Below, in pieces: positions 1-64,000 of a stretch of DNA of 64,000 nt. This DNA is from Candidatus Sungiibacteriota bacterium (GTDB lineage Bacteria > Patescibacteriota > Minisyncoccia > Sungbacterales > HO2-52-23). The position numbers were made by a program, and so were the translations under genes. Every line of letters starts with the position of its first letter. Positions within the stretch are counted from its first letter, which is position 1. The notes under the pieces were generated by a model. The model was not told where the DNA came from. It saw only the letters and a program-made list of their open reading frames with translations, and did no database searches. Where the stretch lies: contig JACPBG010000001.1 in NCBI GenBank assembly GCA_016180435.1, positions 8,358 through 72,357 on the forward strand. The letters run 5' to 3'.

Positions 1-43
1 GATTCTTGGCTCCTGCAAACTTTGGATTCCCGATTCGTCCCCA

Positions 44-2869
44 ATGAAGCGCGCGGGCAAGAACGGAGCAGACATCGGAGCAAATATTCTCTACGCCTAC
101 GAAAATGGAATTTTGAACACTTCAAAAAAACTCTGGAACACGAACGGCTCATTCGCATTTAGAGGAGCAATCGTTCCGGGAGTTAACGATGTTGCAGGTT
201 CATCGCTCTTTGATATCCAGAATCGTCTAAATGTAAACACTAACGGATGTTCTTTCCCTGCGGGATACGCAAGTTCAGTTCCCACCCCAACTCCAACTCC
301 TACACCTTTAACGACAACTTCTGGAAATGTTTATTATGTGGCGACGAATGGGAATGATGCCAATCCGTGTTCACAAACGCAGCCATGCAGAACCATCAAA
401 TGGGGCGCTACCAAATTAAAACCCGGAGATACATTATATATACGCGCTGGCACATACGACGAGACGGTTTATTGCGGAATTGATACGAATGGTTGTATTC
501 CAAGCGGAACATCTTGGGCGAGTCCGGTTACGGTTGCGGCGTATCCGGGGGAAATGGTAATTATTAGACCATCCTCCGGCTTGAGGGTGATAAATTTCGA
601 GTATCCGCAACAATACATTGTGATCAACGGATTCGTTATTGACGGGACGAACGTATCTAATCATGCTATACAATTCAATACAGGTTCTTTAGGCCATTTC
701 AGAATCTCAAATAATGACATTACATCTCCCGGAAACACATGCATCCAGATAGCGTCAGGAGTCAATTCAAATGAAATTCTAAATAACAAGATCCATAATT
801 GCGGAGTAAACAACGTAGCCTACCCGCCGGGATACAATTCAGTCTATGCTCAAAGTGATAACAATCTTATAGAGGGCAATGAGGTTTATCAAGGGCACGA
901 TGGTATCGCTATTTGGAATTCATTAGCGGGAGGGAACCCTACAAATAATATCGTTCGAAAAAATATCGTTCACGACATGGGCTTGCAGATTAGAGATGAT
1001 TCGCAATGCTATTTTTCTCATGGCACAAATAATCAGATTTATGACAATATTTGCTACAATGCTCCTATCGGCGTGCGGCTTTATGGCAATGCCAACGGAA
1101 TTAAAGTCTATAGCAATACCTTGATAGACGCGAAAAATTATTACACGACCAATAACGGAATAAGGGTCGAATCGAGCACTTCGAATAATTTTATTCGCAA
1201 CAATCTTGTCTATAATTTCGCAAATGCATTTAACATCGGCGGATCAAATAATATTCAGGATCATAATTTAGTGACCTCCCCGGCGATTAATACAGGAGCA
1301 ACTCTCGGCGTGCCTTATGACAAAGATTTTGATGGAGTCCAGCGTCCTCAGGGCTCCGCCTACGACATCGGAGCGTATGAATACGGCGGCGGCACTGTAT
1401 CTCCCACCCCAACCCCAACACCGACTCCCACACCGACACCAACACCCACTCCAATCGTTACAATCAGCTCCCTTACATCTCTCAAAACTCTCTCTCTCAT
1501 AACCATAGACGGCAGTTTGAATGAAAGTGTCTGGTCTTCTGCCAACTCCACAACTTTCACCAATCCAACCAGATCGAATAACACCGTCAAAGTCTCCACT
1601 CTCTGGGATGATACTAATCTTTACTTTGCATATGACGTCCTCGATTCCCAGCTGGAAGCTATGAATGTCATTACCGCACTCTATCAAGATGACGGAGCTG
1701 AAATATATCTTGACACTCAAAACGATAAGTCCACCGCCATGGATGCAGACGATTTTGTTTTATTTGCCAATATCAACGGTCTTGTTTCACCATCAACTAT
1801 TACCTCTCGAACTTTAGCCAAAACTGGAGGATATACTATGGAGATTAAAATCCCGTGGTCAACTGTCTTAACCATTCCTCAAGCGAATAAAATTCTCGGC
1901 CTTCTTCTTACAAATAACGATATGGACGGCGGAATCTCCCGGCAATTTGATTGGCAAAATATCATCTCAACCGGCAATTATTCTCAACCCAATCTTTGGG
2001 GCTCGCTTACTTTATCAGGAACGACTGTTGGCTTTAGCGTTACTCCAACCCCGACTCCCACCACAACCCCAACTCCAACGCCAGTAGTCTCAACCAAATT
2101 TTTAATAGGCGACCGCATTTATGTAGCATCCGGTCCTGTTAACGTGCGCGCGACGCCTGCAGGGACTCTTCTCGGCACTCAAGCGACTGGAGTCCAGGGA
2201 ACGATAACGGACGGACCGATCGCCGCAGTTCTTAGCGGAACTACATACAATTGGTGGAATATTAATTTTGATTCCGGAGTTGACGGCTGGTCTGTGGAGG
2301 ATTATTTGGTGAAGTATGTTGCGCCAACTCCTACGCCAACACCCACTCCGACTTCGCCGACGAGCGGAACCTCTCTTGGAAATCTTGCGGCATCTATGGC
2401 AGCAGGATCATGGGCGGATTTCACGATGGGTGGACTCAATTCTTCATTGGTCGGCGCCGCAAGTCCTAGTGTACCTTCGTTGCTTACATATGCTGCCCGC
2501 GGAGTGTGGGATCCGGTGCATAAAAAGATCCAATTTGCCGGCACCCCTCATACTGGCGGCCAGGTTATCTCCGGCGCTGGCGGACTAATTACCTGGGATA
2601 ATGCGACGAACCAATGGACAAAAGAAAGCTACAGTTGGAGTTCGGAGAACCCAGGCCATTCGTATTACCATGTCGCAGTTAATCAAAATAACGGGGATAT
2701 TTATTTCAGAAGTTTCTACTCATCGCAAATTTATCGCCGTTCGTATGGTTCGACAGGACAAGCGTCATGGCAGACCGGGCAAGTTGCCAACCATCCGAAT
2801 TCTGCAAACCAAGTGGCCGGCGTCAGCAGAGTGGGGCTTCACTTTCCGGGAATTACCAAAATTGGATAG
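44..2869 (+). CDS. Giant secreted/cell-surface protein, N-terminal part. The reading frame is still open at the window start, so the gene is probably 5'-truncated. Domains: right-handed parallel beta-helix (pectate-lyase-like), CBM9-like domain, SH3b-like domain and the start of a Kelch-like repeat region, separated by (PT)n linkers
   Basis: Beta-helix entry motif NPCSQTQPCRTIKWG and PbH1-like repeats NNxI/NNKI; CBM9-like segment DGSLNESVW...LWDDTNLYFAYDVLD...DGAEIYLD; SH3b-like block KFLIGDRIYVASGPVNVRA...YNWWNINFDSGVDGWSVEDYLVKY; four TPTPTP linkers; no in-frame stop between position 2 and 44. Confidence 0.7.
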   Translation: MKRAGKNGADIGANILYAYENGILNTSKKLWNTNGSFAFRGAIVPGVNDVAGSSLFDIQNRLNVNTNGCSFPAGYASSVPTPTPTPTPLTTTSGNVYYVATNGNDANPCSQTQPCRTIKWGATKLKPGDTLYIRAGTYDETVYCGIDTNGCIPSGTSWASPVTVAAYPGEMVIIRPSSGLRVINFEYPQQYIVINGFVIDGTNVSNHAIQFNTGSLGHFRISNNDITSPGNTCIQIASGVNSNEILNNKIHNCGVNNVAYPPGYNSVYAQSDNNLIEGNEVYQGHDGIAIWNSLAGGNPTNNIVRKNIVHDMGLQIRDDSQCYFSHGTNNQIYDNICYNAPIGVRLYGNANGIKVYSNTLIDAKNYYTTNNGIRVESSTSNNFIRNNLVYNFANAFNIGGSNNIQDHNLVTSPAINTGATLGVPYDKDFDGVQRPQGSAYDIGAYEYGGGTVSPTPTPTPTPTPTPTPTPIVTISSLTSLKTLSLITIDGSLNESVWSSANSTTFTNPTRSNNTVKVSTLWDDTNLYFAYDVLDSQLEAMNVITALYQDDGAEIYLDTQNDKSTAMDADDFVLFANINGLVSPSTITSRTLAKTGGYTMEIKIPWSTVLTIPQANKILGLLLTNNDMDGGISRQFDWQNIISTGNYSQPNLWGSLTLSGTTVGFSVTPTPTPTTTPTPTPVVSTKFLIGDRIYVASGPVNVRATPAGTLLGTQATGVQGTITDGPIAAVLSGTTYNWWNINFDSGVDGWSVEDYLVKYVAPTPTPTPTPTSPTSGTSLGNLAASMAAGSWADFTMGGLNSSLVGAASPSVPSLLTYAARGVWDPVHKKIQFAGTPHTGGQVISGAGGLITWDNATNQWTKESYSWSSENPGHSYYHVAVNQNNGDIYFRSFYSSQIYRRSYGSTGQASWQTGQVANHPNSANQVAGVSRVGLHFPGITKIG

Positions 2870-5800
2870 CGCGCGCTGGAGGATTCATTTATTGGGGCGG
2901 TGGAAACAGCGCTTCGGCCATGTATCGAATGGACGCATCCGGGAATGTCTCGACTATGCCGAATAGTCCTATCGGAACCGGAGTGAATACGGACGCTTCA
3001 ATTGTTCTTGCTCATCCAAACGGAAAGGATTTATTATTGTTCCAGGCTGGGACAGGGTCTGGTCAGGTTTATCAATTCAACGGAACCTCTTGGTCTAGCG
3101 CTGGAACACATCAGATCAACAGTGCGAACTGGTGGATCGGAACAACTATACCAGAATATGGGGTGATTGTTTTTATCGTCCATCCTGGAGGAACTGGAAC
3201 TCCTTACGCGAGGGTATACAAGCCATCTGGCACATCTTCAACCCCAACCCCCACGCCAACCCCCACACCCACACCAACCCCCACGCCAACTCCGACAGGC
3301 AGTTTAACTTTCGCACAAAAATGTGCCCAGGCAGGAGTACTGAATTGTTTTGGTTTTGATAGCACAAACGATCTCCGTTATACCTGGCCGACCGGAACAC
3401 CTTGCGACTCGGCGCTTTCAGGAAAAACTCGTTACACCATCAGCACCAGTCGAAGCGATCTCGGCAATGTCGCCGCGAATGTCCAAAATGGCAGTTGTTC
3501 ATTTCCGCAAATCGATTCCACTACGGTCAGTTCGGGAGCAGGTTCGCTTAAATTTACGATTCCTTCCAATAGCGGCGCTGATTCGAGCGGATATTTTACC
3601 GAGCCATTCGTAAGAAATGCCAATGGAACTTTCGCATACATTGGTCCGGGTTCACCTCTCGGAAACGTTGTGTACTTCCAATATAAACAGAGGTTTGATC
3701 CCAACTTCTTAAATACCGATTATCTTTGTACAGGCGGAGGATGCGGCGGATGGAAGCAAGTAATTTGGTATGGAAACCCGCCATTAGGATCATCATCTAG
3801 TGGCATTGAGGTTACTCAAAATAATGGTTGGCAACGTGATGTTCCGCAAATGTATGGTCAGCAAGGACATGATGACTATGGCATTCAGGATATCATTGGC
3901 TGTACCTATGCCAAAGCCACAAGCCTTGGGGGTGTTGGGTCAGGATATAGTTCACGCCCTAATTACCAATCTCCTCTCAACCCGACTTGCAAACACTATC
4001 TTCCAAATCAATGGATGGAATTTACTGGGAGAATAGAAGTTCGAGGAGCGAGCAATGCGCAAACAAGTAGAGTGCAGCTATGGATTGACGGACAGCCTGC
4101 TATTGATTATGGCCAGGCAAGAATTGCATGGGGCGGTTCTGACGGGGATGGTATCGGCTCATTCCTTTTGTCTCCGTATCACACAAATAAAGATCCATCG
4201 CAGGCACATCCTACCGGATACACTTGGTATGATGATGTAGTTGTTTCAACCCAGCCGATCGCGATGGCAAATGGTTCAGTACCTCCAACCCCAACTTCAA
4301 CGCCGACTCCCACCCCGACTCCTACTCCCACGCCGACACCAGCATCAACCAAATTCTCAATCAATGACCGAGTTCAAGTTACCAGCGGACCTCTCAATGT
4401 CCGAAGCACCGCCAACGGAACACTTCTTGGCACTCAAGCCACCGGAGCTTTGGGAACAGTCATTGGAGGCCCAACTAACGCCGGAGAATACAACTGGTGG
4501 AATATTAATTTTGACACAGGAGTGGACGGCTGGTCTGCTGAAGATTATTTGGTGAAATATGTTGCGCCTACGCCAACCCCAACCCCCACACCTACCCCAA
4601 CACCAACTCCTACACCTTTAACGACAACCACTGGAAATGTTTATTATGTTGCGACTACGGGAAGCGACTCAACGAGTTGCGGAACATCCTTATCTCCCTG
4701 CAGAACCATAACGTACGCGTACGGCAAGGTTGTCGCTGGAGATGTGATCATCGTAAAGCCCGGAATATACGCGGGAGAAACTAACTACATATATTCCACC
4801 GGAGAGAGAGCGTTTAACCTCAATAAAGCAGGAACCGCTTCCGCTCCGATCACAATCAAATCCGAAACTAAATGGGGCGCCGTTTTAGATGCGCTTGACG
4901 ATGTTAACCACCCTGCGGTTGTCAGGTTCGTCAGTAATTATAATGTTCTTCAGGACTTCAAACTCATTAATGGGCATCACAACGGCATTGTTCTTTACGG
5001 CAACTTCAATAAGATCATTGGGAACGAGATTGCTTACAACGGAATTAATGCCGATTCACTCTCATCATATGGCAAAGACGGTATTTACAGCGACAGCTAT
5101 ACAAATGGCAACCAATATACCGGCAATTACATCCATAATAACGGCCGTCCCTTCTGCCAGGGAGTCACTACGGTATCCTGCAATCTTGACCATGGGCTTT
5201 ATCTTACCGGTGACAACGAAATTGTCGCGAATAACATAGTCATCAATAACAGCGCTTATGGTATCCACATCGCCGGCTACCAGACCGTCAGCAACATGAA
5301 AGTATACAATAATATTTTCGCTTACAACGGACGGTCCGGACTTATATTTTGGCAGCCGGTAAGCAATATAGAAGTAAAAAACAATATTTTTTATAAAAAC
5401 GCCAATTACGCAATTAATACATATAAAACAAGCGGGTCAGGCATCATTATTGATAAAAATATTTTATTTGGAAATGTAAATGGTGCTTACAATTTAATTA
5501 GCATTACTTCCGGTGCCACATTTAACTATACACTTGGAACGAACTATATGTCTAACCCTTTGTTTGTTAATGAAACTTCTGATTTCCACCTCCAATCAAC
5601 CTCTCCTGCGATCAACGCCGGTGCGACTCTCTCTGAAGTAACCGCTGACTTTGATGGCGTCACCCGTCCTCAAGGCACTGCCTATGACATCGGAGCGTAT
5701 GAATATGGAGGAGTTGTGCCAACTCCAACCCCCACACCGACTTCCACGCCAACGCCCACTCCGACGCCGACTCCCATCCCAACTCCAGTTCCGGGCGGGA

Positions 5801-7596
5801 CAATTACTCTTATTAACTTCGGCTCGACTAGCGCGCAAAACACCTTTGGCTTAACCGGCTGGTCAACGCCTATTAAAGACATCTACACTGATTACCGAGC
5901 TATCGGACCCGGTGGGACAGCTATAGTGGTAGGCGACAACTGGACCTACAACTATCAGGGAGTAACCGGTTTAACAAGAACATTTTCTTCGGGAGAAAAG
6001 ATAATAGCAACCTGGTACAACAATACTGCTTCTTCCGTCACTTTCACCCCCAACATCAGCTTTACCGACCCGGACAGAATTTCCTCCGGAGCGGCAGGAA
6101 CCTGGTATCCGATGTCATCCGCCATTATTCCGGCTTTCGGCTCGGCAACAACCAACTTCACATTCACCTCTTCTTCTGCCGGAGCTTATTCCATTGTCAA
6201 TCTCAATAGCAATTACCAAAACACAGGCACGCTTATTGCTGACAAAATTGAACTTTTGCCGGTAGGAGTTTCAACTCCAACTCCAACTCTCACGCCTACA
6301 CCGACACCAACGCCGACACCGACTCCCACTCCCACTCCTGTTTCCACCAAATTCTCCATCAATGACCGAGTTCAGGTTTCTTCCGGACCTCTGAATGTCA
6401 GAAGCGCTGCCAACGGAACACTTCTCGGCACTCAAGCGACCGGAGCTTTGGGCACCGTCATCGGAGGCCCCACAAACGCTAACGGCTACAACTGGTGGAA
6501 TATCAACTACGATTCAGGAGTCGACGGATGGTCTGCCGAAGATTATCTAATTAAATACACCACGCCAACTCCAACACCGACGCCAACGCCTACGCCGACA
6601 TTGACGCCCACTCCAACTCCCACAACAACTATTTCAACAAACCTCGTTGGTTGGTGGAAGTTTGATGAAGGATCGGGATATGTTGCCGCTGATTTTTCCG
6701 GCAACTTCAATACCGGGGTGCTTTTAGGTTCAACCTGGACAGCAGGCAAGTTCGGCAATGCGGTTGCTTTGGATGGATTCAGCAATTACGTTCAAATACC
6801 CGACTCCAACAACTCCTTAGACGCAAGCCATATTACAATTTCCGCTTGGCTCAATAAATCATCAGACGCTCCAACTTGGGGGGATATCGTGGCAAGGCAA
6901 GCAGGCACAAGCTACGGAGACAACTACATTCTTTACTATAACGACAGCGCATCCGACGAATACGCTTTCGGGGTTCAGACCGCAGGAGGAGCAGATCACC
7001 TGATATCCGGGACTCCAAGCTCTGCAGATATGAATATATGGGTCCATATTGCCGCAACTTATGACGGTACCACTCTTAAGCTATACAGAAATGGAGTCCA
7101 AATTGCTTCTAAAGCTCATTTCTACGGAGGGAGTATTGTTTCAGAGACGAGCTCTGTAACAATAGGAGCCGGATTCAACGGCCCGGGAGCAGACGCAGGA
7201 ATTTCCGAATTCTCAAACATTAAAATAGACGATGTCCGCATTTACAATCGCGCGCTTTCGGCCCAGGAAGTTCTGGATATTTATAATTCGGCGGGCGGAG
7301 TTATTCCGACGCCGACTCTCACTCCCACTCCAACTCCCACCCCTTCGCCAGCTGGCGGACCAACACCGACTCCTACGCAAAACAAATTCATCATTGGCCA
7401 ACGCATTACTGTCATTACCAACAGACTCAATGTTCGTTCTTGCCCATCTCTACTTTGCAAGCGGCTTGGAAACCAGAAGAAAGGAGCAGCAGGGACAATT
7501 ATCGGAGGGCCGGTTAAAGCCGATGATTATATCTGGTGGCAAGTTAACTATGACACTGGAGCAGACGGCTGGTCCGTGGAGAATTGGCTTAAATAG
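2767..7596 (+). CDS. Giant secreted/cell-surface protein, continuation. It has no signal peptide of its own and probably joins the 44-2869 ORF through a frameshift near 2840-2870. Domains: Kelch-like repeats, a concanavalin/lyase-like beta-sandwich, three SH3b-like domains, a right-handed beta-helix (pectate-lyase fold) and a LamG (concanavalin A-like) domain, all linked by (PT)n
   Basis: Kelch-like GG/W repeats (FIYWGGGNSASAMYRMD, LLLFQAGTGSGQVYQFNG); SH3b-like KFSINDRVQV[TS]SGPLNVRS...YNWWNIN[FY]D[TS]GVDGWSAEDYL at about 4350-4560, 6340-6560 and 7380-7596; beta-helix NVYYVATTGSD..CRTITYAYGKVVAGDVIIVKPGIY plus NNI[VF]xNN repeats; LamG LVGWWKFDEGSG...AVALDGFSNYVQIPD...IDDVRIYNRALSAQEV; seven PT linkers; hydrophilic N-terminus MADRASCQPSEF. 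Confidence 0.7.
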   Translation: MADRASCQPSEFCKPSGRRQQSGASLSGNYQNWIARAGGFIYWGGGNSASAMYRMDASGNVSTMPNSPIGTGVNTDASIVLAHPNGKDLLLFQAGTGSGQVYQFNGTSWSSAGTHQINSANWWIGTTIPEYGVIVFIVHPGGTGTPYARVYKPSGTSSTPTPTPTPTPTPTPTPTPTGSLTFAQKCAQAGVLNCFGFDSTNDLRYTWPTGTPCDSALSGKTRYTISTSRSDLGNVAANVQNGSCSFPQIDSTTVSSGAGSLKFTIPSNSGADSSGYFTEPFVRNANGTFAYIGPGSPLGNVVYFQYKQRFDPNFLNTDYLCTGGGCGGWKQVIWYGNPPLGSSSSGIEVTQNNGWQRDVPQMYGQQGHDDYGIQDIIGCTYAKATSLGGVGSGYSSRPNYQSPLNPTCKHYLPNQWMEFTGRIEVRGASNAQTSRVQLWIDGQPAIDYGQARIAWGGSDGDGIGSFLLSPYHTNKDPSQAHPTGYTWYDDVVVSTQPIAMANGSVPPTPTSTPTPTPTPTPTPTPASTKFSINDRVQVTSGPLNVRSTANGTLLGTQATGALGTVIGGPTNAGEYNWWNINFDTGVDGWSAEDYLVKYVAPTPTPTPTPTPTPTPTPLTTTTGNVYYVATTGSDSTSCGTSLSPCRTITYAYGKVVAGDVIIVKPGIYAGETNYIYSTGERAFNLNKAGTASAPITIKSETKWGAVLDALDDVNHPAVVRFVSNYNVLQDFKLINGHHNGIVLYGNFNKIIGNEIAYNGINADSLSSYGKDGIYSDSYTNGNQYTGNYIHNNGRPFCQGVTTVSCNLDHGLYLTGDNEIVANNIVINNSAYGIHIAGYQTVSNMKVYNNIFAYNGRSGLIFWQPVSNIEVKNNIFYKNANYAINTYKTSGSGIIIDKNILFGNVNGAYNLISITSGATFNYTLGTNYMSNPLFVNETSDFHLQSTSPAINAGATLSEVTADFDGVTRPQGTAYDIGAYEYGGVVPTPTPTPTSTPTPTPTPTPIPTPVPGGTITLINFGSTSAQNTFGLTGWSTPIKDIYTDYRAIGPGGTAIVVGDNWTYNYQGVTGLTRTFSSGEKIIATWYNNTASSVTFTPNISFTDPDRISSGAAGTWYPMSSAIIPAFGSATTNFTFTSSSAGAYSIVNLNSNYQNTGTLIADKIELLPVGVSTPTPTLTPTPTPTPTPTPTPTPVSTKFSINDRVQVSSGPLNVRSAANGTLLGTQATGALGTVIGGPTNANGYNWWNINYDSGVDGWSAEDYLIKYTTPTPTPTPTPTPTLTPTPTPTTTISTNLVGWWKFDEGSGYVAADFSGNFNTGVLLGSTWTAGKFGNAVALDGFSNYVQIPDSNNSLDASHITISAWLNKSSDAPTWGDIVARQAGTSYGDNYILYYNDSASDEYAFGVQTAGGADHLISGTPSSADMNIWVHIAATYDGTTLKLYRNGVQIASKAHFYGGSIVSETSSVTIGAGFNGPGADAGISEFSNIKIDDVRIYNRALSAQEVLDIYNSAGGVIPTPTLTPTPTPTPSPAGGPTPTPTQNKFIIGQRITVITNRLNVRSCPSLLCKRLGNQKKGAAGTIIGGPVKADDYIWWQVNYDTGADGWSVENWLK

Positions 7597-7614
7597 ATAA
7601 TATATTAACAGCAG

Positions 7615-8625
7615 ATGACTAAATACGACTTCATTGGAATTGGGGATACGGCGGTGGATGCATTTATACGCCTGAAAGAGGCGTCGGTGCATTGCACTTT
7701 GGATCACGAAAAATGCGAGATTTGCCTTAAATTCGCGGATAAGATTCCGTATGAAGATGTTTATAGGATTCCGGCAGTGGGCAATGCGGCCAATGCCTCG
7801 GTCAGTGCCGCGCGTTTGGGACTTAAATCCGCCTTTGTTTCAAATGTGGGAGGGGATTATTACGGCGGCGAGTGCAAACGCGTGCTTGAGCAGGAAGGCG
7901 TGGCATCCGAGTTTGTTCGGGAACATGCCGGACAAAAGACCAATTATCACTATGTCTTATGGTACGAAGATGACCGGACGATTTTGATTAAGCACGAGGA
8001 ATATAAATATAAATTACCCGATATTGGAGAGCCAAAATGGGTTTACCTTTCTTCCACGGCAGAAAATTCTTTGGAATTTCACGGCGAGATTGAAAAATAT
8101 TTAAATTTGCATCAAAGCATCAAATTGGCTTTCCAGCCCGGCACTTATCAGATGCGTTTCGGAAAAGAAAAATTGGCGGAATTTTATCGCAGAGCCGAAG
8201 TGTTTTTTTGCAACAAAGAAGAATCCCAAAGGATTCTAAAAACCACGGAGGATGATATAAAAAAATTATTAAAAGCGATGGCGGATCTGGGACCGAAGAT
8301 CGTGGTTATAACCGACGGGAAAAAGGGAGCGTATGCATATGATGGTTTGACTTCGCTCACCACAGGTGGAGAATTTTGGTTTATGCCGCCCTATCCGGAT
8401 CCAAAGCCGCCTTTGGAACGTACCGGAGCCGGAGATGCGTTTTCATCCACTTTTACTGCGGCTTTGGCGTTGGACTTGGATGTTCCGACTGCCCTTCGCT
8501 GGGGTCCTATAAATTCAATGTCGGTGGTACAATATGTTGGGGCGCGAGAGGGACTTTTGACGCGTGAGAAATTGGAGGAATATTTGAAAAATGCGCCGAA
8601 AGATTATGTGCCGAGGAAAATATAG
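7615..8625 (+). CDS. PfkB-family carbohydrate kinase (ribokinase-like)
   Basis: N-terminal GxGD..VD motif, GNAANASVSAARLG, C-terminal anion-hole motif GAGDAF. Confidence 0.8.
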   Translation: MTKYDFIGIGDTAVDAFIRLKEASVHCTLDHEKCEICLKFADKIPYEDVYRIPAVGNAANASVSAARLGLKSAFVSNVGGDYYGGECKRVLEQEGVASEFVREHAGQKTNYHYVLWYEDDRTILIKHEEYKYKLPDIGEPKWVYLSSTAENSLEFHGEIEKYLNLHQSIKLAFQPGTYQMRFGKEKLAEFYRRAEVFFCNKEESQRILKTTEDDIKKLLKAMADLGPKIVVITDGKKGAYAYDGLTSLTTGGEFWFMPPYPDPKPPLERTGAGDAFSSTFTAALALDLDVPTALRWGPINSMSVVQYVGAREGLLTREKLEEYLKNAPKDYVPRKI

Positions 8626-8689
8626 TTAAAAATCCGAAGGAAGTCCGACTTCAATAATACCTATTGAAGTCGGACTTCAGAGCATTAAC

Positions 8690-9991
8690 ATGGCAATAGG
8701 AGATATTTTGGCGTATATACAGGCAAACGAAAAGACGTTTTCGCGGGAAACGCTTATTTCGCAATTGCGCAAATCCGGCTATCCGGAAGAAGAAATTCAG
8801 GCGGCGCTGAATTTGAAGTATTCAGCTGCTGATTCGGCTCCGGCGGCATCAATGGTTTCGGCAAAACCCGCGTGGAAAAAAATTCTGGCTTGGATTGGCG
8901 GGTTTTTTGTTGGCGGTATTGTATTCTGGATTCTTAGCACCATATTTGCGGGAGTTATTTTCGGACTTGCATACCGCGGCAATGCATCAATAATGAATTA
9001 TCCTATAGTATTTTTTGTCGCTGCAGCAGTTATTTTTACTGTCGCAATTTTTATTTTTATCCTCATACGCGCGCGTTATCCCCATTTTTCTTACGGTTTA
9101 TTGACCGCCACAATTATTTTTGCCCTGGTTTTTATCGGTAGCGTCATACTTTATTCTATCGTGTTTCAAAGTTTGGATTCAGCGCGGGGAAAAGCCCGCG
9201 ATGCGCGCCGAGTTGCGGATGTCAAACAATTGCAGTTAGCCCTTGAACTTTATTATGATGCCAATGGCGGCTATCCTGAAAATTTAGAATTACTTCAGCC
9301 CAAATTTATACCAACAATTCCTCGCGATCCAACCACCGGAATCGAATATATATATGAAAAGCGTCCAGACGGAAGTTATTATATGGCCGCAACACTTGAA
9401 GATTCTGAAAATTATGCGTTGCGCAATGATTTTAATATTGGAAATCAATTATATGAGGTTTCAGAAAGTCCTGGAGTGGTTTTTGATAAAAAACAGTTAC
9501 AACAAGGTGGCGATTCGGGATATGCTTTAAGTGGCCGTCCCTGGGGTCCGGAGCAGGCAACCGGTGCGCCGAATTCTCCGGCATCTTTGGGAGATCATCC
9601 GACGGCCTGGGCTTCGCTTACCGAGGATAATCAGGATGAATGGCTGCTTTTAACATATGAAAAATCTATTCCGGTTTCAGCTATTTTGGTTTATGAAAGC
9701 TATAATCCGGGCGCCTTGCGGCAAATTGACCAGGTTTCCGGAGAGCGCGTATACACATTGTGGAAAGGCGGGGATCCGGTTCAGGCATTGAAAGACGGAC
9801 GTTATGTCGCGCGCATTAAACTTAAGCAGCCGATCACGTTGAGTCAGATCCGGCTTGAAATAAAGTCCACTGAAATTCGCGGATGGAACGAAATAGACGC
9901 CGTGGGGGTGGAAGAGGCCAATGGGACGATTCATTGGGCTACGCGGGCGGAATCAAGCAGCACATATGCTGAACCAAATCCCGGTGGATAA
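8690..9991 (+). CDS. Polytopic membrane protein with an internal pseudopilin (GspG / type IV pilin)-like globular domain and a C-terminal domain of unknown function
   Basis: Four predicted TM helices, then ARGKARDARRVADVKQLQLALELYYDANGGYPENL...IPRDPTTG resembling the GspG core (..DMYKLDNGRYP...LPKDPWG). Confidence 0.45.
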   Translation: MAIGDILAYIQANEKTFSRETLISQLRKSGYPEEEIQAALNLKYSAADSAPAASMVSAKPAWKKILAWIGGFFVGGIVFWILSTIFAGVIFGLAYRGNASIMNYPIVFFVAAAVIFTVAIFIFILIRARYPHFSYGLLTATIIFALVFIGSVILYSIVFQSLDSARGKARDARRVADVKQLQLALELYYDANGGYPENLELLQPKFIPTIPRDPTTGIEYIYEKRPDGSYYMAATLEDSENYALRNDFNIGNQLYEVSESPGVVFDKKQLQQGGDSGYALSGRPWGPEQATGAPNSPASLGDHPTAWASLTEDNQDEWLLLTYEKSIPVSAILVYESYNPGALRQIDQVSGERVYTLWKGGDPVQALKDGRYVARIKLKQPITLSQIRLEIKSTEIRGWNEIDAVGVEEANGTIHWATRAESSSTYAEPNPGG

Positions 9992-10012
9992 CCGCATTAA
10001 CCCCGTATTTTA

Positions 10013-11974
10013 TTGGATATAAAAATATGTTATGTTGGAATAATCACTAAGATGGATGAGGAATTGCGCCAAAGATTAGAAGCAATTGAGAACCGCCTTT
10101 CGGCATTGGAGACGCGTTTTGATGTTGCGGCTGATCAGATTTCAGGTAAGGATTTTTTACCCCAGCCTCCTTCTTACACTCCTGAAAAACCGGCGCAAAA
10201 TCAATGGTGGCAGGTTCCTTCAGCACAGAGAACTGTATCTGAAAAATTGGGCATAGCGGAAAAAACCGGCGGCAGTGTAGAGTCCTATATCGGCCGATGG
10301 GTGCTTGGTGTAGTCGGGATTGTAGCTGTAATATTCGGAGCAAGTTTTTTGCTCAAATACGCTTTTGATAACAATCTTATAGGTCCGGCCGGGCGCGTGG
10401 CGCTGGGAATTATCGGCGGACTGATTTTTGTGGCGCTCGGCGAATTTTTTCGTCCGCGCCTTGCCAAGTACTCATATATTTTATCGGGCGGCGGCCTGGC
10501 GCTTTTTTACCTTTCAATCTACGGCGCTTTTCATTTTTACGGGCTTATCGGACAAGAAACTGCATTCGGCTTTATGATAGTTGTGACCATATTCGGCGTT
10601 GCGCTTTCCATTTGGGCTGATGCGGTTGAGCTTGCCGGTCTGGCCGCATTCGGCGGATTTCTAACTCCGTTTTTATTATCCGCCAAAGTCCCCAATGATA
10701 TGGCCTTTTTCTCGTACCTTGAGATATTGGCTCTAGGGATTTTTGCCACTGCTTTCTTTAAAAAATGGCATCAACTTACGCTTCTCGGGTTTATCGGCAT
10801 GATGATCAATTTTGCATCCTGGTACGGCGGGTATTATGATTCTTCAAGATTGGTTACGGCCCTTTTTGTTCTTTTTATGTTTTATGCCACTTTTCTTTTG
10901 GCGTCCTTTGCCGGAAATGTCATGTCGCGGCACGTATCCGATCCTGGGGATCTTTTTATCTTTACCATAAATCCGGCCTGGTTTTTCGGGTGGTGTTATT
11001 TTTTATTGCAGCGCGAATCGGATTATGAAAGGTTCCTGGGATTTTTGGCAGCCGGGCTTGGCGCGCTTTATATTTTCTTGGCTTATTTTGCCAATGCCTT
11101 GAATAAGGAGGACCGGCGTTTGCCCATGTTTTTGGGTGCGATTGCCGTAGTGTTTTTGACCATTGCGGTGCCGCTGGAGCTTGATCAAAACGCGATTACC
11201 ATTGCCTGGGCAGTGGAGGCAGCCGTACTTTTTGCGTTGGGCGTTATATTGCAAAATCCCGGCATGCGTATTTTTGGCGTTGGGGTCTTGGTGATCGCTC
11301 TGATACGTCTTTCATCATTTGACAGCGGTGCCGGGGATTTGGTTAATTTTTTGCCTATTTTCAATCGCCGCTTTTTCACTTATTTCATGACCATAGTTGC
11401 TTCGGGTGTAATGGCATATTTTTCGGTTCGAGAAAGAGAAAAATTCTCTTCATTTGAGCGCGGCATATCGCTGTTCCTGGGATCATTGGTTAATCTCCTG
11501 ATTCTTATTATAATCACCATGGAGATTTCCACGTTTTTTGATTCGCAGATAAATGACCTCAATAGGAAAGCGATGCTTGAACTTGAACGGGGAGCGCGCA
11601 GGGCGCCGATCACCCAGCAAACAACCCCGCCGTATTTGCAGGTGCCGTATCAGTATGAGGCTGAACGCCGCATACAGCAAAGCCAGGAATATCAATCATT
11701 GAATAATCAGCGCAATGCCTCTATTTCCGTTTTTTGGACCATATATGCGATTTTGCTTATAAGTTTCGGGGTAATGTACCAGAAGGCGTTTCTGCGCTGG
11801 TGGGCGCTTGGACTTTTCGGATTGACCATAGGGAAAGTATTTTTGTTTGACCTTGCCATATTGCCGACTCCTTATCGCATAATTTCATTTATGGTGCTTG
11901 GCATAATTTTGCTTTTGGCGTCATGGTTTTATTTCAAGCGCCAAAGATCGCTGGAAAATATCGCCGCATCCTAA
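10013..11974 (+). CDS. DUF2339-like integral membrane protein (N-terminal coiled coil followed by about 14 TM helices)
   Basis: N-terminal EELRQRLEAIENRLSALETRFD coiled coil; long string of hydrophobic helices; architecture typical of DUF2339. Confidence 0.45.
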   Translation: MDIKICYVGIITKMDEELRQRLEAIENRLSALETRFDVAADQISGKDFLPQPPSYTPEKPAQNQWWQVPSAQRTVSEKLGIAEKTGGSVESYIGRWVLGVVGIVAVIFGASFLLKYAFDNNLIGPAGRVALGIIGGLIFVALGEFFRPRLAKYSYILSGGGLALFYLSIYGAFHFYGLIGQETAFGFMIVVTIFGVALSIWADAVELAGLAAFGGFLTPFLLSAKVPNDMAFFSYLEILALGIFATAFFKKWHQLTLLGFIGMMINFASWYGGYYDSSRLVTALFVLFMFYATFLLASFAGNVMSRHVSDPGDLFIFTINPAWFFGWCYFLLQRESDYERFLGFLAAGLGALYIFLAYFANALNKEDRRLPMFLGAIAVVFLTIAVPLELDQNAITIAWAVEAAVLFALGVILQNPGMRIFGVGVLVIALIRLSSFDSGAGDLVNFLPIFNRRFFTYFMTIVASGVMAYFSVREREKFSSFERGISLFLGSLVNLLILIIITMEISTFFDSQINDLNRKAMLELERGARRAPITQQTTPPYLQVPYQYEAERRIQQSQEYQSLNNQRNASISVFWTIYAILLISFGVMYQKAFLRWWALGLFGLTIGKVFLFDLAILPTPYRIISFMVLGIILLLASWFYFKRQRSLENIAAS

Positions 11975-11988
11975 AATAGTCAGCATTT

Positions 11989-13272
11989 ATGAAAAACTTT
12001 TTATATATCATTATTCCATTTTTTATCGCGGTCGGATTTTTTTCGGTCAGCTGTCTTACTGTTTATGCTGATTTTGATTTGGCTCGCTGGGAATACCTTG
12101 CGCCGATTGAAGGCGGGCCGGGAGTCGGGTCCGGTTATGTTACGCTTGATATCCCCAGCGGATTATTTTCATACTTAAAATCAGATTTATCCGATCTTCG
12201 CGTGGTTAATGACGACGGAGAGGTGCCGTATGTTGCGGCAGTGGAGCGGGAAACTCAGTCAATTTTAAATATTCCGGCGCGAATGTTCAATCTTTCAACC
12301 GTCCCCGGAGATAACACCAGTTTCATGGTTGATCTTGGCCAGTCCGGACTTTTCCATAATTTTGTCACGGTACGAACATCTTCGGAAAATTTCCGGCGCA
12401 TGGCGGAGGTCGAGGGCAGTGATGACGCAAGTTCCTGGCGCATGCTGAATTCCAAAGGCCAGATATTTGATTATACCGTGCGCGACATCAGTCCGGTAAG
12501 CGTTGAATATCTTTCGGTTCCGTATCCGGAATCAACTTTCAGATATCTTTTGGTTACCATTCGCGACAATGGAGAGTCGCCGCTGAAAATCCACGGAGCG
12601 GAGGTGCGGCGCGAGGTAAAGCTTGAAGCACGGGAAATTTCATATACGCCGTCAATGGAGATTTCGGAAAACGTAAAGGATCGCGCGACCGAAGTGTTGC
12701 TTGATCTTGGAGCGCGGGGCATCCCGCATCGCAAGGCGCAGCTTGAAATTTCCTATGCAAATTTCAGCCGGGCAGTTGCTGTATTTGAAAGTGATGACAA
12801 GAAAGAGTGGCGCTCTTTGGGGCACGCCTATATTTTTTCGATAGATACGCCTAAATTTTATGGGAAACAGCTTGAATTTACATATTCGGAATCAAATAAG
12901 CAATACCTGAAATTTGCCATTTTGAACCGGGATGACAGGCCGTTGAGTGTATCTAAGGTTTTTCTCACCGGAGTTATGCGGCGCATTCTTTTCAGTTTTA
13001 ATCCTTCTAAGAAATATTATTTATATGCCGGAAATTCTAACGCGCGCCGGCCGCAATATGATATAGAAGCGATTTCCCAGTATGTTGATTCGGCGTCTCT
13101 ATTTAAGGTTATCGCCGGAGCTACGGAAAAGAATCTGGACTTTGAGCCGATCAAGCCGCCCTTATCCGAGCGCTCACCCTATGTTTTGCCGGTCACTCTT
13201 GGCTTCGTGGTCTTGGTGCTGGCGGCTTTGCTTCTACGCATATTTTTGAAAGTTAAGGGCAGCGCGACTTAA
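11989..13272 (+). CDS. DUF3999-like secreted protein with a C-terminal TM anchor (the usual neighbour of DUF2339)
   Basis: Signal peptide MKNFLYIIIPFFIAVGFFSVSCLTVYA; C-terminal TM YVLPVTLGFVVLVLAALLL; conserved pairing with the preceding gene. Confidence 0.4.
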   Translation: MKNFLYIIIPFFIAVGFFSVSCLTVYADFDLARWEYLAPIEGGPGVGSGYVTLDIPSGLFSYLKSDLSDLRVVNDDGEVPYVAAVERETQSILNIPARMFNLSTVPGDNTSFMVDLGQSGLFHNFVTVRTSSENFRRMAEVEGSDDASSWRMLNSKGQIFDYTVRDISPVSVEYLSVPYPESTFRYLLVTIRDNGESPLKIHGAEVRREVKLEAREISYTPSMEISENVKDRATEVLLDLGARGIPHRKAQLEISYANFSRAVAVFESDDKKEWRSLGHAYIFSIDTPKFYGKQLEFTYSESNKQYLKFAILNRDDRPLSVSKVFLTGVMRRILFSFNPSKKYYLYAGNSNARRPQYDIEAISQYVDSASLFKVIAGATEKNLDFEPIKPPLSERSPYVLPVTLGFVVLVLAALLLRIFLKVKGSAT

Positions 13273-13277
13273 GCGAT

Positions 13278-13368
13278 ATCAACGAATAACTAATCTTGTT
13301 ACGAATCAACGAATCATTTCTAAAAAATTCCGATTCGTAAATTCGCACGCGATTCGTTATTCGTTGAT
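13278..13368. repeat. Family E palindromic intergenic element, ACGAATA-rich. Terminal 13-bp inverted repeat ATCAACGAATAAC / GTTATTCGTTGAT
   Basis: Perfect terminal inverted repeat read directly; related copies at 19058-19152 and 60323-60392. Confidence 0.7.
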
Positions 13369-13377
13369 TTTTGCCCA

Positions 13378-14262
13378 ATGAGTTTAAACGAATATCTAAA
13401 GCAAGCTACAGACAACGGATGGGCAATCGGTCATTTTAACGCATCGGAACTTGACCAGATGCGTTCTATTTTGGATGCGTGTAAGGACGCGAGTTCTCCG
13501 GCTATGATCGGTACCTCGGAGGGTGAGAGTAAGCATTTGGGACTTGCGGAAGCAGTTGCTTTGCGTGACGCATTCAGAATTAAATACGGAATTCCTGTTT
13601 TTTTAAACGCCGACCATCATAAAAGCGCGGAAGCGGCCATAAAAGCAATTGATGCCGGATATGATTCGGTCCATATTGATCTTTCTTCGTTTCCCATGGA
13701 GGAAAATATCGCAGGCACCAAGATGGTAGTGGATTATGCACGTCAAAGAGAATCAAGAATCAAGAATCAAGAATCAAGAATTAGCGTGGAGGGCGAGCTC
13801 GGGTATCTTCGCGGAGAATCTAAAATTCATCATGAAAAAATTGAAGTAAAGCCGGAGGACTACACCAAAGTGGATCAGGCCAAAGAATTTGTGGCGCGTA
13901 CCGGAGTGGATCGCTTGGCGATTGTTATCGGAAATATCCACGGCATTGCGCCCTCGCATCCGCATCTGGATGTTCAGCGCGTGCTTGATATAAGGCGCGC
14001 TATTCCCAATAGCGTGGCATTAGTGTTGCATGGCGGATCCGGTATTCCGGATGGCGAAGTGGAGGAAGTAATTGGAGTCGGCATTGCCAATGTACATATA
14101 AATACCGAATTGCGCGTCGCGTACGTGCATGGAATGAAGCGCGGATTTGAGTTATATCCGAATGAGGTTTCGATGTATAAATTGGATCAGGAGGCCATTA
14201 AGGCCATGAAATTGGTGGTAAAAGAGAAATTGAAATTATTTGGAGCGGTGAATAAAATTTAG
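13378..14262 (+). CDS. fba: Fructose-bisphosphate aldolase, class II
   Basis: GHFNASELDQMRSILDA, NADHH, LVLHGGSGIPDGEV: class II ketose-bisphosphate aldolase signatures. Confidence 0.85.
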   Translation: MSLNEYLKQATDNGWAIGHFNASELDQMRSILDACKDASSPAMIGTSEGESKHLGLAEAVALRDAFRIKYGIPVFLNADHHKSAEAAIKAIDAGYDSVHIDLSSFPMEENIAGTKMVVDYARQRESRIKNQESRISVEGELGYLRGESKIHHEKIEVKPEDYTKVDQAKEFVARTGVDRLAIVIGNIHGIAPSHPHLDVQRVLDIRRAIPNSVALVLHGGSGIPDGEVEEVIGVGIANVHINTELRVAYVHGMKRGFELYPNEVSMYKLDQEAIKAMKLVVKEKLKLFGAVNKI

Positions 14263-14395
14263 CTCGGTATTGCTGTTTTGAAACACGACTCGGCCGCTCC
14301 TGCGGCGGCCTCGCTAAGGGTCGAGCAAAGTTTTGCGGCTTTGCCGCAAACCAAGCAACTTTGCTCTCCCATTGTTTCAAAACAGCAATACACTC
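14263..14395. repeat. Family A structured repeat, copy A1. Outer 17-bp inverted repeat ATTGCTGTTTTGAAACA/TGTTTCAAAACAGCAAT, two internal hairpins, core motifs CTAAGGGTCG and CTCCCATTGT
   Basis: Same architecture and core motifs as copies at 17868-18005, 28404-28545, 29893-30090 and 44164-44390. Confidence 0.75.
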
Positions 14396-14410
14396 GCTGA
14401 CGTATTTTTT

Positions 14411-15385
14411 ATGAAGGTATTTGTCACTCGCCAAATTCCAGATAGGGGAATAAATATGTTAAAGAAAAAGGGCCATGAGGCAGTTGTAAGCCCGCATGAT
14501 AGAGTCCTCAAAAAAGAGGAACTGATTGAATATCTGAAAAAAGATAAATATGATGCTGTATTGGCTCTGCTTACGGATAAAATTGATGCGGGCGTCTTGG
14601 ATGCAATGAAAGAAAGCGGAGTAAAAATTATCGCAAATTACGCGGTGGGGTTTGATAATATTGATGTAAAATCAGCCGGGGAGAGGGGAATTGTGGTCAC
14701 CAATACTCCCGGAGTTCTTACTGAAACAGTGGCCGAGCATACGTTTTCTTTGATGTTATCCATTGCGCATCGGATTCCGGAATCGGACAGATTTACCCGC
14801 GCCGGAAAATATCATGGCTGGGAGCCGATGATGCTTTTGGGAACTGACGTATCAAAAAAAACACTTGGCGTGGTGGGACTTGGCCGAATAGGATCAAGAG
14901 TGGCGTACCACGCCGCCAAAGGGTTTGAAATGAAGATACTTTATTATGATCCGAAACGCTCGGAAGAGTTTGAAAAAGAATATGGTGCGCAATATCGCGA
15001 AAATATTGATGATATTTTCCGTGAGTCGGATTTTGTTTCAATACACGTGCCGCTACTTCCGGCAACGCGTCATTTGGTTGATGCCAGGCGGCTCGGGCTT
15101 ATGAAAAAAACCGCGTATCTTATTAATACGTCGCGTGGCCCGATTGTGGATGAGACGGCTCTGGTTGCGGCATTGAAAAACAAAGTGATTCGTGGAGCCG
15201 CGCTGGATGTGTATGAAAATGAGCCAATGCTCTCGCCCGGTTTGGCCGAATGCGAAAACGCGATCTTAACCCCGCATACCGCATCCGCCACCGAAGAAAC
15301 GCGCCAAGCCATGGGAGAATTGGCAGCCAAAAATATCATTGAGGTGTTGGAAGGCCGTACCCCGCCGAACCTTGTAAAAATTTAA
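14411..15385 (+). CDS. D-isomer-specific 2-hydroxyacid dehydrogenase (glyoxylate/hydroxypyruvate reductase or PGDH-like). The start is moved to the second ATG because the first 26 codons of the track ORF overlap repeat A1
   Basis: NAD-binding GVVGLGRIGSRVA; catalytic region LINTSRGPIVDE...ALDVYENEP...LTPH. Confidence 0.8.
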   Translation: MKVFVTRQIPDRGINMLKKKGHEAVVSPHDRVLKKEELIEYLKKDKYDAVLALLTDKIDAGVLDAMKESGVKIIANYAVGFDNIDVKSAGERGIVVTNTPGVLTETVAEHTFSLMLSIAHRIPESDRFTRAGKYHGWEPMMLLGTDVSKKTLGVVGLGRIGSRVAYHAAKGFEMKILYYDPKRSEEFEKEYGAQYRENIDDIFRESDFVSIHVPLLPATRHLVDARRLGLMKKTAYLINTSRGPIVDETALVAALKNKVIRGAALDVYENEPMLSPGLAECENAILTPHTASATEETRQAMGELAAKNIIEVLEGRTPPNLVKI

Positions 15386-15429
15386 GGACTCTGATATGAT
15401 CCTCTTAGTTCTTACAAGAGGATTCAAAA

Positions 15430-15720
15430 ATGGAAAATCTGCTTTGGGCGTTTTTAGCTCTTCAGTGGTGGGAGTATGTGGTGCTTTTTATCATCATCTA
15501 TCTTCTTTTGGGGTTGTACGGAATGTCTATGTATTTTCGTAATGACCATACTTGTTGGGGAAATTTTTGGAAGGTTTCTTCAATTTGGTGGGTGCTACTG
15601 ATAGTTAATTTAAGCCAAGAAGTAATTCCATATTATCTGAAATGTAGAAAAGAGCATGTGAAAAAACGCGTGAAAGCCAAGATAAAAAAATACGGACTAT
15701 CCGAGTTAAAGACAGATTAA
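15430..15720 (+). CDS. Small hypothetical membrane protein
   Basis: Two hydrophobic helices; followed by an intrinsic terminator. Confidence 0.35.
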   Translation: MENLLWAFLALQWWEYVVLFIIIYLLLGLYGMSMYFRNDHTCWGNFWKVSSIWWVLLIVNLSQEVIPYYLKCRKEHVKKRVKAKIKKYGLSELKTD

Positions 15721-15722
15721 GC

Positions 15723-15753
15723 AGGGACGGCATTACCGTCCTCTTTTATTTTT
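15723..15753 (+). terminator. Rho-independent terminator (AGGGACGG-CATTA-CCGTCCT followed by a T-run)
   Basis: GC-rich 8-bp stem followed by CTTTTATTTTT. Confidence 0.7.
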
Positions 15754-15779
15754 CTAAAGGGCGTGCTATCATAGCATTT

Positions 15780-16484
15780 ATGCAGGAATTAAAGGCAAGT
15801 TCACGAACAGAATTAGGCAGGCGGGTAAAGCCCTTACGAAAGGATGGTTTTTTACCGGGCGTGGTGTATGGCGAGGGAGTGGCTTCCCGGCCGGTTTCGG
15901 TTCCTTATAAGGATTTTGATAAAGTATATAGGGAAGCCGGAGAATCAACCATTATTGAGTTGGATGTGGATGGAAAGCAATATAATGTGCTTATTCAGGA
16001 TATTGCGCGCGATCCTATGCGCGGGGATATGCTCCATGCGGATTTTTATGCCGTACGGATGGATAAGGTGATTCGCACTAAAGTCCGGGTGGCTTTTGTG
16101 GGTGAGTCGCCGGCAGTTAAAAACGACGGTGGGGTCTTGGTAAAAGTTATGCAGGAAATTGAGGTAGAGGCCTTGCCCAAAGACCTTACGCGCGAAATTC
16201 GGGTGGATGTATCAAAGCTTGTGGTTCTTGAATCAAGAATCACGGTAAAAGATATTGTTTTACCGCAAGGTGTAAAAGCGCTTGCCGCGCCGGATGATGT
16301 TTTGGTTCTAGTTGAGAAGCCGAGGGCCGAGGAGGAACTTGCGGCATTGAAACAAGCGCCGCTTGCGGAGCCGGTGGCGGAAGTTAAGACCGAGCAGGAG
16401 GCCAAACGCGAGGCCAAAGAAAAAGATAAAGACGAGGCAACGGAGGAAAAGGGAACTGGTAAGGAAGCGGGAGCCAAGGTATAA
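15780..16484 (+). CDS. rplY: 50S ribosomal protein L25 / general stress protein Ctc
   Basis: RVKPLRKDGFLPGVVYG...DFYAV: L25/Ctc family with an acidic C-terminal tail. Confidence 0.85.
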   Translation: MQELKASSRTELGRRVKPLRKDGFLPGVVYGEGVASRPVSVPYKDFDKVYREAGESTIIELDVDGKQYNVLIQDIARDPMRGDMLHADFYAVRMDKVIRTKVRVAFVGESPAVKNDGGVLVKVMQEIEVEALPKDLTREIRVDVSKLVVLESRITVKDIVLPQGVKALAAPDDVLVLVEKPRAEEELAALKQAPLAEPVAEVKTEQEAKREAKEKDKDEATEEKGTGKEAGAKV

Positions 16485-16492
16485 TAGCAAGT

Positions 16493-17851
16493 ATGCAATT
16501 CAAATCAAATAAGGCTATCTGGAAAACCTCATATTTATTGAGGATTTTTATCTTTGTACTTTGTTACGGACTTTTTTTTGTTCAGCCCGTTTTTGCTCAA
16601 GAATCGGCGCAGAAAAAGGCCGAATTAGAACGGCAGATCGGACAACTTGAGAAAGAGGCCGATGCTCTAGACAATCAGTTGCAGTCGGTACTTGTTGAAA
16701 AACGGTCGTTGGATAGCGAAAAAAAGACCCTGGATACGGAAATAAAGCGCCGGGAACTGGAAATAAGGCGTCTTACGCTTGTTTTGAAAAAAACCGCGTC
16801 CGAAATTCAGGAAAAAACTTCGGGCATCGGCGTGCTTACCCAAAAAATCGCAAAATCCCGCAGTGCGATTGCCGCCGGACTTTTTTCGCTATATACCTAT
16901 GACCACCATAATCCGTTTATCATGATTTTGGGATACGGGAAGATTTCAGATTTTTTCAGTTCGATAGAGGGTTTGACCAGAGTACAGGCGCGTATTCAGG
17001 CAACGCTTTATGATTTTAAAAAAGATCGCGAGTTATTGGCCAAGGAAAAGGAGGAACTCGAGGGATTCAAGGCCGAACAGCAGGGATTGCATTCTTTGCA
17101 GGAGGTTGAGCGCAGGTTTCTTGCGCAGAAGAAACAGGAGAAAGAGGAATTATTGAGATTAACCAAGGGTAAGGAAGCGATTTTCCAGCAGCTTTTGACA
17201 TCCAAAAAACGGGATCTGACAACGCTTAAAACACAGCTGTTTTATCTGGAAAAAACCGGAGTTACGGCCGAAGATGCGATACGTTTTGCCGAACTTGCGG
17301 CTAATCGCTCCGGCATAAGGCCTGCGTTTCTGCTGGCATTGCTTGAGGTGGAAACCGGAAAGCAATTTGAAGACGGAGTTATATCGGTTGGAACAAATCT
17401 CGGGACCGGAAATTGGAAAAGAGACCTTTATGACTGTTACCGAAGCATCGGGAAAAAGTCCGCGGCCGAATCCGAAAAAACCGCATTTTTTAAGATTGCG
17501 GGGGCCCTGAACCTGGATCCTGATAAAATGCCGGTTTCACGGCGTCCGTCATATGGTTGCGGAGGCGCCATGGGTCCGGCGCAATTTTTGCCGACAACCT
17601 GGCTGCGTTTTTCAAATAAAGTTGCAGAGCTCACCGGACATAATCCTCCTAATCCATGGAATGTTGAGGACGCATTTACCGCAGCTGCGGTTTTTCTGGC
17701 GGATGCAGGCGCCAAATCGCAAACCGTTGCCGGAGAATCGCGTGCCGCGCGAACCTATATATCCGGAAGCCCGTCCTGCAAGCGATATATCTGTAATACA
17801 TACGCCAACAGAATTGCGGCCCTCGCCCGCGATATAGATAGGATTTTGTGA
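16493..17851 (+). CDS. Coiled-coil protein with a C-terminal lytic murein transglycosylase (MltB-like) domain
   Basis: N-terminal TM segment, about 200 aa of coiled coil, then GCGGAMGPAQFLPTTW (MltB signature GAMGxxQFMPST). Confidence 0.6.
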   Translation: MQFKSNKAIWKTSYLLRIFIFVLCYGLFFVQPVFAQESAQKKAELERQIGQLEKEADALDNQLQSVLVEKRSLDSEKKTLDTEIKRRELEIRRLTLVLKKTASEIQEKTSGIGVLTQKIAKSRSAIAAGLFSLYTYDHHNPFIMILGYGKISDFFSSIEGLTRVQARIQATLYDFKKDRELLAKEKEELEGFKAEQQGLHSLQEVERRFLAQKKQEKEELLRLTKGKEAIFQQLLTSKKRDLTTLKTQLFYLEKTGVTAEDAIRFAELAANRSGIRPAFLLALLEVETGKQFEDGVISVGTNLGTGNWKRDLYDCYRSIGKKSAAESEKTAFFKIAGALNLDPDKMPVSRRPSYGCGGAMGPAQFLPTTWLRFSNKVAELTGHNPPNPWNVEDAFTAAAVFLADAGAKSQTVAGESRAARTYISGSPSCKRYICNTYANRIAALARDIDRIL

Positions 17852-17867
17852 TTGTGTGCGGTTTTCT

Positions 17868-18005
17868 CGGCAATTCCAATTTCAGACACGATGCGATTGC
17901 TCCAGCGGCAATCGCGCTAAGGGTCGGTCCGGTTTTCCGCTTTCAGCGGAACCCAGCAAACCGGACCTCCCATTGTCTGAAATTGAAATAGCCTCGACCG
18001 CGCAC
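17868..18005. repeat. Family A structured repeat, copy A2
   Basis: CAATTTCAGAC...GTCTGAAATTG outer inverted repeat; GCTAAGGGTCGG; CCTCCCATTGTCTGAAAT; two internal hairpins. Confidence 0.75.
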
Positions 18006-18023
18006 AATTATTTTAGGAGGGAT

Positions 18024-19046
18024 TTAAGTGTTAAATGCTTCAATGATATCGTCCACATTTCCCTCCAGTATTGATTCCAGATTATGCCATGATTTTTTGA
18101 TACGGTGATCGGTAACGCGGTCCTGGGGAAAATTATAAGTTCGAATTTTTTCCGAACGATCGGCCGTTCCTATCTGCTCGCGGCGTTTTTCGCCGATTTT
18201 TTTGGCTTCGGCCGCGTGTTTGTCTTCATACAATTTTGTGCGTAGAATATCCATGGCATGCTCCCGATTTTTTTGCTGGGAGCGGGATTCCTGCGAGGTT
18301 ATGACAAGGCCAGTCGGGAGGTGCGTCATGCGTACTGCGGTTTCGACTTTATTCACGTTTTGTCCTCCGGGTCCGGATGAGCGGAAAAATTCAACTTTTA
18401 CATCCTGTGGTTTTATTTCTATATCAATTTCACGGGCTTTGGGGAGTACCGCAACGGATGCGGTTGAGGTATGGATGCGGCCTGTTTTTTCGGTCTCCGG
18501 AATGCGTTGCACCCGGTGTACACCCGATTCGAATTGCAGGTAGGCATATGCGTTTTCGCCGTTTATTTCAAATATTATCTCTTTGAATCCGCCCAGGTCG
18601 CTTCGGGATTCATCCAGTGTCAAGATATTCCAGCCGCGTTTTTTGGCAAATTGGGCATACATGTGAAAAAGTTTTCCGGCAAAAAGTGAAGCCTCCTGGC
18701 CTCCGGCTCCGGCTCTGATCTCCATTATGACATCTTGCGGCAAATTTTCGGCGCCTGCGGCTGTTTTTTTCTCGAGCATCTTAAGTTCGCTTTTCAGCGA
18801 AATAAGTTCTTCTTCGGCAAGTTTTGCTATTTCCCCGTCCTTTTCCGGAGCAAGCATTTCTTCGGCCTCCTTAATTCTCTTCTGCAATTCTGATATTCGC
18901 GAAAGTTCAAAGATCCGTTTTTCAATTTTTGAAAATTCAATCGAGAGTTCTTTCACTTTTTGGGGGTCGCGGAGAATTTCGGGGTCGCCGAGTTTTTGCT
19001 GAAGCTCCTCTTTTTGCTGTTGTAGTTTTTGAAATTCAATTTCCAT
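18024..19046 (-). CDS. prfA: Peptide chain release factor 1 (class I release factor; RF1-like on motif content)
   Basis: GGQ motif SSGPGGQNVNK; RIPETEKTGRIHTS in the PxT (RF1) position rather than SPF; RTYNFPQDRVTDHRI matches RF1. Confidence 0.75.
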   Translation of the reverse strand: MEIEFQKLQQQKEELQQKLGDPEILRDPQKVKELSIEFSKIEKRIFELSRISELQKRIKEAEEMLAPEKDGEIAKLAEEELISLKSELKMLEKKTAAGAENLPQDVIMEIRAGAGGQEASLFAGKLFHMYAQFAKKRGWNILTLDESRSDLGGFKEIIFEINGENAYAYLQFESGVHRVQRIPETEKTGRIHTSTASVAVLPKAREIDIEIKPQDVKVEFFRSSGPGGQNVNKVETAVRMTHLPTGLVITSQESRSQQKNREHAMDILRTKLYEDKHAAEAKKIGEKRREQIGTADRSEKIRTYNFPQDRVTDHRIKKSWHNLESILEGNVDDIIEAFNT

Positions 19047-19057
19047 GTATAAATAAA

Positions 19058-19152
19058 ATCAACGAATATCGAATTTCGTACGAATATACGAATGGTTCGA
19101 CGTTGCTCACCATGAATTCGTATATTCGCGTTTGATTCGTTATTCGCTGATG
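19058..19152. repeat. Family E palindromic element (ACGAATA-rich), copy E2
   Basis: AATCAACGAATATCGAAT...ATTCGTATATTCG...GATTCGTTATTCGCTGATG, a long imperfect palindrome. Confidence 0.65.
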
Positions 19153-19359
19153 TTAATGTTTCTTTTTGGCCAATCTTTGTTTGAATTTCTCCACGCGGCC
19201 CGCGGTATCCACGAGTTTAGATCCCCCCGTATAAAAAGGGTGGCATTTTGAACATATTTCAATCTCCAGCTTTTCCTTGGCGGAACCCACCTGGAATTTG
19301 TGGCCGCAGGAACAATCAATTTTGGCCTGGTGATATTGAGGATGAATATCTTTTTTCAT
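19153..19359 (-). CDS. rpmE: 50S ribosomal protein L31
   Basis: MKKDIHPQY...CSCG...[10 protein letters not shown] zinc-ribbon L31. Confidence 0.9.
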
Positions 19360-19424
19360 ATGCGAATCTTATCATGCATTTAAACCCCTTGCAAGCGGTT
19401 TGAGGTTTTGTTATACTGTGCGGT

Positions 19425-20174
19425 ATGGCTGAATTATCAACAAATACGGCGGCACCTGATTTATCTTTTGAGCCGGCGGATGATGAAATAAAGGGTATGC
19501 TCAAAGCCGGAGTACATTGGGGACACGCCAAATCCAAAAATCACTCGGCTATGCAGCCGTATATTTTTGGAGTGCGCAATACCATCTCGGTTATTGATCT
19601 AACCAAGACCAAAGAAAAACTTGCCGCGGCCTTGGCATTTTTAAAAGGAGTTTCGCAGAAAAGCGGTTTAATCCTTTTGGTGGGTACGCGCCCGGCTGCG
19701 CGGAGGGTTTTGCTTGAATTAAAAGATCGGTTCGGCATGCCGTATTATGCCGAGCGCTGGATTGGAGGAACGCTTACGAATTTTAAAGAAATCTCAAAGC
19801 GCCTCTCCCAAATGGAAACCATGGAAAAAGAAAAGGCCTCGGGTGAGTGGGGAAAATATACCAAGAAAGAGCAGATGGAAAAAGGCAAGGATCTGGAAAA
19901 ATTGCAGAGAATGTTTGACGGAGTGCGGACTCTGAAACGGCTGCCGGATGCGCTGTTTATCGTGGATATAAATGAGGACATAACTGCGCTTCGCGAAGCC
20001 AAACGGCTGAAAATCCCGGTGGTTGCGTTATGTGATACTAATTCAGATATTGATTCGGTGACATATCCTATTCCTTCCAATGATGATGCTCTGCCCGCGG
20101 TGCGGTATATGTTAGGAAGGGTGGCGGAGGCGATGGGGGAAGGAATAAAGATGAGGGAGGTGAAAAGTGAATAG
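19425..20174 (+). CDS. rpsB: 30S ribosomal protein S2
   Basis: LKAGVHWGH, LLVGTRPAA, ERWIGGTLTNF. Confidence 0.9.
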   Translation: MAELSTNTAAPDLSFEPADDEIKGMLKAGVHWGHAKSKNHSAMQPYIFGVRNTISVIDLTKTKEKLAAALAFLKGVSQKSGLILLVGTRPAARRVLLELKDRFGMPYYAERWIGGTLTNFKEISKRLSQMETMEKEKASGEWGKYTKKEQMEKGKDLEKLQRMFDGVRTLKRLPDALFIVDINEDITALREAKRLKIPVVALCDTNSDIDSVTYPIPSNDDALPAVRYMLGRVAEAMGEGIKMREVKSE

Positions 20175-20308
20175 ATGCTCGCCATATCATATTTGGGTAT
20201 GATATGAATAGTTATTTTTGATTGTGGCAGAAGGATAATAATCGGACAGCGCTTAAGATGTGAATTGTATAATTTCTGTGTTAGAATTAATATAAAAGTA
20301 GCTTTATT

Positions 20309-20545
20309 ATGAGACATTCTTACACATTTAAAACTATTATACGTAGAGGACAGGATGGATACTGGATTGCTTCTGTCCCGGCTTTGCCTGGCTGTCATAC
20401 CCAAGCCAAGACCTATGAAGAATTGAGAAAAAGGATTAAAGAGGCGATTGGACTTTGTTTAGAAGCGGCAAAAGAAGATCATAGTTACCGTCTGACCTCT
20501 CAACCCGTTTTCATAGGGATGGAGGATGTGGCGGTTAGGGTATGA
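20309..20545 (+). CDS. hicB: HicB-family antitoxin
   Basis: GYWIASVPALPGCHTQAKTYEELRKRIKEAIGLCLE, the HicB N-terminal fold motif. Confidence 0.7.
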   Translation: MRHSYTFKTIIRRGQDGYWIASVPALPGCHTQAKTYEELRKRIKEAIGLCLEAAKEDHSYRLTSQPVFIGMEDVAVRV

Positions 20546-20769
20546 GTCGTCTCCCAATTCTTAGAGCGCGTGAAGTTATCCGAGCGCTGGAACGCGCCGG
20601 ATTTGTTAGTATAAGACAGAAAGGCAGTCATATTTTCCTTAGAAATCCTGTAACAAAACGCACTACAGTGGTGCCTATTCATGAACGAGAAGATATAGAT
20701 CGTGATTTTCTTGCTGAAATATTAACTGACGCTGGCATCGGTCAAGAAGAATTCCGCAAACTTATTTGA
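20542..20769 (+). CDS. hicA: HicA-family mRNA interferase toxin
   Basis: EVIRALERAGFVSIRQKGSHIFLRNP...VVPIH; 4-bp overlap with hicB. Confidence 0.7.
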   Translation: MSRLPILRAREVIRALERAGFVSIRQKGSHIFLRNPVTKRTTVVPIHEREDIDRDFLAEILTDAGIGQEEFRKLI

Positions 20770-20796
20770 AATAAGTATTAATAATTTATAGAAGTT

Positions 20797-21381
20797 ATGG
20801 TAACAGCCCAACAAATCAAGGAATTGCGTGAGAAGACCGGAGCGGGGATTTCGGATGTAAAAAAAGCTCTGGAAGATAGCGGAGGAGATATGGTAAAGGC
20901 CGAAGGCGCACTGGTGCGAAAACTCGGAGGATCGGCGTCCAAGCGCGCCGGACGCACCACCGGAGCAGGAATTGTGGACGTGTACCTTCATTCCAACGAA
21001 AAGATGGGGGTCATGATTGAGCTTTTTTGCGAAACCGATTTTGTGGCGCGAAATCCTGCGTTTAGGGAACTTGCGCATGATTTGGCTATGCAGGTTGCGG
21101 CCATGCGTCCGATTTATTTATCGTTTGATGCGGTGCCTCGGGATGTATGGGATTTGGAAAAGTCGCAGGTTGCGGATGAGGTAAAAAAAATGGGAAAACC
21201 CGCGCAGGTTGCGGAACAGATTATCGACGGGAAATTAAAGGCATTTTTTGGGGCAATTTCATTGCTGGAACAGCCGTTTGTTAAAGATCAGGATAAAACC
21301 ATTAAAGAGCTGATAAATGAGGCGATAGGGAAGTTCGGAGAGAATATTAAAGTGGGGAAATTCGTGAGATTTGAGATTTAA
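20797..21381 (+). CDS. tsf: Elongation factor Ts (short form)
   Basis: ITAQQIKELREKTGAGISDVKKALE (UBA-like N-terminus); GAGIVDVYLHSNEKMGVMIEL. Confidence 0.85.
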   Translation: MVTAQQIKELREKTGAGISDVKKALEDSGGDMVKAEGALVRKLGGSASKRAGRTTGAGIVDVYLHSNEKMGVMIELFCETDFVARNPAFRELAHDLAMQVAAMRPIYLSFDAVPRDVWDLEKSQVADEVKKMGKPAQVAEQIIDGKLKAFFGAISLLEQPFVKDQDKTIKELINEAIGKFGENIKVGKFVRFEI

Positions 21382-21695
21382 TGGGATTTGTTTATTCGGT
21401 AATATGCGTTTCGCTCAAGAGTTTCAGCGCAGAAAAATGGAGCCGAAAATACGGCGGGAATCCCACCGCGTTCTCCGCTCTCACACCCCGTTTATTAGAA
21501 GAAAGTCATCCTGAGAGAAGCGAAGGATCTCGTCGTTTGTTGGCGGAGCCGCGGTTTCCCTCACCGTATTTTCTCACCATTTTTTATCTGCGCTTCCACA
21601 ATTTCGCGAAATCGCATATTACCTTGCAAATTAGTTTTTGTATTAGAGAATCTAACGAATTTGTAGGGATGGCGAGGTTTGTATAAGGTAGCGCG

Positions 21696-22184
21696 TTGCG
21701 CTTTCATAAAATTATGATATTAAATCTGGCTTTAGGAATAATATTTTTGGGAAGTACTGCCGCGCTTTGGTATCTTGTTTCTAAAAGAATTCCTGTGCTT
21801 GTGGCGATCCCGGACGATGTAATTGCTAAACGCCTTGAGGAGGACTCGGCGCGGATTCGCGTGTTTCTCCTGCGTCTAAAATCGTTTTATACTGAAGGGC
21901 GAATTAAGGATTTTTTTTGGGGCATTGTCGCAAAGATTTTGCACCGCTCGCATATTATTTTGATGCGCGTTGATAATAGGACGGTTTCTCTCCTTAAGCG
22001 CGTTCGCGGAAATGGCGGAAGTCAAGGCGCGTCTAATGGCATTACAGTAGGGGAGGATGAATTGCAAAAATCATCCGTATCGGCGGTTGCTTCATTGCCG
22101 GATCCCATGTCGCATAAATCTCTTAAAATTGAGGAGGTACGTCCTCGCAAAAATGATGCTCGAGAAGAAGTACGACTTGTATGA
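21696..22184 (+). CDS. Hypothetical protein with an N-terminal TM helix
   Basis: ORF only; no recognisable motif. Confidence 0.3.
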   Translation: MRFHKIMILNLALGIIFLGSTAALWYLVSKRIPVLVAIPDDVIAKRLEEDSARIRVFLLRLKSFYTEGRIKDFFWGIVAKILHRSHIILMRVDNRTVSLLKRVRGNGGSQGASNGITVGEDELQKSSVSAVASLPDPMSHKSLKIEEVRPRKNDAREEVRLV

Positions 22185-22201
22185 TATAATTGATGATGGA
22201 C

Positions 22202-22379
22202 GCCGCCTTAGCTTAGTGGTAAAGCAGTGGTTTCTTGCCCTCCCACTTTTTATGCCAGAGTAGCTCAGTGGTAGAGCAGCGGTTTTGTAAACCGTTGGTC
22301 AGGGGTTCAAATCCTCTCTCTGGCTAAAAGTGGGAGGGTGAATAAACCACGTACGCAGGTTCGATTCCGGCAGGCGGCT
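22202..22379 (+). tRNA. tRNA-Lys(CUU) gene interrupted in the anticodon loop by a nested tRNA-Thr plus a 13-bp inverted repeat, about 107 nt in total. 5' half about 22202-22237, 3' half about 22344-22379
   Basis: Acceptor GCCGCCT/AGGCGGC (7/7); U8A9; D-arm GCTT-AGTGGTA-AAGC; anticodon stem GTGGT/ACCAC with loop TTCTT|..|AA; T-arm GCAGG-TTCGATT-CCGGC (one A.G mismatch); folded by hand. Confidence 0.6.
22254..22325 (+). tRNA. tRNA-Thr(UGU), intact, lying inside the tRNA-Lys anticodon loop
   Basis: Acceptor GCCAGAG/CTCTGGC; D-arm GCTC-AGTGGTA-GAGC; anticodon arm GCGGT-TTTGTAA-ACCGT; T-arm AGGGG-TTCAAAT-CCTCT; 72 nt. Confidence 0.8.
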
Positions 22380-22415
22380 CTTGACGCAAAGTTAATCTAA
22401 GGATAAGCTTAGAGC

Positions 22416-22634
22416 ATGAGCAATATCATCGGATTAAAAGAGCTTCGGGAAAATGTTGAGAATTACGTCTCCGAAATAAAGCGGGGAAAGTCATTTATTG
22501 TATTAAGGCGCTCCTTGCCCGTCTTTAAAATTTCTCCTCCGGATGAGGATGCGGAACTCTGGGAACAGGTGGCTGATTTTACTAAAATAAAGAAGGGCGG
22601 GGTTGAGATCAAAAATTTGCTTTCTCGTCTTTAA
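22416..22634 (+). CDS. Phd/YefM-family antitoxin
   Basis: IIGLKELRENVENYVSEIKRGKSFIVLRRSLPVFKI: Phd/YefM N-terminal pattern. Confidence 0.6.
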   Translation: MSNIIGLKELRENVENYVSEIKRGKSFIVLRRSLPVFKISPPDEDAELWEQVADFTKIKKGGVEIKNLLSRL

Positions 22635-22639
22635 ACTTT

Positions 22640-22882
22640 GTGGACAAAATTGAAAAGGCGCTTCAAAAGTTTAGCGCCTGGGAGCGCGTAGTGGTTAAGC
22701 AGTTGCTGGAAAAGTTACAATCAGGATCTATCGCAAGCCTTAATATCAAGAAACTCAAGGGGAGAGAGGATATTTTTCGCGTTCGCAAAGGCGATATCCG
22801 CATAATATACCGTCTGGATAAAAAGATGGGCATATTCGTTTTAGCAATTGAACGGCGCAAAGAAAATACTTATAAATTATAG
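22640..22882 (+). CDS. RelE/ParE-family toxin (GTG start overlapping the antitoxin stop)
   Basis: GDIRIIYRLDKKMGIFVLAIERRKENTY, the RelE/ParE C-terminal signature. Confidence 0.6.
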   Translation: MDKIEKALQKFSAWERVVVKQLLEKLQSGSIASLNIKKLKGREDIFRVRKGDIRIIYRLDKKMGIFVLAIERRKENTYKL

Positions 22883-22901
22883 GAGATAGATAATGACTAT
22901 A

Positions 22902-22985
22902 GGGTGTGTCGCATAGCGGCAATTGCTCGTGGCTGTAAACCACGCGTCCTAACGGACTACGGAGGTTCGAGTCCTCCCGCACCCA
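22902..22985 (+). tRNA. tRNA-Tyr(GUA), long variable arm
   Basis: Acceptor GGGTGTG/CGCACCC; anticodon arm CGTGG-CTGTAAA-CCACG; variable stem GTCC-TAAC-GGAC; T-arm GGAGG-TTCGAGT-CCTCC. Confidence 0.8.
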
Positions 22986-23000
22986 AAAATTAAATTATTT

Positions 23001-23591
23001 ATGAACGAATTTGTATTGTTCGCCAATCCTTGGTGGGTAAATCTTCTTATCGCCGTTCCAATTGCGACATATTATATATGGCGCAAGGAGGGACTGGCAA
23101 TTTCAAAATGGACTCTGGTTGCCTCCGGTTTGTTTGGAGTCGGATTTGGTTTTGTTGAGGCGTCGGTGGTTATATATCTTCGTGCCGCCGTAGGGCTTCT
23201 TCCCGGATATGGCGGAACACTTTCGGATGTTGCCAATCTTTCAGCAGATATTTACCAGCAAGCGCAAATTTTGGGCGAGTTGCCGAAAAGTTTGCTTGCG
23301 GTGGAACTATTTAGGGAAGCCGCCACTATGATTATGTTGATCAGTGTGGCGTTACTGGCTGTTAAATCCAGGCGCGAGCGTTGGGCCATATTTCTTTGGA
23401 CATTCGCCACTTGGGATATTTTCTATTATGTTGGTCTTTGGGCTACGGTTCGCTGGCCGTCTGCGCTTACGACTCCGGATGTTCTTTTTCTAATTCCGGT
23501 TCCGTGGTTTTCCCAGGTATGGTTTCCGATATTAGTAAGCGTAATGTCTATGGTTGCGGTTGCCGTAGCACGAAAGGATGCGAAGATATGA
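23001..23591 (+). CDS. Hypothetical integral membrane protein (about 5 TM helices)
   Basis: Hydrophobic helices only. Confidence 0.35.
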   Translation: MNEFVLFANPWWVNLLIAVPIATYYIWRKEGLAISKWTLVASGLFGVGFGFVEASVVIYLRAAVGLLPGYGGTLSDVANLSADIYQQAQILGELPKSLLAVELFREAATMIMLISVALLAVKSRRERWAIFLWTFATWDIFYYVGLWATVRWPSALTTPDVLFLIPVPWFSQVWFPILVSVMSMVAVAVARKDAKI

Positions 23592-23686
23592 AAAACAATT
23601 TTAACCTTGTATTTTTACGCGGGTTATGTTAATATGGTTCAAGTTCTTACTTCCTACATTCAGCCCTAAAGTGAAAAGGCAAATAA

Positions 23687-24538
23687 ATGCGAAGAGAGCT
23701 CATGGATTGTCATGTTCATCTTGATGAGATTGTGATTCATGATTGGTCGGCGGCAAGAAATTTGAAGACAGAAGCAGATCAAGTCCGTTGGAAAGGAGTT
23801 TCCATAAATCACCACGTTCGGCATATAGAAAAGGATAATCTTGATCAGATTTTTGCTATCTACGAAAATCCAGAGAGCATTTTGAAATTGCGAGATGCCG
23901 CTCCAAATTGCGATATTAAGGCAATGTATTTTGTCAGAGATGTTGCGGGCGTAAACGAAAACCTCCTAGCCGATCTTTTCAAAAATAATTTGCTGAATGC
24001 CCTCAAAGTCCATCCGGTAGTTGATAATTTTGAGCTTACTTCTGAAAATTTGCAGACAGTGCTCGGAGTTGCCCGTAAATTTCGGCTGCCGATTCTCTAT
24101 CATTCTGACGATCGGCGTTCTTCCATGCATCTTACGAGCCCAGAATTGCAAAAGAGGTTAGTGACAGAAAACTCCGACATTTTATTTATCATTGGTCATG
24201 GCGGCGCATATGCCCATCCGCGGCTTTGTGGAAATAATCTGCAAGTCGAATCCTATTGGAATGGTCCGCATTCGCGCAAAGATTTGATCAACAAAGCTCT
24301 GGAGTTAGCAGCCGAACAAGAAAATGTTTATTACGATCTTTCAGTGGCAACCAATGTTATAAAAGCCTCTCTCATTGCTAAGTTTTTAAATAGGCAGCGG
24401 GATGCTTCGGAAAAGATTTTAGTCGGAACCGATTTTCCCATAAAATTTTCTTCAGCACAGACCCAGCTTTGGTCGCTGGAAAACGCCGGTTTAAAAAAAT
24501 CACTCGTAGAAAAAATTTCTTCAAACAGACTTATTTAA
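23687..24538 (+). CDS. Amidohydrolase-2-family (TIM-barrel metal-dependent hydrolase) protein
   Basis: N-terminal DCHVHL (HxH metal ligands); C-terminal GTDFP. Confidence 0.45.
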   Translation: MRRELMDCHVHLDEIVIHDWSAARNLKTEADQVRWKGVSINHHVRHIEKDNLDQIFAIYENPESILKLRDAAPNCDIKAMYFVRDVAGVNENLLADLFKNNLLNALKVHPVVDNFELTSENLQTVLGVARKFRLPILYHSDDRRSSMHLTSPELQKRLVTENSDILFIIGHGGAYAHPRLCGNNLQVESYWNGPHSRKDLINKALELAAEQENVYYDLSVATNVIKASLIAKFLNRQRDASEKILVGTDFPIKFSSAQTQLWSLENAGLKKSLVEKISSNRLI

Positions 24539-24577
24539 TTGGGTCTGTTTTTTATTCCCGCAATCCGGTTTTTTAAA

Positions 24578-24602
24578 AATAATCGCGCATAGCGCGATTA
24601 TT
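24578..24602. terminator. Bidirectional hairpin AATAATCGCGC-ATA-GCGCGATTATT between convergent genes
   Basis: Perfect 11-bp stem with A/T-rich flanks. Confidence 0.5.
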
Positions 24603-24619
24603 AATGTGACTAATCAAAA

Positions 24620-24901
24620 CTATTTTTTACTTTTTGGTCCGCAGCGGTGTTTGAGCTGTTTCAGAACATATTGCTGAAGCATTTTCATGACATCCGGACG
24701 CAGGTTCTCTATCTGCGCCCCTAAGCGATTTGTTTCCGCCTCATCTTTTTTAAATTCCGGAGAATTTATTGAAGCAAGACGTTTTTTGACTTTTGATGCC
24801 TTAATTTCTTGGTCATGTATGTACTTAAGTAAAATTTTAAAGAACTTCTTATCGGAAATTGATTTATCGGCCAGTGCTTTTTCCAAAGATTTTAGGGTCA
24901 T
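24620..24901 (-). CDS. Hypothetical small basic protein
   Basis: ORF only. Confidence 0.3.
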   Translation of the reverse strand: MTLKSLEKALADKSISDKKFFKILLKYIHDQEIKASKVKKRLASINSPEFKKDEAETNRLGAQIENLRPDVMKMLQQYVLKQLKHRCGPKSKK

Positions 24902-25523
24902 TTCATTTCTCGCGTTTCTATCGGAACTGAATTTAGCATATCATGCCGTTTAGTTATTGGCAAGGACAACTCAATTTTTTAAAATTTCCCAAATATATTT
25001 TTTTCAAAACAAACGCTTAGAAATTTTGTAGAAAAAATGCTCTGTGGATAACCCGTATTTCCATTCGTAAAAATTTTATGTAAAATTAAAATGTCGGTAG
25101 AAAATTTTCTTAAACTACCGCTTTGACTACATCATTTTTAATTATTCCCGTCAAGGGATCGAGGTTCTTCATAAGAAATGTGTATTTAAATTTTGCCCGC
25201 GAGGCGATTTTTTGTCTACGCGGGCTATCATTTTCTTAAGGATCTGTCTAAATTTTCAATCCATAGTTGGGTGGAGTAGAAAATTTAGGAACAAACCCCC
25301 ACTAAAGCATTTAAATCATGCCTGTGCCTAGGGCGCATACATTAGAAGACCCTTAAGGCGAGCACTGGCAGGCATAAATTTTCCATTAACGGAGATCCGG
25401 AAACAAATCACGAAGCAAAGCGGCCAGGAAAGCCGGCTCTGCCGGAAGGATTCCGGCCGCGGAGCAAGTAGATTTGTCCGAATCGGAGTTCTGGAAAATT
25501 TATGGTTGCAGTGCGAGTGAATT

Positions 25524-28400
25524 ATGGCAATTCTCAAAATCAAAAAACGAAACGGGGATATAGTGGATTTTAAGCCGATAAAGATATCGGCGGCTATGGG
25601 CAAGGCCTTTATGGATGTGCGGGGGGGCATTCCGGATGAAAAACTGCAGGAAATGACCGGTGCAATAGTGCAGGAACTTGAAGGAATGTTTGCGGAAAAG
25701 AACCCGTCGGTGGAGGAGGTGCAGGATGTGGTTGAGCGCCGGATTATGCAGGAAGGATTTTTTGATGTTGCCAAGCACTATATATTATATCGGTATGATC
25801 ACGCCAAGCTTCGGGAGGAAAAAAAGAAAGATACGCTGGAAAAAATAGAGCGCAATGACCTTTTTGTAACCAAACGTTCAGGCAAGCGCGAGCGATTTTC
25901 GCCGTTTAAGCTTAAAAAAACATTATCGTATGCGGTGGAAGGTTATGAGGACGAAGTTGATATTGATGCTATTGCCACCCAGTGCCAATTGGAGCTTTAT
26001 GATGGAATAGAGGCGCGCGATATAATGCGCTCATTGGTTATGACTGCGCGTTCATTGATTGAATTGGATCCGGCTTATTCGCATATTGCGGCTCGGCTCC
26101 TGCGGTTTATGCTGTATAAAGATGTGATAGGCGCGGAGGTGATAAATTTTCATAATCTTTTACGGGGCTATCGTGATGCGTTCATCCGGAACATAAATTT
26201 TGGCATTAAGATCGGGCGCCTTGATCCGCGATTGCTTGAATTTGATCTGGAAGAACTTGCCGGGTCGCTGGTTATGGAGCGGGATGAATTGTTTAAGTAT
26301 TTGGGTATCCAGACCTTGTATGATCGGTATTTGCTGCAAAATCCGGATACGCGCGAGGTGCTTGAAACGCCGCAGGCATTTTGGATGAGGGTTGCTATGG
26401 GACTTGCAATTCTGGAGAACGATAAAACTGCTCGGGCCAAGGAATTTTATGAAGTCCTGTCCACCCTTCGTTTTGTTTCATCCACCCCGACCCTTTTTCA
26501 TGCGGGAACCGTGCATCCCCAGCTTTCCTCCTGCTATTTAAATACGGTTGAGGACTCGCTGGACCATATCTTTAAATGTATTTCGGATAATGCCCAGCTT
26601 GCCAAGTGGTCCGCGGGAATCGGCACGGATTGGACCAATCTGCGCGGCACCGGAGCGCTCATACGCGGAACCGGGGTTGAGTCGCAGGGGGTGATTCCGT
26701 TTTTGAAAATCGCCAATGACGCCACGCATGCCATAAATCGGAGCGGCCGGAGGCGCGGCGCGGCCTGCGCGTATTTGGAGACATGGCATGCCGATATTGA
26801 GGATTTCCTTGAACTTCGCAAAAATACCGGCGATGAACGCCGGCGCACTCCGGATATGGATACAGCCAACTGGATCCCGGATTTATTCATGAAACGGGTT
26901 AGGGAAGACGGAGAATGGACAATTTTCTCATCGGAAGAGACGCCGGATCTGCACCATATCTATGGCCAGGCGTTTGAGGAGAAATATGCCCATTATGAAG
27001 CATTGGCGCGCGAAGGCAGGATGAAATTGACGAGAACCGTCCGGGCCAGGGATTTATGGAAAAAAATGCTGGCCATGCTTTTTGAAACCGGACATCCGTG
27101 GATTACATTTAAAGACCCGTCCAATATCCGTTCTCCGCAGGATCATGCCGGGGTGATACATAATTCCAATCTTTGTACGGAGATTACTTTGAATACTTCG
27201 CCCGAGGAGACCGCGGTTTGCAATCTTGGTTCGGTTAATCTTGCCCGCCACATAAAGGAGCGCGCACTGGATGAAGCGCTTATGAAAAATACGGTTGAGA
27301 CAGCCATGCGGATGCTTGATAATGTGATTGACGTCAATTTTTATCCGACAGTTGAGGGCCAAACCTCAAATATGCGCCACCGTCCGGTGGGGATTGGCGT
27401 CATGGGTTTGCAGGATGCGCTTTTTATGCTGGATATTCCGTTTGATTCGGAGGATGCGGTTAGGTTTTCGGATCAAAGTCTGGAATTGGTTTCATACCAC
27501 GCGATTGCAACTTCGGCGCGTCTGGCGGCCGAGCGCGGGGCCTACGGGAGTTATAAAGGATCCAAATGGGATAGAGGAATTTTACCGCAGGATACTCTGG
27601 ATATTTTGGAACATGAGCGGGGGATTCCGATTGATGTGCCGCGCGAAGGGCGGTTGGATTGGAGTGCGGTTCGCGAATTGATTAAAGAATATGGCATGCG
27701 CAATTCAAATTGTTTGGCGATCGCGCCCACGGCCACAATTTCCAACATCTCCGGATGCTTTCCGTCAATCGAGCCGATTTACAAAAATATCTATGTCAAA
27801 TCAAATGTCAGCGGGGACTTTATAGTTGTAAATCCGTACCTTATCGAGGATCTGAAAAAATTAAATCTCTGGGATTATGAAATGCTTGCCAAGATCAAGT
27901 TTTATGACGGAAGCATCAAGGAGATACCGCAAATTCCGGAGCATATACGCGCTAAATACAAGGAGGTTTTTGATATTGATCCGAAATGGCTCATTAGGGC
28001 TGCTGCGTATCGGGGACGTTGGATTGATCAATCGCAGTCCTTAAATATATTTTTCATAGGAACTTCGGGTAAACAATTAAGTGAGATATATATGTATGCG
28101 TGGGAAATGGGGTTAAAGACAACATATTATTTGCGGACGCTGGCCGCATCCCAGGTAGAAAAATCAACCGTGGATGCAGTGAAATTCGGATCAACCCATG
28201 TGCGTAAGCATGAAGAAAAAGAAGTTGCGGCAAATTTGCCGATTCAAGAATCCGTATCTTCCGTTCGTGAGCCGGTAGCCGTAGTAGCTTCGTTGCCTAT
28301 GGCGCCGCCGCCTATGGCATCCGTCGGAGTGTTGGCCGGATCAAGCGGAGCAATAAATTTATGTAGAGTTGATGATCCAAATTGTGAAGCATGTCAGTAG
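25524..28400 (+). CDS. nrdA: Ribonucleoside-diphosphate reductase alpha subunit, class Ia, with an N-terminal ATP-cone
   Basis: ATP-cone AILKIKKRNGDIVDF; active-site NLCTEITL / CNLGSVNL; C-terminal redox pair C..C (CRVDDPNCEAC). Confidence 0.9.
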   Translation: MAILKIKKRNGDIVDFKPIKISAAMGKAFMDVRGGIPDEKLQEMTGAIVQELEGMFAEKNPSVEEVQDVVERRIMQEGFFDVAKHYILYRYDHAKLREEKKKDTLEKIERNDLFVTKRSGKRERFSPFKLKKTLSYAVEGYEDEVDIDAIATQCQLELYDGIEARDIMRSLVMTARSLIELDPAYSHIAARLLRFMLYKDVIGAEVINFHNLLRGYRDAFIRNINFGIKIGRLDPRLLEFDLEELAGSLVMERDELFKYLGIQTLYDRYLLQNPDTREVLETPQAFWMRVAMGLAILENDKTARAKEFYEVLSTLRFVSSTPTLFHAGTVHPQLSSCYLNTVEDSLDHIFKCISDNAQLAKWSAGIGTDWTNLRGTGALIRGTGVESQGVIPFLKIANDATHAINRSGRRRGAACAYLETWHADIEDFLELRKNTGDERRRTPDMDTANWIPDLFMKRVREDGEWTIFSSEETPDLHHIYGQAFEEKYAHYEALAREGRMKLTRTVRARDLWKKMLAMLFETGHPWITFKDPSNIRSPQDHAGVIHNSNLCTEITLNTSPEETAVCNLGSVNLARHIKERALDEALMKNTVETAMRMLDNVIDVNFYPTVEGQTSNMRHRPVGIGVMGLQDALFMLDIPFDSEDAVRFSDQSLELVSYHAIATSARLAAERGAYGSYKGSKWDRGILPQDTLDILEHERGIPIDVPREGRLDWSAVRELIKEYGMRNSNCLAIAPTATISNISGCFPSIEPIYKNIYVKSNVSGDFIVVNPYLIEDLKKLNLWDYEMLAKIKFYDGSIKEIPQIPEHIRAKYKEVFDIDPKWLIRAAAYRGRWIDQSQSLNIFFIGTSGKQLSEIYMYAWEMGLKTTYYLRTLAASQVEKSTVDAVKFGSTHVRKHEEKEVAANLPIQESVSSVREPVAVVASLPMAPPPMASVGVLAGSSGAINLCRVDDPNCEACQ

Positions 28401-28403
28401 ATG

Positions 28404-28545
28404 GCTCGGTATCACTATTTCAAAACACGCTCGTTTTTGCCAGCGCAAAAACTCGTTAAGGGTCGGACAAGTTTTCGCCGTCTGTAGACGGCGAACCATG
28501 CAAACTTGTCCTCCCATTGTTTTGAAATAGCGATACGCTCGCCCA
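28404..28545. repeat. Family A structured repeat, copy A3
   Basis: CTATTTCAAAACA/TGTTTTGAAATAG outer inverted repeat; GTTAAGGGTCGG; CCTCCCATTGT; hairpins TTTTTGC-CAGC-GCAAAAA and TCGCCGTC-TGTA-GACGGCGA. Confidence 0.75.
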
Positions 28546-28559
28546 TAAGCATTGCTTAT

Positions 28560-28748
28560 TGTAGCCGCTTGGCGGCTTCCAAAATAGTTCCCGAGCTTGG
28601 TCGAGGGACTACTTTTAGAGAAGTAAGCAAGGCAATCAAAGTTTGAGTACTCGGACCATGCCGCCGCGCCTCCTGATTGTTTCAAAATCATATTACCTCG
28701 GCCGCATCGCTCGCTTAAATGGTTTTCGCATGGTAGCCGCTTCGCGGC
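28560..28748. repeat. Partial or rearranged family A/D element flanked by direct repeats GTAGCCGCTTGGCGGC / GTAGCCGCTTCGCGGC
   Basis: Contains the D-module AGTTCCCGAGCTTGGTCGAGGGACTAC and the A 3' core GAGTACTCGGACC...CCTCCTGATTGTTTCAAAAT; 16-bp direct repeats at both ends. Confidence 0.55.
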
Positions 28749-28828
28749 CCTTACGATTCGCAATTTTGAGATTAGTTATTTGAGATTATTTAGGATTTAG
28801 AAATTAGGATTTAGGATTTTAGTTTTAT

Positions 28829-29869
28829 ATGCCCATAACCAAAACCACTCAAAAAGTAGATGTAAACCGGCGCCGGATCATAAACGGCGCTGATGCGGAT
28901 GTGATGCAGCTCTATCCCATCAGGCATAAATTTGCCTGGGACGCTTATTTGGCGGCAAATGCCAATCACTGGCTGCCTACCGAGATGAGCATGCAAAAGG
29001 ACGTGGAGCAGTGGAAGTCAAAAACCGTTCTTTCCGATGATGAGCGCTTAGCGCTTAAAGTGGTGCTTGGTTTTTTTACCACCGGCGACTCCATCGCGGC
29101 CAATAATATTATTATGGCGATTTATCGCCACATCACTTCCCCGGAGTGCCGTATGTATTTATTGCGCCAGGGATTCGAGGAAGCGGTTCATACCCACTCC
29201 TATCAATATATTGTGGAGAGTTTGGGATTGGATGAGGGGGAAATTTTCAATATGTACCGTGAAATTGATGCGATTTATGACAAAGACGTTTTTATTTTGG
29301 GATTTAATGAGGGAATTTTTAATAATCAATTTAAAACCGGAACATTTGAAGCTGATCAGAAATTTCTTGAGAATCTGATCGTATCCTATTTAATTATGGA
29401 GGGCATTTTTTTCTACAGCTCGTTTGCCGTTATGTTCGGATTTCAGCGCCAAAACAAGATGGCGGGATCAGCCGAGCAGATACAATATATTATGCGCGAT
29501 GAATCCCAGCATCTTAATTTCGGGATTGAGATGATAAATGCAATTAAGCAGGAGGAGCCGCAATTGTGGACCCCGGAGTTCCAGCAGCGCGCCGTTGATC
29601 TGATAAAAAAAGGGGTGGTGCTTGAATATACGTTTGCGCAAGAGGTTTTTCCGCGCGGGATCTTTGGCATGAATTCAGAGGGTTTCCGTAAATATATCGA
29701 GCATATTGCGGATAGGCGCCTGGCGCGTATAGGGCTTTCCCAGCAATATGGAAGTCCCAATCCCTTTCCTTGGATGTCGGAGGCCATAGATCTTTCTAAA
29801 GAGAAGAATTTTTTTGAAACCAGAGTCACCGAATACCAGACAGGCGGGGCCCTTAATTTTGATTTTTGA
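28829..29869 (+). CDS. nrdB: Ribonucleoside-diphosphate reductase beta subunit (di-iron/tyrosyl radical)
   Basis: EEAVHTHSYQYI and ESQHLNFG iron-ligand motifs. Confidence 0.9.
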   Translation: MPITKTTQKVDVNRRRIINGADADVMQLYPIRHKFAWDAYLAANANHWLPTEMSMQKDVEQWKSKTVLSDDERLALKVVLGFFTTGDSIAANNIIMAIYRHITSPECRMYLLRQGFEEAVHTHSYQYIVESLGLDEGEIFNMYREIDAIYDKDVFILGFNEGIFNNQFKTGTFEADQKFLENLIVSYLIMEGIFFYSSFAVMFGFQRQNKMAGSAEQIQYIMRDESQHLNFGIEMINAIKQEEPQLWTPEFQQRAVDLIKKGVVLEYTFAQEVFPRGIFGMNSEGFRKYIEHIADRRLARIGLSQQYGSPNPFPWMSEAIDLSKEKNFFETRVTEYQTGGALNFDF

Positions 29870-29892
29870 GCGGCATTATCAGTAATTTTAAT

Positions 29893-30090
29893 TTCAGACA
29901 CGATTCGCGCTCTCCTGTGGAGCGCTCACTAAAGGTCGGACGCGAAACCGAGCACTCAAATTATTATATTGATGATAGTTCCCGAGTTTATCGAGGGACT
30001 ACCATAATTTATGGCATTATTGATTATCGGAGTGCTCGGACCGAGCTTTCGCGCCCTCCCATTGTCTGAAATTAAAATTACTGAACGCCT
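29893..30090. repeat. Family A structured repeat, long variant, copy A4, carrying a central D-type module
   Basis: TAATTTTAATTTCAGACAC / GTCTGAAATTAAAATTA outer inverted repeat; CTAAAGGTCGG; CCTCCCATTGTCTGAAATT; central TTCCCGAGTTTATCGAGGGACTACC. Confidence 0.75.
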
Positions 30091-30177
30091 CTCCTGGTTT
30101 TTGTTAATAGTTTGCTCATTGTAGCCGTTTAAGACGGCTGTTAATTTAATACGAATTAGTGCGGGGTTATATATTTT

Positions 30178-31035
30178 TCATATCCTAAACCGATTTTTCA
30201 ACATTTTTCGGGCATAAGCCGGGAGTTTGAATGAAGCTATAAATTTTTTAAGCCCTTTTTCGTTCATTTCCGCAAAATACTTATCTCCGAAATCCCCCAG
30301 GCCGGGTACGATAAAGCCGCGTTTATCCAATTTTTTGTCCAACGCTCCGGTTATGATCCGGATTTTAGGATATTTTTGTTTGATTCGGGTGACTCCTATC
30401 GGAGCGGCCACTACTGAATTGATGATTATATTTTGAGTTAGTGCGCCGCATTTTTTGATCCTTAGAACAGCATCCAGAATGGTATGGCCGGTTGCCAGCA
30501 TGGGGTCGGCGATGATTATCACGTCGTTTTTTTCCAGCGCGGGACATAGCTCATAGTTAACAACCGGGTGTAAAGTTTTTTCATCCCGCTGGGAGCTTAA
30601 GTGGTAAAATCGCCTGACACCCAAATTGCGATAACTTTTGCCAAAGGCCAGACCGGAACGCCAGGGCATCAGCACTATTATTCGGGCGCGGCTGCGGACA
30701 CCGGTTATATCTGCGGTCCTGGAGGCCAGCGCTTTTAAAATCCCTTCGGCAGCTTTTCTGAATTCTTTTCCTTTGGTTTGCCGTCTCCAGGGAGATTTCG
30801 GATATCCCTTTCTTAGGATATTAAATTTTTTTTGAAATTCGGGCCGATTTTGGATTAGGACTTCGCAAGAGTTGTTTTTTACCCCGTTAGAACGCCGCCG
30901 ACTTCTGCTCGCCTCGCTAAAGCTATGGCGAAGCGGGTCGGTGGTAACGGCAGAGATAGCCGATGGGGATATAATACTCCCATTGGCAGGTTGCGAAGCG
31001 CCCGTTCTAATGGGGTTTGCCATTTGCATCAGCAT
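30178..31035 (-). CDS. upp: Uracil phosphoribosyltransferase. The start is uncertain; the ORF extends upstream through the family B repeat
   Basis: Alignable along its length to UPRT: ...IIIADPMLATGHTI...IVPGLGDFGDKYF. Confidence 0.8.
   Translation of the reverse strand: MLMQMANPIRTGASQPANGSIISPSAISAVTTDPLRHSFSEASRSRRRSNGVKNNSCEVLIQNRPEFQKKFNILRKGYPKSPWRRQTKGKEFRKAAEGILKALASRTADITGVRSRARIIVLMPWRSGLAFGKSYRNLGVRRFYHLSSQRDEKTLHPVVNYELCPALEKNDVIIIADPMLATGHTILDAVLRIKKCGALTQNIIINSVVAAPIGVTRIKQKYPKIRIITGALDKKLDKRGFIVPGLGDFGDKYFAEMNEKGLKKFIASFKLPAYARKMLKNRFRI
30882..31015. repeat. Family B element, copy B1. Terminal inverted repeat CCCCGTTAGAACG / CGTTCTAATGGGG; conserved 5' GAACGCCGCCGACT; internal TATAAT-containing palindrome GGGGATATAATACTCCC
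   Basis: Read directly; second copy at 53702-53803. Confidence 0.7.
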
Positions 31036-31059
31036 GGTTTTATTATAATATAGAATGGT

Positions 31060-31782
31060 ATGCAGGAAAAATTCATACACAATGAGAAAATGCATCAGGT
31101 CGGAGGCAAGTATCTCGGAGATTTGGTATACGGCGCGAATGATGGAATAGTTACGACATTTGCCGTGATTTCAGGAGCAGCCGGAGCCGGCCTTTCTTCG
31201 GGTATTGTCGTGATTTTAGGGTTGGCCAATCTTTTGGGTGATGGAATCTCCATGGGGCTTTCCAATTTTCTTTCGCTCCGCTCCGAAAGGGATTTTCATC
31301 GTATGGAACGCAGCCGTGAATATATGGAAATCGAAAAATTTCCCCATGAGGAGCGGGAAGAGGTCCGGGTTGCTTTGCGAAAATGGGGGATAACGGAAGA
31401 GCATATTCCGGTTATGGTGGAATCCATAACACGCGATAAAAAGAGATGGGTTGATTTTATGATGGTGGAGGAACTGGGTATAGTTGAGGACCGGATTGAT
31501 TCGCCGCTGACACACGGGTTTATGACTTTTGCGGCGTTCCTTATCGCCGGAATTTTACCGCTCATTCCTTATTTATTCGGAGTGGAGGAGGATCTGCAGT
31601 TTCTCGTATCTTTTATGGCTACTGCGCTTGCGCTTTTTGCGGTTGGCGCTGCCCGTTCATTGGTGATCAAGATGCCGTGGTTTCGCGCCGGACTTGAAAT
31701 GCTGATGGTTGGCGGTCTGGCAACGGGCGCGGCATATATGATGGGAGGTATAGTAAAAGCGTTATGGGGAATTGTGATTTAA
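31060..31782 (+). CDS. VIT1/CCC1-family iron/manganese transporter
   Basis: LVYGANDGIVTTFAVISGAAGAG...GDGISMGLS: VIT family signature; C-terminal TM helices. Confidence 0.75.
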   Translation: MQEKFIHNEKMHQVGGKYLGDLVYGANDGIVTTFAVISGAAGAGLSSGIVVILGLANLLGDGISMGLSNFLSLRSERDFHRMERSREYMEIEKFPHEEREEVRVALRKWGITEEHIPVMVESITRDKKRWVDFMMVEELGIVEDRIDSPLTHGFMTFAAFLIAGILPLIPYLFGVEEDLQFLVSFMATALALFAVGAARSLVIKMPWFRAGLEMLMVGGLATGAAYMMGGIVKALWGIVI

Positions 31783-31837
31783 CAGATAGCATCTGGCGTG
31801 CTATCTTTTATATGGGCGTTTCTATCGATCGTATCTT

Positions 31838-31918
31838 GAAGAGTATTGTTCGAGCGAAGTCGAGAACTTTCCTAAGGTAGCCGCGCTCGAGAGCCAGCGC
31901 GGAATTATCCAGTTAAAC
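31838..31918. repeat. Family C 80-nt element, copy C1, immediately upstream of ppiB
   Basis: AGAGTATTGTTCGAGCGAAGTCGAGAACTTTCCTAAGGTAGCCGCGCTCGAGAGCCAGCGCGGAATTATCCAGTTAAAC; about 95% identical to 58432-58512. Confidence 0.8.
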
Positions 31919-31920
31919 TC

Positions 31921-32580
31921 ATGGCAAATTCTAATGCTAAAATTTTCGTAATAATTATAGCGATTTTAATTATAGCAGCTGGGATTCATTATATAACTAC
32001 GCAATATTCCGGAGGAGGGGAGGATGTTTCTAATCAAACTGTTTCTGCGCTGGCGCCGGAATCCGCCAAAAATTTTATGTATAAAATAACTATTGAGACC
32101 AATAAGGGAAAAATCCAATTTGAAACGTATGATGCGGATGCGCCCAAAGCCGTGGAAAATTTTGTGGCTCTTGCGGATAAAGGGTATTACAACGGCGTAA
32201 TTTTTCACCGCGTTATTAAAGGATTCATGATACAGGGCGGCGATCCTTTTTGTGCGTCAAGTCCCGCCGATGATAAGGGGCCGTGCGGCACCGGAGGGCC
32301 GGGATATAAATTTGCGGACGAATTGGATTCGACAGCCGAATCGTACAAAAATGGATATAAAAAAGGCGTGGTGGCCATGGCTAATGCCGGTCCGGATACT
32401 AACGGCAGCCAGTTTTTTATAATGCTGGAAAATTATCCGTTGCCGAATAACTATACGATTTTCGGAAAAGTTGTTTCCGGCCAAGATGTAGTGGATGCTA
32501 TTGGCGGCGTTAAAACAGGCGCGGGAGATCGCCCGGTTGATGCCGTAATTATGCAGAAAGTCACCGTGGATAAATTATGA
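31921..32580 (+). CDS. ppiB: Peptidyl-prolyl cis-trans isomerase, cyclophilin type, membrane-anchored
   Basis: HRVIKGFMIQGGDP...GVVAMANAGPDTNGSQFFI; N-terminal TM helix. Confidence 0.85.
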   Translation: MANSNAKIFVIIIAILIIAAGIHYITTQYSGGGEDVSNQTVSALAPESAKNFMYKITIETNKGKIQFETYDADAPKAVENFVALADKGYYNGVIFHRVIKGFMIQGGDPFCASSPADDKGPCGTGGPGYKFADELDSTAESYKNGYKKGVVAMANAGPDTNGSQFFIMLENYPLPNNYTIFGKVVSGQDVVDAIGGVKTGAGDRPVDAVIMQKVTVDKL

Positions 32581-32801
32581 GAATTAGTTTGATAGTAAAA
32601 CCCGGTGCTGGAAAAAATCAGGTGATTAAAAAATCAGAGGGCGTTTTAGCCGTATACGTTACCGCAGCGCCGGAGAAGGGCAAAGCCAATGGGGCCGTTA
32701 TCAAGCTCTTGGCGGATTATTTCGGAATTGCCAAAAGCCGGATTCGTATTATTTCCGGGTTTTCCTCAAAGAACAAAATTGTGAAAATTTTAAGTATGTA
32801 A
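32577..32801 (+). CDS. DUF167 (YggU/UPF0235)-family protein
   Basis: ISLIVKPGAGKNQV...VYVTAAPEKGKANGAVIKLLADYFG. Confidence 0.7.
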   Translation: MRISLIVKPGAGKNQVIKKSEGVLAVYVTAAPEKGKANGAVIKLLADYFGIAKSRIRIISGFSSKNKIVKILSM

Positions 32802-32815
32802 TATTATAAGCCAAT

Positions 32816-32898
32816 TTTATTCTTCGAGCCTGTCGAGAAGTACATTATGGATTAAGGTAATTTCTCGACGCGCCGCCGCTGCGGCTTGCTCGAAAAAT
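32816..32898. repeat. Family D palindromic element (TTCGAG-N5-TCGAGAAGTAC ... AAGGTA ... TTCTCGAC ... CTCGAA) upstream of the cupredoxin gene
   Basis: ATTCTTCGAGCCTGTCGAGAAGTACATTATGGATTAAGGTAATTTCTCGACGCGCCGCCGCTGCGGCTTGCTCGAAAAA. Confidence 0.65.
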
Positions 32899-32907
32899 AA
32901 CTTATGT

Positions 32908-33465
32908 ATGCATAAACAAAATTTAAATAAGGGATTTGGATTGACCGCCGCCATAATTGTTGTGGCACTGGCGTTTATTATAGCCAGCGGATCATATTTG
33001 GCAATCAAGCGCCAAGCCGAGCAGGCGCGTGAAACCCAAGAAAAGGCGCTTAGCGATGGCGATGCTAAACTGAAAGAAATGCGCATGATGCGGAGCGAGA
33101 TGATGGGTGATAATGAGGGCGCCATAAAAACGGATACCGGAAAAGGAATGATGGTGCCGGGTTATGAGGGCATGATGAGTGATAAAGAAGTAACGCATTT
33201 GGTCAATCTGACCGCAACTAATTTTGCTTTTTCGCAATCGCTAATCAGGGTGAAAAAAGGGGAAAAGATTGAACTTACCTTTGAAGTTACGCAGGGATTC
33301 CATAATTTCGTGGTAGATGAGTTTAAGGCGCGCACCAAGCAAATGAATGCCGGAGGAAAAGAAACCATTGAATTTATCGTCAATAAGGCCGGAACCTTTG
33401 AATATTATTGCAGCGTAGGAAGCCATAGGCAGATGGGAATGAAGGGGAAGCTGGTTGTGGAGTGA
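32908..33465 (+). CDS. Cupredoxin (plastocyanin/azurin-like blue-copper) domain protein, membrane-anchored
   Basis: FHNFVVDE...YYCSVGSHRQMGMKGKLVV (His/Cys/His/Met type-1 Cu ligands); N-terminal TM helix. Confidence 0.7.
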   Translation: MHKQNLNKGFGLTAAIIVVALAFIIASGSYLAIKRQAEQARETQEKALSDGDAKLKEMRMMRSEMMGDNEGAIKTDTGKGMMVPGYEGMMSDKEVTHLVNLTATNFAFSQSLIRVKKGEKIELTFEVTQGFHNFVVDEFKARTKQMNAGGKETIEFIVNKAGTFEYYCSVGSHRQMGMKGKLVVE

Positions 33466-33509
33466 TATTTTATTTTTGTATCGAGGTTTTTTGGTTGTGA
33501 GCATATATT

Positions 33510-33539
33510 CGTCATCCCGTTGACAAAATAGCACACGCT
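33510..33539 (+). promoter_or_regulatory. Sigma70-like promoter TTGACA-N18-TATATT with the 15-bp palindrome AGCACACGCTGTGCT in the spacer, overlapping the -10 element
   Basis: Consensus -35 and near-consensus -10 read directly; perfect dyad AGCACA-CGC-TGTGCT. Confidence 0.55.
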
Positions 33540-33594
33540 GTGCTATATTGTTTTTAGTACATTATCATAAAATCATTTGAAGAAGGGGTAAAAA

Positions 33595-33909
33595 ATGAAG
33601 AAAGAAATTCGAAAGACGGCGCACGGAACGTTTCACCAAGATTATTGTGGACTTTGGCATTACACATATGAAGAATGTTTCGGTACTGTGAGTCAGGCGG
33701 CAGAAGATGCAGTCAAAAACCGCCCCAAAGGTGCCACGTGGTTCTGGTTTAATGATACACCTGCACATATCAGGCCGGACGACAGCGCTCCAACGCTTGT
33801 AGGGCGTTGGGAACTATGGAGGCAAGATTATCAATGCGATCCCAAAATTTTGTGGGAGCGACTACGTGGTTATGTTTCAGATAGCAGGGCTGGGGCTATA
33901 AGAGCATAA
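33595..33909 (+). CDS. Hypothetical protein
   Basis: ORF downstream of the promoter; Cys/His/Trp-rich. Confidence 0.35.
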   Translation: MKKEIRKTAHGTFHQDYCGLWHYTYEECFGTVSQAAEDAVKNRPKGATWFWFNDTPAHIRPDDSAPTLVGRWELWRQDYQCDPKILWERLRGYVSDSRAGAIRA

Positions 33910-33986
33910 GGAAACAACTGTATCATTTATCTGATGCAGTATTTTATTGCTAAATTTATGGAGCATGATATAAAGATATCAGTACT

Positions 33987-34520
33987 TTGCAAGATTATTG
34001 CGGTAAAAAATTGGCCAAGATTAAAGCCAAGCCCAAATTAAAAGATTACGTTTTAGTGGTAACATGTGTTGTGATAAGAAAAGTGCGCGGAAAGGGACCG
34101 AAGGTTCTCATCATAAAGCGTTCTATGCGCGAAAAGGAGGGTCCTGGGCTTTGGGGGATTCCTGGCGGACGAATTACTCCTGCGGATTGGATAAAACTCG
34201 ATTCAGAGGGACTTTCGCATGAATTATGGGTGGGTGCGCTTAAACGTGCTTGTTGCCGAGAGCTTAAAGAGGAAACGAGCCTTATGGCGCCGGTGCTTAA
34301 TTTGCTTGTAGGAGAGGAGCGTTTGTTTTTCCGCAAATCCGGCGAACCATCCGTTTTTTTTACGTTTTGGACTCAAAAAACTCAATGGGGGAAGGTATGT
34401 CTGGATAAGGGCGGATTGGTTTATAAATGGATATCGCCTAAGGATCTGGAAAAGTATTCATTCATCGGGGACGTGAAAAACATTATAAAGATTGCATTAA
34501 ATTTTGCCGCCATGGCGTAA
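33987..34520 (+). CDS. NUDIX hydrolase
   Basis: Nudix box GALKRACCRELKEETSL (GX5EX7REUXEEXGU). Confidence 0.7.
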   Translation: MQDYCGKKLAKIKAKPKLKDYVLVVTCVVIRKVRGKGPKVLIIKRSMREKEGPGLWGIPGGRITPADWIKLDSEGLSHELWVGALKRACCRELKEETSLMAPVLNLLVGEERLFFRKSGEPSVFFTFWTQKTQWGKVCLDKGGLVYKWISPKDLEKYSFIGDVKNIIKIALNFAAMA

Positions 34521-34845
34521 ATACGCCGGCGGATTTTTTATCTTTCGTCCGCCAGAAAACGCGGCAGTTTGCTGCCGCGATGAATGGCGGAAACGAAAGA
34601 TAACCCCTCACCAATTTTGCCATGATATGCCGCTTAACGCCCATGGGCAGACCAACATGTAAATCGGGTGCGAAGCGCGCGTGCCGCACAGGCACATCCT
34701 GTTATGGGCGAAGCGCTTCGCGATCCGCCATCTCGCAAAATTGGTGACGGGGTTCTATAGATAGAATCTCGGCAGCTTTCTGTTGAGAAATTCAATTTGA
34801 CATAAATTATTCCCCATAGTACTTTTTATATACGGACATTGTCAA

Positions 34846-35301
34846 TTGAAAGGAGTTGTGAACGTGATGGGGCAAACGCTGGTTTTGATTAAGCCGGACG
34901 CCGTAAAGATGAATCTTGCCATAGCGATAATGAAAGAGTTCTGGAAAGAGGATTTTCGTTTGGTTGCCGCGTGTTGTAAAATTCCAACGGTAGAACTCGT
35001 TGAGGCGCATTACCGGGAAAAGTTTTTGGAATGTCCCGAACTTCGCGCTCCGGTTATAGAATATTTCATGTCTGGCATGATATTTGCAGTAATACTAGCG
35101 CGAGAGGATGCGGTTGCCAAAGCGCGTATGCTTGTCGGTCCCATAACAAATGCTCCGGCCGGGACTATACGTGGAGATTTTCGGAAAGATCAGAGTGATG
35201 CTTTGTACACTTTAGTGCATGCGTCTGATTCGCCGGAAGCGGCGGAGCGTGAAATAGGCATATGGTTTTCTGCATCATACGCGGAGCCAAAATGGAGGTG
35301 A
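34846..35301 (+). CDS. ndk: Nucleoside diphosphate kinase (true start probably at ATG 34867)
   Basis: TLVLIKPDAV...GTIRGDF...LVHASDSPEAAEREIGIWF (active-site His). Confidence 0.85.
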   Translation: MKGVVNVMGQTLVLIKPDAVKMNLAIAIMKEFWKEDFRLVAACCKIPTVELVEAHYREKFLECPELRAPVIEYFMSGMIFAVILAREDAVAKARMLVGPITNAPAGTIRGDFRKDQSDALYTLVHASDSPEAAEREIGIWFSASYAEPKWR

Positions 35302-35563
35302 AAAGTATGGTCGATAAAGAATATAGAGAACAACTTTTTGCCGAAGCGATTGCGCAACATCGCAATTCGCTTTTTCCAAAAGAACGCGCTGCTGCATTGC
35401 AGAACGCTCAAAGATGTTTAGAGCTGCTAAAAGGGGTTCAAAGCATTAGTGATGCGGCAACAAGTCGGGTATCAATTACGGTGAACCGCTATACTGTTCT
35501 TCTGCCGGAATACCTACATTTCGATACGGCGGGGGAGCATTTCCGCGCCGCGGGCATCAGGAT

Positions 35564-36739
35564 TTAAATCCGCTCCACTTCTGCGCGTTTTATCGCGCCG
35601 CTAATCAGCGTTGTTAACTTGAGCTTCTGCTCAAGTTTTTTTATTTCCGCAAGTTTTCCTTCCGCAGTCGGATGCGCAGGAATAAAAAGCGTACAGCAAT
35701 CTTCCTGCGGTTTTATGGAAATGGCATATGTCCCGATTTTTTTGGCGCGCTCGATTATTTCTTCTTTGTCCATGCCAATCAGGGGACGTAATATTGGAAT
35801 TTTGGTGACTTCTTCAATTATGGCAAGGTTTCTTGCGGTTTGGGATCCGACCTGTCCCAATGCTTCGCCGGTTACCAATGTCTCGCAGTGTTCTTTTTGC
35901 GCAATGCGTTCAGCAATTTTCATCATCGCACGGCGATATAAGAGTATGCGATATTTAGGGTCTGCATGCAATTTTATTTTTAACTGTATACCGGAAAACG
36001 GCATAAAATATATTTTAAGCGAGGGCTGGAAGCGCAAAAATTCCCGCGCAAGCTCACGCACTTTTTCCACGCTTTTTTGCGATACCAGGGGAAAGCTATG
36101 GAAGTGAAGCCATATATTTGCGGCGCCGCGCCGCGCGATCATGTGCGACGCGACCGGCGAATCAATGCCTCCGGATATCAGAGTTAAAACCCCGCCTTGC
36201 GTACCCGCCGGAAGCCCGCCCGCGCCTTTTTCTTTTTTGAAATAAAGAAACCACCCGGCATTTCGGCGCTCAATAAAAATTTCTTTGTCAGGATCATCAA
36301 GATTTACGCGGCGTTTTATATGCGGCGCGATATTCTCAATTATATTCTCGCGGCTTTCGCTATCGTTTCCGGATTTTCCAATTCGCATGGCAAATGTTTC
36401 TTTTTCGCCTATCCAATCGCGCCAATGCGCTTTGATAAATTTTTGGATATCCGACAATTCTCTATTCCGGAAAAAATATGCCTCGCTAAACCAGGAGATG
36501 CCGAATAGTCCTTTGAGGACATCTCCTGTTTTTTCGGCATCTGTTGATTCAACGAAAATCCGTTCGCGCAGCAGATGGACTTTATATGTGATGCCGGCAT
36601 TTTTAAACAACTGCACGGCATTATCAATCAGGCGTTTGCGCATGATGCTTTCTACCCCGCGGGATTTCAAAAACATCTCGCCAAAGGCAAGCAGGAATCC
36701 GTGTTTTAGGACATCAGTATTTACCATACTAATCAGCAT
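35564..36739 (-). CDS. thiI: tRNA 4-thiouridine(8) synthase ThiI (THUMP plus PP-loop)
   Basis: PP-loop LISGGIDSPVASHM; THUMP-like N-terminus. Confidence 0.8.
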   Translation of the reverse strand: MLISMVNTDVLKHGFLLAFGEMFLKSRGVESIMRKRLIDNAVQLFKNAGITYKVHLLRERIFVESTDAEKTGDVLKGLFGISWFSEAYFFRNRELSDIQKFIKAHWRDWIGEKETFAMRIGKSGNDSESRENIIENIAPHIKRRVNLDDPDKEIFIERRNAGWFLYFKKEKGAGGLPAGTQGGVLTLISGGIDSPVASHMIARRGAANIWLHFHSFPLVSQKSVEKVRELAREFLRFQPSLKIYFMPFSGIQLKIKLHADPKYRILLYRRAMMKIAERIAQKEHCETLVTGEALGQVGSQTARNLAIIEEVTKIPILRPLIGMDKEEIIERAKKIGTYAISIKPQEDCCTLFIPAHPTAEGKLAEIKKLEQKLKLTTLISGAIKRAEVERI

Positions 36740-36899
36740 ACTACACGCGGTCGTCCAGTTTTACTTGACAGTGTTGGATAAAATATGGTATAATTATATC
36801 ATTGAACTTTGATAATTTTTTGAAAGTTTGAATTATATTCTTCGAGCGAAGTCGAGAAGATACCTGTGATACCGATTCATTTGCAAGTCGGAGGTTAAT

Positions 36900-36949
36900 T
36901 TTACGGCAGTAAAAAAAGCGTAATGGTGTGCTTTTTTTACTGCCGTAAA
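36900..36949. promoter_or_regulatory. Perfect 19-bp-stem hairpin TTACGGCAGTAAAAAAAGC-N10-GCTTTTTTTACTGCCGTAA in the divergent thiI/lipoprotein intergenic region
   Basis: Read directly; symmetric A/T runs make it look like a bidirectional terminator even though it sits between divergently transcribed genes. Confidence 0.5.
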
Positions 36950-36988
36950 CCCATGTGCGGCGGTAAAATTTAAAACAAGGAGGTATTT

Positions 36989-37837
36989 ATGGGACGAATA
37001 GTTCTTGTTATGGTTTTGGTTTTTTCTGTAGCCGGATTGTCTGGCTGTACGAAAAAAGATAAGTCGGCGACAGTTGAGCGGCCGAAAATTGGATCGGCTG
37101 AACGGCCGCAGGCATATCTTGAGCCGGCTACCGAAAGGGTGCCGGAGCAACGGACTCCGGTGTTGACTGCGGAGGAGAAAGAAAGGGAAGCGGCGGCCAA
37201 AAGAATGGCGGATATAAACGAAATTCGCACCCTGATTCAAGTTCTCAGGGGTGAACGAGATTTCAATACGCCAGTATCGACAGAACCGGCTTGGGTAACC
37301 GAGATGAAAACTGGCATTTCTCCGTCCGTATCTGCTTGCCGAGCATATGATCGCTATCAAAATGGCAGTATGGTAATTGGTGCGATGGAAAGGATCAATC
37401 CCCCAATTACTTCTATTGAAATTCCGGAGACCGAAAGCGGGGTTAGGACACTGGTTGCAAATGCCGGGCTCGCAGCTGCGCGTGAGTTACTCGCAGCTCT
37501 GCAAAAACCTTATCCTGTTATGACTTGCGGTCGTGGTGAGCGGTCATTCAACACTAATGATCCGCTGGTTGTTGCCAAAAATATAGCGGAGGTTTTGATG
37601 GAGATCGGCAAGGAACCAAGCGACATTGGTTTAAAAGGAGGGAGACTGCGGAAGGAAACTCTTTTAGCCGTGAAAGCTCGCCTTACAACGATCCGCAAAA
37701 TGATCGAAAACGGCGAAGCGAGCAAGTCCGATGGCGGCGGAGAGTTTAATTATCTCGCAAGCGACGCCGTTAAGAATTGGCATTTTACGCCGGGCGAGAT
37801 CGGCCTTACCAAAGAAGAGACCGCGCAGATTCGATAA
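36989..37837 (+). CDS. Lipoprotein of unknown function
   Basis: Lipobox VAGLSGC after an N-terminal hydrophobic segment. Confidence 0.5.
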   Translation: MGRIVLVMVLVFSVAGLSGCTKKDKSATVERPKIGSAERPQAYLEPATERVPEQRTPVLTAEEKEREAAAKRMADINEIRTLIQVLRGERDFNTPVSTEPAWVTEMKTGISPSVSACRAYDRYQNGSMVIGAMERINPPITSIEIPETESGVRTLVANAGLAAARELLAALQKPYPVMTCGRGERSFNTNDPLVVAKNIAEVLMEIGKEPSDIGLKGGRLRKETLLAVKARLTTIRKMIENGEASKSDGGGEFNYLASDAVKNWHFTPGEIGLTKEETAQIR

Positions 37838-37970
37838 CCGCCCCTAAATCCGCGCAGATCAAAGGCACGTGTGGCAGATTACCCACGTGCCTTTAAATTT
37901 ATAAAATTTTGTTGTTGACAAAATTCAGAGCAGACGTTATTATGCGGCTATAGTTCTTTGGGAGAAAACC

Positions 37971-38531
37971 ATGCCGATCCGGTTTAAATTGGAAAAGAAT
38001 AAAACACTAATGTTTCAAGAGGGTCCATGTGTCTTGCTGGAAGATACCGAGGGGCGCGGAATTTGGATGCCGGTGTTCATAGGACGATCAGAATTTGATT
38101 ATATCATATGGGCATTAAATGGGTTTGCCCCGCCGAGGCCTGTTATACACGACCTGTTTAAAACGGTCGTAGAGAAATTGGGAGGGGCGGTAGAAAAAGT
38201 TTTGGTGACCAAACTTGAGAATAACACTTTTTTTTCAGAACTGCACTTGCGAAAACCGGATGGGAGCGTGGTGCAAATTGATTCACGGACCAGCGATGCC
38301 ATTGCGCTTGCCCTGCGATTTGGATGTCCAATTTTGGTGGAGGAGGAAGTAGTCAATAATTTGTTGGAGGTTTCGGTGACAGAAACTAAAACCGGTGTTA
38401 CGCTGGCATATAACTCACAGGCGCCGGGCAATCTCGACTTGGAGTCCTTGCCAATGCACGACAAGGACGCAATGAAAAAATATTTTAAGCAAATCGGAAA
38501 TAAATCTCCTGATAAAGACAAACTATCATAA
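37971..38531 (+). CDS. Bifunctional nuclease domain (DUF151/BFN) protein
   Basis: GRGIWMPVFIG..E...I..A...RP..HDL...V: DUF151 pattern. Confidence 0.6.
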   Translation: MPIRFKLEKNKTLMFQEGPCVLLEDTEGRGIWMPVFIGRSEFDYIIWALNGFAPPRPVIHDLFKTVVEKLGGAVEKVLVTKLENNTFFSELHLRKPDGSVVQIDSRTSDAIALALRFGCPILVEEEVVNNLLEVSVTETKTGVTLAYNSQAPGNLDLESLPMHDKDAMKKYFKQIGNKSPDKDKLS

Positions 38532-38589
38532 AAAAACCGCCATTTTCGGCGGTATTTAATTATTCTTTTAAATAGAGTATGATATTTCT

Positions 38590-40143
38590 ATGCGAAAACT
38601 TCTTAAATTGAGATATATTTTACCTCCGGCTGTTATTTTGATTGCCGCAGGATTTTGGTATTTCCGCGGATCGGGCGAGCCGAAAATTGAATTTGTGGAG
38701 GCGCGGCGTATGGATATTTTTCAGGAAGTCAGCGTTACCGGCAAAGTAAATCCGGCCAAGACCTTGAATCTTTCTTTTGAAAAGCCCGGGCGGGCCGTAA
38801 ATGTTCCGGTTAAGGTGGGGGATCGGGTATCGCCGGGCACCTTGCTGGTAGCGCTTGATCGGGCATCGCTTCTGGCGGAATTGCGCGAAGTTGAGGCAGT
38901 ATATGAGATCGCAAAAATAAAACTTGATGAGGCGCGCCGCGGCATAAGGCCGGAGGAAATCAGAATTTATGAGGTTAAAGTTGCAAGTGCGGAACTTGCC
39001 GAGGAAGATGCGCGCCGGAATTTATTAAGCAAACTGGATGATTCATTCACCCGGGCGGATGATGCGGTGCGCGTTAAGACGGACCAATTTTTTATAAATT
39101 CGCGCAGCGCCAATCCGGAACTTATGTTCCGTTCCCCGAATTCTTCTCTGGAAACCTCAATAAAACAAGAACGGGTTGCACTGGAAGGTATTTTGAACGC
39201 ATGGAGCCAAGACGTGCCGCTATATTCATTGGGCGGCAATTTGGGAGCATATCATGATGAGGCCATTCAAAATTTGCAGCGTGTACGATCGTTTCTTGAT
39301 TCCGCCGCGTTATTGCTGAATTTACTGACTACCACGGCGTCATTGACTCAAACTGCGATTGACGGATATCGCACCGATGTATCAACGGCGCGCACTAACA
39401 TAAATACCGCGCTTTCTAATCTTGTGTCGGCTGTTGAAAAATTACGCAGCGCACAATCCGCCCTGGCAATTGCCGATCAGGAATTATTATTAAAGCAGGC
39501 CGGATCTACGCAGGAGCAAATCGCATCTGCCGAAGCCGAAACCCGGCGCGTTTCAGCTCAAGCCGATCGTCTGCGGGCAGAATTATCTAAATCGGAACTT
39601 TACTCTCCAATAATCGGAGTGGTAACCGATCTTGATATTGATATCGGTGAAATCGTTGCGGCAAATGTTCCGGTCATAACCTTGATTTCCGATGCGCAAT
39701 TTGAGATTGAGGCCAATATTCCGGAGGCGGATATTGCCAAAGTAAAAGTTTCGAGTTCTGTGAAAATAACGCTGGATGCTTATGGAAGCGGGATTGTTTT
39801 GGAAGGGAAGGTCGTATTTATTGATCCGGCTGAAACCGTGATTGATGGGGTCGCAACTTATAAAACCAAGATTGAATTTTTGAAGCCGGACGAACGGGTG
39901 CGTTCCGGCATGACCGCCAATCTTGATGTTTTCGGAGAACGCCGGAACGGGGTCATTGCCGTGCCGCAACGCGCGGTTTTTTCCCGCGTCTCGGAAAAAT
40001 TCGTACGGATACTTGAGGCCGACGGCAAAACAATCCGGGAACAAAAAGTTGAAACAGGCCTGCGCGGATCGGACGGGAATATTGAAATAGTATCAGGCCT
40101 TAATGAAGGGGAAAAAGTAGTTATATTTTCTCCGATCGATTAA
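38590..40143 (+). CDS. HlyD/MacA-family periplasmic adaptor (membrane fusion protein) with a long coiled coil
   Basis: N-terminal TM helix; biotinyl-lipoyl-like hairpin, about 250 aa of coiled coil, C-terminal beta-barrel region LTLISDAQFEIEANIPE. Confidence 0.7.
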   Translation: MRKLLKLRYILPPAVILIAAGFWYFRGSGEPKIEFVEARRMDIFQEVSVTGKVNPAKTLNLSFEKPGRAVNVPVKVGDRVSPGTLLVALDRASLLAELREVEAVYEIAKIKLDEARRGIRPEEIRIYEVKVASAELAEEDARRNLLSKLDDSFTRADDAVRVKTDQFFINSRSANPELMFRSPNSSLETSIKQERVALEGILNAWSQDVPLYSLGGNLGAYHDEAIQNLQRVRSFLDSAALLLNLLTTTASLTQTAIDGYRTDVSTARTNINTALSNLVSAVEKLRSAQSALAIADQELLLKQAGSTQEQIASAEAETRRVSAQADRLRAELSKSELYSPIIGVVTDLDIDIGEIVAANVPVITLISDAQFEIEANIPEADIAKVKVSSSVKITLDAYGSGIVLEGKVVFIDPAETVIDGVATYKTKIEFLKPDERVRSGMTANLDVFGERRNGVIAVPQRAVFSRVSEKFVRILEADGKTIREQKVETGLRGSDGNIEIVSGLNEGEKVVIFSPID

Positions 40144-40168
40144 GAATGGCTGGTTTTACCAAATATAA

Positions 40169-40209
40169 ATGTTCATCTTAAAAAGCGTACGCTCTTTAAG
40201 ATGAACATT
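40169..40209 (+). promoter_or_regulatory. Perfect 15-bp-stem hairpin AATGTTCATCTTAAA-(AAGCGTACGCT)-TTTAAGATGAACATT that contains the ATG start codon of the ABC ATPase gene in its 3' arm
   Basis: Read directly; the loop is itself the palindrome AGCGTACGCT. Confidence 0.6.
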
Positions 40210-40935
40210 TTAGATATGTCACTTATTGAGGTTTCAAATCTTGAAAAAACCTACATAAATGAAGGTGTTTCAACACCTGCACTCCAAGGGGTTTCTTTTC
40301 GCATAGAAAAAGGAGAATTCGTCGCGATTATGGGGCCGTCCGGCTCCGGAAAATCCACTTTACTGCATATTTTGGGATTTCTTGATCAGCCTACGGCCGG
40401 AGAATATCTTTTTGACGGCAAGTCCGCGGATGAATATTCGGAGGAGGATTTGGCGCGTATCCGAAATAAACGAATGGGATTTGTGTTTCAAGCGTTCAAC
40501 CTGCTTCCGCGAACAAGCATTTTGGAAAATGTAAAATTACCGCTCCTTTATTCAGATATTCCTGAATCGCGTTGGAGGAAGCTGGCGCAAAACGCGATTG
40601 AAGCAGTCGGCCTTTTGCACCGGATTGATCATGAATCATCCCGGTTGTCCGGCGGTGAAAAACAACGAGTTGCGATTGCGCGCGCGCTTGTGCTGAATCC
40701 CGATGTGATTTTTGCGGATGAACCCACCGGCAACCTTGATTCCAAATCCGGCAAAGTGATCATGGAAATTTTGCAAAAACTTCATGAAGAAAACGGCCAC
40801 ACCATAATTTTAATCACGCATGAAACATATACGGCGGAGCACGCCGGAAGAATTATTACCATGCGCGACGGCGAAATTGAAAGCGATAGAAAAGTTGAGA
40901 AAAGGCATGAGGCAAGAGACGGATTCCGTAAATAA
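40201..40935 (+). CDS. ABC transporter ATP-binding protein (MacB/LolD-type)
   Basis: Walker [10 protein letters not shown]; signature [15 protein letters not shown]; Walker [12 protein letters not shown]. Confidence 0.85.
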
Positions 40936-41038
40936 AAATCCTAATTGTTCTAATTAATCTAATTATTCTAATCAATTTATTATTAGAAATCGTGATCTGA
41001 TTAGGTCAATTAGAATAATTAGAAATTAGAATAATTTC
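40936..41038. repeat. Palindromic CTAATT/AATTAG-repeat spacer between the ABC ATPase and permease genes
   Basis: Left half has 3x CTAATT; right half has 3x AATTAG arranged as an inverted repeat. Confidence 0.6.
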
Positions 41039-42277
41039 ATGACCTTTCTCCATACATTCAAAACATCCTTGGTGGGTTTGAAAACTCACCGTATGCGTTC
41101 AACCCTCACAATCCTTGGGGTGGTTATCGGCATTGCCTCTATTATTGCAGTCGTATCCATAGGTAGCGGCGCGCAGGAACTGATTCTGGGGCAAATCCAG
41201 GGACTTGGGTCAAAAACCATTGCGGTAATTCCGGGACGTGAACCAAGCGGTCCGTCGGATTTTGCGCAGATATTCAGCAATTCGCTTACGGAGCGGGATT
41301 TGGATGCGCTTAAGCGCAAAGAGAACGTTCCGACCGCCAGCCGTATTATGCCGGTGGTATTCGGGTCGGAAACCGCATCTTTTGGAAATGAAACATTTCG
41401 GCCTACAATTTTTGGCGGTTCTGATCTACTTGCACAAATTTTCGATCTTTACCCGGAACGCGGACTCTTTTTCACGGATGATGATGTTCGGGCGCGAGCC
41501 GAGGTGGTTGTCATAGGATCGAAAGTCAAGGAGGAGCTTTTTGGAGAATCGGATGCGATCGGAGAGCGCATAAAAATTAAAGGCAAAAATTACCGTGTGA
41601 TCGGCATTTTATCTGCCAAAGGCCAGGTATCGTTTTTTAACTTTGACGAAATGGCCATGATGCCCTATACCACGGCTCAGCAGTATATTTTCGGCATTAA
41701 ATACTTTCATCGTTTTATAATTGAAGCGCAATCGGATGGAGTTATCGGTCGGACCGTGCGTGATATTGAGGCAACGCTGCGAGAAAATCATGGTATAACC
41801 GATCCGGAAAAGGATGATTTCTTTGTACAGGCGCAGTCCGATATTGCTTCGCGCCTAGGAACTATTACCGACGTATTAACCCTATTCTTGGTGGCAATCG
41901 CCGCAATTTCTTTGGCGGTGGGAGGAATCGGCATCATGAATATAATGCTTGTATCCGTAACCGAGCGTACGCGGGAGATTGGACTTCGCAAAGCGCTTGG
42001 AGCAACGCGCCGCGATATTCTTGCACAATTTTTAACCGAGGCCATTATTTTAACCGGGGTCGGCGGTGTAATTGGGATTTTGGGCGGCGCCAGCATTTCT
42101 CTTGCCGCGTCTATCGCATTGTCCGCGTTTTTATCGCTGGGATGGACATTTTCTTTTCCAATGTCCGCGGCTCTTATCGGTTTTGCGGTATCCTGCGGCG
42201 TGGGACTTGTTTTCGGACTTTACCCGGCGCGCAAAGCCGCGGGACTAAATCCAATAGACGCGTTACGCTATGAATAG
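41039..42277 (+). CDS. ABC transporter permease, FtsX/MacB-like
   Basis: N-terminal TM, large periplasmic domain, C-terminal three TM helices with the FtsX-like motif ERTREIGLRKALGA. Confidence 0.8.
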   Translation: MTFLHTFKTSLVGLKTHRMRSTLTILGVVIGIASIIAVVSIGSGAQELILGQIQGLGSKTIAVIPGREPSGPSDFAQIFSNSLTERDLDALKRKENVPTASRIMPVVFGSETASFGNETFRPTIFGGSDLLAQIFDLYPERGLFFTDDDVRARAEVVVIGSKVKEELFGESDAIGERIKIKGKNYRVIGILSAKGQVSFFNFDEMAMMPYTTAQQYIFGIKYFHRFIIEAQSDGVIGRTVRDIEATLRENHGITDPEKDDFFVQAQSDIASRLGTITDVLTLFLVAIAAISLAVGGIGIMNIMLVSVTERTREIGLRKALGATRRDILAQFLTEAIILTGVGGVIGILGGASISLAASIALSAFLSLGWTFSFPMSAALIGFAVSCGVGLVFGLYPARKAAGLNPIDALRYE

Positions 42278-42389
42278 GATAAAGTAAACCCCTCATCTAT
42301 TAGGAACATTTCAATATTCTGCCTAAAGCCCGTTGGCTCGGCCAATTAGGGAAGAATGTTGGAATATTTACGGCGTATGATATTTTACT

Positions 42390-43526
42390 ATGATTGAATT
42401 TGAAATTCTTAAAAAATCTAGGATAAGCGATGCGCGGCTTGGAATTTTGAAAACGCAGCACGGAGAAGTTGAAACCCCGGCCTTTGTTCCGGTGGCAAGC
42501 CAGGCCTCAGTCAAAACATTAACCAGCCGCGAAGCGGAAGATGCGGGATGCCGGATTTTAATTGCCAATACATTTTTATTGCATGACAGGCCGGGTGAGG
42601 GGATTGTGAAGCGTGCCGGAGGACTGCATAATTTTATGCAATGGCCCCGGCCTTTGATGACTGATTCGGGCGGGTTTCAGGTTTTCAGTTTGGGATTTGG
42701 CAAGGATTTGGGAATTGGTAAAATTGCGGCGCGTAATACATCCCCGCATATTAAAAAAGGCGTAAACCCTGCGGCTGTTAAAATAGCGGATGACGGCGCG
42801 TATTTTAAGTCGCCTTTTGACGGTAAGACCATATTTTTGGGACCCCAAGAGTCCATGAAAATTCAAGGCGATCTCGGGGCAGACATTATTTTTGCGTTTG
42901 ACGAGTGTACTCCGCCCGGGGTGGATCGCGCCTACATGGAACGGTCGTTAAAACGCACACACGCTTGGGCAAAAATATGTTTGGAGGAGAAAAAAGAAAA
43001 TCAGGCGATTTTTGGCATAACTCAAGGTTCGAAATTTAGGGATTTGCGCGAGAAAAGTGCGAAGTTCATCAGCTCTTTGCCATTTGATGGATTCGGCATA
43101 GGCGGGGATTTAGGCGAAAATAAACATATGACCGAAAAAATACTTTTTTGGACCATGAGGCATCTTAATCCCCGAAAACCAAGGCATCTTTTGGGAATCG
43201 GGCATTTGGACGATATAGCGCGCATAATCCGTCGCGGAATTGATCTTTTTGATTGCACGGCGCCAACGCATTATGCGAGGAATGGCGTGGCATTCACAAG
43301 CGCCGGAAAAATGGATATGCGTAAATCCGCATTTCTTAAGGATAAAAAACCGCTTGATTTGAAATGCAAATGCGAGGTGTGCGGCACATATTCTCGTTCA
43401 TATCTTTCGCATTTGGTACGCTCCGGAGAAATTACCGGTCTGCGTCATTTGACATTCCACAACCTTTTTTATTTCAACGCGTTTGTCACGGGAATCAGAA
43501 AAAAAATAAAAAACGGAACATTTTGA
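42390..43526 (+). CDS. tgt: Queuine tRNA-ribosyltransferase
   Basis: LMTDSGGFQVFSLG; zinc site CKCEVCGTYSRSYLSHL. Confidence 0.85.
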   Translation: MIEFEILKKSRISDARLGILKTQHGEVETPAFVPVASQASVKTLTSREAEDAGCRILIANTFLLHDRPGEGIVKRAGGLHNFMQWPRPLMTDSGGFQVFSLGFGKDLGIGKIAARNTSPHIKKGVNPAAVKIADDGAYFKSPFDGKTIFLGPQESMKIQGDLGADIIFAFDECTPPGVDRAYMERSLKRTHAWAKICLEEKKENQAIFGITQGSKFRDLREKSAKFISSLPFDGFGIGGDLGENKHMTEKILFWTMRHLNPRKPRHLLGIGHLDDIARIIRRGIDLFDCTAPTHYARNGVAFTSAGKMDMRKSAFLKDKKPLDLKCKCEVCGTYSRSYLSHLVRSGEITGLRHLTFHNLFYFNAFVTGIRKKIKNGTF

Positions 43527-43578
43527 TATTTTAATAAGAAATTTTACTATTCTCAAATTCTCAAGAATTTGAGAATAG

Positions 43579-44157
43579 ATGTGCGATATGAAATTACAAT
43601 TTAAGCATTATTTGATCATCGGTTTCGCGCTTATTGCCGTGCATGCCCTGATTTTATATTTCATGGGCCAGGTATTGATCTGCAAATGCGGATATATAAA
43701 ATTATGGCACGGTATTACATATAGTTCGGAAAATTCACAGCATCTCGCGGATTGGTACACTTTTTCACATATAATTCATGGCTTTGCGTTTTATTGGATC
43801 ACACGGCTTCTGGGCCGCAAACGCGGGTGGTCCATGGGTTTGATGCTGGTTTTGGCGCTTGTTGCCGAAATTTCCTGGGAGATATTTGAAAATACAGATT
43901 TTATCATCAATCGCTATCGTGAAGTTACCATTTCGCTTGATTATTACGGAGACAGCGTAATAAATTCGGTTTTTGACGTGCTTTTTATGACGCTGGGTTT
44001 TGGTATGGCGGCATTTCTTCCGGTATGGAGCATTGTTGCGCTTACGATTTTACTTGAGATCTTTGTCGGTTACTTCATCCGTGACAACTTAACCCTCAAT
44101 ATTATTATGCTTTTATATCCCATGGACTGGATTTTGCGGTGGCAACAGGGAGGGTGA
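43579..44157 (+). CDS. DUF2585 (UPF0314)-like membrane protein
   Basis: SENSQHLADWYTFSHIIHGF motif; four TM helices. Confidence 0.45.
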   Translation: MCDMKLQFKHYLIIGFALIAVHALILYFMGQVLICKCGYIKLWHGITYSSENSQHLADWYTFSHIIHGFAFYWITRLLGRKRGWSMGLMLVLALVAEISWEIFENTDFIINRYREVTISLDYYGDSVINSVFDVLFMTLGFGMAAFLPVWSIVALTILLEIFVGYFIRDNLTLNIIMLLYPMDWILRWQQGG

Positions 44158-44163
44158 ACTGAA

Positions 44164-44390
44164 AAACTCGGTGCCATGCGTTTTTTAACAGGCTTCGGCG
44201 GCTCCAGCGGCCGCCTGCAGGGTCGGGCGAAACGCCGAGCACTCAATTTATTTATAGACAGATATTCTTTGAGCTTGTCGAAAAGTTACCTTAGAAAATG
44301 TCTGTGAAAGTACTTCTTGAGTGCCCGGACCAAGCCATTTCGCCCTTCCATTGTTAAAAAACGCACGACACCGAGTTTTTAGTAATAGAA
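44164..44390. repeat. Family A structured repeat, long variant, copy A5, with a central D-type module
   Basis: AAAACTCGGTG...GCGTTTTTTAACA / TGTTAAAAAACGC...CACCGAGTTTT outer inverted repeat; GCAGGGTCGGGCGAAACGCCGAGCACTC; GAGTGCCCGGACC...CCTTCCATTGT; central TTTGAGCTTGTCGAAAAGTTACCTTAG. Confidence 0.7.
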
Positions 44391-44467
44391 AATATGGAGT
44401 TTTCTTGATGTAGCGCTATTTTGACAGTTTGGGTCGCTTTATGTTATGCCAAGCATAGGCATGTAGT

Positions 44468-45655
44468 TTGTTTTTTAAAAAAAGGAGCATAATTATGCGG
44501 GGTATTGATAAGGCCTACTGCAATGCTGCAATCAAGGCGGTTTTGGGGGGATATCGTGCGTTTATGCAAACAGGAGTGGGCGAGTTGTTACAGCCGGTCA
44601 CGACCTACGGCAAGGGAGATACATTGGGACTTGACGCGGTGCCTGAAATAGCGATTGTATCGCATCTCGAAGAATTTGACGATCTTGCAATCATTGTTAC
44701 TGAGGAGCGAGGAACGCGGGAGAAAGTTCACTTTGTAAATGCCAGCGATCCAAAAAGGTTTTCTACCGTGTTTTTAAGCGATCCATTCGATCGTTCCAAT
44801 GCCATGCAAAAGTTTCTTGCACGGATAAAGGATGGACAACGTCTTGCGCAAGATGTTTTTGCCGAGGCATGCATGCGCCAACAATGGGAGCAGACGTTTG
44901 GATCGCCGGCGGGGGTTACCGGAGCTTGTTCTGCCATTACTTGTATTCGCGGAGGCATACCTGTTTTTGCTGTTATAGTGAATTTTGTGACGCAGGAATT
45001 GTTTGTCGCATGCGGCGCCGGCACCCGACGTTTCGATGTTAAGGACGGATCTTTGTCGCCGACGCTCAATGATGTATTGGCATTAGGCCAGAAGATTTAT
45101 TTTGATGGAAATTATGGATTGGACCGCAATAGTATGAAGCGGTTTGTTACTTTTTTAGGCAAGAGCGGATATCGCGAGAATTTTAATCAGTCATCGCTTC
45201 ATAATAATGAATGCCTGGACAAATATCTGCATTATGATCAGCCTGGAGGACCGTTGCGGCCGCTATATCTTTCACGGGATCTATATACGGAACAGCCGTC
45301 GGTAGGATTTATTCTTGCTAACGGCGAGAAAATCGGTGAATGGATTCATTGGCTTCCGTTTGTGCAGTATGCGCATCTGGAGCATGATCAAAGCGAATGC
45401 GCATTGCGCATCTACGAAGTTCATCAGGAGCGACCCATGATGAAAGATGGAGTTTTGATGGCGACCGGCGGTGCTTATAGTGTTTTTAAGCCCATCGATC
45501 CGCAACAAGATGATGTGGTGACGCTGGATGTGGCAAGCTTTGCCCATTTTCCGAATCCATCTCGTATTCGTGCTACCCTTATTGTTTCACCACGCGACAA
45601 TGAGTGGGTAAAGGGTGTTGTGACGCGACAAGGGTTCCGGGAGGTGCGGTTTTAG
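44468..45655 (+). CDS. Hypothetical protein, possibly in the inositol-monophosphatase/FBPase-like superfamily
   Basis: Degenerate DPxDxS motif FLSDPFDRSNA; otherwise no assignment. Confidence 0.3.
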   Translation: MFFKKRSIIMRGIDKAYCNAAIKAVLGGYRAFMQTGVGELLQPVTTYGKGDTLGLDAVPEIAIVSHLEEFDDLAIIVTEERGTREKVHFVNASDPKRFSTVFLSDPFDRSNAMQKFLARIKDGQRLAQDVFAEACMRQQWEQTFGSPAGVTGACSAITCIRGGIPVFAVIVNFVTQELFVACGAGTRRFDVKDGSLSPTLNDVLALGQKIYFDGNYGLDRNSMKRFVTFLGKSGYRENFNQSSLHNNECLDKYLHYDQPGGPLRPLYLSRDLYTEQPSVGFILANGEKIGEWIHWLPFVQYAHLEHDQSECALRIYEVHQERPMMKDGVLMATGGAYSVFKPIDPQQDDVVTLDVASFAHFPNPSRIRATLIVSPRDNEWVKGVVTRQGFREVRF

Positions 45656-45828
45656 ATTGGCGTTATCTGTGTATTGTTATATGCCGGCTCATTCCGTAGT
45701 AGATTATATTTCCCGCATGCTCTCGTGCGGGTTTTTTCTCATTATTTATCGTGTGAATAACTAAGTCGCGGGAAGACGAATTTATGGTATAATAGAAAAG
45801 GTCGTAATATTTAACTCATTTAGATACT

Positions 45829-46701
45829 ATGCCACAACAATCTGCCAATAGCCTTATTTCAACATTTATTACGCTTACTCTGATACTTGGTTTTGCGGGT
45901 TACAGTTTGGTAAATCTTGAAATTGTTTCCGGAGTAACACTTGTAGTGTGGCTTTTTCTTTTGCTGGCCGTAATTTTACTGCTATCGGGCCTTAAAATCG
46001 TGGATCAGTATGAGCGGGGAGTGGTGTTAACGCTTGGAAAATATACGAGCACGCGCCAGCCCGGCCTTACCTGGGTTTTAATCGGCGTACAGCGGATGAT
46101 GAAAATTGATATGCGGATTACCACGATTGACATCCCTCAACAGGAAGTAATTACCAGAGACAATGTGCCGGTTGGAATTAACGCGGTGGTTTATTTTAAT
46201 ATTGAATCCGCGGAGAATGCGATCTTGAATATCCAGGATTACACTACGGCCGTATCCAATTATGCGCAGGCGGTATTACGTGATGTTATCGGCGGGATTG
46301 AACTTGATTCACTGCTTTCGGAACGGGAAAAAACCGCCCAAGACATTAAAAAAATAGTGGATGAGGCAACCAAGGTCTGGGGCTTGAATGTGACGGATGT
46401 AAAAATTCAGGACATTGAACTTCCGGCTGACATGAAGCGGGTTATGGCCAAACAAGCGGAATCCGAACGGGAGCGGCGCGCCGTTATTATCCGTGCCGAA
46501 GGAGAATATACGGCTGCGGAACGGCTCGCGCAAGCGGCCGAGCGATTAAGCGCAATTCCGGGCGGCCTTTCCATGAGAACTCTACAGACAATTGAAAAAA
46601 TAAATCCTGATCCATCTAAAACCGTCATCTTCGCGCTTCCCATAGAATTTTTTGAGGGAATTAAATCGCTCTCGCAATTTCTTAAAGATAAAACCAAATA
46701 G
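45829..46701 (+). CDS. SPFH/Band-7 (stomatin/prohibitin-like) membrane protein
   Basis: VDQYERGVVLTLGKY...ITRDNVPVGINAVVYF...VLRDVIG; N-terminal TM helix. Confidence 0.8.
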   Translation: MPQQSANSLISTFITLTLILGFAGYSLVNLEIVSGVTLVVWLFLLLAVILLLSGLKIVDQYERGVVLTLGKYTSTRQPGLTWVLIGVQRMMKIDMRITTIDIPQQEVITRDNVPVGINAVVYFNIESAENAILNIQDYTTAVSNYAQAVLRDVIGGIELDSLLSEREKTAQDIKKIVDEATKVWGLNVTDVKIQDIELPADMKRVMAKQAESERERRAVIIRAEGEYTAAERLAQAAERLSAIPGGLSMRTLQTIEKINPDPSKTVIFALPIEFFEGIKSLSQFLKDKTK

Positions 46702-46712
46702 AGAGCGTGATA

Positions 46713-46742
46713 AAAAATCGCGGGTTTCCGCGATTTTTTATA
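46713..46742 (+). terminator. Rho-independent terminator AAAAAATCGCGG-GTTT-CCGCGATTTTTT
   Basis: Perfect stem plus a T-run. Confidence 0.75.
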
Positions 46743-46767
46743 ATCCCTGCTGGAGGCCCATGTGCGG

Positions 46768-46795
46768 TTGACTTTTTATCGTTTTTTGATATAAT
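46768..46795 (+). promoter_or_regulatory. Sigma70-like promoter TTGACT-N16-TATAAT with an extended -10 TG
   Basis: Read directly upstream of the radical SAM gene. Confidence 0.55.
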
Positions 46796-46853
46796 AGGCA
46801 CATAAATTTTCGTTCTTTGACTTATATCCGATTAGTAAAAAGGGGCAAAAAAT

Positions 46854-48740
46854 ATGAATCAAAAAATGGTTGGGTGGATTGCTGCGGTTTTTTTATTTTT
46901 CAGTTCAGTATCAATTCAAGCTCAACGCGTAATTGAAGTTTTTGGTACATATGGAGGAACTTCTGTCCGCTTGGCAAACGAGGAAATCTTTGATGTCAGA
47001 CCGGGAGAAACGCGTTTTTTCCATTCCGATTTGCCCGCAACGCTATCCACGCGAGCTGAATCATTGGGTTGGCAGAAGCGAACCGTAAATCCTGAATGGG
47101 ATATAAAAATTTCATTCAGAGAACTGGATCCGACTAAACCGGAACGTTTGTTTTGTATCGCGGCTTTAATCGGAAAACGCAACAGAAACGGGAAAGTTTT
47201 GTTGTTTTCGCCTGAATTGTTTGAGAGAACATATCCAGGAAGGCCTCCGATATATTATTTGTCATCCGTATTGCGATCCAAGGGTTTTGATGTTCTTACG
47301 GTGGACGTGGATATAGTTGGGCGGAAGAAATTTATAAAACTGTTGCGCGACTTTAAGCCAGATATAATCGGCGGAACTTCTTTATCAGTCCAAATCAATG
47401 AAGCGATGAGTTTAATGGAGTTGGCAAAACGGGAATGTCCGCGTGTGATAACTATACTTGGTGGTAATCACGCAACAGCTGCCGGTGAATATCTTTACCC
47501 AATCCATGCGTCCTATCTTGATGCGGTGGTCGTGGGAGAAGGTCTTACGACGATTGAATTTATCGCCGGCGCAGTTAAGGGAAGAAAATGGGACTCGGTC
47601 CGAAATGAAATACCCGGATTACTGCAGTGGGATGGAAATAGAATAATTCGAAATAAGCCGGCTCTCGCGGAGGACCCCAATAAATTTTCTCCGGACTTTC
47701 CGTATCATCCCACATACAATTTCCCGATTTTTAATCTGGACAATGGAACTCCACGTAAGACGTTTCAGGCCATGACGGCTTTTGGTTGTCAAAACGCCTG
47801 CTTCTTTTGCTTCAGTTCAACTAATCTGCGTGGCGAGGCAACAAGGGTGGAACGGCGCATGAGTTTGAGTTCGGTTGAGGCAATTCTCCGACGGGCTTCG
47901 GAACAGGGGTATGAAGCCGTCTACATTGATGACGACACATTCACGCGAGATCGCGAACACGCGCTTGAAGTTACTCGTCTCTGTAAAAAGTACAACTTGA
48001 TTTTTGGTTGCCATACCAGGCCGGATTGCGAAGATGAATCACTTATCCGCGAATTCGCCGCCAATGGCTGCCGCTATATGTTCAGCGGCTTTGAGACCAT
48101 TGTCCCCGAAATCCTTAAGGGAGCCAACAAAACGCATGACCCGATTGGTTATCGTGATGCATACCTGCGATCCTATCGCCTTAAAAACGAAACTGGTATT
48201 CTTGTTTCGGCCTATTTGATTCATGGAATGCCGCGGGTGGTGAATGACAACCGGGTCAGGTATGAAATTGATACTTTAGAGGACAGCCGGGCCTCCATTG
48301 AATTTGCAGTTCGTGAGTTAAATCCAACCTACTTATCCATGAATGTATTGAGGTTCTTGCCAGATGTGCCGTTTTCTTTCGCCCGTCAGTTTGACTTTCT
48401 TCGTCCGATTTCCGGTCCTCTTCATGGAGGATATTGGGACAAAAAATGGCTGGAAGCGAATGATAAAAAAGACCCTCGATGTTTTCATCCCATCCTTCGT
48501 GCCTTTGAGGGCAGTGGATCCGCGATTCCGGTCCATATGACACCGGAACGGTGTTATAAGATTCTTCAAAATGCGGTTGAAATTGTGAATCGGAAAAACG
48601 CGGAAGCGGGGCGGAACCAAACAATAATCGTGGTAGACCCATGGTTTGAGGAACGGTTCCTGCACGCTGATTATTCAGGTGGAATCCGGACCCACTATCT
48701 TGCGCCTTTCGAGACGATTGAGATGACCAAATCAATCTAA
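46854..48740 (+). CDS. B12-binding radical SAM protein with an N-terminal hydrophobic, signal/anchor-like segment
   Basis: B12-binding domain DVLTVDVDIVG...PDIIGGTSLS...ILGGNHATAA; radical SAM cluster motif CQNACFFC (Cx3Cx2C). Confidence 0.7.
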   Translation: MNQKMVGWIAAVFLFFSSVSIQAQRVIEVFGTYGGTSVRLANEEIFDVRPGETRFFHSDLPATLSTRAESLGWQKRTVNPEWDIKISFRELDPTKPERLFCIAALIGKRNRNGKVLLFSPELFERTYPGRPPIYYLSSVLRSKGFDVLTVDVDIVGRKKFIKLLRDFKPDIIGGTSLSVQINEAMSLMELAKRECPRVITILGGNHATAAGEYLYPIHASYLDAVVVGEGLTTIEFIAGAVKGRKWDSVRNEIPGLLQWDGNRIIRNKPALAEDPNKFSPDFPYHPTYNFPIFNLDNGTPRKTFQAMTAFGCQNACFFCFSSTNLRGEATRVERRMSLSSVEAILRRASEQGYEAVYIDDDTFTRDREHALEVTRLCKKYNLIFGCHTRPDCEDESLIREFAANGCRYMFSGFETIVPEILKGANKTHDPIGYRDAYLRSYRLKNETGILVSAYLIHGMPRVVNDNRVRYEIDTLEDSRASIEFAVRELNPTYLSMNVLRFLPDVPFSFARQFDFLRPISGPLHGGYWDKKWLEANDKKDPRCFHPILRAFEGSGSAIPVHMTPERCYKILQNAVEIVNRKNAEAGRNQTIIVVDPWFEERFLHADYSGGIRTHYLAPFETIEMTKSI

Positions 48741-48784
48741 ATTCAAAAGCCCGAAGATTAAAATTTATTAATCTCTGGGCTTTT

Positions 48785-49516
48785 TTATTTAATCTCTTTA
48801 AGAAATCCTTCAACGAGTTTTACCGTTTCATCCGTGCTTTGGAACACCGATTTCCAGATCACCACAATATCCGCATCGTTGAATATGGATCGCTGAACTT
48901 CGCGGATAGTATCTCCTCCGGCAATTGAAATCATAATGTCATAATTTCCCTTGATGCGCCGGATTTCGTGAAGCGGGATTTGTTTTTCCCGGTTAAATTG
49001 TTCCTCATCCACGCCGCGGTGTAAAATTACCACCTGCGGTATTTTTTTAAGCGCGCGCAAAACAGTTAACGGAAATTCCACGTTCATCATGTCAAGCATG
49101 GCGTCAATCCCGCGTGCTTCGCAATCCGCCATAAACGCATTAAGGGTTTCAATGGGCGCGCTTCCCAAGGCAATGGCAGCGCTTGCTCCGGCATCTGCCG
49201 CAAGTTCAACCTCGGTTTCACCCCGATCCATGGTTTTTAGATCCGCGACCACATACGGCAAAATTCCGCTTCCCTCCAAATGCTCGGCATACCACTGATA
49301 AATTTGCCTGATTCCGCCGGCGCCATAGCGTTTAATAAGCGGAGTGCCGGCTTCCACAATTATACGATCACTCAAAGGCAATTGTTCTATAATTCCTTTG
49401 GCATCTGCCAGCGTGTTATTTAGGGCAATTTGCAAATAGCGTTTTTTGCGGTCCAATATTGATTTAGTTCGATGGCTCATATCTGTAATATTATCACAAC
49501 CCTTGTTTTGCGTCAT
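48785..49516 (-). CDS. 3-hexulose-6-phosphate synthase-like (orotidine-5'-phosphate-decarboxylase fold)
   Basis: YLQIALN..., IIVEAGTPLIKRYG, VVADLKTMDRG: HPS signatures. Confidence 0.65.
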   Translation of the reverse strand: MTQNKGCDNITDMSHRTKSILDRKKRYLQIALNNTLADAKGIIEQLPLSDRIIVEAGTPLIKRYGAGGIRQIYQWYAEHLEGSGILPYVVADLKTMDRGETEVELAADAGASAAIALGSAPIETLNAFMADCEARGIDAMLDMMNVEFPLTVLRALKKIPQVVILHRGVDEEQFNREKQIPLHEIRRIKGNYDIMISIAGGDTIREVQRSIFNDADIVVIWKSVFQSTDETVKLVEGFLKEIK

Positions 49517-49552
49517 TAGGTGCCAAATATCGGTGCTTCATAAGCATATACA

Positions 49553-49592
49553 AAAAACATTCCAATATTCTCAAGAATATTAGAATGTTTTT
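49553..49592. terminator. Bidirectional terminator hairpin AAACATTCCAATATTCT-CAAG-AGAATATTAGAATGTTT flanked by A-run and T-run
   Basis: Read directly; one mismatch in the stem. Confidence 0.6.
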
Positions 49593-49614
49593 GATACCGA
49601 AAAAATCGCAAACG

Positions 49615-50670
49615 TTAGATAACCAGTAACCGGGAAAGTGTCAGGGTGTTGGCGAAATAAACACTTCCGGCTAAAAGAAGCAAAAGAAGCGCAGCATAGG
49701 CGATATGGCGCGGATGGCGTTTTTCAATTTCCAAAAACAGGGTTAGCATAAGGGAGAAAAAAATCAGTCCACCGAGTATTATATATATGGCGTAGGTTAT
49801 ATGGCGCGGCGAGGTGAAAAGTTTTTCAAGAAGTGTTGCCTTGCCCTCCAAACTTTCTTTTGAAAGTTGGGAGGGTAAAAGCCCCGGAGCGGGAATTTTC
49901 GATTCCGGCTCGGTATTTGCCACCTCCGTATTTTTTACAGCCACAAACATATTATTTTCCTCAATGGTTTCAAGATGTGCTGCGGCAACCGTCTGCGTGG
50001 TTACCGGAGACGGGGGAATGGCAGGTCGGGGCGGCTTGCCCTCCAAACTTTCTTTTGAAAGTTGGGGGGGTGAAGGCGCAGGTTTTGATGCCGGAGGGAC
50101 TTGTGAAACAAATGCGACAGTCTGAACCGGCCTCCCGAACATCTGCACCACGAAAATCGTATCACGGCCCTGATATGTGCCCCGAGCCGTGGCAATTCCG
50201 ATTTCGGTAAAGTTGCCATTCAGGATATTGGCTCTATGTCCGGGAGAATTCATCCAGGCGCGCTCAACATCGATTGAGTCCGTAAAATTAACCGCCAGAT
50301 TTTCTCCGGCATAACTGAAGCGATACCCGGTCTCTCCAAACCAATACCAGGGCGATTTTCCGTCAGGCGAGGTATGAGCAAAATATCCTTGGGCTGCCAT
50401 ATCCAGGGCTTTGCGTCGTGCCGTTTCTTCCAGTATCGGATTTACGGTCAATGAAGGAAGGGAGGAGGTTTGCCTGTCAACATTGGCAAGTTCCACTAAA
50501 ACCTTGGGAAGTATGAGCGCGTAAAAATCGCCGGTGCGGAATAAAAACGGGAGGAAAAAAAGCATCACGATGATCACGGCAAGCATAAAAACGCTCGGTT
50601 CGCCAAAAATATGCGGACGAAATTTATTTTCCGCATGCGGTATAAAATATTTTTTTAAGTATTTTTTCAC
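49615..50670 (-). CDS. CAP/SCP (PR-1-like, YkwD-family) domain protein with N-terminal TM helices and an internal 31-bp in-frame duplication
   Basis: YFAHTSPDG...GENLA...NSPGHRANILNGNFTEIGIA; duplicated peptide LSKESLEGK. Confidence 0.7.
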   Translation of the reverse strand: MKKYLKKYFIPHAENKFRPHIFGEPSVFMLAVIIVMLFFLPFLFRTGDFYALILPKVLVELANVDRQTSSLPSLTVNPILEETARRKALDMAAQGYFAHTSPDGKSPWYWFGETGYRFSYAGENLAVNFTDSIDVERAWMNSPGHRANILNGNFTEIGIATARGTYQGRDTIFVVQMFGRPVQTVAFVSQVPPASKPAPSPPQLSKESLEGKPPRPAIPPSPVTTQTVAAAHLETIEENNMFVAVKNTEVANTEPESKIPAPGLLPSQLSKESLEGKATLLEKLFTSPRHITYAIYIILGGLIFFSLMLTLFLEIEKRHPRHIAYAALLLLLLAGSVYFANTLTLSRLLVI

Positions 50671-50785
50671 CCTTTAATTATATCACATTTCTTGGTTAAA
50701 ATCAAATTCCCGCGTATATACGCGGGAATTTTGCTGATTTTAATAAACCAAGTTTCCAATTGGAAACTTGGTTTATTAATTATAT

Positions 50786-51988
50786 TTACGGAAGAGTTCG
50801 CCTGCGATATGATCGGAAAATTAGCATAATGATAAGCAGGATTGCAATACCGATAAGCGTCCACACCCATCCTGATATTTTAATACCCGACGAAATCACT
50901 TGGGCGGTTTCTGCCGCGGCTGTATTCTGATTTTTTGTCCCTATGCTGGCAGTTTCTCCTTCCTCATTTATTGAAGAACCCGCCGCTTCATCCATAATCG
51001 TTTCGCCCGCTGTTTCGGCACTGGCAATACTTTCCGTTTCTCCCGTAATACTTTGCCCGGCCACCATCGGTTCGCCCGTTCCGGTTTCTTCGCCTATGAC
51101 GGAAACCCCGCCGTTAATTGTTGATGCGCCCGGAGGTTTTGTCCCGGAAGTAGTAAAGCTTTGTTCAAAACTCACCGTATCGGGAGACGCGTGAGAAATT
51201 GTACGGTAGTAATACGTTGTTCCGGGCAAAAGGCCGGTTAGAACAACCGAATGGAATGTAACGCCGCTAAGTGAAGCTGGAGTGTCAAATTCCGGTGTTG
51301 AAAAAGCATATCCGTAATTGGGGGATATGGAAAAATTGAAAGTTCCTGAAATCGTGTCATATATCACTCGGCTGGTTGAGATAAAACTTGTAAGCCAGGT
51401 TATCGTTGCCGTGGTTTCTCCGACAGATACATCCCGTTCGTTATTAATGACAAGGCCTTGAATTCCACTACCTCCGCCGCCGCCACCTCCGCCACCGCCC
51501 CCTCCCGCCTCTTCTTCGCCGCCGCCTTCATCACCGTTAAATCCGATAAGAATATCAAAACCAAGTGATTTTTCCTGATAGGAATTATTTGCGCCCGGAA
51601 CAAATCGCACCAAGAAATCATATTGCGTTTGGGCGCCCCCGCCCGCAAGATCCGAGAGAGATATTTCTCCGGCGGTCAAAAATTCCGCAAGCGTTGTGGT
51701 CGCGTAGCGTAAAATCCCGTTTTCGTATATTCCGATTTCAAAAACATCGGCTAGCCCGTCCGGGTCGCTTTCGTTTATCGCTTCCACAATGATCGTTTTG
51801 GAGTCCGGCGTATTATTTTTTACTTTTGCCCACCGGTTTACTTCCGATCCCGGCAGAAAATTGGCCTCGTTAAAAAGCGGGGTTGCCTCAAATGTAACCT
51901 CCAAATCATCCGGGGCCGCCAAGACAGCCGGAGCCCACAAAAGCGCGGTTATTACGAATATCAAATTGTATTTTATGTATTTCTTCAT
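50786..51988 (-). CDS. Secreted surface protein: Sec signal peptide, Gly13 tract, FN3-like domain, Thr/Glu-rich spacer, C-terminal TM anchor
   Basis: Signal peptide MKKYIKYNLIFVITALLWAPAVLA; GGGGGGGGGGGGS; TATITWLT...TTYYYR; C-terminal WVWTLIGIAILLIIMLIFRSYRRR. Confidence 0.5.
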   Translation of the reverse strand: MKKYIKYNLIFVITALLWAPAVLAAPDDLEVTFEATPLFNEANFLPGSEVNRWAKVKNNTPDSKTIIVEAINESDPDGLADVFEIGIYENGILRYATTTLAEFLTAGEISLSDLAGGGAQTQYDFLVRFVPGANNSYQEKSLGFDILIGFNGDEGGGEEEAGGGGGGGGGGGGSGIQGLVINNERDVSVGETTATITWLTSFISTSRVIYDTISGTFNFSISPNYGYAFSTPEFDTPASLSGVTFHSVVLTGLLPGTTYYYRTISHASPDTVSFEQSFTTSGTKPPGASTINGGVSVIGEETGTGEPMVAGQSITGETESIASAETAGETIMDEAAGSSINEEGETASIGTKNQNTAAAETAQVISSGIKISGWVWTLIGIAILLIIMLIFRSYRRRTLP

Positions 51989-53859
51989 ATGTTTGCTTGC
52001 CCCGTTAGACTTGCCCCGTTGGGAGCTTGCTCTCCTATGGGGTCTTCTCCGGAAGGTTCTAGGGGGGGTTCTTCTTGGGGCGGCTCAATTATTTCTACTG
52101 GTTCAGGTGCCTCAATTGCTTCTTCTATTAGCGGAGGAAGTTCATTCACCGTGTCCTCCGGTTCAGCCGGAGAAGTTTCTTCCGGAGTTGAAGTTGTTTC
52201 AATTGTCTCCGGCTCTTTGGCATTTTCTTCTTCGGGTATAATAGCCTCGGCTTCGGATTCGCTGGCATCCGCTGGCGTATCGTTGTTTTCATCAGTCGGT
52301 AAAACCGCCTCTTCCGCAGCCGGTTCTTCCGTCAGCAGGGTTTCCTCTGTCGGCAAAGTATCTTCCGTTGTTACTATTTCCTCCGTATCTTCCGGAGGTA
52401 TTACGGTTTCTTCTCCCGCCGTTGGGATCGATTCATCTGTTATCGGCTCGGTTGTAATTTCTTCATCGGGTATCCTGGTTTCAGTCACTGGTTCGGTCGT
52501 TGTTGATTGAGTTTCCGGCAAATCCCCGGTTAGAATTATGACGTTATCGGGCAACGGCTCGCTATCCTCAGCGGCCTCCTCTAAAATAATTGCCGGCGTT
52601 GAAGAATTATCAATTTTATTCATCCGTCCCGGAGTCGGGATCGGGTCAACCCAGTCGCCGATGCCGTCCGGAATTCGCGCGTATGACTTGTTGGGCGGAA
52701 CGCCGCCGCACTCACCCGACGCATCGGTGGAATTTTCATCACCGGGACTTGGCTCAATTTCACAAAAATCATTGTCTTCGTATTCATACGAGTCCATCAA
52801 TACATTATCACTATTAAACAGTCGCACCGTATCTCCGGTATTGTTAAGAATCGGCTTATTCATATAGATAACCAGCCAGCTTTTGCCTCCGATAATGGTT
52901 GTAGCGGGCGCTGTATTCAGCGCGGTGATAACTACTTTATTGCCCTCGCCGTCAGTAGCATCTCGGGTGTACCAGCCGGCCACATCTATTGGCTCGGTGC
53001 TGTTGTTGTAAATTTCAATCCATTCTCCTTGCGGCATATCGCTTGCGTCATTGCCAAAATCAAATCCATAAGCAACGCCGTCCGGCCTTGGCAAGAATTC
53101 ATTTAATACCACCATCCTGGCCGTGATAATAAAGCTCATTCTTTCCTCATCCGTAAATCCTCCGGCGCCATAAGAAGCGACATTGGTTTGCCATCCTTTG
53201 AATACAATGTCAAACCGGCATTCCGCTCCGTTAGTGAAAGAATCTTCGTCCACCGGCAGTTCAATGTTGAATTTCCAAGTCCCCAAAGCAGTTAAAGCGG
53301 AAGTAGCAAGCGACATCAAATCGCCCTCATATTTCTCAACTCCGTTTAATTTCGCCTGAATATTAAGCGCGTCGCAAAAATCATCTTCGTCAGAAATTTC
53401 TTCGGCGCCCAGAGTGTATTGGAAGTCCATTCCGCCGCTGTTAAGCAAAACCGAACTTTTGGAAACGGTTTCGTCCAGGCCTATGGATCCTTCATATTCA
53501 TAAGAGCTTAGGGCAAAATCAAGCGAAGCGGCGGTAAAAATGTTATTGGATGACCCCTCGGTGTCGCTGTAATAAGCCAGGGTTTGTCCTATCGCGAAAA
53601 GGCCGGTCCAATTCAAGGAAAATATAAGAAGCAATGCCACGCTCTTAAATAGCGGGGCTATTTGCAGGGCGCCGGTTTCTTGTTTCGGGATTCTTTTTAC
53701 TCCGTTAGAACGCCGCCGACTCTGTGGGCGGTAAAGTATAGAATAAGCTTGGGGGAGTATAATGCTCTCATAAATGGGTCGTGAAGCATCCGTTCTAACG
53801 GGGCTTATCGGTATCCGGATTGAACCGTCTTTTAATTTTTTAAACGCGATTTTTTTCAT
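51985..53859 (-). CDS. Large secreted protein with a SipW-cognate-type N-terminal region, a lamin-tail domain (LTD) and a long acidic Thr/Glu/Pro-rich C-terminal tail
   Basis: TasA-class leader LAYYSDTEGSSNNIFTAASLDFAL; LTD: VLNEFLPRPDGVAYGFDFGNDASDMPQGEWIEIYNNSTEPIDVAGWYTRD; the predicted N-terminus overlaps repeat B2, so the true start is uncertain. Confidence 0.6.
   Translation of the reverse strand: MKKIAFKKLKDGSIRIPISPVRTDASRPIYESIILPQAYSILYRPQSRRRSNGVKRIPKQETGALQIAPLFKSVALLLIFSLNWTGLFAIGQTLAYYSDTEGSSNNIFTAASLDFALSSYEYEGSIGLDETVSKSSVLLNSGGMDFQYTLGAEEISDEDDFCDALNIQAKLNGVEKYEGDLMSLATSALTALGTWKFNIELPVDEDSFTNGAECRFDIVFKGWQTNVASYGAGGFTDEERMSFIITARMVVLNEFLPRPDGVAYGFDFGNDASDMPQGEWIEIYNNSTEPIDVAGWYTRDATDGEGNKVVITALNTAPATTIIGGKSWLVIYMNKPILNNTGDTVRLFNSDNVLMDSYEYEDNDFCEIEPSPGDENSTDASGECGGVPPNKSYARIPDGIGDWVDPIPTPGRMNKIDNSSTPAIILEEAAEDSEPLPDNVIILTGDLPETQSTTTEPVTETRIPDEEITTEPITDESIPTAGEETVIPPEDTEEIVTTEDTLPTEETLLTEEPAAEEAVLPTDENNDTPADASESEAEAIIPEEENAKEPETIETTSTPEETSPAEPEDTVNELPPLIEEAIEAPEPVEIIEPPQEEPPLEPSGEDPIGEQAPNGASLTGQANI
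53702..53803. repeat. Family B element, copy B2. Inverted repeat CCGTTAGAACG / CGTTCTAACGG; shared 5' GAACGCCGCCGACT; internal GGGGGAGTATAATGCTC
   Basis: Read directly; lies at the 5' end of the LTD-protein ORF. Confidence 0.7.
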
Positions 53860-53861
53860 GA

Positions 53862-54416
53862 TTACTCGCTTGCTATTTCTAATGTTTTATTCTTTTTGGC
53901 TTTTTTAATCTCCTCCCATATTTTTTGGGTTTGATCCCAGACAATAATCAGGGCCGGAATAATAATCAGCGCCAAAAATCCGTAAGTCGTGCGCGCGGTT
54001 TCAATCGCATACCCCAGATACGGGATGCTCAAATACACTTTACCTATGACCTGATTTTGCAGAACTTCTCGGGTGTCTTGTTCTTCGTTGGCGTCTCCTT
54101 TGGTGATATATATCGGATTGCCTCGCTCCACCCGCATTTCAACGATCCGGTGGGTAGTCGGCACTTTCTGCCCTTTCGCGTTTTTGAAATTTCCGTTAAA
54201 AGTAAGCACATCTCCGATTTCGTAAGACGAGGCCGATTTAATTAGCACAACGCTTCCGGTTTTTATGGCGGGCTCCATTGAACCGGAACTCACTACCCGG
54301 AATTGATACATCCCCGGAATAGGGAACGCGGAAATTACGATAATCAAAGCTATAGCCGCCAGCGCCGCCGTAAAAATATAGTATCCGTATGTTCCTAATT
54401 GTTTTATTTTTGCCAT
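53862..54416 (-). CDS. sipW: Signal peptidase I, SipW/Sec11 (archaeal/ER) type
   Basis: Catalytic VVSSGSMEPAI; THRIVE (His); ITKGDAN; N- and C-terminal TM helices. Confidence 0.75.
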   Translation of the reverse strand: MAKIKQLGTYGYYIFTAALAAIALIIVISAFPIPGMYQFRVVSSGSMEPAIKTGSVVLIKSASSYEIGDVLTFNGNFKNAKGQKVPTTHRIVEMRVERGNPIYITKGDANEEQDTREVLQNQVIGKVYLSIPYLGYAIETARTTYGFLALIIIPALIIVWDQTQKIWEEIKKAKKNKTLEIASE

Positions 54417-54652
54417 TACGTCTCTAATTTTAGGAGGTCGGACCTCCCGGAATTTCGCAGTGTTATTGAGGTCCGACCTCTAAATATTTGCAAAATACTA
54501 ACGGGATTACATTTCAAGGGCTTTAATCCCGCTCTTGAAAAATCCTATGCGTTTAAACTTTTTGAAATTCTTTAAGGCCTTTATTACTCCGCCTTTTGTC
54601 ACAAGCAAAAAGCGAAGCAAAAAGGACTCAATTTCGTGCGGGGCAAGTCGCT

Positions 54653-55456
54653 TTAATCAAAATCCGGATCACCGAGTTCAACATCCGCGCATTTGAAATT
54701 CGGATTGTTGCGGACCTGTTCCGCGTAAAGCACCACATCCGCGCTGAACGAATCGGTCTGCGCGTCATCCTGCACGCCGGAACCATCACACGAAATTGCT
54801 CCGGTGTCGTGGTTTACGGTTTGCGTGCCAACACACCACGCCATTCCGATGTTGCGCGTTGCCGCGGGGCCGGTAGGCGAAAGCGGGTCGGTGCCGGACT
54901 GCGAGTCAGCAATATCAAGATCGTAGAAGACGTCAAAGAATGAGAGCAAATCAAAATCAGGATCGCCCTGAATTTTTAGTGGTTTTTCGTCGTCATCCGG
55001 ATCATACGTTCCGTCCGAATCGTCGTCCTGCCAGCCGAAGACATGGATATACTTTGAGAGTTCTCCTTTGTCTTCGGTGTCATCGCCCGCATCTCCTTCC
55101 GCGTCATTCAGATCGTGCTCATCATCTTCTTTGTTCGTTACCAAAAGACAAGCCCAGGCCGGATTGTCATCCGCGTGCAAGCTGATATGGCGAGTGCCAT
55201 AATCCCCGGGCTTAATGTCTTCAAAAGTGAAAAACTTTTGATTCGTCAAATTCCGTGAAGTCCACGCCGTACCTTGTACTTCAACATCCTGTCCGTTGTA
55301 AGTCGCGCCAAAACTGTCCACCTTAAGATCAATAGACCCCGCAGTAAACACGTTTCCGGTTGAGGTCTCGGTGTCGTTGAAGAATGCTATGGTGGCGCCG
55401 GTTACCAAGGCGGCAATGGCCACCACCATAGATCCGCTAATAATAATTTTTTTCAT
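54653..55456 (-). CDS. TasA/camelysin-family secreted protein with a SipW-cognate signal peptide (acidic)
   Basis: MKKIIISGSMVVAIAALVTGATIAFFNDTETSTGNVFTAGSIDLKVD; IKPGDYGTRHISL; C-terminal SADVVLYAEQ. Confidence 0.7.
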   Translation of the reverse strand: MKKIIISGSMVVAIAALVTGATIAFFNDTETSTGNVFTAGSIDLKVDSFGATYNGQDVEVQGTAWTSRNLTNQKFFTFEDIKPGDYGTRHISLHADDNPAWACLLVTNKEDDEHDLNDAEGDAGDDTEDKGELSKYIHVFGWQDDDSDGTYDPDDDEKPLKIQGDPDFDLLSFFDVFYDLDIADSQSGTDPLSPTGPAATRNIGMAWCVGTQTVNHDTGAISCDGSGVQDDAQTDSFSADVVLYAEQVRNNPNFKCADVELGDPDFD

Positions 55457-55483
55457 GGTTGTGTTTAATTAACCAAGAAAAGA

Positions 55484-56419
55484 TTAGTCAACCTCAAACG
55501 GATCAGGGTTATTTCTGTGCTGTTCAACCTCAAACGTAACATCTCCGGACAAGCTGTCGGTTTGAACATCGTTACCTGTGGTCAAAGGAAGTTCCCAGGC
55601 AAGACCCAAATAATAGGTTGTTGAACCAACCATTCGGCCGTCTGCGGCTAAACCATGGCAAACGCCATAGTCATTGTGGCCGTCAGCATTTACTTCATCG
55701 TCATCTGCTAAATCTGCACAGGAATCTTCGTCATCCACGGACGCATTATATGCGCCTATCAAAACTTCAGAAAGTTCAAGCTCTGAACTCAAGCTCCACG
55801 GATGTCCCTCAACGCCATTCAAAACATTGTCTCCTTCCTCTTCGTCGTCGCAGTCAGGTACTGGAACTCCTGCCGCATTAACACATTGAAATCCAGGCAC
55901 TGATCCCTGATCAAGCCACATAGAGAAGTGAGGAAGCATTGCTCCCAAGAGTTCTCCGTCACCATCGGGGTCGCAATTCGCTTCTGCCTCTGTTTCAGGT
56001 TCAGTGCAAGAGTTATCCGCGCTAACCATTCTGCCCATCAAAATTCTTCCCCACGCATCGTTGTCATAAACATGAAGAGAAATTGTGTCTTCTCCTTTGT
56101 CTCCCGGTTTAATGTCCGTGAAAGAAAAGAATTTGTGAACACCGTCAACTAAATCACTTTCTCGCCATTGACCAACGCCAACGCCAGCCGCATTAACTTC
56201 TCCGCAACCAACATCTACATAACCATTGTCATCAGCGCCTTCGACATCCCCCACATAATTGTAATAATGACACTCACTGTCCACTTTCAAATCAATCGCT
56301 CCGGCGGTGAAAGTATTGCCGGTGGAGGTTTCGGTGTCCGAGAAGAAGGCCGTGGTGGCTCCCACCACAACCGCGGCCACTGCCGCGATAACTGACAAAC
56401 TTAATATAATCTTTTTCAT
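55484..56419 (-). CDS. TasA/camelysin-family secreted protein with a SipW-cognate signal peptide (paralog)
   Basis: MKKIILSLSVIAAVAAVVVGATTAFFSDTETSTGNTFTAGAIDLKVD; IKPGDKGEDTISL; C-terminal SGDVTFEVEQ. Confidence 0.7.
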   Translation of the reverse strand: MKKIILSLSVIAAVAAVVVGATTAFFSDTETSTGNTFTAGAIDLKVDSECHYYNYVGDVEGADDNGYVDVGCGEVNAAGVGVGQWRESDLVDGVHKFFSFTDIKPGDKGEDTISLHVYDNDAWGRILMGRMVSADNSCTEPETEAEANCDPDGDGELLGAMLPHFSMWLDQGSVPGFQCVNAAGVPVPDCDDEEEGDNVLNGVEGHPWSLSSELELSEVLIGAYNASVDDEDSCADLADDDEVNADGHNDYGVCHGLAADGRMVGSTTYYLGLAWELPLTTGNDVQTDSLSGDVTFEVEQHRNNPDPFEVD

Positions 56420-56783
56420 AATAATAAAAGCAGTTATTTAGTGTTTTTCAGTTAGTTTATACCCCATACCGTATGGCACGGGAGCTATTACGCCCGTGCG
56501 CCATTTGGCACAGGGCCTACTCTCTGAAAAACAGTTTTAGTTTATAATGATTTTCTACCCACACTGAACATAATTCAGATCTTAATTAGTGTGGGGGTTT
56601 CCCGGCATCGACCTTTCCCTCCTAAAAACCCAGGCGTAATCCCTCTATATTATTAAAAGGATTACGCCTGCGTTCCAAGTCATATCTATTAAGATTGGGT
56701 ACATCTTATCATACAACAGTAATGAAGTCAAGCATGCGCTCGCTTATGCGGTATTCGGGCATTGTAATTTCAGACACGATTCG

Positions 56784-57413
56784 TTAAAGAGTGGTATGAT
56801 CTGTCGGACTTTTAACTTCGGAAGATGATTTTCCCATCACCAGCTCCAGTAACTGGTTTTTTTGGGTTATAACTCCGCCGAGCACCAGTATAGCCGCCAG
56901 GAATATTACTACATAGTATATGCTGTTTTGATATAACAATCCACCAAAATAATAAAACAAGAAAAGTCCGGGTGCGGAACCGATCAAGGATGATAAGAAA
57001 AATTTCCAGGAACTCATGCGGGTAAGTCCCGCGGCGTAACTTATGTAATCAAACAAGGAATTGGTGCAAAGGCGCAGCACCACCATGCCCCAGAATTTTT
57101 TCTTTTCGGAAAGCGTTGATTCCCATTGTTCAATTTTTTCCAAAGATGCGATCCGGCGCACTACCGGTTCGCGGAAATAGCGCGCGATCCAAAATGCCAG
57201 CATAGCGCCCAGCATTATGCCCGCCTCCCCATATATAAATCCCCAAACCCAGCCGAATGCCAAAAGTCCGGCAATATCAAAAATCGCACCCGGGATCGGC
57301 GGAATAATAATGGATAGGGGACGGAGCAGAATAAAGATCAGCGGCGCCAAAACCGGGTTATTATTCAGCATGGAGACAAGCATTTCCTGCATGCTATATA
57401 ATGGTATCATCAT
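56784..57413 (-). CDS. DedA/TVP38 (VTT-domain) family membrane protein
   Basis: Conserved glycine motif region ...FDYISYAAGLTRMSSWKFFLSSLIGSAPG... Confidence 0.65.
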   Translation of the reverse strand: MMIPLYSMQEMLVSMLNNNPVLAPLIFILLRPLSIIIPPIPGAIFDIAGLLAFGWVWGFIYGEAGIMLGAMLAFWIARYFREPVVRRIASLEKIEQWESTLSEKKKFWGMVVLRLCTNSLFDYISYAAGLTRMSSWKFFLSSLIGSAPGLFLFYYFGGLLYQNSIYYVVIFLAAILVLGGVITQKNQLLELVMGKSSSEVKSPTDHTTL

Positions 57414-57488
57414 CCATCCGCTTGTAAAACTGCCCGGATCGTAATAAACTTAAAAATAATCTGAAGTTCTTTGTCATACGGGGGTTAA

Positions 57489-58346
57489 ATGGCTCCGGCC
57501 GAGTCAGAGATTATTCGCTGGCGCGTATTTTTAATTGTGGCTCGGGCCTGGTTGGCGTTGATCATTGCCTTAGCGCTTTTAACATTATTGTTGGTTAATA
57601 TTGTTTCCGTAACTAAATTATCCTCGGCCTATGCGTGGCTTGCCGGATGTATAATTTTCTTGCATCACGCGAAATGCATTATAGCTGAACGAATTGGTTT
57701 GTCTCGATACTCCCGGAATATTCCCGAAAAAATAATGGCCGAATTCAGATACGTAAAAGAGAAAAGCGGAATTTCATATTCAATACCAATTTATATGAAG
57801 CCGGATAGTGTCGCACGAGCAGCGATTTATGGATTCGGGATCCCATATATATCGGCAGTGACGGTTTCTACCGGTATTTGCAATATTACGCCGCATGAAT
57901 GGCGGGGGGTTTTTGCGCATGAATTTGCGCACATAAAAATCATGAACTCGTACGGAATATTATCATTAACGCTGCTCATTAAACTTCTTTCTATTTATTG
58001 CGGAATTTTTTGGGTTACTGAAATTCTGGAATTTTATGATGACTATGCTTTAGCCACAGTGTGTGCCATAATTTTTCTTTATTATATAAACCCGCTGCTT
58101 TTAGCGGTTCTCAATTATGGTATTAGTTTTCCCATAAATCGCCGATTTGAATATGCGGCCGACGCCTTTGGCGCATACATTCTGGGATCAGCCGATCACG
58201 TCATTGATGTCTTAAAGATTTTTAAAAAGATCAATCATGGCGGCGGTGCGGAAAACTCACCCGGATTTATACCCGCAGAAATTACGCACCCGTCTTTGGA
58301 TAAGCGCATATCTGCGCTGGAGAAACTAAAAACTAAGCCGTCTTGA
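57489..58346 (+). CDS. Membrane-embedded HExxH zinc metalloprotease (M48/M56-like)
   Basis: FAHEFAHIK within a polytopic membrane protein. Confidence 0.5.
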   Translation: MAPAESEIIRWRVFLIVARAWLALIIALALLTLLLVNIVSVTKLSSAYAWLAGCIIFLHHAKCIIAERIGLSRYSRNIPEKIMAEFRYVKEKSGISYSIPIYMKPDSVARAAIYGFGIPYISAVTVSTGICNITPHEWRGVFAHEFAHIKIMNSYGILSLTLLIKLLSIYCGIFWVTEILEFYDDYALATVCAIIFLYYINPLLLAVLNYGISFPINRRFEYAADAFGAYILGSADHVIDVLKIFKKINHGGGAENSPGFIPAEITHPSLDKRISALEKLKTKPS

Positions 58347-58431
58347 ATTAAGACGGCCTTTAAATTAATGAAACTCCGACCTGCAAGCAGGTCGGTATCA
58401 AAGGAAACTTCTCGATTCGCTTTGCTCTCTC

Positions 58432-58512
58432 GAAGAGTATTGTTCGAGCGAAGTCGAGAATTTTCCTGAGGTAACCGCGCTCGAGAGCCAGCGCGGAATT
58501 ATCAAGTTAAAC
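58432..58512. repeat. Family C 80-nt element, copy C2, upstream of atpB
   Basis: AGAGTATTGTTCGAGCGAAGTCGAGAATTTTCCTGAGGTAACCGCGCTCGAGAGCCAGCGCGGAATTATCAAGTTAAAC. Confidence 0.8.
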
Positions 58513-58565
58513 CGAGAACAAATCCTGCATTTGATTCGTCGGATGAATATGATATGCTTTAACTT

Positions 58566-59327
58566 ATGCTTCATATATCTATTGCTGCGGAAAAATTGTT
58601 TGAAATTTTCGGGCTGGCCATTACCAACACTCTTTTGATGAGCTGGATTACGGCTTTACTTCTTATCGCCGGTGCGGTTTTTTTATATCGGCGTATGGCC
58701 CAAATTCCGGCGGCGTTCCAAAATATTTTTGAGTCGGCGGTTGAGTGGATTCTTGGCATGATGGAGGGAATTTTCGGATCGCGCCAAACCGCCGAGAAAT
58801 ATTTCCCGATTATTGCAACAATTTTTATTTTTATTTTGGTTTCAAACTGGCTGGGTATTTTGCCCGGGATCGGTTCAGTGGGATTTTCCGAGCCGGTTTT
58901 AAATATACATGAAGAAACCGGGCACGGCGCAGCCAGATTTATTCCTTTATTCCGTTCCTCGGCCAGCGATTTGAATTTCACGCTCGCTTTGGCGATTTTG
59001 GCCATAGTTATCGTAAATATAATGGGCATACGCTCCTCGGGTCTAGGTAGGCATTTGTCACGCTTTTTTACCCTAAAAAGTCCTGTGGATTTCTTCGTTG
59101 GGATACTTGAATTTATCGCCGAATTTGCTAAAATTGTATCATTCTCGTTCCGGCTTTTCGGGAACGTATTTGCCGGGGAAGTATTGCTTGCGATCACTGC
59201 GTTTCTGGTCCCATATTTTATTCCTGTTCCGTTTCTGATGCTGGAGGTGTTTGTGGGATTCATACAGGCGCTGGTATTTTCAATGCTGACCATGGTGTTT
59301 ATAAGTTTAGCAGTTAGTCATCATTAA
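58566..59327 (+). CDS. atpB: F0F1 ATP synthase subunit a
   Basis: FRLFGNVFAGEVLL; five TM helices. Confidence 0.85.
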   Translation: MLHISIAAEKLFEIFGLAITNTLLMSWITALLLIAGAVFLYRRMAQIPAAFQNIFESAVEWILGMMEGIFGSRQTAEKYFPIIATIFIFILVSNWLGILPGIGSVGFSEPVLNIHEETGHGAARFIPLFRSSASDLNFTLALAILAIVIVNIMGIRSSGLGRHLSRFFTLKSPVDFFVGILEFIAEFAKIVSFSFRLFGNVFAGEVLLAITAFLVPYFIPVPFLMLEVFVGFIQALVFSMLTMVFISLAVSHH

Positions 59328-59425
59328 TATTATTTGTACACGAATCCACCAATGAGCACACAAATCCACTAATGATTAAAAAGTATTCATGATTCGTGGA
59401 TTAGTGTATCAATTCGTGGATTAGT

Positions 59426-59665
59426 GTGTTTATTTTTATGGATGCAGAATCAATTCGTCTGCTTGCAACCGCCGGAGCGATCGCGGTTGGAGCAACCGCC
59501 CCGGCCATAGCCATCGGCTATATGGCCGCCAAGGGATTGGAAGCCATCGGTCGAAATCCGGAGGCCGCTCCCAAGATCCAGACCGCCATGATTCTTTCAA
59601 TTGCGTTCGCGGAAGCCATCGCGATTTACGCGCTGGTAGTGGCGCTGATTATTAAATTCGTATAA
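59426..59665 (+). CDS. atpE: F0F1 ATP synthase subunit c
   Basis: GRNPEA...[16 protein letters not shown] hairpin proteolipid. Confidence 0.85.
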
Positions 59666-59717
59666 ATGTGATGCCAATCCGATGCGAATTTAATGCCAAT
59701 TTAGCGAATTGCCAATA

Positions 59718-59777
59718 ATTATTCTTCGAGTGTAATCGAGAAGTACCTTAAGGTATTATTCTCGACAAGCTCGAATG
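59718..59777. repeat. Family D palindromic element upstream of atpF (about 56-bp near-palindrome centred on CTTAAG)
   Basis: TTCTTCGAGTGTAATCGAGAAGTACCTTAAGGTATTATTCTCGACAAGCTCGAATG. Confidence 0.7.
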
Positions 59778-59800
59778 ATAACTGATTCGCAATTTGTAGA

Positions 59801-60322
59801 TTGGCATCATTGCTGATGAGCGAGCTTATTCATAATTTCGGGATTGACTGGAAATTGCTTCTGGCCCAAGCAGTAAATTTTTTAATCTTACTTTTTATTT
59901 TAAAACGCTTTGCCTATGAGCCGATTTTGAAAATGCTGCGTTCCCGTAAAGAGGGAATAGAAAAAGGATATGAATTTATGCGCGAAGCGGACGAACGGCT
60001 TCGCGGCGTGGACAAATTTCGCGAGGACAAGATGAAGGAGGCGAATCAGGAGGCGCTGTTGATAGTAAAGCGCGGGGAGGAGTCGGGAAAAGAACGGCAG
60101 GCAGAAATTATCGTGTCAGCCAATAAAAAGGCCGAATCGGTTATGCTTGAAGCCAAGCGAATTATAGGCGAGGAACGCGCCAAACTGGAAGAAAGCGTAT
60201 CGCGTGATGCGGAGGTCCTGGTGCGATCCGGGCTTGAAAAGGTGCTTGGCAAAGTCCCCGCGGAAGTGAGAGATAAAGAGTTGATTCATGAAGCAATGAG
60301 GGAATTAAAGGTAGTACGTTAA
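59801..60322 (+). CDS. atpF: F0F1 ATP synthase subunit b
   Basis: N-terminal TM helix plus a long charged helix; position in the operon. Confidence 0.75.
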
Positions 60323-60392
60323 ATCAACGAATAACGAATCCGAAACGAATATACGAATTCGTTTATTCGTAAAAGATTCGCTATTCGATGAT
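60323..60392. repeat. Family E palindromic element (ACGAATA-rich), copy E3, between atpF and atpH
   Basis: AAATCAACGAATAACGAATCCGAAACGAATATACGAATTCGTTTATTCGTAAAAGATTCGCTATTCGATGAT. Confidence 0.65.
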
Positions 60393-60394
60393 GG

Positions 60395-60775
60395 ATGAAG
60401 TACTCATCAAAACAATACGCTTCCGTTATTCTTTCCGCATTTGACGGAAAATCGGAAAAAGAGCGGAAAGAAATTTTGAAGAGATTTGTGGATGTTCTTG
60501 CCAAGAACCGCGATATGGCGCGGCTGGGAGCAATTTTGCGTGAAATTGAGCGCGAGTTTTTAAAAAAATCCGGCAGGAAAAAGATATGGGTTGAATCCGT
60601 ATCTCCCGTATCGGATGATTTGCGCCAAGAAATTGAAAAGACAGTTGCAGGAAAAACCTATTTATATGAGAAAATAAACCCATCGCTTCTGGCCGGTCTC
60701 AGGATTTTGATTAACGACGAGCTTTTGATTGACGCCAGCGCCAAGCGGCAAATTGATAAATTATTTTTGAAATAA
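60395..60775 (+). CDS. atpH: F0F1 ATP synthase subunit delta (OSCP), short form
   Basis: ASVILSAF...LLAGLRILINDELLIDASAKRQIDKL; position in the operon. Confidence 0.7.
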   Translation: MKYSSKQYASVILSAFDGKSEKERKEILKRFVDVLAKNRDMARLGAILREIEREFLKKSGRKKIWVESVSPVSDDLRQEIEKTVAGKTYLYEKINPSLLAGLRILINDELLIDASAKRQIDKLFLK

Positions 60776-60931
60776 TTTTTTAGGGTTTATCCCCGCACCA
60801 AATATTTGGTGCGGGGATAAATTACGGAGTATTCTATCATCTTATGCTTACCAGCGACCGCTGGTAAGCATAAGATGATAAGTTGTAGTAAGATGATAAG
60901 TTGTAGAATGTTGGATAAAAAATGAGCAGAG

Positions 60932-61522
60932 TCACTCTGCTCTAAAAAAAATTAGCATCAGCGTAAGGGTAATGGTGGTCATGATAACGGCGCGTAGCGC
61001 ATATAGAAACGGAAGCAGTTTTCTATCCATAATGGCCGCTATTGCGCCAGTTAAGTTCGCGGCCTGAATAAGGCCCCAGACAAGAAAGGACTCGGTATTC
61101 CCGGAAGTAATAATTTTTTCCATCATCGGGAAATAGCCGATTATGAGCAGTGTTTGAACGGCAAAAAATGCAGCCGTGTGGTTTCTTTTCCAGACCCATA
61201 TGCTCAAAATTAGAAAAATTGCGATTGCACAATATGTTTCAAATGTGCTTAACGGCAAAATTTTCCAGCCGTTAACCGCAATGATAACCACCATTATCAG
61301 TCCGACATACAAAACATCACACACATTGCAAGGATTATTGCGCCAGTTGCTATTTTCATGCAGAAGATAGCTTGCCAAACTGATTGAAATAGCCAGAAAA
61401 AAGATAAACCATGTCATGAATGCGGGTTCAACTTGTCCGGTGCGGATTAAATGTATGTAGAATATCATGGCAAGTGTTTGAAAAAAAATAATCATCCCTG
61501 GCGCAATTTTTTTCACGAACAC
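60932..61522 (-). CDS. Hypothetical integral membrane protein (about 6 TM helices)
   Basis: Hydrophobic helices only. Confidence 0.35.
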   Translation of the reverse strand: MFVKKIAPGMIIFFQTLAMIFYIHLIRTGQVEPAFMTWFIFFLAISISLASYLLHENSNWRNNPCNVCDVLYVGLIMVVIIAVNGWKILPLSTFETYCAIAIFLILSIWVWKRNHTAAFFAVQTLLIIGYFPMMEKIITSGNTESFLVWGLIQAANLTGAIAAIMDRKLLPFLYALRAVIMTTITLTLMLIFFRAE

Positions 61523-61639
61523 CGCTTTCCGCTAAAACGAGCTCCTTATAGCATATCAAATTTATACAAATAGTCAATAGTTGGTTGATCTAATACGCCT
61601 TTCCTTGTAAGAAGGTTTTTTTTAAATTATCATTGAAGT

Positions 61640-63862
61640 ATGGCGCATAAAAATAAACGGAAAAATGGGCGAGAAGCTGATAATCGTAAGCAGGAAGCCG
61701 GAAGCAGGAAGCAAGACGCTACACCAGCTTGGCATGCGGATTTGCATCCCGAAACCAAAAAAAGTATTGCGGCTGTTTTTTGTTTTGTCGCGGCAGTCAT
61801 ACTGGCCTTGAGTTATGCGGGGAAAGGCGGAAGCGTAGGGGGGGCACTTTATCGCTTCATGCATTTTCTTATCGGGTCCGGTTATTTTTTTGCTCCGCTT
61901 ACGCTGTTATTGATCGGATTTTCGCTGATTTGGACACGGCGCGAGAAAGTCCTCGGCGCAACCATGGCCGGCGGCGCGGTATTTTTCATATCCATTCTTT
62001 CAATTTTTGAGATTTTATTCGGGGAGCGCGCCGGCGGGTTTATAGGCAGGGCTGCGGGAGGCACGCTTTTTCGTCTGTTTGATTTTTGGGGCGGACTTGT
62101 GATCAGTATAGGAATTTTAGCCGTTTCATTCCTGCTCATTTTCAATATACCGATTTGGCGCGATAAAAAAGAAACGGCGGATGAGGAAGAAGCGGAAAGC
62201 CAAGCCGCGCCATCCGATGCCGAAGGACTTATCGCCACCCTAAAGGAGGCCTTAAAAGAAATAAAAGGGGGTGGAGAAAATACCGAGGTGCGCCAGGCCA
62301 TTCCGGATGCTCCGCAAAAAACCACTATAACCGAGGTGCGGCGCGATTTTGCGGCACAATCCGCTTTGCCGCTTGCCGATTCATATAAAGGCGAATCGCT
62401 GATCCCTCTTCGAAAAATCGCCAAAAAATTTGATTATAAAAAGCCGCCTTTGGAACTTTTGCAGGGGGATCGCGGAACTCCTTCATCCGGAGATATTAAG
62501 GCCAACGCAAATATTATCAAACGCACTCTTGAGAATTTTGGAATAGATGTGGAAATGGGCGAGGTTTCGGTGGGACCCACAGTTACGCAATACACGCTTC
62601 GTCCGGCCGAGGGGGTTAAGCTTGCCAGGATCATAGCGCTTCATAATGATTTATCGCTTGCGCTTGCCGCGCATCCGATCAGAATTGAGGCGCCGATTCC
62701 GGGGCGTTCGCTCGTGGGCATTGAGGTTCCGAACCGATCCATTTCTTTGGTCGGACTCAAAGCGCTTGTTGAGCATAAAATTTTTCAGGAATCAACCCAG
62801 CCGCTTTTATTATCTATCGGACGCGATGTTTCCGGAGGCCCTATTTTTGCGGATCTTTCCAAAATGCCGCATCTTTTGATAGCCGGCGCCACCGGAGCGG
62901 GCAAATCAGTATGCATTCATACGATTCTTGCCTCATTTATATATCGCAATCCGCCCGAGATTCTGCGCTTTATTCTGGTTGATCCCAAACGCGTGGAGCT
63001 TTCAATATATAACGATATACCGCACCTTTTGACTCCGGTTATTACCGATCCTAAAAAAACCATACAGGCGCTTCGCTGGGCAACCAAGGAAATGGACAGG
63101 AGGTATGATCTTTTGTCACAAAGCCATACCCGCGATATCGCAAGTTATAATGCCGCAATTGCTAAATTGCCGGATGAAGAGCTATTGCCGTATCTTGTAA
63201 TTATTATTGACGAACTTGCGGATTTAATGGCCACATTTCCGCGCGAAGTGGAGTCATCAATTATCCGTTTGGCGCAAATGGCGCGGGCAGTCGGCATTCA
63301 TTTAATCGTATCCACTCAGCGGCCCTCGGTGGAAGTTATTACCGGACTTATCAAGGCAAATATTACTTCGCGTATCGCGTTTCAGGTTGCTTCGCAAGTT
63401 GATTCGCGCACCATTTTGGATATGTCCGGAGCGGAAAAACTTTTAGGAAACGGGGATATGCTGTTTTTGGCCGGTGATACCGCAAAACCGCGCCGTATCC
63501 AAGGCGCATTTGTGTCGGAGCAGGAAGTAAAAAAGGTGGTGGGATTCTTGAGGGAAGAGATGGAGGCGCCGGAATATGACGAGAAAATTTTAGAAACAAA
63601 AATGGAGGAATCAGACAGCGCGGAAGATGATTTTGGCGATGATGATCCGCTCTATGATGAAGCCCGAGAATTAGTAATGGAGGCGGGCAAGGCCTCGGCC
63701 TCATATCTTCAGAGGCGTCTCCGGGTGGGATATGCCCGTGCGGCGCGGCTTCTGGATATAATGGAGTCGCGTGGAGTGGTGGGGCCGGGAGATGGCGCAA
63801 AGCCAAGGGAAGTTTTTGGTAAATCCGCAGGTGTTGATGAGAATGAGGTGATGGAAGTATAA
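61640..63862 (+). CDS. ftsK: DNA translocase FtsK (N-terminal TM helices, motor domain, C-terminal gamma/winged-helix domain)
   Basis: Walker A LLIAGATGAGKSV; RFILVDPKRVEL; IIIDELADLM; gamma-domain ASASYLQRRLRVGYARAARLLDIME. Confidence 0.9.
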   Translation: MAHKNKRKNGREADNRKQEAGSRKQDATPAWHADLHPETKKSIAAVFCFVAAVILALSYAGKGGSVGGALYRFMHFLIGSGYFFAPLTLLLIGFSLIWTRREKVLGATMAGGAVFFISILSIFEILFGERAGGFIGRAAGGTLFRLFDFWGGLVISIGILAVSFLLIFNIPIWRDKKETADEEEAESQAAPSDAEGLIATLKEALKEIKGGGENTEVRQAIPDAPQKTTITEVRRDFAAQSALPLADSYKGESLIPLRKIAKKFDYKKPPLELLQGDRGTPSSGDIKANANIIKRTLENFGIDVEMGEVSVGPTVTQYTLRPAEGVKLARIIALHNDLSLALAAHPIRIEAPIPGRSLVGIEVPNRSISLVGLKALVEHKIFQESTQPLLLSIGRDVSGGPIFADLSKMPHLLIAGATGAGKSVCIHTILASFIYRNPPEILRFILVDPKRVELSIYNDIPHLLTPVITDPKKTIQALRWATKEMDRRYDLLSQSHTRDIASYNAAIAKLPDEELLPYLVIIIDELADLMATFPREVESSIIRLAQMARAVGIHLIVSTQRPSVEVITGLIKANITSRIAFQVASQVDSRTILDMSGAEKLLGNGDMLFLAGDTAKPRRIQGAFVSEQEVKKVVGFLREEMEAPEYDEKILETKMEESDSAEDDFGDDDPLYDEARELVMEAGKASASYLQRRLRVGYARAARLLDIMESRGVVGPGDGAKPREVFGKSAGVDENEVMEV

Positions 63863-63914
63863 AATTAAATTTGAATATCTGAATAAAAAATAATTTCCAA
63901 ACAAGCTTCGTATC

Positions 63915-64000
63915 ATGCCCCCTATTTTTATTAATTCAGAGTCATTGGGTTCTCGCCTTATCGCCTTGCGCGAGAAAGAAAAGCTGACACAAGATCAGGT
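63915..64000 (+). CDS. Possible HTH (XRE-like) protein, 5' fragment truncated by the window end
   Basis: MPPIFINSESLGSRLIALREKEKLTQDQ resembles an XRE helix-turn-helix N-terminus. Confidence 0.3.
   Translation, partial: MPPIFINSESLGSRLIALREKEKLTQDQ

Follow-up and report, generated by a model that had tools for sequence, protein, structure and literature searches.

In Bacillus subtilis, TasA fibres are encoded by the tapA-sipW-tasA operon and assemble by donor-strand exchange (PMC9674648, PMC10151520). The donor strand of TasA is N-terminal, spans residues 28-38 and lies directly after the cleavage site (PMC9674648). Related filaments of the TasA superfamily occur in both archaea and bacteria, including the AbpA/AbpB bundling pili, Tafi pili, AbpX, Sulfolobus threads and cannulae (PMC9245690, bioRxiv 10.64898/2026.01.04.697558). 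Their loci combine a subunit with a type I signal peptidase, a tip protein or adhesin, and a membrane anchor (bioRxiv 10.64898/2026.01.04.697558). Homologs of PF12389 have been noted in Patescibacteria (PMC9245690), and a literature search for a cassette of this kind in CPR bacteria returned only a one-line mention of that family. Every cultivated member of the CPR/Patescibacteria lives attached to other microbes (PMC12206443); in the CPR attachment literature that we found, the appendages under study are type IV pili. Here we describe a locus of Candidatus Sungbacteria that we consider likely to encode a cell-anchored, extracellular filament of the TasA superfamily together with its own signal peptidase.

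Gene content and conservation of the cassette

The features of the locus are summarized in Table 1. T1, T2, sipW, T3 and P400 (50786-56419, minus strand) constitute a real five-gene cassette of Candidatus Sungbacteria (Parcubacteria, CPR). They lie within the window, by which we mean the whole 64,000-nt stretch of DNA analysed. An earlier note on this DNA had listed the first four genes, and all of their ORFs were found exactly where it placed them. It had also described the genome as CPR-like; the LTD protein (T3) is 100% identical to a protein from a Candidatus Sungbacteria MAG. Across 80 GTDB loci of Patescibacteria, sipW is situated directly 3' of one to five T genes in 72, a T3-type gene then follows sipW in 60, and a P400 homolog is found directly 3' of T3 in 27. 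Three loci (L089, L090, L091) carry the same five genes between unrelated flanks. In 10 of the 80 loci, sipW and T3 are fused into a single ORF (L046:11442-13010 is one example), with which the membrane topology is compatible.

Downstream of T3, the same strand had been read as continuing into an FN3/Gly-rich surface protein and a CAP-domain protein. The former, P400, proved to belong to the cassette as a conserved fifth gene; the T3 stop and the P400 start overlap by 4 nt. The CAP gene falls outside. It was rejected as an operon member given that it is present in only 10 of the 80 loci, has its own promoter-like site and is preceded by a terminator signal. The promoter-like site (TTGATT-17-TATAAT, 10/12 matches, 50705-50677) was located upstream of the gene by a consensus scan. 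The two tandem hairpins that follow P400 probably represent the end of the transcription unit.

Table 1. Positions and descriptions of the genes and hairpins at the locus.
Feature	Position	Strand	Description
T1	55484-56419	-	311 aa, TasA-superfamily subunit paralog
T2	54653-55456	-	267 aa, TasA-superfamily subunit paralog
Two-tier RNA hairpin	54570-54631	-	62 nt, adjoins the last subunit gene on its 3' side
Palindromes	54434-54480		GAGGTCGGACCTC (54434-54446) and GAGGTCCGACCTC (54468-54480), exact
sipW	53862-54416	-	184 aa, predicted ER/archaeal-type signal peptidase I
T3 (LTD protein)	51985-53859	-	624 aa, putative third SipW-type substrate
P400	50786-51988	-	400 aa, FN3-like domain and C-terminal TM anchor
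Tandem hairpins	50704-50779	-	two perfect hairpins, stems of 18 bp and 12 bp, directly 3' of the P400 stop codon
CAP gene	49615-50670	-	351 aa, neighbour only

Subunits, signal peptidase and accessory proteins

T1 and T2 are TasA-superfamily β-sandwich proteins on the basis of Pfam cut-off, profile comparison and fold. They share 35% identity (E 9e-24). Both exceed the gathering cut-off of PF12389 (Peptidase_M73; 22.5 bits), with scores of 26.0 bits for T1 (residues 6-49) and 28.3 bits for T2 (residues 14-94). This agrees with their earlier assignment to the TasA/camelysin class, with coverage limited to the N-terminal 50-90 residues. They also pass the curated cut-off of TIGR04088, the model for the SipW-cognate leader (19 bits), at 30.6 and 32.5 bits respectively. 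Comparison of the T-family alignment (A1) with the Bacillus TasA family in hhalign gave 97.3% (E 2.4e-11), covering only TasA residues 2-85, which comprise the leader, the donor strand and the first strands of the core. In fold searches, the TasA fibre was the top match for the subunits, several donor-strand filaments were among their best matches, and the predicted structures showed a jelly-roll/β-sandwich fold like that of TasA rather than unrelated folds. PDB sequence searches with T1, T2 and the A1 profile did not return TasA, the profile yielding no match of any kind; the link to TasA is thus made through fold searches and profile-profile comparison only.

The two paralogs are acidic, as previously described, with 22% acidic residues in their mature parts (residue 25 onward). 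T1 contains eight cysteines and has a pI of about 4, and T2 contains four conserved cysteines. SipW cleavage is predicted between ATTA and FFSDTE in T1, after residue 24, and between ATIA and FFNDTE in T2. The segment directly after the predicted site, FFNDTETSTGNVFTAG, is conserved and aligns with the TasA donor strand; its equivalent in T2 comprises residues 25-36. D28, E30, T31, S32 and N35 are invariant in the T-family alignment, and the donor-strand-equivalent segment is the most conserved part of T1, T2 and T3 alike. When all six frames of the window were searched with a regular expression for the leader, matches were found in exactly these three proteins. The earlier note had instead looked for evidence of donor-strand exchange in C-terminal strands (SADVVLYAEQ / SGDVTFEVEQ). 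A common C-terminal strand is indeed present in both subunits, but this is the wrong end of the protein: it is a core strand and hence no evidence for such exchange. From homology to TasA, we infer that T1 and T2 would polymerise by donor-strand exchange.

The sipW product scored 99.8 bits against TIGR02228, the model for ER/archaeal signal peptidase I (cut-off 51.85), as opposed to only 24.7 bits against the bacterial, LepB-type TIGR02227, which is under the cut-off of 47. Its best-scoring family was NF046067, the SipW-Bacillus equivalog, at 111.7 bits, yet this is under the cut-off of 190. Judged by its sequence, the peptidase is a SipW-like enzyme and not an ortholog of Bacillus SipW according to this NCBI criterion. 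The Ser/His signatures reported in the earlier note are present, namely SGSMEP at residues 44-49 (Ser46) and HRIV at 89-92 (His89), as is GDAN at 107. The protein aligns with human SEC11A/C (E 1e-6) with its catalytic motifs in register. Hydrophobic segments are located at its N-terminus (7-39) and towards its C-terminus (140-163). The predicted enzyme is an ER/archaeal-type Ser-His signal peptidase I of the SipW/Sec11 clade, not one with a Ser-Lys dyad.

T3 begins with a basic extension (residues 1-65), followed by a hydrophobic segment (about 68-90), the leader and donor-strand motif (87-113), a small β-sandwich (about 110-250), the lamin-tail domain (250-361) and an acidic tail (425-624). 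Both the lamin-tail domain and the acidic tail had been recognized previously. PF00932 (LTD), which has an Ig-like fold, scored 48.4 bits (cut-off 34.3), and the tail of 200 residues is rich in Glu, Pro and Thr (61 D/E, 29 P and 28 T, against 2 K/R). The description of the protein as a giant was overstated, given its length of 624 aa. A common leader had been proposed for all three substrates, and T1 and T2 bear this out; T3 falls just under the TIGR04088 cut-off, with 17.5 bits for residues 87-113. As this motif lies behind the basic extension, the N-terminal KKI is not adjacent to the hydrophobic segment. We considered an alternative start codon that would remove the 65-aa extension, but none is available upstream of the hydrophobic segment. 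In hhalign, the T3 family (A2) matched the T family at 98.1% across the leader and first strands. Pfam models identified only the LTD, NCBIfam models only TIGR04088, and no TapA model was matched; fold searches with the N-domain returned generic Ig-like matches only. T3 is supported by its predicted leader as a third cognate substrate of SipW, and is a candidate tip protein or adhesin. Its long basic N-terminal extension might mean that it stays uncleaved and membrane-bound.

P400 consists of a Sec signal, a β-sandwich N-domain, a Gly-rich linker, an FN3-like domain, a low-complexity region, and a C-terminal TM anchor with a basic tail. Its hydrophobic segments span residues 5-27 and 367-396, and Pfam Pur_ac_phosph_N is matched at 37 bits. 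As a single sequence, P400 gave no hhalign match to the T or T3 families. Its relationship to T3 was detected only once a P400 family alignment (A3) had been built, which matched the T3 family at 96.6% (E 6e-10). Direct comparison with the T family was weak (11.6%), as was that with Bacillus TasA (53.6%), where the alignment begins at TasA residue 40. The β-sandwich of P400 is related to the T3 N-domain but begins just after the donor-strand position. P400 is probably the membrane anchor of the cassette.

It is conceivable, if unlikely, that T1, T2 and T3 are secreted or surface proteins that do not polymerise, for example monomeric matrix, adhesin or calcium-binding wall components. SipW would then merely be their leader peptidase, and the resemblance to TasA would reflect only a common β-sandwich and leader. 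Such a role would suit the confinement of TasA sequence similarity to the N-terminal third, the moderate fold similarity to TasA and the generic Ig-like matches of T3, but the donor-strand-equivalent segment, with its five invariant residues, is the best conserved in each of the three. The presence of several donor-strand filaments among the best fold matches also argues for polymerisation. So does the gene content: two to five paralogs of the subunit gene per locus, together with a tip-like and an anchor-like gene, are typical of a filament locus.

Hairpins between the subunit genes and sipW

The two-tier hairpin that follows T2 has a sequence frame in which UUGAAGYCUUUU and AUAAAGGCUUCAA enclose a variable GC-rich stem, the loop of which is often CUUGUGA. 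A covariance model of the element (R1) scored 66.1 bits (E 7e-13) at this position, its sole strong match in the window. In 1 Mb of related loci, all 27 plus-strand matches adjoin T-family genes. Twenty-five of these lie 0-50 nt past a T-family stop codon; for the other two, which precede a T gene, no ORF was found on the upstream side. Base pairing is retained in 92.9% of cells, compared to 73.6% in shuffles, and compensatory changes occur among close relatives. The hairpin has no U-tract, and an Rfam scan of positions 49000-58000 (E up to 1) returned only sub-threshold chance matches and none for the hairpin. With a median gap of 35 nt, roughly half of the related loci are too tightly spaced to contain such an element.

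The earlier note had assigned an attenuator role to the two palindromes nearer to sipW. These are exact, and its idea of an intercistronic hairpin favouring the subunits does fit a conserved element, but that element is the two-tier hairpin instead. The palindromes are lineage-specific. They fall within about 140 nt that five aligned relatives lack (L089, L090, L091, L013, L010). A search for the motif allowing two mismatches found 5 matches, compared to 0.48 expected by chance, and a related copy at 8640-8678 precedes an unrelated gene at 8690. The window contains a total of 15 perfect hairpins with stems of at least 11 bp, so the palindromes look like members of a genome-wide class of intergenic hairpins.

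We regard it as distinctly unlikely that the palindromes function as an attenuator or operator controlling the ratio of subunit to peptidase, with GAGGTCSGACCTC as a putative regulator target. Paired with each other, they would give a perfect stem of 13 bp closed by a 21-nt loop, and this structure ends 17 nt upstream of the sipW ATG; each half is itself palindromic, as is often the case in operators for dimeric proteins; and the intergenic region as a whole folds much better than shuffled sequence (z -5.1). Set against this, sipW directly follows the conserved hairpin in the five relatives, and a similar hairpin stands before the unrelated gene noted above. The stem also lacks a U-tract, and a consensus scan of the minus strand of the spacer revealed no promoter-like site that could serve sipW.

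Proposed filament and comparison with known systems

On the reading that we favour, SipW would cut the leaders of T1, T2 and T3 and thereby free their N-terminal strands. T1 and T2 would polymerise through donor-strand exchange in the same way as TasA. T3, by donating its strand, would cap the distal end or nucleate it and, in a TapA-like manner, would present the LTD and the acidic tail as an adhesin. P400 would accept a strand; since it could not donate one, it is proposed to fix the proximal end of the filament to the membrane. Expression of the genes downstream would be lowered by the covarying hairpin 3' of the last subunit gene, whether through partial termination or as a site of processing and stabilisation, such that subunit exceeds peptidase, tip and anchor. 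It is very improbable that T1 and T2 are secreted metalloproteases of the camelysin type and not structural proteins: the matched Pfam family is named Peptidase_M73/camelysin, and the T-family alignment has an invariant His94 along with several invariant Asp/Glu and other polar positions, but the match spans only the leader and first strands, neither protein has an HExxH motif, and the best fold match among solved relatives is a structural fibre.

A broader proposal is possible but doubtful. The cassette may specify, across the phylum Patescibacteria, a membrane-anchored, LTD-tipped donor-strand filament that serves as a second attachment organelle for hosts or surfaces besides type IV pili. 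Its subunit ratio would be set by an undescribed RNA motif, and the fused peptidase of some lineages would cleave itself. A compact and conserved TasA-type cassette with tip and anchor candidates adds a second system whose possible part in surface attachment or matrix formation by CPR bacteria can be tested. The sipW-substrate fusions and the covarying hairpin at the subunit 3' end are concrete experimental handles.

As in the Bacillus operon, a dedicated ER/archaeal-type signal peptidase is encoded beside its substrates, and the subunits have a SipW-type leader, then a donor-strand segment, then a β-sandwich. T3 corresponds to TapA as a second, larger substrate with the same N-terminal strand, the likeness being restricted to the leader and donor-strand segment. 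The loci otherwise differ. The order here is subunits-sipW-accessory, which together with the lack of a TapA match for T3 contradicts the tapA-sipW-tasA architecture previously proposed. There are two subunit paralogs and a membrane-anchored fifth protein, and the accessory T3, unlike TapA, has an LTD and ends in an acidic tail. The Sungbacteria subunits are very acidic with conserved cysteines, in contrast to Bacillus TasA, and the mature domains are not detectably similar in a plain HMM search.

Compared to AbpX loci, for which a peptidase of ten TM helices has been reported, SipW here has two hydrophobic segments. The cassette further differs from the archaeal and bacterial TasA-superfamily loci in its phylum, its lamin-tail tip, its conserved RNA hairpin after the subunit genes, and in that no DUF5305 accessory protein was seen. 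Intercistronic hairpins after the major-subunit gene are familiar from chaperone-usher pilus operons such as pap, and from the puf operon. Likewise, the stable stem-loop here directly follows an abundant structural gene and precedes assembly genes, an arrangement that would let expression differ within the operon. Unlike in these unrelated systems, the Sungbacteria hairpin lacks a U-tract and has a sequence frame conserved across a phylum-level group. The kind of system is already known, and what is new to study is a conserved version of it from ultrasmall symbiotic bacteria. Given that the family already carries annotation in public databases and has been noted from Patescibacteria in print, the core finding is confirmatory rather than surprising. 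It would extend the TasA-superfamily design of subunit, dedicated signal peptidase, tip and anchor to another major lineage.

The cassette and its surroundings

The window encodes a minus-strand cassette of five genes: two TasA-like subunit paralogs (T1, T2), the signal peptidase gene sipW, a lamin-tail-domain (LTD) protein (T3) and a 400-aa FN3/Gly-rich protein (P400). The first four ORFs lie at the coordinates given in the earlier note, which also described the P400 gene and the downstream CAP-domain gene, both likewise on the minus strand. A gap of 2 nt lies between sipW and T3, the start of P400 overlaps the end of T3 by 4 nt, and terminator-like hairpins flank the cassette on both sides (56631-56670 and 50704-50779). 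T3 is 100% identical to a database protein, 'lamin tail domain-containing protein [Candidatus Sungbacteria bacterium]'. Candidatus Sungbacteria belong to the Parcubacteria group of Patescibacteria, and the source of the window is a CPR genome.

Coordinates of genes, hairpins and fusion ORFs (window numbering; L-numbers denote related loci)
Feature	Position	Strand	Remark
T1	55484-56419	-	ORF
T2	54653-55456	-	ORF
sipW	53862-54416	-	ORF
T3 (LTD protein)	51985-53859	-	ORF
P400, 400 aa	50786-51988	-	ORF
CAP-domain protein	49615-50670	-	ORF
Conserved two-tier hairpin, 62 nt	54570-54631	-	directly 3' of T2 stop codon
Conserved hairpin, examples elsewhere	L013:7772-7833, L062:9009-9070, L084:6132-6193		plus 23 further locus matches
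17-bp perfect hairpin GAAGTCCGACTTCAATA...TATTGAAGTCGGACTTC	8640-8678	+	11 nt upstream of ATG at 8690
sipW-T3 fusion ORFs	L021:10138-11682, L027:10737-12188, L030:8398-10104, L045:11773-13338, L046:11442-13010, L050:11362-12816, L057:10958-13153, L076:7340-8389, L080:8240-9844, L087:10839-12329		

Of the three hydrophobic segments in the CAP/YkwD-family product, one is close to the N-terminus and two are C-terminal; the protein also carries a repeated 'PSQLSKESLEGK' segment; the promoter-like site upstream of its gene (50705-50677) is the gene's own. Flanking the minus-strand island that carries the cassette are genes for a B12-binding radical SAM protein, for which a signal-like N-terminal segment is predicted (46854-48740, plus strand), and for a member of the 3-hexulose-6-phosphate synthase/OMP-decarboxylase family (48785-49516, minus strand).

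Subunits, peptidase and partner proteins

T1 and T2 are 35% identical paralogs (E 9e-24). Acidic residues make up 22% of their mature forms, counted from residue 25, and the pI is about 4. A SipW-type leader had been assigned to all three substrates. T1 and T2 do pass the TIGR04088 cut-off of 19 bits (30.6 and 32.5 bits), but the T3 motif falls slightly below it (17.5 bits); these three proteins alone carry the motif within the 64-kb window. T1 and T2 also pass Pfam Peptidase_M73, with matches limited to the first 50-90 residues. An exhaustive profile search yielded 4223 T-family clusters at 50% identity. The 695 close homologs of T2 are mostly from Patescibacteria MAGs, some already labelled 'TasA family protein' or 'SipW-dependent-type signal peptide-containing protein'. 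At L006:2978-3751 and L007:1991-2764, public annotation starts T2 at an internal methionine, giving 257 aa and losing the leader start MKKIIISGS; homologs agree with the 267-aa form.

The T-family alignment contains four conserved cysteines and a near-invariant AFFNDTETSxGNxFTAGxIDL directly after the hydrophobic core. Invariant polar residues (T2 numbering) are D28, E30, T31, S32, N35, D47, S48, N54, D80, K82, D85, H94, N98, E120, D184, Q233, D235, Q247, R249 and N251. By analogy, these residues and the cysteines could represent calcium sites or inter-subunit cross-links, features reported for other TasA-superfamily filaments.

For comparison, the Bacillus TasA family alignment was rebuilt from a query that shares 99% identity with annotated B. 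subtilis TasA. The two profiles match across TasA residues 2-85 (97.3%, E 2.4e-11), aligning the TasA cleavage site A27/A28 with T2 A24/F25 and the TasA donor strand, residues 28-38 (PMC9674648), with T2 residues 25-36. Plain HMM searches of PDB sequences with T1, T2 and the T-family profile gave no match, so the likeness to TasA beyond the aligned N-terminal part rests on fold, for which T1 and T2 obtain moderate match scores.

The peptidase belongs to the archaeal/ER-type signal peptidase I clade (TIGR02228, 99.8 bits; cut-off 51.85), which upholds its first reading as SipW. Its best family is the Bacillus SipW equivalog (111.7 bits, under the cut-off of 190), and the bacterial LepB-type model scores just 24.7 bits. 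The motifs SGSMEP (Ser46), HRIV (His89) and GDAN align in register with human SEC11A/C, and hydrophobic segments lie at both termini.

T3 opens with a Lys/Arg-rich extension of 65 aa, followed by the hydrophobic segment and then the leader/donor-strand motif. No alternative start codon was found upstream of the hydrophobic segment, and extension length is highly variable in T3 homologs. The small β-sandwich is modelled with pLDDT >90; the 200-aa tail holds 61 D/E, 2 K/R, 29 P and 28 T.

P400 begins with an ordinary Sec signal and a conserved N-domain; a Gly-rich linker then leads to an FN3-like domain, and the protein ends in a transmembrane segment and a basic tail. In family comparisons its N-domain is homologous to that of T3 (96.6%, E 6e-10). 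P400 matches Bacillus TasA more weakly (53.6%), beginning at TasA residue 40, directly past the donor strand, and the T family directly only poorly (11.6%). Given the matches to T3 and to TasA from residue 40, P400 looks like a membrane-tethered TasA-related domain without a donor strand.

Synteny, fusions and the conserved hairpin

Scanning one genome per species gave 474 loci encoding T-family relatives, and the 80 kept for analysis are almost all Patescibacteria MAGs by record title. A sipW homolog directly follows one to five T-family genes in 72 of these. T3-type genes occur in 60, directly behind sipW in the loci listed, and the LTD in 18; P400 homologs (27 loci) come after T3 in nearly all cases. 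A CAP gene is nearby in 10 loci only. Three closer relatives (L089, L090, L091) keep T1-T2-sipW-T3-P400 amid unrelated flanking genes, so the five travel together.

Ten loci merge sipW with the T3-type gene into a single ORF, in which the peptidase domain and its C-terminal transmembrane segment are joined by a basic linker to a second hydrophobic segment and then the leader motif. This topology would place active site and cleavage site both outside the cell. The fusion joins the enzyme to its presumed substrate, and such fusions argue for a functional link between the two.

The earlier note had proposed two palindromes before sipW as an attenuator. They are exact, and pair with a 13-bp stem and 21-nt loop, but they fall within ~140 nt present only in this genome in a spacer alignment with five relatives; the conserved element is instead the hairpin directly after T2. 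This hairpin, found across Patescibacteria, keeps its outer frame while its inner stem varies, and its loop is frequently CUUGUGA. RNAalifold predicts 21 pairs, with compensatory changes in 16. Paired cells reach 92.9%, against 73.6% in shuffled alignments and at most 61% with partners slid, counts biased towards structure because the alignment was fitted to the model. The covariance model has a single match in the window (66 bits, E 7e-13) and 27 sense-strand matches in ~1 Mb of related loci, every one beside T-family genes and none away from them. Twenty-five lie 0-50 nt past a T-family stop codon; the other two are upstream of a T gene, where no upstream ORF was found. Next comes sipW for 18 of the matches and a further T-family gene for nine. 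The hairpin lacks a U-tract and has no Rfam match, and the gap is too short for it in about half of the loci.

The window also holds 15 perfect hairpins with stems of at least 11 bp. That at 8640-8678, whose neighbours are a PfkB-family kinase gene and an unrelated ORF without Pfam match, is akin to the pre-sipW pair, and the G>A and C>T changes between them are paired; the likeness suggests a small intergenic hairpin family in this genome. Tandem pairs of long perfect hairpins (stems 12-21 bp, 4-nt loops) mark gene ends at 50704-50779 and 60786-60880. Most are without a clear U-tract, and they may be the usual terminators of this genome.

Proposed mechanism and relation to known systems

Alongside the demonstrated family assignments, leader and donor-strand conservation, synteny, fusions and hairpin, we propose a mechanism. 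SipW would release the N-terminal strands, and T1 and T2 would polymerise by TasA-like donor-strand exchange. T3 would give its strand at the distal end, displaying the LTD and acidic tail, and P400 would take up a strand and anchor the fibre. The hairpin may reduce expression of genes 3' of the subunits. The least secure steps are this polarity and how the hairpin acts.

A literature search found no paper on the cassette, sipW-T3 fusions or hairpin in CPR. TasA fibres are already well studied (PMC9674648), and Patescibacteria PF12389 homologs are mentioned in PMC9245690. The cassette belongs to an already known kind of system, and its proteins are already named in public annotation. That system kind is the TasA-superfamily loci of archaea and bacteria, with dedicated TIGR02228-type peptidase, tip/adhesin and membrane anchor, described in a preprint (10.64898/2026.01.04.697558).
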